From Octopus vulgaris (Eukaryota): a DNA stretch of 64,000 nt. The DNA is taken from positions 105,400,001 to 105,464,000 of the forward strand of contig OX597821.1 of assembly GCA_951406725.2 (NCBI GenBank), in the 5' to 3' direction. How positions within the stretch are numbered: the first letter of the stretch is position 1; every line of letters starts with the position of its first letter. A model generated the notes under the pieces. The model did no database searches. It saw nothing but the letters and a program-made list of their open reading frames with translations, and was not told the DNA's origin. The position numbers were made by a program, and so were the translations under genes. Positions 1 through 64,000 of the stretch are shown one piece after another.

Positions 1-210
1 CTTTGATTACATTGTCGTGAAAACCTAGTCTGGGAATTAGTACTTCTTTTTAATTTACCACACTTTGGTCCCTTGAAAATGCCCCCAGAAGACGCCATTT
101 TCCACTCACTAACCTATAATAATAATCCCACGCATACAAACATATATACATATTATGAATATGTACTTCCGTAGCAAGTGACCTGATCTGAGATCGTGTG
201 CTGGAACGAA

Positions 211-500
211 AACAATTGCAGTGTGGAAGGTGTTTATAAACCATTTAAGAAACACACAAAAGCCGTTAGATGCACATCAACATATAAATTTAATTTGTAA
301 AAATATTTTCGGCGCTTTCAGACCGCGACCTGTTCACTGACAAAACTTCGTTTTGCAGCACGAAGTTTCGTTAGTGAACATGTCGCGGTGTGAAAGCGAC
401 GAAAATATTTTGACAAATTAAATTTAAATGTTGAAGTGAATCTAACGGTTTTTGCGTGTTTCTTAAATACCTTATAAACACCTTCCACGCTGCAATTGTT
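211..500. repeat. ~290-bp imperfect palindrome (inverted PLE terminal-repeat pair) with one hammerhead motif per arm
   Basis: Starts aacaattgcagtgtggaaggtgtttataa and ends ttataaacaccttccacgctgcaattgtt (reverse complements), centre ~355; same family at 32473-32735. Confidence 0.9.
367..417 (+). ncRNA. Type I hammerhead-like motif, G3:C8 core variant (mirror copy 294-344 on -)
   Basis: ttcgtta-GTGAACA-t-gtcgc[ggtgtgaaa]gcgac-GAAA-atat-TT-tgacaaa. Confidence 0.6.
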
Positions 501-529
501 AAATATATATATATATAGAGAGAGAGAAA

Positions 530-1038
530 ATAGTAAAAAGTGAAACTACAGAAGGCTTGTTTTAAAAGGTTAAAAAATATATATTTGAGTCAATATGTCT
601 GAAGAATATTATAAATGTTATTCTTACAATGACATAGTTTAGAAGAAAGACCGGTTTCGCGTTTAGCTTTTCAAATTTCTTACGTCGTTATGTTTATGTT
701 GAGAGAGTTATCGTTATGTTTATGTTGAAAAGAGTTCTAGATAAGGGGAGGTAATAAGTGATTTCTTCCGGTGTAAGGGAGATGATCGCTTAAAATTTTT
801 TGCCTTTCCCTTGGTGTGAATTTCTCTGTATAAGTATGTTGGAATGGTTAAGTCTGGGCTTGTACTTTTCAATGAAGATTGTTTCCTTGTTTAGTCTAAT
901 TTGAGTTGATGATCCGATAGCACATTGGTAAAATGGAAAGATTAAAAATTGTGGTAGTAGTTGCTTTGCGCATTTCTCAATGTGCTCACTAAAAGGTATC
1001 ATTCTGTATTCTGGGGATGCAATCTGTTGTCGATGCAT

Positions 1039-1040
<2 letters not shown>
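530..1040 (-). mobile_element. 5'-truncated Penelope-like element: GIY-YIG C-terminus plus 3' terminal repeat
   Basis: ORF 790..1038 HRQQIASPEYRMIPFSEHIEKC...FPFYQ...KETIFIEKYKPRLN aligns with the endonuclease C-terminus of the 59.5-61.9 kb element (KETLFIAKYRPLLN); flanked by TA/GA repeats. Confidence 0.85.
643..681 (-). ncRNA. Minimal type I hammerhead motif, U3:A8 core
   Basis: Minus strand aagaaa-t-TTGAAAA-gc[taaac]gc-GAAA-ccgg-TC-tttctt; palindromic helix III (accggt). Confidence 0.6.
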
Positions 1041-1096
<56 letters not shown>

Positions 1097-1459
1097 CAGA
1101 GAGAGAGAGAGAGCGAGACAGACAGACAGACAGAATGACAGGGTGTGAGAGTGATTAATTAATTAATAGATATATGCATGGAAACACTAGTACACGATTA
1201 TAAGATACGATCAACACACGGGTATTAACATATAAAGAGAAACTTTAATAGCGACTTCGAAAATTCGGTTGGCTCAGCGTCATCTGATCGATATTTATTC
1301 CTTTCTTTGAACAACTTTCTCTCTTGCGTCTTGCGTTTAGGTTTGGCTTAAGGTTTCGAATGTAGACGGCGTAATCTGACTAATAATTATGTATTGTATA
1401 GACAGGGGGATGGCTTTATAGGAAGAGGAAAATAGAGAATGTTATAGGGATGAATTTGA

Positions 1460-1700
1460 AGGCGCGTCGCTTAGTGGTTAGAGTGTTTGTTTCATGTTCG
1501 TAAGATTGTGATTTCGATTCCAGGAACGGACGACGCGTTGTGTTCTTGAGTCCAACACTTCACTTCACGTTGCTCTCCTCTACTCGCCTGGCAAAGGTGA
1601 GTAATCTTTCAACGGATCGGCGTCCCGTCCAGGTGGGAAATACATATAATATGGAAACCGGGAAACCAGCCTTATGTGTCTGTATGACTCGGGTAAACAA
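1460..1700 (+). mobile_element. tRNA-derived SINE, degenerate
   Basis: ggcgcgtcgcttagtggttagagtg (A box) and gatttcgattcc (B box), followed by ttcttgagtccaacacttcacttcacgttgctc. Confidence 0.7.
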
Positions 1701-2283
1701 CGTTACATATTTCTTTTACGAAATGTATGTATTTGTTTGTACAATTTAGCCTGTGAGGAACATATGGTGGAGAGAGTAGTTCTGATTTGAAACTGGGATT
1801 TGTTAGAAAAGGAGTATGATTCTGTGTTACATTCGGATGATGATACATGTCAATTTAAGATCTTTTTTGTGACCGAACAAGTTTCTTAGTGCGTATATAT
1901 ATGGGAAAGGTGAAAGGGTGTTAGTACGAGGGGGTGACATAGCGAGGGTGACTGATATCAGGGAAGAGGAGAAAAATGTTGTGTAACCGAAAACTATGGA
2001 GTGGCAGTGGGCTGTAAGGTTAGTCCAGCTATCATTCAGGGATATACAGGTCATGCTGCATACATACTTATGTAAGTACATGGAGACATACATATACTCA
2101 CATACACACACAAGCACACACTCTGCAAACACACACAAGCCAACTCTGCACACACATACTTGCATATACACATCAGTACTTTTTAAAACACCAAGGAAGG
2201 GAAACGAAAGTGGGTGTGAGGAATACGTAGATTTAAGGAGAGGTTGTAGTTGTTTTATTTGCTGTCCATCGGAAAGAAACACA

Positions 2284-2342
<59 letters not shown>

Positions 2343-2411
2343 TTGTGTATGTGAGTGTGTGTGTTAGTGTGTGTGAGAGTATGTGTGTTGTGTGTGTGTG
2401 TGTGTGTGTGT

Positions 2412-2707
2412 GAGGCGCAATGGCTCAGTGGTTAGGGTAGTGGACTCGCGGTCGTAGGATCGAGGTTTCGATTCCCAGACCGGTCGTTGTGAGTGTTTAT
2501 TGCGCGTAAACACCTAAAGCTCCACAAGACTACGACAGGGGGTGTTGGCAACCCCTGCTGTACTCTTTCGCCACAAATTTCTCTATTTCGTTCATCATTT
2601 GGCCTGCTCGCTTAGCCAGCGGTGTGGCGTCATTTAAAGGCTAAAACAACGCGAAGTGCATTGTGTGTAGCGACGCGTAGCAAAATCTGATAGACTGATC
2701 GGTCACG

Positions 2708-2710
<3 letters not shown>
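2412..2710 (+). mobile_element. tRNA-derived SINE family A (head resembles tRNA-Arg)
   Basis: gaggcgcaatggctcagtggttagggtagtggactcgcggtcgtaggatcgaggtttcgattccc; related copies at 16757, 21243, 27794, 49875. Confidence 0.9.
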
Positions 2711-2747
<37 letters not shown>

Positions 2748-2937
2748 GATACGTACGAACATGCATATGTATGTCTAGTATACACAATCTTAAATTCATG
2801 ATTACCTGTGTTTACGCTTGTAAATGCGCGTGAGTTTCAGTGTGTGTGCTTGTGAGTGTGTTTGTGTATGTCTGTGAATGTGTGCGTTTAAGTGTGTGCT
2901 TGACGTCCTATAACTGTTTGTCTCTCTACTTTTGTAG

Positions 2938-2985
2938 GGTCTTCCTTATGGCTGTCACATGTTGTGTAATTTTGATATTACGTGA
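2938..2985 (+). CDS. Possible short terminal exon (GLPYGCHMLCNFDIT*) followed by AT-rich unique sequence
   Basis: Strong acceptor tgtttgtctctctacttttgtag; AATAAA at ~3273; no homology recognised. Confidence 0.15.
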   Translation, partial: GLPYGCHMLCNFDIT

Positions 2986-4863
2986 AAATATTCAAATTTG
3001 GTATATTGAAATATGTTTCCATGTTGTATCTGATTTTGTTATTTATTTGTTCCAAAAAATACAGAGCAATGTTACTGGGGTTTAAACTTCAATGAATTTT
3101 ACCATATCAGAAGATAGGATTTTGAAGCTGGCATTTCTGCATGAAAGCTGTCTTTCACAAACTGAAATCAAAAACATTACGAGGAGGATGTTTCTTTTAT
3201 TAAACAAACGAAAGCAAAGCATTACGACGACCAAAGTTGTAAGACATTCTCAAGTCTTAATAGGTTTTAATGAATAAAGTCATGTGAAACGGTAGAAGAG
3301 ATATGTAAATAATTTAAAAAGAAAAAATTATCCTCAACGTAGTTTGTTGCGAAAAATTGCGCATATCTGTCCTGATCAAAAGGTCTATCTCTCGGGGACC
3401 CGACAATGATGGCCCATTCAGCTAGTTAATGTTATATGACTTAATAAAATGTGATGGATGTGATGTAATGAGACAAAGCGGTTGGCAAAGCAGTTTTATA
3501 TTAAATGAATAAATTAATGCCAGTGGAAAATTCATAATGATAACGACCATAATGTTTGCCTGACAGCTTATTCAGATTCTGTAAGAGTAATTTATGAATA
3601 CAAACTTGCAGTCCCAAACATTTTCACGTTTTACAATAATACTTTCTTCATCTATCTTCCGTATTGAGTTCCCTCAATAATAAAACGTGTGTAATTCATA
3701 TTAAATATGCCTACAAAAATTAGCATTTAAATGTATGCCATTCAAAAAACGTATTTAATAATTTTGAGTGGAGGCTGTTTATATTTATGTTTACATAAAG
3801 GAATCTGTGAAAGGCGAGCTTATTAATTTCATAGTTCGTTGTCTTCTCTGAATTTCGAAATATAATCTTGTTTTAACCTTTAGAAACACGTATGTTTTGT
3901 GATAGCTATTCGTTGTTCCTGTGAATTTGATTGTTTGTGTTAACAAACATATCGCCTTCGAAGCATTGAAAAAGCTTGTTTTGAGAGGTTGGGGATTTAT
4001 TAGTATGAAAAAACATACTTGAAATTATCTTTACTATCTGTTTGGGTTTTCTTCAAAGACGAAAACTCTTTATTTAAACCCATTAATGCATAATGCTATT
4101 TGTTATTGTTAGACTATACATTAATGTGGTAATCTTTTAATAATGTTTTCTGTTTTCTGTTATAGACGTTTCAGATAAGTTTTCTTGGAAGGCATCGCTA
4201 TTGTATTAGCAGAACGATCGATATATTTTATAGCTTGTTTCTGTTTTCTTGAAGTTGTATTAAGATTGTGTGGGACTGGAGATAACGGTGGAAAAAGAAA
4301 TATTTGTTATTTGGAACAGAATACCTTAATTAAAGACTATCATAAATACACGACCAACGTTGACTTTTAATACATTTATTATCACAAAAGATGGCGATCA
4401 CTGACTGAAGGGTTCGCATTTCGTCTGAACAAGTCCACAGGGTATGCAAAGGAATTAAATTACAGTTACAAAGGTGTTTACGATGATTTGAAGTTGAATA
4501 TGAATGAAAGGATGGCCTTCATTTACAAGAGGGAATAATAATCGAAGGAAGGATCATGTTTTAAATAATGTACGGTCGGAACACACACACAGACAGACAG
4601 ACACGCCCGCACAATCACACACACACACACGCGTCTACAGCACTCCAATATCACCGCACAAAGCCTGATGCACCTACATGGCTTCTTCAAAACAAAACTG
4701 GATTTCCTCCTCTCAAAATATCCGGATGAACTTCTCGGTAAGAAACACAGATGAGGGCAGCAGCATGAAACTCACTCATTCACTAAATCTCATACATCGG
4801 AGGAGGTTTATGGAAAGTGTTGCAAAAGAAACGGCTCTCATGCTGAAACTGGTAAATAAATAC

Positions 4864-5212
4864 TTAAATAATAATAATAATAATGATGATGATGATAATG
4901 GTGATGATAATGATAATGATAATGATGATAACGGTGATGATAATGATAATGATGATGATGATGATGATGATGATAATGATGATAATGATAGTGATGATAA
5001 TGATAATGATGATAATGATAATGATCATAATGATAATGATTATAATGATTATAATGATAATGATAATGATGATAATGGCGATAATGATGATAATGATAAT
5101 GATGATAATGATAATGATGATAATGATAATGATAATGACGATAATGACGATGGTGGCGACGGTGGTGATGATGATGATGATGACGATGACGATGACGATG
5201 ATGATGATGACA
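4864..5212. repeat. (GAT/AAT)n compound trinucleotide microsatellite
   Basis: Directly visible; produces the spurious poly-D/N, poly-M/I and poly-I ORFs. Confidence 0.95.
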
Positions 5213-5254
5213 GTTTCAAAATTTATCAGAAAGGCAGCCAATATGGGGAAGGGT

Positions 5255-5352
5255 AGAGGTCGATTACGTTGACACTTGGTGTTTCACTGGTACTTAATTA
5301 ATCGATCATAGAAGCATGAAAGGCACATTCGATCTCGGGGAAATTTGAACAC
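5255..5352 (-). mobile_element. SINE family C fragment
   Basis: gtcgattacgttgac...ctggtacttaattaatcgat...atgaaaggcacattcgatctcggggaaatttgaac matches 15914-16315. Confidence 0.65.
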
Positions 5353-5846
5353 ACAAAATGGCAACGGGCGAAATACATCTAAGTATTTCGTCCACATACA
5401 AATGTATAGATGCACAGAAGAAGTGTAGAAAACAGAGCAAATGGACGGCACGAACTTTAAATTTAAGGCGCAACGAGACCACATTTCAAGAAAGGTAAAC
5501 ATACCTACGGTCGTTAGAATCGTTTCGAATGCAAACACTGTTTTGCGCGTGTTTATTTTTATGTATTGCAAGAAAAAACAAGTCCTGTGAGAGCTGATAA
5601 ATCTCACCTTGTATAAAAGTAACTGAAATGAAATTGAATCTACTTGAATAAAAGATTGGTATCCATGCCAACGAGTGTCTGTATGAAACACGATTATGGG
5701 CGTGCCATGACAAACAACACAATAAATTCGAAATTGATAAACAGACATAGAAGCTGCTTTAAAATGAATAAATACACATTTATATACGCAAATCCGCGCC
5801 GACATGAAAGGGGAAAAAACTGTACGCATGTAAATATACCATGTTC

Positions 5847-5882
<36 letters not shown>

Positions 5883-6270
5883 ATGCGTGTATATTTATAC
5901 ATATATATATGTATGTATGTATGTTTCTATGTATCACTTACAGTGGGTGGGGTTAGAATATACTTGTTTTTATATTTACAAAAGTAGTAGTGATACAGAT
6001 TGAAACGCTGTGGAACAAGAGACTTTCGAAATGAGAAGGAAAAAACATAGAGTATTTGCTATGATAATTTCAAAGAGGAAGATAGGTTATAGGGACAAGA
6101 AGATCACAGTGCGTTCCGGTATTGCTGAAATTTGTGGAACCTCTCAATTATATTTCCCTATAAACAACAAAATTATGTCTGAAATTTTATACTTGAAAGC
6201 AGAAAGCATGTGTATATGTGTGTATGTGCTTCTTTGTGTCTGTATGCGCGCGCGTGCGTGTATGTATATA

Positions 6271-6304
<34 letters not shown>

Positions 6305-6351
6305 GAAACGTGGGCGATTGCGTGTAGATATGGGTGTATTCATATGTATAA

Positions 6352-6411
<60 letters not shown>

Positions 6412-6500
6412 TACTAATATAGGATGAAGTTTTTTTACAAAACAAATTCCATCAAAAAATGTGGCAGCATATTAAAATACCTTTAAGGTTAAAATTATAA

Positions 6501-6827
6501 ACAACTTATAAATAAGGGCTAAAGAAATTTATTTCAATGCCAATATGCTGATAACAGATTTTTAAATCGTCAATTTCCACATATTATTTACTCGCTACAG
6601 AAAAAAAGCACGAAGAGGAAAAAATATATTATGAGATTAATTCTGAAATTGATTCAATATAGAAATAACGAACTTTAAAAAAAATTCTATCGGCCGGCTT
6701 TCCCCGATTTCAGCTCTTCGTTGTTTTTTTCTGTAGCGAGTAAATAATATGTTGAAATTAACGATTTAAAAGTCTGTTATCAGCATATCGCCATTGAAAT
6801 GATTTTCTTTAGACCTTACTTATAAGT

Positions 6828-6830
<3 letters not shown>
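6501..6830. repeat. Inverted repeat (~115-bp arms, ~95-bp spacer) between (TA)n tracts
   Basis: acaacttataaataaggg...ctcgctacagaaaaaaagcacgaagag vs ctcttcgttgtttttttctgtagcgag...ccttacttataagttgt. Confidence 0.85.
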
Positions 6831-6878
<48 letters not shown>

Positions 6879-6883
<5 letters not shown>

Positions 6884-7467
6884 TAAGGGGTGAAATATAA
6901 TTAATTTAATAAAATCAACGAATTTTACCAATTAGTTTTTCGGTATGAAAAAGGACCATATTCTGTAAAATTATATATAATTATAACAATGAGGGTCTTT
7001 GCAACAGGTTGCTAGACCACATACCGAAAGTATTAGAAATAGCAGCCAGACGACTTACTTATTTTACTACAAATATATGTCCCACAAACAACAATATTTG
7101 TAACTCACTATGGCAAAAAAAAAAAACGAAATCAAACAATGTTCGGTCAAATATGGACGCACGTTTCTGGATTAAAATCAGAGATTCATTTTCTTTATCA
7201 ACATAATATTCCGATAAATAAATCTGAAAATGCTAGAGAAAATTTACCACTATATTCCGAACAAGCGATATCTGACATATAGAAGCCCGCTAGCATATCC
7301 ACATTTATATAGACAAGTGAATTCGTATCTCCCTCCAGAATTTCTCCCACGTGAGTCACAAATAATACTGCCGAAAATGAATTCGTAGTTCCGTCGTAGG
7401 GGAATAAAATAATCAATACAGATAAAGGGTGAAATATAATTAATTTAATAAAATCAACAAATTTCAA
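6879..7467. mobile_element. (TA)n-embedded ~540-bp unit with ~47-bp terminal direct repeat; partial second copy at ~13697-13960
   Basis: acagataaggggtgaaatataattaatttaataaaatcaac at 6879 and a near-identical copy at 7418; tttgcaaca-gttgct-aaccacataccgaaa-tattagaaata shared with 13.7 kb. Confidence 0.7.
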
Positions 7468-7793
7468 TATATATATATATATTTAAGTTTAAGTCAAAAT
7501 ATATGGATTCAAGTAATCCGTTAATAATCATGAAAAAAAGCTCCTTAATGCATCATACTTCAAAACATGAAGAATATATGGTATAATAGAAATGAAAACA
7601 ATAAGATGTGTACAAACTCATAAATAACGGGAAAATTATTTGATGAAATTATACTTAACAATGATAAAATTGAAATACCAAGACAAATTGTTTCGAAGCT
7701 TAAGGACTTGTAGATAATTTATATTATTATATTACATAACATATAATTTACTTACATCTCTGAATTAATGCAAAGCGCAGAATAATCGTAGGC

Positions 7794-7886
7794 CATCTTG
7801 ATGAGAAGAGTGCCAATTTTAAGTACTATTTTAAGTACTGATATGTCTAATATCAATTGGCACATCCCCGAAACGGCCCGTAGATG
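7794..7886 (+). ncRNA. Type I hammerhead motif with long helix II (C3U, degenerate)
   Basis: catc-TTGATGA-gaaga-gtgccaatt...aattggcac-atcccc-GAAA-cggcccg-TA-gatg. Confidence 0.55.
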
Positions 7887-8169
7887 TACTTCTGTATATC
7901 TTATATTTTTGTAAGCTTGTATATGTATTATATTCTATGTACTATTCGCCGGAATTTTATTCGTCTTTTGATATGCCATATTTTTCTTTTATTATCATTA
8001 TATTTATTTCCCTTATTCTAACAGTTTTAAGCGTGTTATATGCAAAACATATATTTATATTTATATTTGTATTGGTATATGATACTTATATATTACTGAA
8101 TTTTAATTTTTTTTTAAATATCGAACTGTTTATATATAAATTAGTATATAAGATTTGTATGCGTTCGGT

Positions 8170-9880
8170 CTATCTTTGAATTGTGTGATGTCCCTGTGGT
8201 TGTTGCTCGCATTGCCTCCCCTTGGATGACAAAGTGTATAGAGCTCATTGGAGAACTTCTATTTCCAGTCGAGTGTTTGTGTCGGTTATTTTGTATTGCG
8301 GTTGTGAGTTGGATTTTGATGATTTTGTTGTTGGAAGTTGTTACGGCGTGGTGAATTGCTGGAGTTTTTGTTGGGTATGCAAGCCCAAACTTACGCGGGA
8401 GCAAAGGCCTCGCTGCGAGTGAACTACAGTTGGAAGAAATAGTTATTGAAAAGGAGAGTTTAAGGAAGTATTACGATTGCTTCAAGAAGGAAGGTGATTG
8501 TCTGAGGGTCACACCACCTGAAGACGAAGTGAAAGAAGCGGAGAAGAGAATTGTAACGTACAGAACGTGGAATGTGGTTTCGAAGAGAATAGAAGTGGCA
8601 GAGGTGGAAGAAATCGAGAAGTGTCTACAGGAGATTAAAGGAAAAACTACCTTCTACAATAGAGGTAGAAAATTCGCGACAGTAGACGTTCGTTTTGAAA
8701 ACGAAGACGTAGTGAAGAGAAACGCCACGACGGTATTGAAATCCGAAAACTGGGTGTTACTTCCCAGTTATTGTGGAAAAAGAGCAGTGAGAATACGGAT
8801 TAGTAAAATTCCACCGGAGTTTGACACAGAAAGAATTGTAGCGGCAATAATATTCAACTGCAAAGAGAGCGTCGACATACTGATGTTAGAAAAGTCGAAA
8901 TAAATAAATTGGTGAGGATATGTGGTGCAGGCCTTGGTTCAGATAACCATGCCAGACCGGTATAAAGTCTCACAGGAATTAGTGTTCCCCGACGAGGCAC
9001 GACTGAGAGTGGTGGTGTAGGGGAGACCACCATTGTGTTACAAATGTAAAAGTAGAGGGCATATGAAGGAGGTGTGTGCCCTAAGAGAAGTACAAGAGAA
9101 GACGATAACACTGGAGGCTTTGAGAGAGGAGTTACAAAAGGAGAATATGGAATTGCAAGCGGAAGAGAAATCGTGACAAAAGACAATGTGGAAAGTGGTG
9201 ACGAGTTGGTGAAGGAGAAAGAAAAGGAAAGAACAGAAGAAAGAAAGCGAACACAGGTGGAAACACCACCCAAAGAACAACATAAAAAAAGAAAAAGGCT
9301 ATAAAGTAGTCTACCGACGAGATAGAGGAGCGAGCGCACGGAGAGAGAGATACAGAAACGAAAGAGAGTGAAGTTTCAACGTGGGAGGAACAGAAAGAAT
9401 GGGAAGGAAAAGTGAAAGAACAACTGAAAATATGTAAGGAAGGACGAAGGCCAAATGGAAGAAATCTCAAAGCGATATTGGTGTACAAAAGGATTTAGAA
9501 ATTGAGAAGAAATTAGAGTGAAACTGAACCCAAAGATATTCGATAACCAAATAAAGGCGGCAATTGTAGAAAGAGAGACCGTATTGAAATTAATAAATGT
9601 GTATTCAAATATAGCTGTAGGCGTAATGCAATACATTCGATATGACAGTTTGCCCGGCGTTATAGAACTGGAGGAATCACTCGCTTACGTTACGGATGAA
9701 CGTCCCGGATAATACCATTGTAATTGTAAATGAAGCTGCGAGCTTTGGGAGGCCCGTAAGCCATTCCATTTAATTCATTATAAATATTTCCTTTCATACC
9801 ATCGTTTCTGTAATTCTACCCCGTGTCCTGTATTGTACTGTCCCCTCTTCATTCGGACCATTGTGCCTATAATAAAGATA
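8170..9880 (+). mobile_element. Retroelement carrying only a decayed gag/ORF1-like gene (no RT seen)
   Basis: ORF 8430-8903 continues in frame past stops to GRPPLCYKCKSRGHMKEVC (CX2CX4HX4C knuckle), then an E/K-rich region; AATAAA at ~9871. Confidence 0.75.
8430..9712 (+). pseudogene. LINE ORF1-like zinc-knuckle protein pseudogene
   Basis: CCHC knuckle at ~9034-9076; several in-frame stops and frameshifts. Confidence 0.7.
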
Positions 9881-9959
9881 CCACTTCTATTTCCAGTCCG
9901 TTGTTCATCTTCAGCGTTGTTGTCACTCAAGATATAACTTTATATTTTGTAATATATGC

Positions 9960-10020
<61 letters not shown>

Positions 10021-10022
<2 letters not shown>

Positions 10023-10210
10023 GCGTGTGTACCGTTGGCGACTTTTTTTCCTCTGTCTCCCCTGCTCCTATGTTTCCGACGAAAAGCTCCGCTCGAAACG
10101 TTAGACCCTTATTCTTTCCTTCTTTCCTGAGCATCCAATAATACTATATTTGTTCCACCTCCTCGCGTTGTTGTGTTTTTTTTTGCTTTCTTGTTTGGAT
10201 TAACTATATA
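10021..10210 (+). mobile_element. Solo PLE-type terminal repeat with HHR-like motif; sister copy 42650-42850
   Basis: gtttccgacgaaaagctccgctcGAAAcgtTAgac vs gtttccgaaaaagagctctgctcGAAAcataaatc; both begin gttggcga and lie next to TA/CA repeats. Confidence 0.6.
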
Positions 10211-10217
10211 TAAATAA

Positions 10218-10261
<44 letters not shown>

Positions 10262-10265
<4 letters not shown>

Positions 10266-10460
10266 TTGTGTTTGCCACCCCCCAACATCGCTTGACAACC
10301 GAAGGCGGTGTGTTTAAGTCCTCGTAACTTAGCGGTTCGGCAAAAGAGAACGATAGAATAATTACAATGAATAAGTCCTAGGGTGGATTTGCTCGACTAA
10401 CGACGGTGCTCCAGCATTGCCACAGTTACATGACTGAAACGAGTAAATGAGTAAAAGAGT
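10262..10460 (+). mobile_element. SINE family B, 3' half
   Basis: cttgacaaccga...cttagcggttcggcaaaagag...ggtgctccagcat...gactgaaacgagtaaa. Confidence 0.85.
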
Positions 10461-13054
10461 ATATATATACGTGTGTGTGTGTGTGTGTGTGTGGTAAATA
10501 TAATTAGAATAGTTTTTTTCATATATCTGCAATTTCTTAGAATCATTACCTGCAAAACGTCTGTTCATTAATTTTAGTACCATATGGTCAATTCGCTTTA
10601 TCTAAGTACAACAACCCTTTGTCAAGAACCTTATATTGAGATGAAACACATCTGTGACATTTTCAACATAATGACTTGAGAAGGGGCACAGATGTTTGCA
10701 TTTGTGTAAATCTTCAATTATCAATTTGTATTGGCTGGATTTGGAAGCCTATATAGCTTTCCTTTTCGTGGTATAACAAAAAGTGTATGTACTATTCTCC
10801 AATATATGGAAGACTTTATGTTTTATGTATACTAAATGTGTTATTATAAACGATATTTTAACTTGAACCAGTTAACATTCCGTAAATGTTTTCTTCCATT
10901 GATGTTACTGAAATATTTCATGTAAGAAACAAATCGTTTAAATCATGATTCTAATTAGGATTTTTATTGAACGAAGCAAGGATTTACTGGAGTGTAAAGG
11001 GGAAATAACTCTAGGAAACTGGTTCATTCAGTATTAATTGTGACTGTAACAAGCATGCGAAATAGTATGCAAGAAACTTTTGTGACGTTTGAGGGTCTAT
11101 GTATAGTTAAAAATTCAAAGATACACGATATCATTCAATCAACATTGTGAAGGAATAATTCGATATTCAATAATCTTTCAAATCCACACACGTCACAACG
11201 ATGAAGTTTGTTCGCAGATTTACGTGCAATACGGGAAACACAATGTATACTTCTGTATATCGGAATCTGTCAGGTGAATGAATGCGCTATCATATGCTAA
11301 AATTTTATGATGCAGAGGCTGGTAATGGAAGAATAAAACATCTCTCTTCTAAAAAGTTTGAGAATTTTAATTGTGTTTATCTTGTGTTAAATGTTTTCAT
11401 TTCTGATTTTTTAGTCCTCTACAAATATAACCCAGTGGCTTCAATGATATTAATGGAACCTAAAAATATTTCAAAATTTTCAACTTATTCTCCACAATAT
11501 TTATTTAATATTTGCAAACACTGCATTAAAAATATTTTCACTTTTAGGCTTTCAAAATTACGTAGGCCTCAGGTTAATTCACAAATCAGTCTCTTCCATT
11601 ATCTTCAGTTATGATATTGGAATACTGACATAATACCCGAGGGACTAATACACTTCGATGTGTTAGTATATTAGTGTTAGTGTTTATGTGGTATTAACTG
11701 AAATAAAATTTTAGGAACTGCAATGCAAAATGCTTTAAATATATGTGAGAAAGCCGAGAGAACCTTTATGCCTATAAACAGATATTATCATATCACTAAC
11801 TGGAGATAGTCATCTACCAGTACCATCTGGTCTTATCAATGTTAGACGCCCTAAAGCTAGAGATAACAGTGACTACGGCGCTTGCAATAGTACATAAAAT
11901 TACAGTGCATAACACCTCTTGCAGTATATCTTGAATTACAGTGCGTAATCAGGCACTGGTATCTCAAATAGCTCGTGGACGTATTTTAACATATTTTATT
12001 GTGATAAAAACAATAATAAGGTCGAACGGTAATATTTATTCACACTGAAAAGTTGTCACCGTGTTAGAACAGAGTATACTTTAATATTTAGCATGAGAAA
12101 GCATCTCATATCTTTTGGGATCTTTATGGTTATTTTTACTAAATGTCGAAATCTTTAAAAATATCTGACGTTGAATCCGAATGTTATTCGTTTCTTCCAG
12201 AAAAATTTTTGCGGAAATGCTACAGGTGTTAAAAATTTTGAAAATTTTCAGAATTTTCTGTCACAGTAGCAGGAAAGTGGTTGGGGCACCGGCACATCAA
12301 AACATTAAACTAGCTACATTTAAAGAGTCGCGAGCAAATAAACTATTTAACAGTTACGCGCAAACCAACAGGAGTTGTTAGAAGTAACAGTAAAACATTG
12401 CTTAAAAGAGACAATTAGTAGTTAAAAAACACAAGAACGAGTTTCCAATACACTCTAGGAATTTAGGAAATAATTTATCCTTCTCATATCTCCTTTTCAA
12501 AAATTCACAGAGAAAAGAGTCAGCCATGAACGGTGTGTCCCATACCAGTGTTTGTTTCCACGCTTTAAATATGCCAAGGTACTCTCAATTTGTTGATCGC
12601 ACTCCTTGTGAACATGCGCAGCATCTTTGGTTACTATGGAAACAATGTTCTTCGCAATCATCTCTGGAACACATGGTACTACTGCATTTAATATGGTAAC
12701 AGAACCTCACGGTGACGTATAAAATACTCACCTATATTTGGCTAAAATACGCAAACTTTGCTAAACTTAATGGCTAATAACATTTCAATTATGAATTTAT
12801 AGGAAAAATTAATTTCAGTTTCATAATTAGTATATAAAACAATCCATATCTCAATTTGAAAACCACTGGAACAAAATCGTAAACTTTGGCAAAGATCCTG
12901 GATGTGTGGTGCGGATGAGAACCTGTGTATATTTCGGTAACAGGATATAGCCATGCGCCATCGCGGTATTTTGTCTTCCAAGCACAGCATCCTCTTCATA
13001 CATTAATACACACGTATATATACATACACATATATGTGTAGGTGTATCTTTCTC

Positions 13055-13144
<90 letters not shown>

Positions 13145-13158
13145 CACATACACGCACA

Positions 13159-13211
<53 letters not shown>

Positions 13212-13239
13212 TCTTTTTAGTATTGCTTTGCTGTATTGC

Positions 13240-13624
13240 AGCAGTTTGCATTTCAAGAGTTGCCGGGAGATGTGTCTACCTTTGTTGGACAGCTGATGGG
13301 TCAAACTTTGATCTTTCTAGACTTCGAAAAAAGACTAAGATCAATAGACCAACAATAAGAGACTTCTTCTTCGCCGACGATGTGACACTTGTTGCTCACA
13401 GTGAATTAACTCTACAAATAATGATGGGCCATTTATTATCACCATGTAAGGTCTTCGGTTTGGTCATCAGTGTAAAGAAGGCTGTCAATCTCACTCAGGA
13501 GGGCGCGGTGAAAGGCCATATCAAGCTTGATGACAAACAGCTTGCGACAATGGACAGGTGGTTCTGCTATCTAGGGTCTACCATTTCCTCTATTACTTCA
13601 CTTGATGATGAGATTAATTTCAGG

Positions 13625-13625
<1 letters not shown>
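13240..13625 (+). mobile_element. RTE-clade LINE reverse transcriptase fragment
   Basis: DGSNFDLSRLRKKTK...IRDFFFADDVTLVAHSE...FGLVISVKK...FCYLGSTIS...LDDEINFRI in ORF 13034..13696. Confidence 0.9.
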
Positions 13626-13699
<74 letters not shown>

Positions 13700-13962
13700 T
13701 AATAAAGGGTTATTTGCAACAAGTTGCTTAAACCACATACCGAAAATATTAGAAATACCAGCCAAATAGGTTACCATTTATATTACTACAAGAATAAGTC
13801 TCCACAAACAACAGTATTTGTAACTCGTATATGGTAAAAAAAGAAGGAAGACAACGAAATCACACAGTCCACTTTGGATCAATTATGGACTATCGTTTCT
13901 GGATTAGAATCGAAAGTTCATTTCTTTATCAACATAATATTTCCTATAAATCCTATAAATTA

Positions 13963-13997
<35 letters not shown>

Positions 13998-14099
13998 CCG
14001 CAATCTCTTTATCGCTCGTGCTAGGAAGGAGTACTTCTATGGTCACATAGATCAGGTTTCACGTTCATCGACCTAATTTATTTCTTGTGTTACAGAGTA

Positions 14100-14520
14100 A
14101 ATTTGGCTTCTCCACTGCTAAAGAGAACCAAAGTAGAATAGATACCTCTGTTCGGTTTTCATTTTCTGAAGGTGTGTCAGTAACTTAAATTCAACGAAGG
14201 TTTTCATTACGATACGGGAGAAGTGCTCCACTTGGTGAAAGTATGTACAAGTAGATTGAGAAATTTCAAAATTGCTGGAAAAACGTAAAGCAGAAAAAGG
14301 GAGTAGGACGCCCATCAACATCAAGCATTGACATGTAGATTCAGCAAAATCGATTGATGATTCTACCGAACAACCATCGATCAGGTGGCATGTTCTCTAC
14401 CGATTAGTGATGGTTCTCCATACGAATCTATCCACGGGAATCTGCACATTACTAAAGTGTGCGCGAGCTATGTGCCAAGAGATTATACCGAAGGGCATGA
14501 ATGCCCTCCAGGGGCAATCT
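14100..14520 (+). mobile_element. Mariner-type transposase remnant (N-terminal part)
   Basis: ggacgcccatcaacatca = GRPSTS; aaagtgtgcgcgagctatgtgccaaga = KVCASYVPR (cf. mariner KVCARWVP motif). Confidence 0.6.
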
Positions 14521-14551
14521 ATCAAACTATTCAAGCAACACAACGATGATA

Positions 14552-14938
14552 GTTTACTCTTTTACTCTTTTACTTGTTTCAGTTATTTGACTGCGGCCAT
14601 GCTGGTGCACCGTCTTTAGTGGAGTAAATCAACTCCAGAGTTTATTCTTTGTTAGCCTAATACTTATTCTATCGGTCACTTTTGCCGCACTGCTAATTTA
14701 TGGGGGCATAAACACATCAGCATTGGTTGCCAAGCAACAGTGAAGAGGACAAACACAAACACACGAATACACGCATATATGTATATATACGACGAGCTTC
14801 TTCCAGTTTCCGTCTACTACATCCAGTCACAAGTATTTGGTCGGCCCGAGGCTATAGTAGAAGACATTTGCCCAAGGTGTTACGCAGTGGGACTGAACCC
14901 AAGAACATGTGGTTGGTACGCAGGCTACTTACCACACA
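14552..14938 (-). mobile_element. SINE family B
   Basis: Reverse complement of the 50393-50790 sequence. Confidence 0.85.
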
Positions 14939-15913
14939 GAATTTGAAATCTGTGTCTATTAGTTTAATACCGAAACTAAAAGGCAGAATAAGAAGTGGTA
15001 AAACCTGAAATCGCCAGCGAAGAGAATATTCTAGATTCAAAATTTGTTGAAAGTGTGATGATATCCATTATTTGGAAAGCAAAAGAGCTTGTCGTTTAAC
15101 ATTACATGGAAAACTGAAAAGCTAGCCAACAACATCGAATTGCCAATTCGCCTCAAAGCAGAGGTTTATTATCAAATCAAGTGCTATTGTTGCACTACGA
15201 TACACATCTACATACCTGCGCCCACACCGCTGGAAAAATCAATTAGTTTTTTCTTACAGGAATACCCTGCATAAAATCCCAATCACGTCCTTTCCGACTA
15301 TTACAACTTTGGACCTTCCAAACGTCTTTTATTATTTCGTCGATTGGCTACGGAAAGTCTGTGAGACTAGCCGTATACCTTCTTCTACTCCAAACGTTCT
15401 CATTGTTCAACAAATGCTTTTGTGTTCATAAATTAAAGAAAGAAGAGTGCGTATAATTTTTTACTCACTCCGTATACGTGTGTGTGAGTGTGTGTTGCGT
15501 ATGTATGTAAACATCAAAGGTTATAACGCTGTTAGTATGAAAGAAATACCAATCAATCATATTGCAGAATTCCGGCGAATTGCTCACTAAATTTTCGTTA
15601 TCGTTAAATGTCGATACTATAGAGCGCTAAATCACAAGCAAACAGAAATTAAGTTTAAGTTTATATTAGGTCAACAGAATTGATATTCAAATATTAATTT
15701 TATTATCGCAAACTTTCATTTAATAGCCATGTTAAACAGTTTTAACGGGAAAGAATTCCTCCCATACACAAAATTAAGTTTACTATTACAGATAAGGCAC
15801 AAACATATATGGACGACAACTTTACATAAATGAAGTAATGCTTGACCACTGAGGGAAAAAAATTCTCAGCGATATAATGTTTTAAAGAAATGAAGTGAAC
15901 TATCAGTATCATA

Positions 15914-16315
15914 TCTTCTTTTCTACTCTGGATACAATGGCCGAAATTTTGGCCGAGGAGCCAGTCAGTTAGATCGACCCCAGTACGTAAGTGGTACTTA
16001 ATTTATGAACTCCGAAAGGTTGAAAGGCAAAGTCGACCTCGGCGGATTTTTAACTAAGAACGTAAAGGTAAACGAAATACCTATTTCTTTAATAACCACA
16101 AGGGGCTAAAAACAGAGAGGACAAACAAGGACAGACAAACATGTTAAGTCGATTATATCGAACCCAGTGCGTAACTGGTACTTATTTCATCGACTCCGAA
16201 AGGATGAAAGGCAAAGTCAACCTCGGCGGAATTTGAACTCAGAACGTAGCGGCAGACGAAAAACTGCTAAACCTTTCGCCCGGCGTGCTCACGATTCTCC
16301 CAGCTCGCCGCCTTT
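15914..16315 (-). mobile_element. tRNA-derived SINE family C with internally duplicated core
   Basis: cgaaagg-tgaaaggcaaagtc-acctcggcgga-ttt-aact occurs twice (~16013 and ~16197); head aaaggcggcgagctgggagaatcg on minus. Confidence 0.85.
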
Positions 16316-16660
16316 AGTACCATATTTTCGTGGAGTTAATCGTCTAGATATATACCAGCTTCATTGATTTTCGATCAATTTCCTAGAAAAATAAAACTTC
16401 CTTCAGAAGTCCAATTTTTATTCTTAATAACTGGTTCAAAGCAATAAAATTACATATGAAGTTAGTTCTTTGAATGTAGACCAACGTCTGATTTCTCAGA
16501 GCTGCAAACGATGATAGAGCTTTAATGATAGGGTATTTCGACAGCATTTAGAAATTAAAGGAAAATAATAATTAACAATTACTTTTCCTCGAGAGCATTC
16601 CAGTATATCGGAATTTTTTTAATATGCACGACATGATAGGATTTGGTGTGTATATATATG

Positions 16661-16707
<47 letters not shown>

Positions 16708-16756
16708 GTATATATATTTCTATATATATATATATACATATACACACATATATATG

Positions 16757-17095
16757 TAGAGTCGCAGTAGCCAAGTGCTTGGGGCAGCGAAGTCGCGTAT
16801 GTAGAATCACAGTTTCTATTCCTAGAAAGGTCGATGTGAGTGTTTATCGAGGGAAAACACCAAAAGCTCCGCAAGACTCCGGCTGTGGGGGTGCCGAACC
16901 CTGATGTACTCTTTCTCTCACCCTTTCTTCCTGCTTCTCTTGTACCTGTATTTCTGTGTGACGCTGAATCTCCCTGAGAACTACATTAAGGGTACTGTGG
17001 ATGCTCAGCCACTTGCACGTTCATTTCACGAGCAGGCTGTTCTGTCGATCGGATTCAACTGGGACACTCGTGGATCCTAACCGACTGAATGCCAA
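16757..17095 (+). mobile_element. SINE family A variant with a different 3' tail
   Basis: gtgagtgtttatcgagggaaaacaccaaaagctcc shared with the 2412 copy. Confidence 0.75.
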
Positions 17096-17377
17096 GTATA
17101 TACATACATATATAATTTACATACATACATATATATATCAACTAGAAAAAGGACCGAGTGCGACAGATTGGAAAACAAGAGACTGAAATTCTTGTGTAAA
17201 AATTCTTGTAATCATTCGTTGATAAATGTAAACCATTATTTGCACTTTCACTCTCTGTGAACGATACATAGCACAGTCAATATATTTACTTAAAAAAGCA
17301 GAATCCCACATACGAAAAACACACTTCTACAATGATTCTGTCTCTCTCCTTTTAACACCCACTCACTCACCCCTTTC

Positions 17378-17412
<35 letters not shown>

Positions 17413-17912
17413 CCCTCTGTCTTTCTGCAATTTATTTTTCTTCTATTCAATTTCTATTGTGCTTGGGTTTCGTAACGCAGTTGATATAATGCAAGAAATT
17501 TTGTCTAACCCGATCGACCGTTATTGATGAGTTCTTGTCATAAGGATGTGGCTTTCTATAGCTTAACAACTGAACTCTATCAAAATTGCTGTATTTATTC
17601 GAAGAGTAATCTAGGGTTCACAAATGGCAAATAATAGTGATTAAAAGTGACAGCAGTGATCTTTGTGTCACTCATGGCCGATTATGTTGTGTTTGGATGA
17701 ATATGTATGCATATATATTTAAACAGATGAATATATTTATCTGAGGAATACAGAGTTTGTTTTTATGATATTATGTAACGACACAAATCTATGTACAATC
17801 TGGATGTGTTTCTGTGTATGTGTTTTGTGTGTTTGCGTCAGTTCATAATGAAGTTAATCAATCTTTTTAACAGCTGTAACAAGGCTGTATGCTTTATATG
17901 TACACGTATGTA

Positions 17913-17956
<44 letters not shown>

Positions 17957-18013
17957 TCTTTCTCTACACAAACATGTATGACTATATATATATACACGAA
18001 TATATATATATGC

Positions 18014-18057
<44 letters not shown>

Positions 18058-18153
18058 CCCCACCACCGTACATATCTCTATGAAATATTTAGGAATTTAA
18101 TATTATATATATATATACATATATATATATACATATATTTGTAAGTACATACA

Positions 18154-18184
<31 letters not shown>

Positions 18185-18257
18185 GTATTTATATATGTAT
18201 TTATATATGTATATATATGTGTGTATATATTTATATGTATACATATATATGTATATA

Positions 18258-18310
<53 letters not shown>

Positions 18311-18816
18311 ATTATATATATACATACATCTATGTGTGCGTACGTGTGTGTGTCTACAGTGCACAGGCAGCGAGTCACACGCACACACAAATATAATTTA
18401 ATTTTTACAGAAATTAACTTATTTCATTGAATGTTTATGCTGATTGTAATTCCCTTTATACGAAATCTAATGATCGCTGATTCAGTTGGATGTATTGTAT
18501 GCTTATTTATATAAATGTGTGTATGAAAAATGAATTCGTTTTGGATGCAGTATCGACGGAAATATGTATATCAATAATATTTAAATCTAAAACAAATAAC
18601 GATTGTAACATATGCTAGTTTTGCTGTCAAGGAACATTGTCATATTTCCTTGTATTTGGGGTTACTTCTTCATTATCTTCAGAAAACTTTTAGAGTATAA
18701 AAGTATAGAACATTGTAAACGCAAGCGTCCTTCCGATACCTTTTCTATCGTTAACTATAAATACGAAAGTAATCGTGGAGTAACAACAAAAAAATCCCAC
18801 CTGCATTATTGTGCTA

Positions 18817-18817
18817 T

Positions 18818-18862
<45 letters not shown>

Positions 18863-18905
18863 ATAGTAGTAGCTGTAGTCGTAGTAGTAGTAGTAATAGT
18901 AGTAA

Positions 18906-18946
<41 letters not shown>

Positions 18947-19023
18947 ATAGTAGTAGTAGTAGTAATGGTAGCAGCAGCAGCAACAACAACAATAGCAGTA
19001 GTAGTAGGAGTGGTATTATTATC

Positions 19024-19099
<76 letters not shown>

Positions 19100-19197
19100 G
19101 TAGTAGTAGTAGTAGTAGTAATAGTAGTAGTAGTAGTAATGGTAGCAGCAGCAGCAACAACAACAATAGCAGTAGTAGTAGGAGTGGTATTATTATC

Positions 19198-19230
<33 letters not shown>

Positions 19231-19231
19231 T

Positions 19232-19297
<66 letters not shown>

Positions 19298-19374
19298 ATA
19301 GTAGTAGTAGTAGTAATGGTAGCAGCAGCAGCAACAACAACAATAGCAGTAGTAGTAGGAGTGGTATTATTATC

Positions 19375-19410
<36 letters not shown>

Positions 19411-19415
19411 TTAAA

Positions 19416-19501
<86 letters not shown>

Positions 19502-19578
19502 ATAGTAGTAGTAGTAGTAATGGTAGCAGCAGCAGCAACAACAACAATAGCAGTAGTAGTAGGAGTGGTATTATTATC

Positions 19579-19614
<36 letters not shown>

Positions 19615-19617
19615 TTA

Positions 19618-19687
<70 letters not shown>

Positions 19688-19764
19688 ATAGTAGTAGTAG
19701 TAGTAATGGTAGCAGCAGCAGCAACAACAACAATAGCAGTAGTAGTAGGAGTGGTATTATTATC

Positions 19765-19803
<39 letters not shown>

Positions 19804-19806
19804 TTA

Positions 19807-19885
<79 letters not shown>

Positions 19886-19962
19886 ATAGTAGTAGTAGTA
19901 GTAATGGTAGCAGCAGCAGCAACAACAACAATAGCAGTAGTAGTAGGAGTGGTATTATTATC

Positions 19963-20004
<42 letters not shown>

Positions 20005-20005
20005 T

Positions 20006-20082
<77 letters not shown>

Positions 20083-20097
20083 CGTAGTAGTAGTAGT
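18817..20097. repeat. Higher-order tandem repeat: six 174-204-bp units built from trinucleotide microsatellites
   Basis: Invariant block ggt(agc)4(aac)3aatagcagtagtagtaggagtggtattattatc at 18967, 19141, 19318, 19522, 19708, 19906. Confidence 0.95.
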
Positions 20098-20161
20098 GTT
20101 GGTGGTCGTGGCTGAGTGTGGGCTAATAGTTACAGTAGCAGTAGTGGTAGTACTAGTGGTG

Positions 20162-20245
20162 GTAGTGATGTTGGCACTAGTAGTGATGTTGGCACTAGTA
20201 GTGATGTTGGCACTAGTAGTGATGTTGACACTAGTAGTGATGTTG
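20162..20245. repeat. 18-bp minisatellite (gtagtgatgttggcacta) x ~4.5
   Basis: Directly visible. Confidence 0.85.
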
Positions 20246-20334
20246 GTGACGGTGGTGATGTTTCTGGTGGTAATGGTGGTTTTGGCAACGGTGGCGGCGG
20301 TTTTCGATAGATTCTTTATGCTCGTGTCAGATAT

Positions 20335-20494
20335 GCTGTGTAGGTTGTGTGGTAATTAGTTTGCTCACGAACCACATGGTGCCGGGTTCAGTCACACCGC
20401 GTGGCACCTTCGGCAAGTGTCTTCTACTATAGCTTCGGTCAGACCAAAAACTTGTGAGTGGATCTGGTAGACGGAAATTGAAAGAAGCCCATCA

Positions 20495-20495
<1 letters not shown>
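20335..20495 (+). mobile_element. SINE family B, 5' half
   Basis: accacatggtgccgggttcagtc...gtggcaccttcggcaagtgtcttctactatagc...agacggaaattgaaagaagccc. Confidence 0.85.
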
Positions 20496-21315
<820 letters not shown>

Positions 21316-23008
21316 TAGGCAGACAAAGTTTGTGCGTTCAACGGAGCGGTGACAACTTTAATGATGTACCCTGTGAAATTCAAGGTTTAGCGTGTGAAAT
21401 GACGTCTTCATTTTAGGCTTCTAAATAAACAGAAATACCTAATAAAATCAACATGTATCAGCTTACTGTTTCTTTTGTGTCTTCATTGTAGGTTTTTATC
21501 ATTTTTTAAAAAATTTGTTATATTAATATATTTCTCTGCCTATGTTTACTTTATACATATTTCAGTATTACATATACATGTTGTGTACATGGGTACAACA
21601 TTAATATATAAGTGCACGTGTGTGGGTATGTGTGTGTGTGCGTGTGAAAAAGGGGGACATTGTCTGCAATACTTCAAACTTGAGTAACGTTTTCGTGTTT
21701 GGATTTGTAAACTACGATAAGAATAACACTGGACAACACTTTTTCCTAAATGTCAAATTATCTGTAGTAAGTTCACATATTCCATTCACCTTCATAATGC
21801 TAAGAATCTGTATTAACATGGCAAACAACTTTTGCTATATATGAAAAATATGTGAAATATTAAGACAATTCACGAAAAATACCTATAACAAAATTCTAAT
21901 TGATAAATATGAATTTTTATTAAAGCAAAACACGCGGGTTAAGTAAATCTCATTGTGTAAAGAAGCAACACAAGCGGGTGAAACAGAACGTGCGGTTGTC
22001 ATGGTTTCAAGCTGTTATTACTTTGCTGTTTGTTGATTGGCTATAATTGTCCAAATTTCCTAAATTGTGTGCCAAATAACATCAGATTCTTTAATTGATG
22101 ATATAATGTAATTCATTGATCGTAATCAGAATTCAGAGTTGCATTGATTCACTAAAATTGAAAGCAATCTGAGCCAAATAAGGGGGTTCAATTTGCTGAT
22201 GAGAAGTACGAGATCTGATTGCAGTTCAGACCTGACAGAGTTTGAAATTGCAACACATTCAGCAGCAACAGTAAGAGAAATAATATCAGTAGCATTATTA
22301 ACAATAGCAGCAGGAACGGGAATGTCTCGCTGATGACCACTCGTTATGATGACAGCCATTAGTATTTGCAAATGTGCCATTGAGGAGGATACGTCATGCA
22401 GCTATCAAAGTCGAGTCCGTTTCTGACAGACTTGCCTATCGGAGAATCAGACCTATGGTTATAAAAAAAACATGTGCCCCAACCGGCCTCTTCTTTTCGT
22501 CACGGAGGGGTTTGGCAGCTTCCATAGTCGTTTGGTAACGGCTAGGTGTAAGGAACTTTATTAGAGAGTAGTTTTAGTCACCTTTCAAATTACAACTTAG
22601 CAACGGCGGCTTGTGATTGCATTGAAGCTGCATTGGATGTTTCTCAAATATTTATTATCGTTTTATGTCCTTCATATCAATAACGTTTGTAGCAATTTTA
22701 GCAATTTTTAACTATTTTATTACGTATGAAGGGAATGTCGAAGTAATGCCTGTATAGAGACGGTTTCCGGGAATAATGGCAAAAAGGCTGCACAGAGAGC
22801 GTATGGAAACTTACTTTTCAAGCAAAACTTACTGTCCAAGCAAAACCATCCACCGAAGCTGTAGCAAATTACTATATTGCATCTACGATTTTAAATTAAA
22901 ACGTTCATCATGTACAGCTTCAGAAAGTATATTATGCAAAATACCGATGAATTATGGAGTGAATTATGAACTTTATATGCATACCTAAATATATGCATAC
23001 ATGTGGAC

Positions 23009-23121
<113 letters not shown>

Positions 23122-24655
23122 GGCGCGCGTACACAAGCACACCCGATAGCGTATGAGTGTGGCCATGTTTATATATATATGTTGGTGAGTGTGTGATGCT
23201 CCATCTGTGAGTGTGTGTTATGTGAATATATGTGCAAATTTAATCACCATTCATTCTCTTTCGTATCTACTTATATATTCCACTCTACTTCCTCTCAGTA
23301 TACATATGAAAAACTAAAGGAGAGTGGAATTGTGAGTGTTGATACAGCCAGAAGCGGATAGATACGCCATTCCCGTATGTCAATAAGGCAAAAACTAGCT
23401 ACGATGTAGTTATTGGAGGAGATTTTTTTCATCCTAAACCATGATCCAAGTCAACCGAATCTTAACGGTTGACCAACTGCAGCCACGAGAGCCAGGAACT
23501 GGCAGCAGTTCTGTTTTCCATTTAACGTTTAATCTTTCATGGTAGAGGACCTAACAGAGCGTATGAATCAAAACGCTGATTCCGGTAGTGTAACATCGAT
23601 TTATGCAAATAAATTATCTGTGGTCTCTATAACACTAACCTTATACTGCAACACTAAACCTACACTATATACGTAAAACTGTGAGCATATTTATATGTAT
23701 GTATATACTTATATATATATATATATATGTATATACTTACCTACATACATATATGCAATCACTCACAAACACACATAGAATAAAAAAATATTTTGAAAAT
23801 GCATAAAATTTTAATAAGACCGCCATTTAACAAAGTGGTCAGGTTTATGCTCATTATAGAGAAATTTATTAAAATAAAATTACTTGCGTAGTGCTGTTTT
23901 CTTTTGGGTTCACGAAGAATATGTGTAACTAAATAGTATATCTATGGAGCGGCGATTAGTAATTTTCCTGTGAAGAAACTATAGAAAAGCCAGGAAACAT
24001 TCTAAGTGATCGTATAGTGAACACAGGAAGTTTAATATATTTGGTCTATTTACTTACTTTCTAATTTAATGTTCATCAAAGAAATATATATGTTAATTAA
24101 CATTTTACCTGATTTGCTGACATTTTAAATGATAATTAGACAGTGTTGTGTGAAAACATTGATGTTTTTATACACTAAGAAAACAATATAAGTAGATAAT
24201 CATTCTCTGAAGGCTAAAGTGTATATTCAATGGATGTTATAATTAACATACCAAATTTTCTACAAAGTTTCTATTTTAACTAATTAAATCATTATTGGTT
24301 TTAACAAATTCACTATTATGCAAATACAGACAGGCTGGGTTTTAACTTTGTCTGTATTTTCATTCAAATCATGAGATCTAAGTTAATTATCACTCTTTGG
24401 ACAGAGTATCGATGAATTCTCTCTAAAAACAAAAATTGTAAATAACAATAGAGAATATATATAAAAAAGATTTATTTGTAAAGTGTTTAGACTATTAGAG
24501 AGATAACAGTAGAGTAACAGCATTGTTTACTTTTCAAAAGGATGGTAAGCTGGATATTTATTTAATAGGTACACTTCAGAGGTCAAATCGCCCAAAAACA
24601 CATACATTTGCAGACATCCAAATACGGACGCACATATTCACACACATGTATGCAT

Positions 24656-24694
<39 letters not shown>

Positions 24695-24696
24695 CA

Positions 24697-24868
<172 letters not shown>

Positions 24869-26562
24869 AAACACACACGCGCGCAGGCAGATACACACAC
24901 ACACATATATATATATACACACATATTTATATATAACTGTCTCTGGCTGTCTCCCTGTCTTCTTGCCTCTCGGCCTCACTCAATATTTATATTCACACAC
25001 GCACATATCCGTATTTATATATGCATATACATATGTGTGTGTCGGTGTGTGTGTGCAAGTATAGAAACATATAGAGATAAATGTTTATATACATGTATAT
25101 ACAGATATATATGTATTTATGCATGCATGTAAGAATGTGTGTGTGAATGCACATATATCAACATAAATATGCAAGTATGTTTATGTAGGAATCTTTATGC
25201 GCTACACTAAAATTGTCTGCGATGTCCGATAACAATGAAACGACAATCAAACTGCAAATAGTTAACCTTCGGGTTTGACTCTTCACCCAGCTCCTGCTGC
25301 AAGCACATTACGAATAAAGTCGAACGATGCTTCACACCGACACATATGCTCATATCGGATAATGTACACACATATATACATACATACATACACACACACA
25401 CATATACACACATATATAAAAACTCATACACACAGACAGAAGCATGCAAATGCCCACAAACACATATCCGCATTTAGACAGGCAAATCTAATTGTATAGA
25501 AACACACAACTGGAAAATGTAGTCAAATATACATACATGTTCCTATACACACACACACACATACATACATAACTATATATATATATATATGTATATAAAT
25601 AAATATATATCCATATACATACATACATATATATATATGTATACAAATAAATATATATCCATATATATATATATATTTGTATATACATGTATGTGTGTGT
25701 GTATATATGTATAAATCTATGTATTTTATGCATGCGAGTAGAGTATAACAAACAAATAAATCAATAATTCACGATATTTCCGTTCTTGTTTCCCTTCAAA
25801 ACAGGGGATCGATAGTTGTTGCTGCGCAGAACGTCGTTAGTTCTGAATTAGATCTTATACATTGCTTCCAACGTAGCCAAAATTCACTTTCCATTCAAAC
25901 GTTCGTAGCGGTCAGAGGCTATTTTCTTGAGCTTTTAACGAAAGCAGTTACAATTCATTCGCTGAGACGAACTTTAAATTGATAACTTTGTTTTATATAT
26001 TCTATTTTATTTATTTCTAATCCAGAGAATCTCTCCTATTGTCTGATTCAGTACTACTAAGTTAATTTAATAAGTTTTGAAATAATTCGGCATAAAAACC
26101 TTTGCGTGGCCTCTCATTGTGTGTATTTCATTTCGAGTGGAAATTCGCTTTACTTCGTTCTCTCAAATGCTCTTTCCGTTTAATTTTAAATCAGTTTTTG
26201 TTCACAGGTTAGCTCACTTTCCTTTAATACCAATGTTTTTATATATGTGTGACCCTTTCTCATAGCCACAACATTGTATTTAAAAAGTTAGATACGAATT
26301 AAATTTTCTTTCAATTTACTATAATTTTCCTATTTATTTTATGCTTGATCTCTTACCGCGGACAAATCAAGTTTTGTCTCATTTCCTATTGAAGCTGATT
26401 TCTTCTTCACTATATTACTGTATTTCTCATGATCATATTTTTGTATTCTATTGTGTCTGGGGGGAGTCATTTTCTACTTATTTTATATTTTTATTTTTCC
26501 TAAAATAAAAATATAAAGAATCGTGCAAACCAAATCCAAAAACGAAATATTCTTGTATTTTT

Positions 26563-26760
26563 TTCATTTCTTTCAGTTATTTGACCGCAGCCATGCTGGA
26601 GCACTGCTTTTTCGTCGAGTAAATCGTCCCCATGACTGCTTCATTGTAACCCTAGTATTTATCCTAGCGATGCCTTTTTGTCGAAAAGCTAGGTTACGGG
26701 GACGTAAGCGCACCAGCATCGGTTGTCAAGCGAAGTTGAGATGTACAAACAGAGAAACTC
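26563..26760 (-). mobile_element. SINE family B, 3' half, degenerate
   Basis: tttcagttatttgaccgcagccatgctggagcac...caccagcatcggttgtcaagc. Confidence 0.8.
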
Positions 26761-26786
26761 AAACACACACATACACACACACATCC

Positions 26787-26817
<31 letters not shown>

Positions 26818-26823
26818 CATACA

Positions 26824-26859
<36 letters not shown>

Positions 26860-26999
26860 TATTAATTTTAGATTTCTCCTGCCTCACTTCTCAAGGACTG
26901 GGATAAACGAAAATTGGGGTTAGTCCTCCACATACTAATGGCGATATAAATTCCCCCATCGCTTTATGCAGCTGCAGAAAACGGTATATGGCATCTAGA

Positions 27000-27420
27000 G
27001 CCAACTCCTTATTTCGGAAATAAGTTCATCATTATCTGAAAAGTGCTTCCCCTTCCCCAAAATAATTCATGGTTGGAAAGAGATGAACGTCAGAGGTTGA
27101 GATGGTAAAGGGGATGGGAAAGGAATTCATTACCGCAGGGGTGTGCTTTCATCTGAGCAACAAGCGCATGGTGTTCTGGGGCATTGTCTTGCTGGAACCG
27201 GACAACTTTGGTCAGCAATCTTTTACAAATAATTATTTACCCCGGGTATTTAAACCTTGTCCATCTTTATAAGCTAGTTTTGATCCAAGGTTTTCTTCGA
27301 TTTTATAATAAAATGATTTTATACCGAACTTCATTTATTGCATGCAACCGGTCATTGTAAAGACTGTTGGTCGAAAGAACCAATAAAACATAATCATTTT
27401 CAAATGTCTATCCATTGAAC
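27000..27420 (-). mobile_element. Tc1-like transposase remnant
   Basis: Minus strand ttccagcaagacaatgccccagaacac = FQQDNAPEH (~27170-27197). Confidence 0.6.
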
Positions 27421-27590
27421 TAAATGCATATGTTTACTTATAACCCTATTTTTGTTCCATTCTAAACAAATCTGTCCAAAGAACGAGGACGTGAAACTCT
27501 GATTAACAGTTTTTGTGATATTTTTTACAGCTTTTTAATAAAGTATATATGTGAGTATGTACATATACGCATGTATATATGCATATATGC

Positions 27591-27632
<42 letters not shown>

Positions 27633-27727
27633 TACATATATACATGTATATATACATATATATATATATTTATATACACATACATATATATACACACACA
27701 TATATATATATACATATATAGATACAG

Positions 27728-27782
<55 letters not shown>

Positions 27783-27793
27783 TGCGTGTGTGT

Positions 27794-28147
27794 AGAGGCG
27801 CAATAGTCCAATGGTAAGGGCAGCGGACACTCGGTCGTAGGATCGCGTGGTTTGTATGTATATTGATACTTATGTCGATATACATGTAGTTTTATGTGTG
27901 CGTTTTCATGTTTTCTTTGTGAGTGTTTATTGAGCGAAAACACTTGAAAGCCCCACAATGCTCCGGCAGGGGGTGGTGGCGATCCTGTTCTACTCTTTCG
28001 CCACAACTTTCTGTCACTCTTTCTTCTGTTGGCCTGCTCGCTTAGCCAGCGCTGTGGCATCATTTGAAGGCTAAAACAATGGGAAGCGAATTGTGACCAG
28101 CGATGTGTAGCAACATCTGATAGCCAGGTCGGTCACGGTGATCACGT

Positions 28148-28149
<2 letters not shown>
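27794..28149 (+). mobile_element. SINE family A with ~65-bp internal insertion
   Basis: Colinear with 2412-2710 apart from the insert at ~27853-27918. Confidence 0.85.
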
Positions 28150-28185
<36 letters not shown>

Positions 28186-28559
28186 GTATATACACATACA
28201 TATGTCTTTGTATATGCATTAATACACAGACACACTTACGTAAACACTATTGATATATACTCATACACGCATGTATATATTTTTATGAAGCTCTATGTGT
28301 GTCATAAAATATGCATAGGTTTTGATTCATATAGACGGACAAACTGAACTTTTCATCTTGTAGTATCTCATGATTCTCCAATAAATAATTTATGCCTTGA
28401 ATCATATTTGAAGTATGTAATACTAATGGTCGAAATATTCATATTTTTAAGACTTTTTTTTAATCCAGAATATCTTTACCAGAAAGTCTTGTTCAACATT
28501 TTCATTCAATATCGATGGACATTTTTATATATAGTTATATATGGATGGGTGTATATTGT

Positions 28560-28995
28560 GTGTACTCTATTATACTCGAAATGCGCTTTCATTTACATCG
28601 TTGAATATTTTGCTATTATCATCACGACAAAGCACCTGCGCACAGCGCCTTACGTGTGATACAGCTTTGGACTAAAAGTACTTGTACATCAGCCCCGCCC
28701 CATTCACCTGATCTCGCTTCCGGCGAATTTAGTGTTTGTTTTTGTTGTTTTCCGAATAAAAAAAATATATCGTTACAGCAAATTGTTTTGCAGCTGTGAG
28801 ATTGGGGAAGGAAAATACGACTGAGATGTTAAAAAGCATAATTTCGCAAGAGTTCCAGGACTGAATCGGATAGTTAAAAACGACTCTGGACCGATGTATT
28901 GCTTCTGATGGGGAATACTTTGAAGGCGATAAACGAGTAAACATGTAAAACTAATTGAATAAAATAACTTCGGTTCCTTTTCAGTACCCTCTCGT
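28560..28995 (+). mobile_element. Mariner remnant, C-terminus and probable TIR
   Basis: ccattcacctgatctcgct = SPDLA; gggaatactttgaaggcgataaa = (G)EYFEGDK; end cggttccttttcagtaccctctcgt. Confidence 0.6.
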
Positions 28996-29139
28996 CCTTC
29001 GTATATATGTGTGTATATGTGTGTGTGTATGCATGTAAGTATTTAAATATATACACATATATATACTCACAAACGTATGCATATGTATGTAAATATGTAT
29101 GTGTTTATATATACATATATATATATATGCATATATATA

Positions 29140-29183
<44 letters not shown>

Positions 29184-29892
29184 TATCTATACATATAAAT
29201 TTGACATGCGCGATTCTTTCTTGTCTTCGGATTCAAAGTCAAACGTATGGGTTGAATTGCGCAAAAGATTTCACAGATGTATAGAATCATCCGGTGGTGA
29301 TGCTGGGCTTTGTATTTTTTCATACCTCTCATGGTTACCGAGATAATCTACTAAAATAATACTCCTGTGTTTATGAATGAGAAAGAAAAATGTGGTAGAG
29401 GAATAAGGAAGGAAGGAGCGATGGCGTTGTATTTTTCATAGCTCCCATGGTTACAGAGATATTCTGCAATAAAAATAATCGTTTGTTTAAGTATGAGAAA
29501 GGAAGGGGTGATAGATGAATAAGTAGAGGAGGGAGTGATTACATACTTTGTAGAGGGATGAAAAAATAAATCAAGCTGAAAAAATAAATCAAACAGCGTT
29601 TCAACTCTGTGAATATATGTGTATATGTAAAAAGGGCGTATGTGAACGTGAGTGCGTGTGTGTGTAGGTGGGTGTGTTTGCTGAGACCTTCCAGTTGCTA
29701 CAGCTATCGGCAACTTAACATTTTTATTAATTTCGTTTTTTTTCTTTTTTTGTTAATTTTTTCTTAAAATATTTTGTTTTTTAACCTTTATTTTTTGTGT
29801 TTGCTTACAAAATGGAGGTAAATATTTTGAAGATGGCCGATTTTACAGCAACATTAACTAAACTGCCCCGGTGAAACCGAGAAAAACAGCTA

Positions 29893-29929
<37 letters not shown>

Positions 29930-30720
29930 TGTATTAGTTTAACTCTCGGGAAGTGGAAAATGTGTTTAGCTTTTCGATCCTACGCTTTTCCAAAGAAAGG
30001 GACATAGAAAGAAACAGCGAGAGAAAATATAGAATGTGTAGTGGCTAGTGATCTATCATGGCGAATGCCGGACAGAGGGGTCACACAGGTGGTGTAGCGA
30101 TGGAGTGAATATGAAGTTGGGAAAAATGAAGAAATTGGTTAGGAGTGAAGAGAAGAGAGAAGTAGGGTAGGAGTTGGAACAAGAGGATAGTTGGTGGGAG
30201 GAAGTAGGTGTCAAGGGAAGAGAGGAAAGAGGAGAGCTGAGCCCAAGTGGCGCAAAGAAGCGAAGAGTGAAGAATAATACCTGTTCACGGCAAAAACGGG
30301 AGTCCGTATGTCTCCTGTGCAAGGACAATCCGAACATAGACAGGCGCTGCAAAGAGTGACCGGTGGTGCGGAAAAATTACCGGGATGTCATTGCCTAGTT
30401 GAATGTCTCGGAAGTGTTCCGCGAACCGTTTCCTCAACCGGCGTCCCGTTTGACCGAGGTATAGAGAAGGGTAGAGAGAAAGCAGGAGATGTAGTAGATG
30501 ACGTCGCTAGAAGTGCAGGTGAAGGAGTTAGTGATATGATAGGGTCGATAATGGATGCCGGTGAGGTGGGTGGTGCTGGAGATATAAGGGCAAGTGCAGC
30601 AGCGTGGGCGGGAGCAGAGGAACGAGCCGAGTGGGAGGAAAGAAATTTGACGTATGAGTGTGAATCTGTGTGTTTTTGTAGTGGATGGAGGTGGTTAGAG
30701 TTCAGTGAAGAATGTCGAGA
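29930..30720 (-). mobile_element. Truncated Penelope-like element: Cys-rich linker, GIY-YIG and 3' repeat
   Basis: Minus strand CSRPRCCTCPYI...NSFTCTSSDVIYYISC / SLYLGQTGRRLRKRFAEH / LSMFGLSLH...REQVLFFTL...PLGL; degenerate HHR-like gaaaagcgtaggatcgaaaagcta at ~29965-29990. Confidence 0.85.
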
Positions 30721-31727
30721 AAGGAGACAGGATTGTCAGAGATGTATGAATGTATGCATGTGTATGTGTGTGTAAATATATATTTATGTATAATGTATAT
30801 ATATATGTAGGTATATATGTATTTTGTATACATGCTTACATACATACATACATACATGCATACACACATGTATACGTACACAGATTCATATGCACACAAA
30901 CATATACATACTTACCCACATTGATTCATTTTTCTCTTTTTTAAATTGTAATTCAAGACATGAACTTTCTCGTACGAAAATGTTTCATTTCGTTGCTTTG
31001 ATTATGATGCCATGTGCCAGAATAAAATAGCATATGTTCTTTAGAATAAGGTTTTATTGTAGTTCCATGTCAGGCACAGGATGAATGAAATATAGGCGTA
31101 AATTTCTTGCAATTTTCAAATTACTAGTGCGAATATCGTCTTTTTTTAGAGTGCTGTTGTGTCTATGTCGGTAACTTTTATTTTCCTTGAAGATTTGGAG
31201 ACAAGTAGGTGTAACCTCTGTAGATGAACAGAGAAAAGCATCGTTAGTTTGATCAAACACGAAAACAGATTTACAGCGAGCTCACGCCCTGTAGCAGACA
31301 CGCATTCACAGATCAAACACACAACCGTGTACACGCGTATACACAGGGTTTTTATATTTTGCATGTTATATGAAAACTTACAAACTGTTTGATATTCAGT
31401 TGTGCTGTTAGTTAAATTTCTCATTTTGTTTTAGTCACGTATCTCCTGCTTGGATTTATTATTTTTATTTTCGTGTTATATACCACAGTTAAATATTTGT
31501 CACATTTTACTGAAAACCATACTCACGGGTTTAAATTCTGATGAGATTAAATACATCGAGAAGATCACAGCTTATAAGTCACGGAAAGTAATTTGTCGAG
31601 TGGGACAGAAAGGAATAGAAGTGAACACCACGCATTCTTTATAGTTAAAGAATTAAATACGACTTCTCCAACCTTTAACCGTATGCATATATAAATATGC
31701 GTGATGCAGACAAACCATACATAATTA

Positions 31728-31811
<84 letters not shown>

Positions 31812-32472
31812 TAATATTAATATTAGGGAAGTTGTTGTTACTGAGTCCACAGGTGAGAGAAGTTCAATTTAGGGGTACTCAAATGAATTAATCACTCTAT
31901 TATATACATACATACATATAGGTTTAAGCGACAGAATCCCCCTTAAGCAAGTCAATCATCATTGAATGACGTTATCCACAATAGGTACACATAAGACTAA
32001 ATATTAAAATTATCAAAATTAATACTTACAATTCTTATTCCAAATTATCAAAATGAATACATTCAATTTTTATTTCAAACCATATACGTTACTACGAAAG
32101 TTTCATGACAACATATTCCTCGATATTGCTGAAATAGAATGTCTCTAAATACAATGCCATATTAAAATGATTATATTGTCAATCTCCAGGTCTACTATAT
32201 ATGAAGTTATTTTCCTATTTACATCCTACATAAAGACATAACAAACTTAATTCATATTAACATTCTCCAGATTTATTATTATAAATAATAGAAAATAACT
32301 TTTAAGAAGATTTAAATGTCAATAATAATTATCGACCCCTCCCCCGAAAGTAGTCCTCACTGTTGCATTATAGGATTGCTGATAGTGAACATTACCAAAC
32401 AGATAAGTTAACATTTCTTTTTACTAATATTTCTTTTACCTACTTTTATTCCACAGTTTTGTTTATTATTTA

Positions 32473-32735
32473 CAAACAATTGCAGCGTGGAAGGTGTTTA
32501 TAAGCCATTTAAGAAACACACAAAAGTCGTTTAATTTGTCAAAATATTTTCGTCGCTAAAATCCGCGACCTGTTCACTGACAAAAATCCGTGCTGCATCT
32601 CTTTGTCAGTGAACAGGTCGCGGATTTTAGCGACGAAAATATTTTGACAAATTAAACTTAAATGTTGAAGTGAATCGAACGGCTTTTGTGTGTTTCTTAA
32701 ATGGCTTATAAACACCTTCCACGCTGCAATTGTTT
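32473..32735. repeat. Palindromic element, same family as 211-500
   Basis: aaacaattgcagcgtggaaggtgtttataagcc...ggcttataaacaccttccacgctgcaattgttt. Confidence 0.9.
32602..32651 (+). ncRNA. Type I hammerhead motif, G3:C8 core (exact mirror copy 32535-32584 on -)
   Basis: tttgtca-GTGAACA-g-gtcgc[ggatttta]gcgac-GAAA-atat-TT-tgacaaa: perfect 7-bp helix I, 5-bp helix II, palindromic aatatt helix III. Confidence 0.7.
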
Positions 32736-32885
32736 TCGTTTCAGCACACGATCTCAGATCAAATTACTTGCTATGCGAGTACATCTCCGTAATAAAATAA
32801 AATTATTCCAACAATTTCCAGTTATATAATTTTAGTTTGTCATGTTTTTATTCAGGATGGAAATAGAAAAGTAAGTCCATATAAG

Positions 32886-32990
32886 CTAGACCTGAAGATT
32901 GGCAATATAATCATTTTAATATGGTATTGTAATTAGTGACATTCTATATCAGCAATATCGAGGAATATGTTTTCATTAAACGCGCGTAGT
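32886..32990 (+). ncRNA. Degenerate hammerhead with very long helix II
   Basis: ctagac-CTGAAGA-t-tggcaatat...atgttttca-t-TAAA-cgcgcg-TA-gt; the opposite arm keeps atgttgtcat-GAAA. Confidence 0.45.
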
Positions 32991-33191
32991 AAAGTATATG
33001 ATGTGAAATTAAGAATTGAAGGTAATAATTTTGATGATTTGGAATAAGAATTGTAAGAAAGAAATACGAAGAATATACAGAGGGAATAATAAATCTTGGT
33101 GCTAGCAGTCAATCATATATGCATATATATGTGTATGTGCGTGTATGTGAGTGTATGTATATATATATATATGTATGTATATATATTCTTC

Positions 33192-33267
<76 letters not shown>

Positions 33268-33268
33268 C

Positions 33269-33299
<31 letters not shown>

Positions 33300-33320
33300 C
33301 ATATATACATATATATATAC

Positions 33321-33382
<62 letters not shown>

Positions 33383-34299
33383 CCCGTTCTGTATGTCTAT
33401 TCCTTCGCTTATAACTCGTTTATTATTCATACATGGATACATAAGAGCCTGCAATACGCATTTCGGAGATAAAACAGCGCTAAGCCTGTCGTATAGGTGT
33501 CAAGATGATGTATGATTGAGTGCAAAAAGTTTAAGGTTATATATAATGTCCGATTCCATTTGAAATTGTCTATATTTTGTGAGGATTCGTTATCAATCAA
33601 TTATGTTAATTGAGAAGAAACAGGCAAACGTAACCACAACATACAATCACAAATCATCGCCACTACGTGACACCCTTCAATTTAACCTTCTTCACCTTTA
33701 CAGCTGACATAAAAAACTACGAGAAAAGGCAACCATTTTAATTCAGCAAAAAAGAAAAAAAGTAAAAAATTGATTGCTCTTAAAACTGTTAAAATATTGG
33801 GGTTAATAAACTCAATTTCTCGTTACATTTTCTTATTCAAACTACATAATAGGCAGAATTGTCGGATTCTTTGTAATACATACTCCATAAGCTTTTACAG
33901 CTGTATAAAAATTAATCAACCAATGTTCGGTATCCATTCATTAAACAGGCTGAACATATCAACATTATTAAGATCAGTTTATTTTTATATCAATTCTATC
34001 AATTCTATACAATAATTTTACTGCTTCTACATTGCTGGCTTGTTTCGTTTCAAGTTTTTTTTCATTTTGAGTTATGTCGTGGAACCACCCTTAACTTTCA
34101 TTAGTCCGCTTGGCAAGTTCACATTGCACTGCCGAATAAGTAAAATAAGAAATGGTTCATTCATCAAAAGATCGCTTTCGCCCTAACCAAAAGTAACAAC
34201 CCCATACAATCATCAACCTATCACCGTCCCAGTTAGCCCTCTTCACCTATACAAACCGTTCAAAGAATGGGGGTATTTTCTAATATATATATATATTCT

Positions 34300-34950
34300 T
34301 TCGTAATAAGATAAAAGCAAGGGTGTGTAGATTTTAGAACCTTTAAAGACAGGTCTTACAGCTGTTTGCAGGATATTTATTATATCCCTTCAACGGAGAC
34401 GGTATGAGAGAATGGTTAAGAAATAGTTAATTTAGATAAGATATAAAATAGAGAGTGAGGTGGAGGAAATAAAAGAAAATTGATGTGATATATGTAGGGT
34501 TATTCCATTTGTAGGTTCATTTTTCTAGGCAGAATGGTATACATATAATATTCCAATATCTTATGAGTAAGATTCAATAGAATTTAAAATTGGTCATTCC
34601 AAGTGTAGAACTTATACACCTTGTTATTGAATCCAGAGTTGCGTTTAAAGTGACCTAAACATAGGGACTATATTAGTAGCGTCAAATCGGAAACGAAGAG
34701 AGGAACGGAGAAAGAGAAAAAGAGAGAATAAGGAGAAGAAATTAAGAAGAAAAATAATAAAATAACAAAATAATACATAAAAATATAAACAAAAAACAGG
34801 AAGAGAGGAATAAATGAAAGCAGGAAAAAAGAAAAAGGTAAACAAAGATATAGATATCGGAAAATGTACTATTTTGTGGTCAGTGGAGATTATTTGAAAG
34901 TAGGAGTGGGGAGATAAAGGGGTGGGGTCTCAATATCACCATTACGTCTC
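34300..34950 (-). mobile_element. Degenerate PLE 3' tail with decayed hammerhead (34353-34400)
   Basis: Minus strand gtct-ccgttgaag-ggatat[aataa]atatcc-tgcaaa-cagctg-TA-agac; TA-flanked. Confidence 0.45.
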
Positions 34951-34962
34951 ATAACCTATGAG

Positions 34963-35026
<64 letters not shown>

Positions 35027-36324
35027 CTTATGCATACCTAATTATCTATATATATATGTATATATGTGTGTGTGTGTGTGCGCGTGGTGTATGTATGTAG
35101 AAAATATATGTACGTATCCTCATACTTGATTGCTCCCCAATTGTAAGCCTTCAATAAAATAATATATTAAATTTACTTTCACAGAAAACTATGAATTTAA
35201 AAGTTTTATTCTATTTGAGCATACGCTGTAGTTCTTTCTAATAAATAATCTTATCCCTAAAAATATAGGCGTACGCAAGTATATTTGCCTGTATATGTAC
35301 ATGTACGTATGGATGGTATGACGGATGAAATTAAGCTACTATGCATATATAAATACTGATTTTGAAACGATGTCTTTTTAATCAATGAACCTCTTCGAAG
35401 GCATTGTATCACTCTTTGGAGACTACATATTTTAATGTGCCGTCTACATCATGATTAAAAGATAATATAATGATAGCCGATATTTTATCTATTATATTTA
35501 TCTCACTTTCTATTTTACCTGTGTCAAAAGATTCATTTAATCTATTGAATATTCTATTATGCAAGGCTAGACATAAATATTGTATATATGAATCTTAAAA
35601 TATATTTTAAAATGATATCATCTTACTTTTTCATCTAGGGAAAAATTAATATTTGACATTGAAATTAGACTCAGCACCAAAAAGCGTTCATAAAATTTTC
35701 TTACTAAACTTATAAAAAAGTTTCTGCTTTGTTTCTCGAAGCTGTTTCGTAGATTCATGATAGGACAAATATATAAGCTTAAATAATTTGCTTTCGGTTT
35801 AGACAATGCACCTGATGGTTTTCCTATGAAAGGCTTCTCTGTCTAAAATATTCCTTGGCTTCAAATTGCAACAAATTTCCAGCTACATTGTAAAATGCAA
35901 TGTATAGGTATATATACCCTATTCACAAACGAAATAATCGCAATGGCTAGGTTACGTATCTATTCATGTATATGTATATGTGAATTCGGGAGCATATACC
36001 TAAAAAATGTATTCTTAGAAATTGTAAGAGATGGCGTATTGGCAGTTCGCTATTTCTGGCCACGATTTGAGCATGACAACCTATATATTACGTTTAGTGT
36101 TCAGTAAAGCAAGAATTGAAAATGAAACACAGAAGCTATTCCATACGAATCTATTTAATAAGATGGATATGAAAGAAGTAACTTTAAATTTAGGGATTTA
36201 GCAAGAAATATTGCAAATATTATGGATGGGCTTCTATTAAATTTCATATGTGTATATATATATACACACGCAGACACACTGAGCTATGTATATGTATATA
36301 TATATATATATATATATAATATAC

Positions 36325-36424
<100 letters not shown>

Positions 36425-38385
36425 ACATGTATGTATGTATGTATGTATGTATGTATATATGTATGTATAGTGGAGGGAACTGAAAGTTTTCAATATAAAA
36501 TAGCATTTTAACTTTCAGCAATGATGAAAGTTGATATCTTATTTAATTACATTTGAAGTTTCATAAATATATGATTTATCGATTTTTCAGATAGCTGAAC
36601 GTTCTATAGTGGGTGAAAACATCTGATATTGGTGAAAATGCTGAGATAAATGTAAAAGATAAAACTCTCTATGTCATTCAGTTATCGCTACTATCAAAAT
36701 CTAGACGACGCTGTAAAATAGTCTACAGAAGTGTGATTTAACCTTGTTTATTGCCCTGGAAAACTTATATAAATTCATGGGGAGATTATGAAGCTTTCAA
36801 TATATAAATATGTTTAATATATTAGTATGTTTAACAAAGTTGTGTTTTAAAATAGTGTTACCAAGGTGGTTGGCAGTGACGAGGAACTTTCATGTGTATG
36901 AAAGGCTATTAACAAGACTAATAATTATTGAATTATGAATGCGTGTTCCTGCAGAAGTTACTGCAAATCAGTAGCTGGTTGAAACTTTAGGTGTTGCCGA
37001 GTTTAAAGTAACAAAATCTAGCCTCTTTATCATGCTATAACGTTAGTGTGTTTACGGGAAAGAAATGGAACGTGAGAATTGGTGTTGAGATAGCAGAAAA
37101 AACTTAGGAAATTTATGTTGTGGTAGCGTAGAATTTATGGAAGAGAAGATGATTTACACAGATCCCATGATCTCTCTGCCAGAAGAACAAAGTCAGTAGA
37201 GACATTGAAATTAAAGCAAATCGACACACTGGGAAGGAGGGGCAATGATTGAAGAAAATTGGGCGACAATGTAAATGTGCATGAAGAGCATGAATAAAAT
37301 TTGAAACTGCCATTAATCATGTGACGGAAAACGTATCGGGCATGTATGAATTTCAAATTATAGGTTTCTATCCTTCTCCCTTCAACAGTTATTATGCATA
37401 ATTTGGTCGGTATCTAGCACCAAATAACCCTACTAGTAAAGGAGCTTAAGTTGGAGATCCACACACTTCTGTCTTTTAATGGGTCTTAGCATATGTGCAT
37501 CGCAGCTAATTGTAGAAAGAACCAAATATATGGTCTTGAGCAAATCAGAAGAGGCAGCAGTGATCGTACGGAAAGGAATGATGTGAAATTGAGTGACGCA
37601 AGCTAATTGTGAGTACTTTTATTGATGCAGTGATACAATAACTCAGTAGCGTTAAACCAATAGAAATCAGTTCAAATTGACAATCAGTTGTTTAACACAA
37701 GGTCCGTATGGAACAGAAGCAGAAGTGGGTAAACAAGTGAAAACCGACAGATTAATGGATAACGCTAATATATATCTGTAAATGGATTTGAAAAATGTTT
37801 TCATATCTCCAATCCGTAACTAAAGATGGATCGCACTTAATTTATGCCGTGGTCTGTTATAACAAGAAAATATATGAGTTTTGAATTAATGTTATCTTCC
37901 GAGGAAAGATATGCTGGATTGGGAACATGAGCAGCTAATTAAAAGATAAATAATTTATGAGGGATATATGGGATAGTTCGCAGGAAAAGAAGGCAACGTA
38001 TTTTATGTTGAGTAGAATTAAGGAAATTGTTGAAACATACAGAGGAAAAAAACAAAGAAAACGTTCATGAGGTGAATTGGAAAGGAGGGGTTGGTTGAAA
38101 CTACATCGACAAGAATGTGGCACGAAAGAAAATTAGAGAGCAAATATATATGTAAATATATAATCTAACCTTCATCGGTATGTGCAACAAGCAGTCTTTT
38201 TTTTAATCTCGAGAGGGATTGAGCTGCAACTATTTAGAACCGTAACTCGTGTTTGGAAAAAAAAAGAAGAAAGAAAAAGACAGTGCGATATGGATTAGGT
38301 CACACAGAAAGGCATGCTCTCTGGTAGCATCTGTCTTGGTATCTATAGAAAAGAGATAGATACATAGATAGATGGATAAATAAGT

Positions 38386-38503
38386 AAAATACAGTGTGCA
38401 TTTAAACACATTAAGAGGTTTCCATCAAAGGAATCCCTTACGCTAGCGTAAGGGATACCTATGATGGAAACCTAATAATGTGTTTAAATGTACATTGTAT
38501 TTT
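38386..38503. repeat. ~118-bp imperfect palindrome
   Basis: Centre atcccttacgctagcgtaagggat; arms catttaaacacatta / taatgtgtttaaatg. Confidence 0.9.
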
Positions 38504-38601
38504 ATATGAATAATATATAGTCTATTGACTGAGTTTTCTATACCTTAGGCCAATGGTAGTAAACATTTCTAAAATATTTATTACCTTGATATTATTAATT
38601 T

Positions 38602-38686
<85 letters not shown>

Positions 38687-40239
38687 GTTCTTAATACATG
38701 CTTGTGTTTGTTTGTTGGAATGGTATTTCTTTCACACCTGTAGTATTTCGCTTCATTCCTCGACGTACGAATTTGTTTTCTCCTCTTAACAAATATAAAT
38801 AAATCTATTTTTACCAAGATAGATAAAATTACTACCTTAACAGATATTGGTCTTCTACTCCATTATAAATAAATGGAATAGTTTTCCTTCACCACAGTTA
38901 GGAACCCAATAAGCCGTCATCCACTAATATATTCTGTCTTTACCAATAATAAATTAATTTCTTTCCTCTCGATTATTTGACCTTCTTTCGTTTAATGCTC
39001 TTCCTCCTGATTTGTCCATCAAGAGATATACGAAAATCGTATTTCCTTATTTTATTGTATGTTCGTAAGTCTTTAAAAAAATGATAAATATATGCGTTTT
39101 CCGATCAAATAAGCGCCTTTCTTGATGTTACGCTTCTACCTTTCATGTTGCTTTCTCGATGTGACTCGAAATCTTCCTTTCGTGCAGCTAATGAAATAAA
39201 TAGATTTCCTTAATAAGTAAACTGATGAACGCCAACAACTCCGCTTTTAATAAAGAGAAACCTAAAAACAATGAATTTTTAAAATCTGAAACGTATTTTT
39301 TTCTCAAAGGCATGGTGAGGGAAGGATGCTTCAAATTCTAATCCGTGATTGAGTCGGAACTAAAATGCCATGAGCTACCATTTAACGGATGATTAGCCGA
39401 AAAAAAATCAAGAAATATGCTAAGATTTATTCCTTCAATAAGCCATACATGCATCTATTAGACCAGTGCTCTGCATCCTTTTTCCACTTGCAGTACACTT
39501 ATATTCTTTTCATAATTGGGCTACATACTTGAACAAAAAATATACCCCCAAAAAAATATAGGGAAAAAATTATATTAAGATTACACTGCAGCACACCTAA
39601 CCATCTCGTGACTCACTAGTGTGCCATAGCGTACCGGTTGCAGAGCACTGTATTAGACAATATTATAACAAATCAAGTAATATCAAAGAAGTAAAGAAGA
39701 AGAATGGAGCCAACGTAAAATTATGGTTTCATAGATTTTATAAGTTCCATACATATCGGAATGGAAAATCTAACCTGTTCGTACCCATGGAAATTATGGG
39801 CAAACAAAATGCTTTTCAATATCACCCGACGTCAAAATTTATAGCAAATCTAAGAATAGGAAAAATGGCCAAATGAGAATTATATCAGAATCGCGCAGGA
39901 GAATCTTAAACATGCAATACAAAATACGTGGGATGGATAAAAGCAATAGCACGGAAAATGAAAAGGTAATTTTAAAAGCAATTGAAACATACAGGGCCAA
40001 GCACCAGATAAGTTGGTAGTTCACAAGTAAAAGGTATCTTCAACGAATTACATAAAATATTAGAATATTTAAAATTATATAGAATATATAGAATTATTAA
40101 CGTTGATTTCAATATTGCGTGCCTTAATATTTCACTTAATACTAGGGTGATTAAAAATCGCGCAAGTTTCATCTTATTTATAAAACTCCATATTATAGCC
40201 AACAAAAAGAAGATATGGCAACACGTTGAATGAACATAG

Positions 40240-40702
40240 TGGATGTGTGGCAAGTAGCTTTCTTATGAACCACATGGTGCCGGAGTCAAACCCACTGCGT
40301 GACACGTTAGGCAAGTGTCTTCTATTATAGCATCGGGCCGACCAAAGCCTTCTGAGTGGATTTGGTAGACGGAAACTGAAAGAAGACCATCGTATATATG
40401 TATGTATGTATGTATGTACGTATGTATGTATGTATGTATGTATGTATGTATGTATATATATATGTGTGTGTGTGTGTTTGTGTGTATGTATGTATGTATG
40501 TATGTACATGTTTGTGTGTCTGTGTTTGTCTACCCAAACATCACTTGATAACAGATGCTGGTGTGTTTATGTCCCCGTATCTTAGCGGTTCGGCAAGAGA
40601 AACGGATAGAATAAGTACTAGGCTTACTAAGAATAAGTCCTGGGGTCGATTTGCTCGACTAAAGGCGGTGCTCCAGCATGGGCACAGTCAACGTGAGACT
40701 GA
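40240..40702 (+). mobile_element. SINE family B, full length, with internal (TATG)n
   Basis: Colinear with 50393-50790. Confidence 0.9.
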
Positions 40703-41020
40703 ATATTGAATGTTTAAAGGAGTATTTCCCCGAACAGAGCAAGTGTGAGAAGTAGAAGCTATAATAGTAGTTATTGTTATGATAGTAACCAAGAGAGTGG
40801 CAGTTGTTTTAGTCGTGGTGGTGGTAGGAGCTGTGATAGTAGTAGTAGTTTCAAATATAATTACTGGGGTTCGATTAGAAGAAAAACATATTGAAATCGT
40901 TGTGTTTTAAATGTATTAAGAATGTATAAACAAGGTTTTACAAGAGAAATATTATATAACTCTAAGAGACCATTTCACGAACCGTCTTAGGGATATTTAT
41001 ATAAACATTTGTTGAGGCGG

Positions 41021-41520
41021 GCGGAATTCACATTTAAACACCCCATATAACCCTTAAAAGTTTTATGTTTTGGAATTTTCAGGAAAGTTCGAGAATTTAT
41101 GTTTTACACACAAGAATTTATACAGTTATGCAATTTTTTCTGAGTGATCTGATGGTTATTTAGCTGTTACTTTTAGAACATCTCACGACCACCTGATACC
41201 TTTTTCGTTTCTTTGTCGCTTTGACACGAAATAACATTTTTCAATATTTTTCTCTCCATAGACATATTTAATGGAAAGAGGAGGCGACCAAGGGTAGCCC
41301 ATTGAAGTTTGACAGTTTGTAAAAAATTATGACAGTCCGTAAAAAGAGTGGAACTTTTGGGGTTTATGGGCTGAGGTTTTTAAATTTTAAAAGCAATAAT
41401 AATTTTACATAATCGTATCAAATCCTGTGAGTAGATCTAAATTTTGCCAAAATTCTCTCAAAATTCAAAAACATTTTAAAGTTTGAGGGGTTATATGGGA
41501 TGTTCAAACTTGAGTTCCGG
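41021..41520. mobile_element. MITE-like element with ~60-bp imperfect terminal inverted repeats
   Basis: cggaattcacatttaaacaccccatataacccttaaaa vs gtttgaggggttatatgggatgttcaaacttgagttccgg. Confidence 0.65.
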
Positions 41521-42900
41521 CCTCGGTGAGTTACCGCCAGTTGATATTTTAATTGTGTTTGAATTTTTTTATAGTTCTTGTTTGAATATCATATGAAGAT
41601 TACTATTTTCAAAGAAAACTTTGATCATAATTAATATTGAATTTCAATTAACAACTATAAGTTTTTACACCCTTTTAGACTACAAACGCGTGTGCGAGCT
41701 GCGAGAAAGAATATTAAAACATTTAAATCTATAACTACTATCTTCCTTTTTAATGTTTGGTTTCACAGCTAACTAGTATTCAAATTTCACTAGACTTCAA
41801 GAAAATGTTTACCATATAATGTTCGTGTCTAAAATATTACATTGTATTGATTAATAATAGAAAAGAATAGGGTAACATTATGTTATATTTATAAGAAGGT
41901 ATGAACGGCTGCTGCTAACAATTCTGATCGATAAGTCGTGTGAATGGTTTAAATGTAATACTAAAAAACAAAGAAAAAAGCTTTATAGCTTTAATTTAAT
42001 TTGTCTTTAGCAACACGTATTTGAAAAAGATTCGAGTAAAATAACAGACATTTTTTAAAAGTGAATTTGCCAAAACTGGATGATGTGAGTAAATTTCTGC
42101 AATTTATTTTTTCTGTTCTATTTTAACACAAGTCAAATTGTGTTATTAGACGCGCTGTGTATTATATCAAATTTCACACGTTAAATGTAAATATTGAAAG
42201 AGTCGTTTATATATTTTTAGAAGTTTAACACAGAAGGAAAACAACAACAATAAAGAGAAAAAGACACTAATAATTTTGAATGATGTGCTTAATAATGTTG
42301 TACTCCTATGTTTGAAATTGTCTCACAATTATCAAGTTAAATTTTCTTTTTCAATTCTTGAAGAATTTTAGACGTGACTAATTTCATATGTTCAAACGTT
42401 AGACCTTTTAAACAAGTTATTTTCGGTGTGGTTGGTTATATGTGGAGACATACCTCTATAGTTGAAATGCTGTGTACATAACAAAGGGATTTGGTAACAC
42501 GTGCAAGTATTTTCCTCGTAAGTCCCCGGGGTGATAATCCCTTCTGTTTGGAACTCGGAAATAGAACCTGCGCAAAAGACATGAATTATATACATACATT
42601 CATACCACATTCGAATATAAATATAAATATGTAACTACAAAATGTAACTACACGTGGATTGTTGGCGATGGTTTTCCACTTTTTCTCTTTTTCTTTGGAC
42701 ATTCCTGTGTTTCCTGTTTCCGAAAAAGAGCTCTGCTCGAAACATAAATCAACTACTCTTTTCTTTCTCCGAGCGTCTTCTCAATATTTTGCATGTGCTA
42801 CGTACGCACGTTGTTCTGATTTTTTTGTCTTCTCGCTTTTTTAATTAATTACACACACACACATACACATGCATATATATATATATGTATATATATTTTA

Positions 42901-43020
42901 TTATATAGAAGGAGCTTCTACAGGACTAGAACTGTTTCTTTCAAAAGAAATCATCAGGAAGTCCTGATGATTTCTTTTGAATGAAACAGTTCTAGTCCTG
43001 TAGAAGCTCCTTCTATATAA
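42901..43020. repeat. Near-perfect 120-bp palindrome with a CTGATGA...GAAA hammerhead core on each arm
   Basis: ttatatagaaggagcttctacaggactagaactgtttc...aaatcatcagga-ag-tcctgatgattt...gaaacagttctagtcctgtagaagctccttctatataa; continuation 43070-43162 has an inverted copy at 42520-42610. Confidence 0.9.
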
Positions 43021-43361
43021 TAAATTAATTTACTCTGCCATGTATTGAGTACCTTATTTACTGTGGTTAACCCCGACTCAACCCGGGACCTACATATATG
43101 TATATATATATATATGGTATGAATGTATGTATATAATTCATGTCTTTTGCGCAGCTTCTATTTATATATATATATATATTTAGAGAGACAGAGAGACAGA
43201 GAGACAGAGTGAGAGCGAGAGAGAGATAGATATATACATATATATATATGTATATATATAAAGAGAGAGAGAGAAATAATTGAGATTCAGTTGAATTAGG
43301 TAGAGCTCGAAGTAAGGTTAATAAAATCAAAATAAGCAGAAGGATATCGAGAAGTGATAGA

Positions 43362-43444
43362 GTACGACCGTTTCGAGCGGCTCCATTTAATTGAACAATG
43401 CAATCATTACATCAATTTAAATGCAGAGCCATCATCAGCTGCAC
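43362..43444 (-). ncRNA. Type I hammerhead motif, canonical core, long helix II
   Basis: Minus strand gtgcag-CTGATGA-t-ggctc-tg-cattt-a-aattga...tcaatt-aaatg-gagcc-gctc-GAAA-cgg-TC-gtac. Confidence 0.55.
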
Positions 43445-43885
43445 AATTAAATACAATTTTAATCAAATGGGCACATTAATATTATTTTTCCACAAATACA
43501 AGATGGAAGATACAGAGCAAGAAGATGGAAGAAATCAATGTTGTCGCTATTGTAGCTAAAGATAGACTGCAACAGACAGAAACCACAACGTACCAGGGTA
43601 CACTCTCCTGCAGAAATTTGGTCGGCTGAGTCATCTGGCACTATGTCCTGTTTGCGAGAAGTTCTTAATGTATTCTCCTGATAGAAATGTTTCTTTTTGT
43701 ATGATGGAACTTCATAAGTAAAGCACATGTTTGAAAACCTATAGCGGACCGAACCACAACTAGGTTATTTTATATGTATGTGCATGTGTGTGTGATGTGT
43801 GTATGGGGGGTGTATTTGTGTGCACAGACCTATAATAAGTATATATATGAATGCATATCTTTCTCTATCTATCTATATATCTATG

Positions 43886-43919
<34 letters not shown>

Positions 43920-43955
43920 ACTATCTATATATCTATTTATCTATCAATTTATATG

Positions 43956-44029
<74 letters not shown>

Positions 44030-44309
44030 GATATCTATCTATCTATATGTCTGTCTATCCGTGTATCAATCTGAATCGTATGTGTTTATATTTGGACGCT
44101 TTATATCTCATTACTTCACAACCGTTCAAGTACTTGTAAGATGGCAGCTCTCAAAATGACACCACGCAAATAAATATCAGATTAAAAGCTACCACTAAGA
44201 CTGTGAAATATCAGACTTTCTATGAACAACTACAAGGCTTAATCGCTCCCAGGCGGTGTCGGGACATGATTCGCTGTTTAATGCCTGAAGCGAATAAAAC
44301 AATCATATA

Positions 44310-44358
<49 letters not shown>

Positions 44359-44383
44359 GTGTGTGTGTGTGTGTGTGTGTATA

Positions 44384-44546
44384 TGCTCTTTTACTTTTTA
44401 CTCTTTTACTTGTTTCAGTCATTTGACTGTGGCCATGCTGAGCACCGCCTTTAGTCGAGCAAATCGACCCCGGGACTTATTCTTTGTAAGCCCAGTACTT
44501 ATTCTATCGTCTCTTTGCCGAACCGCTTGACGGGACTAAACCACCA

Positions 44547-44588
<42 letters not shown>

Positions 44589-44709
44589 CATTTCGCGTAT
44601 GCTCTTTTACTCTTTTACTCTTTTACTTGTTTCAGTCATTTGACTGTGGCCATGCTTGAGCATCGGTTGTCAAGCAATGCTAGGGGGACAAACACAGACA
44701 CACAAACAT

Positions 44710-44775
<66 letters not shown>

Positions 44776-44932
44776 GACAGGCTTCTTTCAGTTTCCGTCT
44801 ACCAAATCCACTCAGAAGGCATTGGTCGACCCGGAGCTATAGCAGAAGACATTTGCCCAAGATGCCACGCAGTGTACTGAACCCGGAACCATGTAGTTGT
44901 TTAGCAAGCTACTTACCACACAGTCACTCCTA
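44384..44932 (-). mobile_element. Two SINE family B pieces in tandem (44384-44548 and 44600-44932)
   Basis: Repeated tail ctcttttacttgtttcagtcatttgactgtggccatgct; the second copy lacks the internal part present in the first. Confidence 0.85.
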
Positions 44933-44939
44933 TATACAT

Positions 44940-44970
<31 letters not shown>

Positions 44971-44971
44971 C

Positions 44972-45021
<50 letters not shown>

Positions 45022-45305
45022 GGAGAGAGAAAGAGAAAGAGAGAGTTAGCTAGAAAAATAAAAGGAATGCTTTATTGTGCTAGAGTCAAGCCAAATAAAT
45101 TTCAAGCAGTATCTAGTATGTTAAATATTACGTTTTTAAAAGAATTTCGCTCGTATTGCCTACAGCCTCAGACTGTGATGCCTTGAAATATTAGCATATA
45201 ATGATTAGACTTTAAGTATGGTGTCCAGTCATAAGTAGTAAATTAATATGAAGATAAAAATGTGTGCTATAGAAATGTCTGGCAACAGGTTTTTGCAGTA
45301 ACCAA

Positions 45306-45432
<127 letters not shown>

Positions 45433-47289
45433 CCGTCGTTGCTACAACTAAATCTCCTACTACACACGCACAAACACATGCGTGCACAGACACACACATG
45501 CACTATATGCATCAAAAAATATAAATATATATAGACATATATACGTACATTGTGTGCATGCCAGTGTGTGTGTGTGTGTGTGAGCATGTGTCTGTGTATG
45601 TGTGTGTATGACTGTATACGTACGTGTGTACGTGCAATTGTGTCCGTACATAAGTGTGAATATTGACTGAAAAATCATTTGAAATTCATATAATTGTGAA
45701 GAAATTATTTCATCCTCTGAGTATAAATATATGTGATTATAAAATTATACCTTAGATATGGCGAAGCTGTTTTATATTTACTCACATGCTTTTCGCAAGT
45801 CTACAGTAATTTGCTTTTGTTTCTGTATTAATATAGATAATATAATTCCATACCCTCCAAGGAATTATTTATAAAATTGTCTTATAAATCATTAGACGCA
45901 ATTAAAAAAATATTTTTAGACCACAATTTTTTCTCTGTTAACAGGTTTTTGAAAAAGAATTTTCATGAAATAATTTCATGCATATTTTCCAAATTATATG
46001 ATGTTAGATAGAAATTTGTTGAAGAGAACTGAAAGACAAATTTCATTTATTTCGAGAACAATTTCTGAAGATCTGCTAAGAAATTATTAAAGATTTCAAA
46101 GTTCATCAGATTAGTATTTCTTCAGCAAATACACTATTTCCCAAACGTATTGGTCTTATTCAAGATGCATCAATACTTATGGCCGGCGCAAGGTAAATTT
46201 TTCAATGCCATAATTTTTTCATCACTAATAAGAGACAAGAAATATTAGGCCCCATTAAATGAATAATTGCTAAGTGATTGCGCTAACGTTATTGAAAGTT
46301 ATTTATCTCTTTGTGCCAATTGCATGGCTATAGATATATATGGAAACTGAGACTCGATTGAAAAATTACAGAAACATGGGCAGAGTTTGATAAAATTCAG
46401 GCATCTTTTTAAAATAGTATTTTCCCTAAGATGGATACGAGATGGAGAGGGGGAGAAAGAGTGTGTGACAGAGAGAGAGAGAGAGAGAGCAGACGAAACC
46501 TGTAAGCCATAATCTCCTTGGAAATCTTGGGCCACGCTATATGGGAAAGAGGAACAAACGGGTTATGTTCAGGACCCTTTATATTTTCTTCTTTCTGAGG
46601 GTCCTGATATATTCTTATTACGATGTATGTATGTATGTATGTATGTATGTATGTATGTATGTATGTATGTATGTATGTATGCATGTATGCATGTATGTAC
46701 GTACGTATGTATGTGTGTATGTATGTGTGCTTTTATAAAAGGTGCAAAATACCACAAGACTGTTCCTCAGAGACTCACGTTGAACGGACGGGAACGTGAA
46801 ATCCTGAGGAATAGTGTTTTGATGAATTTTAAGCTTTTATAAAAGCATATATTACTCCATATTCGGTATTTGAGTCTGTGTGTGTCTGTATATATTTATA
46901 TAAATATTCGTCACTACCATCATCATCATCATCACCAAAAACACCACAACCACCACCATAACTACCACCACCATCATCATCATCTTCGTCACCGTCGTCG
47001 TCGTCATCATCATCATCATTTAAAATTCGTTTTAAATGCAGGCTTGATTTTAGCGGTTTGATACGACCTGGCAAGCCTGGGAGCCGTATGAGGCTGCATT
47101 GTCTGTTGTGGCATGGTTTGTACAATTCGATGTCCCTTACTAAATTATCCACTAGAGAGAATCCGGTTTATACGAAAAAAGGAATTGTCCATGTATCTAT
47201 AAATTTCATGGCTCCCTTACATCTTACACGAACACACACTGCTTGTTATGATAATATTATTATTCCACTGCAGGTGCTGAGTATTCATA

Positions 47290-48395
47290 GCTTGCAATAG
47301 CTACACCGAATAAAATTTGTGAATACACCTTTCCTACCAACTGAGCAGAGCAATTTATCTGAAGTTGGTAGGGTCCTGTCTTTTTTCATGCTTACTTGGA
47401 TCTTTCTTTTAGCTATTATCTTTAAGGCCCTTCTAGTGGAGGTTTTGCTTCCACACCTAGAATTTCATTTCTACTTCTTTTACAGATTCTGCTATGAGAG
47501 AAAGATCATCAGTATAACATAGCTCACATGGGCATCCGGTCTTAAATTCCTGTGTTGTGGTATCGAGCGTGGTGATGACTAGAACACCTACCTGTACATC
47601 AAATTCCTCACTCTACTGATGGCTGTCTCTCATCATACTAACTGCATCCTTCTACATGGTCTGAACTACTTTGACTAGCCCTTCGTCTATCCCTAGTTGC
47701 CTCGAAGATTCCCATATCACAGAGCGAAGTACCTTGTCGATCAATGGGTTTTTACAGATCAATAAATGCTAAGCACAACGTCCTATTCTTAGCCTGTCAT
47801 TTCCCTTGCACTTACCTATGAAAATAGAATCGGTAGTGTTTTCCCCGATATAAGGCTAAACTGCATTTCAGCTAGCCTAATTATGTCCCTCATAAATTGA
47901 GTTATAACACTCTCCGTAAATTTCATCATTTCATCTAGCAAGTTGATGCTTCTATGATTAATTCTAAAACCTCTGACTTGCAGTTGTAGCAGGTATGATG
48001 CTGCTGAGCCAGTCACTGCGATTACGCCTTCCTGAATAACGGAGTTATCCATATGGGTGGTTCTGCTCTACAACACGTTTGAAGAATCTCAGTAATGACT
48101 CCTGAAGCACAAGAGACATTCCCTCTGTGCATAATTTTAATTGCCTTTGCTATCATACTAATATCAACTAGGGTAGTTGATCCCTATTTTGGGTTCATAT
48201 CAGGGAGACACCCTATATTCCTTTCTTTCCCCTTCCATCGTAATGCTTCTAAACTATTTTCTTCTCAGAATCACGAAGCATGAGCATACCATTATTATTC
48301 ATTATACACTTCTCGCCCACAGCATCGCGATTCTTTGCAACACACTGTTTCGCAATGCGGAACGCCTCAAGTCTCTGATCTTCATGCTGTAAGAC
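47290..48395 (-). mobile_element. Decayed RTE-clade LINE ORF2 (RT) fragment
   Basis: Minus strand, across frameshifts: LCLAFIDL*K...VLRSVIWESSRQLGIDEGLVK...QVGV...EFKTGCPCELCYTDDL. Confidence 0.8.
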
Positions 48396-48472
48396 ATTGG
48401 TACACTTCCTCCTTTTGATTCATCCCTACCAATATATACAAACATACATAAACACACACTCACACACAAACG

Positions 48473-48506
<34 letters not shown>

Positions 48507-48773
48507 TACACAAATACTGACGCATACACATATACATATAAATATAATAGGATTAGTGGGTGTAGATCGGGAATACTGGACTGTACGCATGGGTCAACGA
48601 GGAAGAAATAAGGAGGCACCATTCCTCACACCCATATTCTACGACACAGGGGTATATGTAAATCCTTGACGTTGTCAAACCAATCTACGTTCATCTTTAT
48701 GCCATAAAATTTAGCATTGAATAAATAATTTTTTTCATTTTTTTTCTATTAGGCCATTATACTTCAACGCACA

Positions 48774-48825
<52 letters not shown>

Positions 48826-48827
<2 letters not shown>

Positions 48828-49232
48828 GCGCGGGAGTGGCTGTGTAGTAAGACGTTTGCTTACCAACAATATGGTTCCGGGTTCAGTCCTCCTGCGTAGT
48901 ACCTTGGGCAAGTGCCTTCTACATATGAAATATGGAACTGGATCATGTAGTCTCGGGCTCACTAAATCCTTGTAAGTGGATTTGGTAGACGGAAACTGAA
49001 AGAAGCCCGTCATATATATACATGTGTGCATGTGTTCGTGCGTTTGTGTTTCTCCCCCCTCCCCCCACACACTATTGTTTGGCAACCGATGTTGTTGTGA
49101 TTACGTTCCCGTAACATAGAGGTTCGGCAAAAGAAATCGATAGGATAAGTAAAAGAATAAGTCGTGGAGTCGATCTATTCGACTATAGGCGATGCTCCAG
49201 CATGGCCGCAGTCGAATGACTTGAACAAATAC
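48826..49232 (+). mobile_element. SINE family B
   Basis: ggcgcgggagtggctgtgtagtaag...gctccagcatggccgcagtc. Confidence 0.9.
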
Positions 49233-49249
49233 AAAAAATAGGTTTTCTT

Positions 49250-49462
49250 CAATTGTTTCAGTCAGTTGAATGTGGCCATACTAGGGCATTACTTTTAGTG
49301 GTTTTAGCCAAACAAATCGACGCCTGAAGTGAATTTTTTATGCCTTTCACTTATTCTATCGGCCACTTTTCTCCTGGAGTAGGAGAGTTTTGTCCAAGGC
49401 TCCACGTAGTGGGATTGAACCTGTAACTATGTGGTTTAGAAGCAAGCTTCTCACCCACCAAA
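49250..49462 (-). mobile_element. SINE family B, degenerate, tail-to-tail with the preceding copy
   Basis: ttgtttcagtcagttgaatgtggccat...gtccaaggctccacgtagtgggattgaacc. Confidence 0.7.
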
Positions 49463-49874
49463 CACGCAAAGTATGCTGATGTGTTGATAATTTAGACTAG
49501 AAATACTGTAAATATATTACGTACGATGGCCGGCTGAAAAATTCACTGGCTAACCAGTGATCCGATATATAGGTACGAATATTATCAACTCTGACAGCAT
49601 TTACAAAAGCTTATTTTCAGAAATTGGCCTTGAGTTATTGGAATTTTGGGGGTACAAATGTATTTGATAATCTTTTGTCTGAAACAGAAGCATAAATCAT
49701 TATTAGACATATGAAACGAACAACAGAACAATCATCAAATTCAGACACAATAGTGATGTGTATATCATACACAACAATGACACTAACTCACAAACAATTA
49801 CGCACGGACGTGCACACACATATAGATAAATATATATATATATATATAATATATATGTATCACTCACTATCACG

Positions 49875-50128
49875 CTGGTCACAATGCGTTCGCATTGTTT
49901 TAGCCTTCGAATGTCGCCACCCCGCTGGCTAAGCGAGCAGGCCAACAGACGAAAGAGTGAGAGAAAGAGTGGTGAAAGAGTACAGCAGGGATCACCACCC
50001 CCTGCCGGAGCGTCGTGGAGCTTTTAGGTGTTTTCGCTCAATAAACACACACAACGCTCGGTCTGGGAATCGAAACTGCGATCCTACGACCGCGAGTCCG
50101 CTGCCCTAACCACTGGGCCATTGCGCCT

Positions 50129-50130
<2 letters not shown>
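49875..50130 (-). mobile_element. SINE family A
   Basis: Reverse complement of 2412-2710; head ccactgggccattgcgcctcc on plus. Confidence 0.9.
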
Positions 50131-50216
<86 letters not shown>

Positions 50217-50253
50217 CAACATATGATGATCTGGCCGGTCACGTGACGTGATA

Positions 50254-50289
<36 letters not shown>

Positions 50290-50392
50290 TGTGTGTGTAA
50301 AAACGGTAAGATAACAAAAGAAAGAGACCTCAATAATATGTAAATAGAGGAAATTTATCTGTAAAATATTATGTGGCAATTATTTCACAGAT

Positions 50393-50790
50393 AGAGTGGC
50401 TGTGTGGTAAGTAGCTTGTTTACCAACCACATGGTTCCGGGTTCAGTCCCACTGCGTGGCACCTTCGGCAAGTGTCTTCTACTATAGCCACGGGCTGACC
50501 AAAGCCTTGTGAGTGGATTTGGTAGACGGAAACTGAAAGAAGCCCGTCGTATATATGTATATATATGCGTGTGTGTGTTTGTATGTCTGTGTTTGTCCCC
50601 CTAGCATTGCTTGACAACCGATGCTGGCGTGTTTATGTCCCCGTTACTTAGCGGTTCGGCAAAAGAGACCGATAGAATAAGTACTGGGCTTACAAAAGAA
50701 TAAGTCCCGGTGTCGAGTTGCTCGATTAAAGGTGGTGCTCCAGCATGGCCGCAGTCAAATGACTGAAACAAGTAAAAGAGTAAAAGAGAG
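50393..50790 (+). mobile_element. SINE family B, well-preserved copy (tRNA head, CORE-like gtggcacct..ggcaagtg segment)
   Basis: gagtggctgtgtggtaagtagc...ggttcagtccc...ggtgctccagcatggccgcagtcaaatgactgaaacaagtaaaagagtaaaagag. Confidence 0.9.
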
Positions 50791-50793
50791 AGA

Positions 50794-50871
<78 letters not shown>

Positions 50872-51115
50872 ATAAAATGCGAATAAAAAGTTAAACAATC
50901 ACGAGAAATGAACGAAGGAAGCAAACGATACTTGAAGGAAGACAAGAAAATATATGGCTAAAAATAATGTGCAGGAATTTAAAACGAAGCAACTAAAGTG
51001 GACGAGTTTGTAATATGAAACTACGCACACCGATGCCCATAACGAAACTACGAAATCTGCATAATACGCATACCGCACGCACACAGTGGTAAACACAGAT
51101 TTTTATAATGCATAA

Positions 51116-51150
<35 letters not shown>

Positions 51151-51158
51151 CGTGTTTG

Positions 51159-51265
<107 letters not shown>

Positions 51266-51714
51266 AACATATATATATATATATGTATATAGGTCTATGT
51301 GTATATAATATTTACGTTTACGTGTATTTCAGTATTATTTAACTTGCTGCAATCAAATATCGAATTGGCATCAGGACAATTTCTGTATGCAATCATTGAA
51401 ATTATTGTATGCTATAACTGCTTCAGAGATCTTTTATATTACTTACTAAAACAAATCAACGAAGAGAACTAAAATCCAGCAACTAAGCCAGTTCTTTCTT
51501 AAGAATTCTTTATAGAACTTAAATTGTTTCAGACATTCACGGTCGAATAAATTCCCAGACATATCTTTTCACTTTGCTTAGCAGCGAAAATATTCTGAAA
51601 ATTATGGTTTTGTTTTCCCATGTTTCCTAAAGGAATACCTATTTATGTCTCATATATCTATCACTCTATCCGCATATACATATATACGTTACATATATAT
51701 ATAAATTTTATATA

Positions 51715-51755
<41 letters not shown>

Positions 51756-51782
51756 GTGTGTATAAATAGGTATATATATATA

Positions 51783-51854
<72 letters not shown>

Positions 51855-51994
51855 ATGTATATATACATAGAAGGAGAGATGCATAAGTTAAATATATATC
51901 GATTAATATATAACATATTTTGTGTGTGTGTGTGTATAGTGTATGCAATAAGCTTGCAGGAACTCTAACGTATGCATATAGGAATAGTAAATAA

Positions 51995-53090
51995 GCATTT
52001 GTTTGTCTTGAGATGGTAGAACATTAACCAGCTGCATGAATAGAAGCTGCAGGTGCAGTGTGTATGTATGTGTGTGTGTGTGAGAGAGCGTGTGTATGCA
52101 ATTTGTATTCTGAGGTTGCTTGCATGTTTAATGGAAATACAATCACAATGTTTTAATAAAATTTATGTATCTCACATCATACACTATCTTTTAACTTTTG
52201 AATTGATCGTGTATTAAAAAGTGAGCAGGACAGCGAGCCGTGGTATAGATTATTGAACGTTGATGTCCACATTTTTGTTATTTTCGCGAATTAATGTTAT
52301 GTTTAAAAGTTCTCAAATTAGACTGCCTACATTCGCTTGATATATATTTACAATCGTATAATTTGAAAGATATTATTCCTCAATATAGACCGTCGATCAT
52401 GTCCGTTATTTGCACTTCGTTCCACGTCTGGGAATTTAATCGACCGTGATAACGCAGTTGTAAAATAATGCTTTCAGGGCAGATTGTTGAAGGGGAAATA
52501 TATAGCATGCGGAAATATAATGGCAGTAAACGATATATTGGTAGTAACCAGAACATTTGTTTGTCTTGATATGGTAGAATATTAACCAGCTAAAAAAACA
52601 GAAGGTCCAGGTGCAATTGTGGTTAGAAGGGCAGAATGATAGTAGAAAAAACAAAAAAGGTGTTTCTGTGAGTGCAGCCCGGGGAATTGATAATAATCAA
52701 ATTCTTCCTGTATACAATTTTTTCTTGTTTCGTTTTTGGATTTGGTTTGCAAAATTCTTTATATGAGTTCGTGTGTATTGAAGCATATTCTGTTATGTCT
52801 GGGAATAGTCATTTTCTTTTTCTGCCTTATAATATAAAACATTCACCTGTAAAATTTCCACTCATTTCTTATTTTTGTTTTCCTAAAATTTCCGTTAGGT
52901 CTTGCAACCTTTTCAGTAGTCTTGAATCTGTCCGTTATTTGCACTTCGTTCCTGTCTGGGAATTTAATCGACCGTGAGTGGCTGAACGCAGTGTAAATAA
53001 CGGGCAGAGACAAGACTATTGAAAAGGTTGCAAGATGCAACGAAAATTTTAGGAAAATAAAAATAAGAAAGAGGTGGAAATTTTTTTCTT
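51995..53090. repeat. Mosaic of short direct and inverted duplications
   Basis: gtccgttatttgcacttcgttcc-gtctgggaatttaatcgaccgtga at ~52401 and ~52930 (inverted piece at ~51535); gtttgtcttga-atggtagaa-attaaccagct at ~52001 and ~52558; inverted arms ~52850-52925 / ~53010-53085. Confidence 0.75.
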
Positions 53091-53818
53091 AATTTTCAGA
53101 TTAATAACATTGAAAATTGCGCAACCAAATGCTTAAAACAAAATATCACCGAACGTACGAATAGGAAGGTGTGTTGTATAAATTACTAATAGATGAAACG
53201 AGTGTAGAAAAAGAAAGGCTTTATATATCAAGGAATATTAAAAGGGTTCAGAAGTAACAACACTTAGCCGTAATGTATTAATAAACTGTTCGTTGCAAAT
53301 TCATACCTTGTCTCTTATATCTCTTGGGCTGCATAGAATAGCCCGGGAAATAATCTTGTATGTGTTATGTTCTAGCAAGCACATATCCACTGATGATATG
53401 TCTCTGCTGATATTTCTTATACAAGAAGTTTCCATTCATGGACAGGAGAAATAACCGTTGAAACATATGTGAATATATAAAATATATAGTTTCTCTCTTA
53501 CTTCTCTCTTTCTCTATATCGAAACATGTGTGTGTATACACACAAACACACACACACATACACACGCACACACAGACATATATAGTACTAATAAGAAACA
53601 AAATAGTTATGTTCGTCGCTGATGACTAGTAACTATTCTTTCCCGATTAATTCTTTTTGACGCCAATTCAAATAAATATTCCAACTGAAATATTACGGCT
53701 ACTACGATACATAGAATATCAACATACACACACGCATATATGTAATATGCACACACGCATACACATATATACACACATGCACACACGTACACACATGCAT
53801 ACACACATATAGCGTTAG

Positions 53819-54130
53819 AAGGCACATGACTCAGAGGTTAGAGTGTCCGGTTTACAATTGTGAGGTTGTTAATTCGATTCCCGGACAGGGTGAGTGTTGT
53901 ATCTTGAGCAGGACACTTTCGATTGCTCCAGTTCACCCAGTTATAGAAATGAGATGTCACTGATGTCAAGCTGTGTCGGCCTTTACCTTTCCATTGGACA
54001 ACTTCGGTGGCGTGAAGGAGGGAGACTGGTATGCATGTGCGACTGCTGGTCTTCCACTATTTTCATTGTCCGGAATTTACCTTGGGTGAGAACATTCTTG
54101 GTGCGACCACATGGTCATTCATGACGAAGA
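53819..54130 (+). mobile_element. tRNA-derived SINE, degenerate
   Basis: aaggcacatgactcagaggttagagtg...aattcgattcccggac...cttgagcaggacacttt. Confidence 0.7.
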
Positions 54131-54239
54131 GATTTCGAGTGTGAGGGAGAGAATGAGAGAGAGAGAAGGAGATATAATACATGCACGCATACCCACGCAC
54201 ACACGCACATATATGCATAAGAACGTCAATTGAAACGTT

Positions 54240-55450
54240 ATTAAACTGATCAGGATAGCTTCATGGAATGTTATCAAGTGAAGTTTTGAACTTAGTTCCT
54301 CTTGTGGTGCACATACTTCTGTATCAGACCCTAAATCACATAGGGGAACAGACCTTCATCCTATTGATCAAAAATACATCAACATCATATATGATGTCAT
54401 GATCACTGCACTACTGGCTTCCATTCGTGTGATTTTTTTGCTGGAGAAGAGATGATATACAGATGGGGCGAAATCAGAAGAATAGGGGGTGACCAGCCAG
54501 TTCAAACACACACTCATGCACCGAAGTTATTGAAATGCATGAATTGTGCGTTGGAGAACTTTCATGGAGGGACGATACCACTTTCGTTTGTTTTATTCAG
54601 CGTTTGTTCTCCATAGCCTTTCATAACTGCCTCAGTAAGTTGACACCTCTCTCTCTCTTTCTCTCTATTGTATGCGTACTATTTCTGGAGATAATTAATA
54701 CAATAGATTTCGCACCCCAAACTACTGAAGCCATCACATTCCCAGTTCATGAAACAACCTTGGTCTTATTTGAAGCAGGTTAAGAAGGATCTTTTCCATT
54801 GTATATATTATCTTATTGCCTGTGTCACAAAGTAAAGTTATCAACAATCGTCATTGGTTGGGAAATTGAAGAAAACTAACTGGATCCTGTTTGAAACAAC
54901 GTTATATTTCTCCGGGATGTGATCAGTCCGTTGCGCTTATCATCAGGTATCAGAAGACGGGACACCCACCGAGTAAAAAATCTTCATCGCATATTCAATG
55001 TGCCGAGTATTCTCAACTCTCTCACGGATTATACTAACAGCATTGGCTATTTGATTTATAGCCATTCGCTTGTCATGTGGTGAACACGATTAGTGTTTTC
55101 CTCTGTGGTGGTAGTTGCCAGACATCCAAGCCATTGGTCCTCTTCAAGACTCTCCTTTCCCCTCCTAGATCTAGCCGTCCTCTGTCTCACGGTCGATAAA
55201 AACCTAGAGCATCATCTAATGTAGGAGCCATGCCAGAATGAATGTCCTCGTGAAGAAAAAATATTTTTACCGCAGGTACTTGAAAACAGTATGATTTCCA
55301 ATTTTCTTCACACGAAAGAGATGTCGCTACAAGTTATTTCTGAACTCTTTTCCGAACAGTCACTTTACGTAGAGAGAAAGCATACAGTTATTAATAAGAA
55401 AAGTTGAAATCAATGCGTGCATGGTCTCACAGCTTCAATATCACTCCTTC
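54240..55450 (-). mobile_element. Decayed mariner transposon
   Basis: Minus strand cacccctattcttctgatttcgcccca ~ HP(P)YSSDFAP (YSPDLAP motif, ~54465-54492); cggtgggtgtcccgtctt = RWVSRL (WVP motif, ~54955-54972). Confidence 0.7.
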
Positions 55451-56671
55451 GTACTCAGACTGTGATCTCTTCATTCCACTCTTATTTGCGCTTGTGTTAG
55501 AAATATTTTCCAGATATATTTCATTACTCAGTAGATCACAACAAAACATTGCCTTTGAGTATAGGCAGTAAGGAATGTCATATACATTTCAGTATCCACA
55601 ATATTTAATAATATTTAAAAAGTAATTGTTACCTCATTTGATATTTTCTTCGTAATCTATTACATTTGTACATCTAAAGTAATACACTCTGAACCCTTTT
55701 TTGAATTCTTGTTATATACCCCTTAAATGTATGCTTTAATAATATCTTAAAGTGTCTTAAATTTTCAAGTTTCAGTTTATTTAAATGAAGCAATGCCATC
55801 TAGTATACACATACACGCGCACTCACTCATTGAGAATAAATGTCTGAACCACTAAACCTCATAATGTTTATGTTTATGCAGTCTTTTAATTTGAAATTTA
55901 TATGTAGTGTTATATTTTTCACATTAAAACATCCTTAGTTAATAAAATACTTTGTAATTACTCTATGAGATAAACTAATTTAATTTAAAATCTATAATCC
56001 GTAATGTTTGATCAGATTTCGTTATATATCCATAATCAATAGATTCTGATCATTATTTCACCTATACTAATTTAATCTAAACATTTTAATCAATGCTTGC
56101 TTTTGAAAAGATATTGAATCAATTCTTTCTTTTTCTCTCATGTGTGTGTATGCATGTATAGAAATGATTTTACTCCATATTAGATGAACTCCCTATACAA
56201 GCATATTCTTTGGCTAATCTTGTAAACACCATGCACTCTTAGATTTTAACAATTTTAATATTTTTATTTTCCCATTCAACATAGCGTATCTTATTTAAGT
56301 CTTTCACATATTACAGTTTTCTTTATACTGCAGATTATAGATTTCAAACACATTTATAGATTGAATTAATCCTCTGAATTTCATTATGTTCATGCTATAT
56401 TGCATTAAAATATACACTTTTCTCAATTCATTAATTTTATGATTTAATTTAATGTAATTCCTTAATCAATATCTACCTAAACCATTTTAATACGTACTTT
56501 CTAAACTATTTATATAATATAGATAATTTTAATCTGTTTTCTAATAATTGCGCACTCTGATTTCAATTAATCAATACATTTTCATTAGATATTTAGATTA
56601 AACCACGAAATGGTAGATATAAATTAGATCTAATCCCGAAGCTATATAGATAAAATGTGCTATATATATAC

Positions 56672-56736
<65 letters not shown>

Positions 56737-56777
56737 AAATATACATATATATATACATACATATATACATACATACA

Positions 56778-56829
<52 letters not shown>

Positions 56830-57241
56830 TTTTCGGTTCTGTTAACAGTTTAATCGAATATGCTGGCATTGAAGTAGCAACATTAAGAATTTTGTCTCGG
56901 TGAATCTAGCTAAGGAGTGGTAATCAAATTTAGGTTAACAAACACATGTTGGGGAGTTCAAAACCTAGCTCCTTATTTATCGACATTTGGGTTGTACATT
57001 TATCTAATGTTCATCCTACAAGTAAGATGAAGTCTTTTTGTTAATGTTCGCCGCCCGCAAACACTTTTGCCAGTATATGCAGCGAAGATTTGCTATAAAG
57101 TCCGATTTATATATTATAGACCGATATTTCCAGCAAATATATATATATACGTACACAGTTCTTCAGGTGATGTACATATGTTGCAATTTGAGAATAATGA
57201 GGCAGTCAGAACGTTAGATAATTATATATATTTTTATTTAT

Positions 57242-57630
57242 ATTTTTAGCTCGTTTTTCCGTAAGCGGATTTATCAAAATAGTGGTTTATAGATAGTTTG
57301 CTTCACATTTCTTACGAAAATTGAGACTGATGATGTTTTAAAAAGAGCGAGACGGAGAGGGGGAGAAATGGAGGGGAAAGAGAGGATCAAGATCAGAAAG
57401 GAAGGTGCAGGGGTTAGAGAGGAGTGAGATTGGGAGAGAGTGAAGATAGGGAAAAGAAAAGAAAGTAGACAGAGAGATTTAGGTGTCTGTGAAGGAAGGG
57501 AAAATAAGGAAGAAAAATGTTTGAGTGGAAGGGGGTAAAAGGAGGGGTAAAGTGTGTCGTTAGGCAAGAAATGAGTGAAAATCACTTCTCTTAAAAAAAG
57601 CGGTGTTTAAACTATAACTACAAGGAGCTA
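57242..57630 (-). mobile_element. PLE 3' tail remnant with U3:A8 hammerhead motif (57242-57282)
   Basis: Minus strand ctatt-TTGATAA-a-tccg[ctta]cgga-AAAA-cgagc-TA-aaaat; pyrimidine-rich UTR like the other PLE tails. Confidence 0.5.
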
Positions 57631-57770
57631 CTGCCGTTACCGAAATCGCAATATAGTAGGTATATACATACATACATATTTATATATAAATATATATATA
57701 TATGTTTATATATATATACATATACATATACAAGTATATGTATTTGTGAAGGGAGCTGACTTCTCGTCGA

Positions 57771-57840
57771 CAACCATGATTGTCACACGCTGATGAAAGG
57801 TAAACATCTTGAAACTCGGGTCCGTGTGTATCATGAGTTG
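57771..57840 (+). ncRNA. Canonical type I hammerhead ribozyme (predicted cleavage after C57822)
   Basis: caac-catgat-tgt-cacacg-CTGATGA-aaggt[aaac]atctt-GAAA-ctcggg-TC-cgtgtg-t-atcatg-a-gttg: all core nucleotides intact, extended bulged helix I. Confidence 0.85.
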
Positions 57841-57999
57841 AAGACGGGGAGGATGACTCCCCTTCACAAATACTGAGAGGACACAGATAGTGTGTCTATA
57901 GCCAGCTGGAGGAGATATATTCCTGGGGCTACAAACTACAGTAGCATCCACCCTTAGGGGTTATCCATATTCAGATGGCAAATATGCGTCACGATATAC

Positions 58000-58043
<44 letters not shown>

Positions 58044-58051
58044 GTATATAT

Positions 58052-58384
58052 ATAATTTACAAGATAAGGGCAAAAGAAAAATTCTATTGCCAAATATGCC
58101 GAAAAAAAGAGGATAATTGTCAATAAAGCATTATAATTTATGCGTCTCAAAACAAACCGATAGAAATCTCTAAAAAATTCGTTAATACCGTATTGGTCCA
58201 ATTTCGGGGAAAATTTCTTACGAATTAGCCCCGAAATAGGACCAATACGGTAATAACGAATTTTTTAGAGATTTCTATCGGTTTGTTTCGAGACGCATAA
58301 ATTATAATGTTTATTTACAATTATTGTTTTTTTGTCGGGATATTTGGCAATAGAATTTTTATTTTGCCCTTATCTTTAAATTAT
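58052..58384. repeat. ~330-bp imperfect palindrome between (TA)n tracts
   Basis: aagataagggcaaaa...ccgtattggtccaatttcgggg / ccccgaaataggaccaatacgg...ttttgcccttatctt. Confidence 0.9.
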
Positions 58385-58469
58385 TTATAAATTTAAACTT
58401 TAAAGGTATTTTTTGATATGCTGGCCGTTGATAAAATTGTTTTCCCGATAATATTTTATCCTACATTAG

Positions 58470-58508
<39 letters not shown>

Positions 58509-58531
58509 TAGATATATATATGTATACATAT

Positions 58532-58565
<34 letters not shown>

Positions 58566-58588
58566 ATACATTTACATACATATATATA

Positions 58589-58661
<73 letters not shown>

Positions 58662-58748
58662 AAGGGTGAAAAGGAACACACGAGTTGATATATATGAAAA
58701 AACAAGTCAAAAATAGAAAATGCTAAAATAATTTTATAGTGAACATTT

Positions 58749-58786
58749 CAGTACCGGTTTCGGTCATTTTGAGACCTTTTCAACTG
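58749..58786 (-). ncRNA. Minimal type I hammerhead motif, U3:A8 core, in the PLE 3' terminal repeat
   Basis: Minus strand cag-TTGAAAA-ggtc[tcaaaat]gacc-GAAA-ccgg-TA-ctg. Confidence 0.75.
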
Positions 58787-59535
58787 TAACGATTAAATAA
58801 TTAAATTTAGAAAAATTAGAAGAAAAGGTTTTTTTAAAGGAATATTTCTATAGTAGTGTTCAGATTTAAGTGGCATTCTGCCTTTCTCTGACTCCCTTGT
58901 TTGCACTTGTATGTTGGAGGTCGTTGTGAGTCCTTGGTAGGGTAGTAGAGGAAGAAGGCTGGTGATGAAAGGGGGTGGGAGAATCTGGGAGTGCCCTGAT
59001 GGTCGTATTTTGAATGGTCAGTGGCGGCTGGCAGTCGCAGTTCAATTCAGGAGAATATTTATATTGGAAGGCTTGTTTATAGAATTTGCGTAGGTGTTTA
59101 TACTAAAAAACGTTAGTGACAAAGTTAAGGGGTAGGAGGTGGAGAAGTAGTAGAAGAAGAAGAAGAAGAAGAAGAAGAAGAAGAAGAAGAAGAAGAAGAA
59201 GAAGAAGAAGAAGAAGATGACGATGTTGATGATGATGAGAAGAAGAAGAAGAAGAAGAAGAAGAAGGAGAAGGAGAAGATGACGATGATGGTGATGGTGG
59301 TGATGATTATGACGACGATGATGATGATAATGATGATGATGAAGAAGAAGAAGAGGAAGCAGAAGAAAAAAACAGAGAAGGGAGAATATGAATGGGTTAA
59401 AGTAGTGAGGTGTTGTATGACTTGAAGTTGGTATGTTATGGATTATAGCCGTGATTTTAGCTGTGATTAGTAATGGATTCTTTGGAATGTAATATTTGTG
59501 TGTGAATATTTCTTTTATTCTAAAGTTGAGGTATA

Positions 59536-61859
59536 TTAATTGTTTGTCGTAGACCCGTTAAGAAGTGGCCTGTATTTTGCAATAAAGAGAGTTTCTTTAC
59601 TTATTCGTTGTCTCGAGGTTGTATCGTCCCTAAATTGGTAGAGGGGAAAATCCTGAAGCTTGGTGTTTTTTGTTGGCGCAAGTATCTATGTGTTGGCTAA
59701 AAGCTATTTTTCTGTTTTGGGGAATTTTTATCTGGGATCTGTGCAGGGCCATTCGTTTACGCAAACTATTTTTTGTTTGGCCTATGTACTGCTCTTGACA
59801 CCCGGAGCAGGTTAGTGAGTATATTAGGTTCTCCGAAGCACATGTGAAGTTGCTTTTCACTGTAAACCGTTGTCCCTGTTTGAAGGAGAACTCTGATCCC
59901 TCAATTAGATAGTCGCATATCCCGCAATTGGGTCTTCCACATTTTTTTTACTGTCGGCTTCTGTGTTGAAGAGTGAATTCGGGCTTGTGTTAGGAGACTT
60001 TTCATGGATTTAGGCTGTCTCTTGCTTTTTATGATCGTGTGTGTTTGGAGGATTGTGTTCATTCTGTGGTCTTTTTTTAGGAGGGGTATGTTGTGGAGGA
60101 TGGTGCCGAAGGCTTCGTTATTGAGAGGGTTGTGTGTGGAGATGTATGGTAAGGCTTTTGGTTGTAAGTTTTTCTTTGATTTGGGATGTCTCAGTTCCTT
60201 GATGTTAAGTTGAATTGCACTTGTCAATTGATGTGTTGAATTGATGTGTTGAATGCACTTGTCAATAAGTGAAGGTGGATAGTTCCTGGTGATAAGGGTA
60301 TCTTTTAGTTCTTGTAGTCGTGTCTCTCTGGTGTTTGTGTTCGAGACTATAGTGCATATCATTTTTGCTAGGCTGAAGGGGATATTCATCCTGGTGTGTC
60401 TGGGGTGGCATGAATTGAATGGAAGATATTGCTTTGAGTCTGTAGGCTTATAATATATGTCTGTTTCTATTATATTATTAGCTTTCTTAATGAGGATATC
60501 GAGGAAGGGGAGTTGTTGCTTGCTATATTCCATCGTGAATTGGATGTTTACGTCCAGTCCGTTTAAAATTTCCTGGAATTCTATGAGTTTTTCTATATTT
60601 TTATGCCAAAGGATGAAACAGTCATCTAGATATCTCTTCCAGTTGTTTTCTATGTAGATGGAGAAAGGGCTGCCATATCTTTCTAGAACCTTACGATACA
60701 GACTGATCTCTAGATATCCTATGACTAGGTTGGCAAAGGAGGGGGCCATTCGTGTACCCATCGCAGTCCCCGATTTTTGTCGGTAGAAGTTGTCATTGAA
60801 GGCGAAGAAGTTATTTTCCAGGATGAATTTAACCCCTTCTATCACGAATCCTTTTTTGATGCGATGTGGTAGTTCGTTGGCGTGATTTTCTAGCCAGAAT
60901 TGGATTGCCTCTAGTCCTAGGTTGTGGGGGATATTGGAGTAGAGGTTGACTACATCGAAGGATACCAGTATGGTGTTTTTGTTTATAGTATTCGGTAGGT
61001 GATTGAGCATATCTAAGTCGTCCCTTATATAGCTTTTGACATGTTTTAGGAGTGGTTTTAACAGGGTGTCTAAAAAGTTACTGAGGCGGTGGGTTTCGCA
61101 TGCGGGACCTGCTATTATGGGTCTCAATTTGAGGTCATTAGGATTAGGGACTTTAATTATTTTGTCTGTAGCTATCTTGCATGCGTTGCTTATTTTCTCA
61201 CTTTTGTGGATCTTAGGTATACCGTAGAATTGGCTGGTTTTGCTTGTGAAATTGGTCATATAATCATATTCTTTGTCGGTGAGCCCTGCTTTGTATGGGT
61301 TTAATATGGATTTTAGTTCCCTCATTATTTTTTGTTGACTGTAGTTTTGTGCCTTTTCATAGTATGTTGTGTCTTCCAGCATAGAAAGTACCAAAGTTAT
61401 GTAAAATGTCGTATCCATTAAGACAACAACACTCCCTTTATCGGCCTCTTTGATTGTTATTGTTTTATCTAGTTTTAATTTGTTCAACTCAGCCCATTCT
61501 TTTTTGCTGAAGTTTGGTTTGTGTTTTTGTTTGTGCATATGTTGATATGGGTAATTTGATATGTGGTCACAGAAATCATCAAGTGTTTTGTTCTTACCTT
61601 TAGAGGGGGTGTAGTTACTCCTATTTCTGGCTAACGATTCGTCCTCGTTGTATTTATCGTATAGCTCCTCAGTAAGTCTTAATTGTCTGCAGAATTCTGC
61701 GATGTCTTCTTTCATTTCATTGTAGTTGGGGTGTTGTGGGGTGAGTGTAAACTTGAGTCCTTTGGAAAGTATGTTTATTTGGTTTGCTGTTAGTTCCTTG
61801 TGAGTTAGATTAATAATTTTTATTACTTTTGGTTCCTCCTGCTTGTTTGGTGCTATCTT
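59536..61859 (-). CDS. PLE polyprotein: RT, CX4CX2C linker, GIY-YIG endonuclease with CCHH motif; three single-base frameshifts near the 3' end
   Basis: LSKGLKF (in frame upstream of the listed ATG), IKEADKG, FYGIPKIHK, LRPII, SFDVVNLYSNIP, GTAMG, RYLDD, LPFLD; after a shift CGRPNCGIC...NLIYSLTCSGCQEQYIGQT...RMALH...SQH. Confidence 0.93.
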
Positions 61860-62929
61860 ATATATATATGAAAAAAGGTTTGAATAAAAGCAATTTTACA
61901 GATGTATCTTTATAATTGCATTTTCTAACCTTCTTTCAAATATATTTCTGCTCGTGAGATACCTTACAACTTCACTTTGTCATATATATATATAAATAAA
62001 TAAATTCCCGTCGAAATGTGATTGCGATAATTAGAAACTGTCGACGGTCTTACGATGTCTACTTGTAAGCATGTAGGCGTCGAAAACAGTTATAGACGCC
62101 CATATACTTATGTTATCTGCATGTCTTAATTATATATGGAAAAAACCGAATGTGGGAGAAACATGAGAGCAGTAATTCTCTGCTTCAACCGTGCTCAGGA
62201 ATATATCTTGATTTGTTTTTTATATAGCAAATCCTTATTAATATATTCCATTATTAGACTAAACAGGGCAAAGAAAATAGTCTTATCATGACTTAGGAGA
62301 TAGTGTGACGAAATGTAATCTCTGCAAGCGAGTAAATATGTAATGAAATTAAGGATTTTAACAAAAGAATACAAGATTGGGACCTCGCGATGTAGCAGAG
62401 ATACGTGTTATATATATATATATTGGTAAAGTAATATTAAAATTGTTGAGAAGTAGAAAGTAATTAATAAAATTGCATGAGTGTACTGTGGTATTCGATT
62501 GAATGACAGATTTTACGTTAGAAAAGTGTGTAGAAATATTACAAATATGTCTATAAATGTGTGTATTCATGAAAGTAGTAGGGTTGCTTAAAGAAGAAAC
62601 GACTACGCACAGACGCATACGCGCACAAACACACACACATGCGCATACACGTATGCAAATACATACAAGAGAAGCAAAAACTGAATTTCATTACAACTGA
62701 AATTGCTTAAAAGGACATTAACTACACTAACTGTCGCAGATATCTTCATTCACAGATGTTCATATATATGGTTATTTATACGCATAATATACATATATAC
62801 ATATATTATACATAAATACATACACACAAGCATATATTCATATCCTTAAATCCTTAAATCCTTAAAAATGTTTCAACCCGAAGTCTGCGGCCATGCTGGG
62901 GCACCACCGTTAAATGAGCTACGCTAGTA

Positions 62930-63440
62930 TGTGAAACCACCTCTGATACGTGGCACTTGATCAGCAAAGGAGTTCGATGCCGCTGCCGGCATCTGTGTTT
63001 CTTGTCAAGAGGTAGGTTCATCTGGAACCCCTGACAAGAAGAGATCGAGTTTAGTTTTAAAGAAACCCACATCCGCAACACGCAGGTCTCTCAGGCATTT
63101 AGAAAGGATATTGAAGAGCTGTGGTTCTCTGAAATCCAAGCTGTTGCAGTATCTGTCCTGTATTTTGATGGTGATTTTGGAATCTTTGGCAGCATGCAGT
63201 GGCGCCCCGTTCTGCTGTTGGGGTAACTTTGAATGCCAAAGTTTGGGGCAAGACCATCCAGGATTTTCCAGATGTATATCACTGCATATCTCTCCCGTCT
63301 TCGCTCTAGGGAGAAGAGTTTTAATACTTTCAGTCTTTCCCAGTAGCTGGTACGTTGCATTGAGACGATCTTTTTAGTGTAGCTTCGTTGAATTGCGTCG
63401 AGTTCTGCTGTTAACTTTATATTGTGTGGTGACCATAGTT
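62930..63440 (-). mobile_element. CR1/L2-group LINE 3' fragment
   Basis: QLWSPHNIKLTAELDAIQRSYTKKI...SYWERLKVLKLFSLERRRERYAVIYIWKILDGL. Confidence 0.85.
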
Positions 63441-63469
63441 GATATATATATATATATATATATGTATAT

Positions 63470-63760
63470 AGGCACAGGCGTGGCTGTGTGTTAAGAAGCT
63501 TGGTTCCGGGTTCATTCCCGCTGCGTTGAACCTCCGAGACTGCGTCTTCTGCTATAGTCTCGACCATAGCCTTTTGAGTGGATTTGTTGGACGGAAACTG
63601 ACAGAAGACCGTCGTATATGTATATATGAGCGATGCTGTGGCGTTTATGTCCCCGTAACATAGCAGTTCGGCAAAATAGACTGATAGAATAAGAACTAGG
63701 CTTACAAAGGATGAGTCCTGGGGTCGGTTTGTTCGACTAAAGGTGGTGCTACTGCATAAG
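63470..63760 (+). mobile_element. SINE family B, degenerate
   Basis: ggcacaggcgtggctgtgtg...gacggaaactgacagaagaccgtcg...ttcggcaaaatagactgatagaataag. Confidence 0.85.
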
Positions 63761-63774
63761 GACTAGACAACCAT

Positions 63775-63827
<53 letters not shown>

Positions 63828-64000
63828 GAAATGAAGAAAATGCTGACAAAATAATTTAAGTAAGGGAGAGTGTATTTAATTAGGTGAAAGTTCTTTTTAC
63901 CGGTTGCGCATCTGTTATGCTTATGAAAAGATGTTTTGAGTTCCTTTCTCATTGATTTTTTTTCTTTTATCTGATAAGAGAAAAAAATCAATCAGAAAGG

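Follow-up and report, generated by a model that had tools for sequence, protein, structure and literature searches.

Two palindromes in the window (the whole 64-kb stretch of DNA analysed here) are copies of a real, abundant and mobile repeat carrying a hammerhead ribozyme motif of the type known from Penelope-like elements (PLEs), in which the pair between core positions 3 and 8 is G3:C8 and not the usual C3:G8. We favour, as probable, a reading in which this high-copy repeat of ~150-210 nt is the terminal pLTR-plus-tail piece of a PLE retroelement, whose swapped-core motif is predicted to self-cleave weakly after U17. That the repeat works like a PLE pLTR remnant is very likely; PLE membership itself is unproven, since no ORF is linked to the repeat.

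The G3:C8 hammerhead motif

The window is AT-rich, microsatellite-laden DNA of animal type. Locus 1 is a palindrome at 211-500 with 88% self-identity and locus 2 a related palindrome at 32474-32735, and no further copies of the two occur elsewhere within the 64 kb. The features of both loci are as follows.

32474-32792, unstranded: whole insertion at locus 2, a short inverted arm plus a long arm with tail, bounded by the empty site
32474-32598, minus strand: short arm of locus 2, with head 32598-32585, hammerhead, a 23-bp deletion and the short 3' end
32602-32735, plus strand: body of the long arm of locus 2 (pLTR-like), with 5' head truncated at the junction and fixed 3' end at 32734/32735
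32736-32792, plus strand: tail-like 3' extension of ~58 nt, optional, holding two short hairpins and shared with 151-210
32602-32651, plus strand: G3:C8 minimal type I hammerhead motif, with helix I 32602-08/32645-51, core 32609-15, extra G 32616, helix II 32617-21/32630-34, GAA 32635-37, palindromic stub 32638-43, U17 32644 and predicted cut 32644/32645
32535-32584, minus strand: identical G3:C8 motif on the inverted arm, with G3 at 32577 and U17 at 32542
151-351, minus strand: long arm of locus 1, comprising the tail (151-210) and the G3:C8 motif (344-294), whose helices I and II have one mismatch apiece
354-500, plus strand: short arm of locus 1, with full head and G3:C8 motif 367-417, its end abutting (TA)n
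32025-33057, unstranded: older foldback repeat of low copy whose 234-bp inverted arms are 85% alike; it received the locus 2 insertion and lies outside the element

A descriptor scan of the 64-kb window found GTGAACA in all four arms of the two loci, with G3 at +374, -337, +32609 and -32577, and position 17 is U in each (+410, -301, +32644, -32542). The preliminary description, which had placed GUGAACA on both arms of both palindromes, was thus correct, as it was for the pairing of helix II (GTCGC/GCGAC, with a single mismatch in arm -337), for the differences in loop II (ggatttta vs ggtgtgaaa/ggtctgaaa) and for the self-complementary helix III stub AATATT. On the plus strand arm of locus 2, G3 is 32609, C8 is 32614 and U17 is 32644, so the 5'-OH end that it predicted at 32645 is also rightly positioned. 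All four arms hold a type I core (GUGAACA, GAAA, UU) with a Watson-Crick 3:8 pair, which is G-C as against C-G in the consensus, and the helices I and II that enclose the core are paired in 45 of 48 cells across the four arms. The features of the minimal PLE hammerhead, namely an extra base after A9, G10.1-C11.1 and a palindromic stub, are likewise present in the G3:C8 arms, the extra base being G in three arms and U in the fourth. The extra nucleotide and U17 had been described as non-canonical; both are in fact normal for PLE hammerheads, as PMC4209133 counts a base between 9 and 10.1 among the conserved features, and U17 stands in many rows of its supplementary alignment.

The descriptor allowed any Watson-Crick 3:8 pair and an optional base after A9, and required G10.1-C11.1, a palindromic stub and UH. 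It matched six motifs in the 64-kb window, the four G3:C8 arms and two with U3:A8, and 30 dinucleotide block shuffles of the window yielded no match, whatever the core type; a slightly stricter form matched five in the window and none in 150 mononucleotide block shuffles (19.2 Mb). With no matches in 180 shuffled windows, the four-arm hammerhead motif is not a product of chance. The heptamer GTGAACA occurs 12 times in the window, four of them in the arms, and a lone plus strand copy in the left flank (32385-32391) is without helices. Rfam returned three matches to 32598-32700 up to E = 10, none of them to a hammerhead model, and over the whole window no hammerhead was among the matches listed (150 of 288), including at the window's canonical-core motifs; what it did return was hairpin and microsatellite noise below gathering scores. 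The motif pattern gave 10 matches in metagenomes, all in GC-rich contigs and none with the stub, helix I or wider homology, and had no match in viral contigs (two scans) or in prokaryote genomes.

Anatomy of the two loci

The palindromes are asymmetric, with one arm ~58 nt longer than the other at each locus (32736-32792; 151-210). What looks like a spacer between the arms is the element's own 5' head, which is complete on the short arm and shortened by a few bases on the long arm at each locus, and the nucleotide at which the short arm stops is identical at both loci. Between the two arms of locus 2, 2 of 111 aligned sites differ, not counting the 23-bp deletion; at locus 1 the count is 15 of 135 sites, and the mismatches of its arms in helices I and II are as neutral decay predicts. 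Loop II is of a single type within each locus, which suggests that both arms arose from one template in one event. Because the arms of a locus are near-identical or share one loop type, the four arms represent at most two independent insertions, and hence two data points.

An empty site was recovered from public sequencing data, where loose ends before 32793 in nine contigs of run X11 match window positions 32444-32473 at 26 of 30 letters (compared by eye). The segment 32474-32792 therefore inserted as one unit into the older foldback repeat 32025-33057, which occurs without the insertion in other runs. No target-site duplication (TSD) is visible at the empty site of locus 2, and none is convincing in the window. 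Stops in all frames, together with the empty site, ruled out the flanking 234-bp inverted repeat as the start of an ORF of the element. Of the palindromic mobile unit originally proposed, the mobile family with a fixed G3:C8 motif stands; the palindromes are asymmetric, however, and their arms record only two independent insertions.

A high-copy family in public sequencing runs

Part of the stretch is contained in 20 of the 24 public runs listed, under four organism codes. Runs were aligned to 32580-33110 at 80% likeness, and the results below come from X9, X11 and X14, with values in that order. The family is of high copy, with 5,202, 8,394 and 1,424 matching contigs. When summed, depth over the body stands to depth just past 32795 as 1,646, 1,169 and 6,310 to 1, a ratio that does not equal copy number and does show a very abundant repeat. 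A shared 5' head, the one carried by the short arm of locus 2 (32598-32585), was obtained as the consensus of loose ends before 32602 (55, 69 and 16 contigs). There is a fixed 3' end at 32734/5 (37, 43 and 47 contigs) and a second at 32792-4 (42, 5 and 2 contigs), each followed by TA-rich, unrelated sequence with low agreement, so that two fixed ends ~58 nt apart are seen in all three runs. Tail depth relative to body depth is 0.45, 0.46 and 0.44, values that either a predominance of short-plus-long pairs or a mixture could produce. Indels at the junction between head-to-head arms are variable, and a head-to-tail joint (32733 to 32629) was found in one contig each of X9 and X11.

A second loop-II subfamily, clipped at 32629, has the consensus GTGAACA in X9 and X11 (59 and 58 contigs); in X14 its core is intact from the GAACA side only (11 contigs). 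Both subfamilies keep G3:C8. The sole substitution listed within 32602-32651 is A32647G at 7-9%, which turns a U-A pair of helix I into U-G, and small insertions are located in loop II. At positions 3 and 8, changes of G>C or C>G all stay below 4%; three further variant rows, known by tally only, are one each of T>C, A>G and C>T. There is hence no reversion to C3:G8 at or above 4%, and a C>T at C8 may be among the three rows. Contigs less than 80% alike were excluded, and the sample is therefore biased towards conservation.

Constraint on the motif is not evident from these data. Compensatory changes among the four G3:C8 arms number 0 of 12 helix pairs, variant density is not significantly lower inside the motif (1 of 50 sites) than outside it (11 of 143; p = 0.19), and CpG loss as a selection signal on the motif was not significant. 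A cross-family alignment of the G3:C8 arms, the two arms at 52.9 kb and the PLE motif showed change on both sides at 7 of 13 pairs, including 3:8, in rows that are related and of unshown homology, the PLE row being shifted by one base in helix II; the covariation score of the alignment was reached by none of 500 shuffles. Such a comparison would support a shared fold, not shared descent.

Predicted folding and activity

In single arms of locus 2, helices I and II are predicted with pair probabilities of 0.93-1.0; for the arms of locus 1 the minimum-energy fold differs. The 50-mer has a predicted z of -3.2 and its antisense -4.1, and because the antisense value is the more negative of the two, z alone is no evidence. 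Forming helix III in a monomer has a predicted cost of 5.4 kcal/mol, on which account a dimer through AAUAUU appears to be the only plausible active form, as in other PLE hammerheads. The active two-strand dimer is predicted at -27.2 kcal/mol, against -26.6 for two open monomers; two G3-paired monomers (-29.4) and the best, non-catalytic, dimer (-31.3) are both more stable. In the G3-paired form G3 makes a wobble pair with U17 (p = 0.67), lengthening helix I. By these models activity, if there is any, should be weak or protein-assisted, in the manner of the lizard PLE ribozyme (PMC11167929).

The back-to-back layout had been linked to cleavage as a dimer, a link that does not survive. The two copies are antisense to each other, and RNA read through the palindrome is predicted to form a hairpin of -185 kcal/mol in which helix II has a probability of 0.0; the palindrome cannot supply the dimer, and a cis-dimer is ruled out. 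As for U17, G17 is reported to make a G3-C8 hammerhead variant more active than C17 does (PMC3884650, without data being shown in that paper), and avoidance of C17 would fit a G3 core. By this analogy U17 may help, not hurt.

Probable assignment to PLEs and alternative readings

The layout of both loci recalls the pLTRs of EN+ PLEs, in which an often 5'-truncated inverted copy, palindromes at the junction and an optional tail on one arm have been described (PMC3846280; PMC8557442). Common to the two are the head-to-head inverted terminal copy and the optional extension of one arm (Arkhipova 2013, PMC3846280; Craig 2021, PMC8557442), which here occur at both loci as an inverted terminal copy with an optional 3' tail. 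They also share a slightly different 5' truncation, an optional TSD and targets of (TA)n type (PMC3846280; PMC8557442), and the family accordingly has TA-rich loose ends and an empty site without a TSD, as expected for AT-rich targets with a variable or absent TSD. In published work the PLE tail is as long as the gap separating two RT start sites, and the targets are AT-rich (PMC11167929). Against the PLE reading, no ORF lies between or beside the arms, the extension is ~58 nt as compared with 30-40 nt in EN+ PLEs (PMC3846280; PMC8557442), and the single tailed arm also resembles a HINE.

The motif itself agrees with the PLE-hammerhead consensus of PMC4209133 save for the 3:8 swap and the G as extra base. 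It shares with PLE type I hammerheads (Cervera and de la Pena 2014, PMC4209133) the type I topology, the extra base between 9 and 10.1, G10.1-C11.1, the palindromic helix III stub, the frequent U17 and a mostly dispersed occurrence. It departs from that consensus in the identity of the extra base (G, where the consensus has H), and in a helix I of 7 bp, and no full PLE was found for this family. The opposite-strand pairs of PMC4209133 are 100-700 bp apart, whereas the present pair is ~30 bp apart; the 3:8 covariant family reported there is U3-A8, with ~1,300 hits in Schistosoma, whereas here 3:8 is G-C.

No ORF adjoins either locus, and no RT + GIY-YIG ORF linked to a G3:C8 terminus lies within the 64-kb window. 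An autonomous partner was sought in the window's own PLE and in the Naiad consensus set, neither of which gave a match. The PLE at 59630-61895 was rejected for its different terminus, its U3:A8 core and the lack of shared sequence. Octopus Naiads were rejected as well, with no motif match and a Naiad_Obim 3' end that is unlike by eye; five motifs of 11-12 nt had no match to a Naiad terminus in the Craig 2021 supplement, where line breaks may hide matches. Simple patterns for the Pol III A and B boxes of a tRNA-derived SINE gave no match.

If the PLE assignment holds, a PLE RT/GIY-YIG protein would nick AT- or TA-rich DNA, and reverse transcription would start at either of two sites ~58 nt apart, leaving one arm tailed and one tailless; within that same event the second, inverted arm would be made by fold-back or a template switch at the 5' end. 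The C3G/G8C double change would keep the Watson-Crick pair that the core needs, so that a master element may have been selected for cleavage. Cutting would take place only in a dimer of same-sense copies, supplied by tandem master copies or by two RNAs, or with the element's protein. The genomic palindromes would then be likely by-products, in which a long read-through hairpin would mask both ribozymes.

The first alternative accepts the PLE origin and holds that the G3:C8 motif is a dead relic that hitch-hiked on the success of a master copy and has lost the ability to cut. We regard this as unlikely, though several observations speak for it. Mutants of a lizard PLE hammerhead left insertion in vitro unaffected, with no RNA ends seen at the site (PMC11167929), and Naiads thrive without canonical hammerheads (PMC8557442); to these can be added the predicted G3.U17 trap, the marginal dimer energy and the non-significant constraint signal. 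Selection for activity would, however, more easily explain a precise, pair-preserving double change that leaves the other core bases intact, and the persistence of G3:C8 in two loop-II subfamilies, two differently coded organisms and a third run.

A non-autonomous rolling-circle DNA element of HINE/DINE-1 type, in which internal hairpins mimic a hammerhead or a hammerhead was captured, is improbable. Like the HINE/DINE-1 Helentron derivatives (PMC4067079), the repeat has an end-complementary 12-mer, a 3' stem-loop and no TSD: the head of the tailed arm matches 32717-32728 imperfectly over 12 bp (10 of 12), with the ends paired in predicted folds, and the stem-loop ~10 nt from the 3' end, the AT-rich target and the missing TSD come near the description in PMC4067079. 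The second fixed end without a stem-loop, the imperfect match, the inverted doubling and the lack of a TT site are unlike that group (PMC4067079), and more than half of the depth stops at 32735, ahead of the 3' stem-loop. The 3' "subTIR" is not only imperfect, it also lies ~65 nt from the end as compared with 38-60 published, and the empty site is C/T, not T/T; the variable junction indels of the head-to-head arms and the absence of the motif from 180 shuffles also tell against an element of this type.

Spread as a non-LTR retrozyme through circular RNA, or cooperation of the back-to-back pair as a dimer, is very improbable, for although non-LTR retrozymes are likewise short non-coding PLE-related repeats with a type I hammerhead (PMC7229834; bioRxiv 10.64898/2026.07.22.740005), derive from PLE pLTRs and are alike in unit size, and although a rare head-to-tail joint (32733 to 32629) is present in one contig each of X9 and X11, the retrozymes are tandem same-sense repeats where the G3:C8 copies are inverted pairs or dispersed (PMC7229834; bioRxiv 10.64898/2026.07.22.740005), neither locus in the window has tandem same-sense copies, and no single transcript can hold both copies in sense when they lie on opposite strands, the read-through RNA (-185 kcal/mol) having a helix II probability of 0.0.

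Natural occurrence of the G3:C8 pair

The literature already describes inverted pLTRs, palindromes at the junction and hammerhead pairs on opposite strands, and the palindromic layout adds nothing new, yet it is a likely source of double-stranded RNA. Given an ordinary layout and supposedly odd bases that are usual for the class, the only feature that looks possibly new is the natural, fixed G3:C8 pair. The same inverted pair has been engineered, with C3G/G8C partly restoring cleavage of a protein-requiring lizard PLE hammerhead (PMC11167929), and such hammerheads have their activity partly rescued (Frangieh 2024, PMC11167929; review PMC8495972). By comparison, the pair is here natural and fixed in a high-copy family, with cleavage predicted only. 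Natural U3-A8 hammerheads (Perreault 2011, PMC3088659) have natural 3:8 covariation in common with it, U3-A8 being the only such pair named in the portion of that text available; G3-C8 as a term has no occurrence in that portion (figures apart). A natural G3:C8 family was likewise met in no report within the literature text covered, a scope that leaves aside figures and Lunse, Weinberg and Breaker 2017.

It is tempting to go further and propose the first natural, catalytically active lineage fixed for G3:C8, with U17 co-adapted against a G3-C17 trap, carried at very high copy by a pLTR-only Penelope parasite, inserting mostly as short-plus-long hairpin pairs and missed entirely by CUGANGA/UUGANAA descriptors and by Rfam. 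We offer this fuller claim tentatively, as one that is rather doubtful as a whole. If the motif cuts, nature would use a third 3:8 pair, otherwise found only as a laboratory rescue mutant in the literature covered; censuses that fix C3:G8 or U3:A8 would then undercount PLE ribozymes, and elements classed as "hammerhead-free" would merit a rescan.

Other hammerhead-like and repeat features of the window

C3:G8, U3:A8 and G3:C8 motifs occur in related contexts within this one 64-kb window, and form a test set for the role of the PLE hammerhead. The PLE ORF at 59630-61895 (minus strand) is near-complete and Neptune/Nematis-like, with RVT_1 at E 2.8e-08, GIY-YIG at E 1.5e-04 and one frameshift ahead of the CX4CX2C linker. 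A U3:A8 motif lies in the 3' end of this PLE (58790-58745, minus strand) and is followed by (TA)n. A decayed PLE 3' end at 600-1000 (minus strand), 61% alike to 59557-59700, adjoins locus 1 across a microsatellite and has a U3:A8-like motif with a 2-bp helix II near 673.

Another head-to-head palindrome, at 52851-53084, has a decayed left arm; its right arm bears a U3:A8 motif with an extra G, a 5-bp helix II, a palindromic AATT stub and U17, a build like that of the G3:C8 motif. In the palindrome 42894-43027 (96%), which ends at TA repeats, CUGAUGA cores stand back to back, 6 nt apart; it failed the descriptor because its helix II begins with U-A. A canonical-core type I hammerhead candidate with CUGAUGA and a GUC site is found at 57783-57830 (plus strand). 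Three foldback palindromes, at 58055-58381, 6496-6835 and 38385-38504, lack a matching hammerhead core; those at 58055-58381 and 6496-6835 are distantly alike. Fragments at 13300-13620 (plus strand) and 62960-63450 (minus strand) resemble what we take to be pieces of LINE reverse transcriptase.
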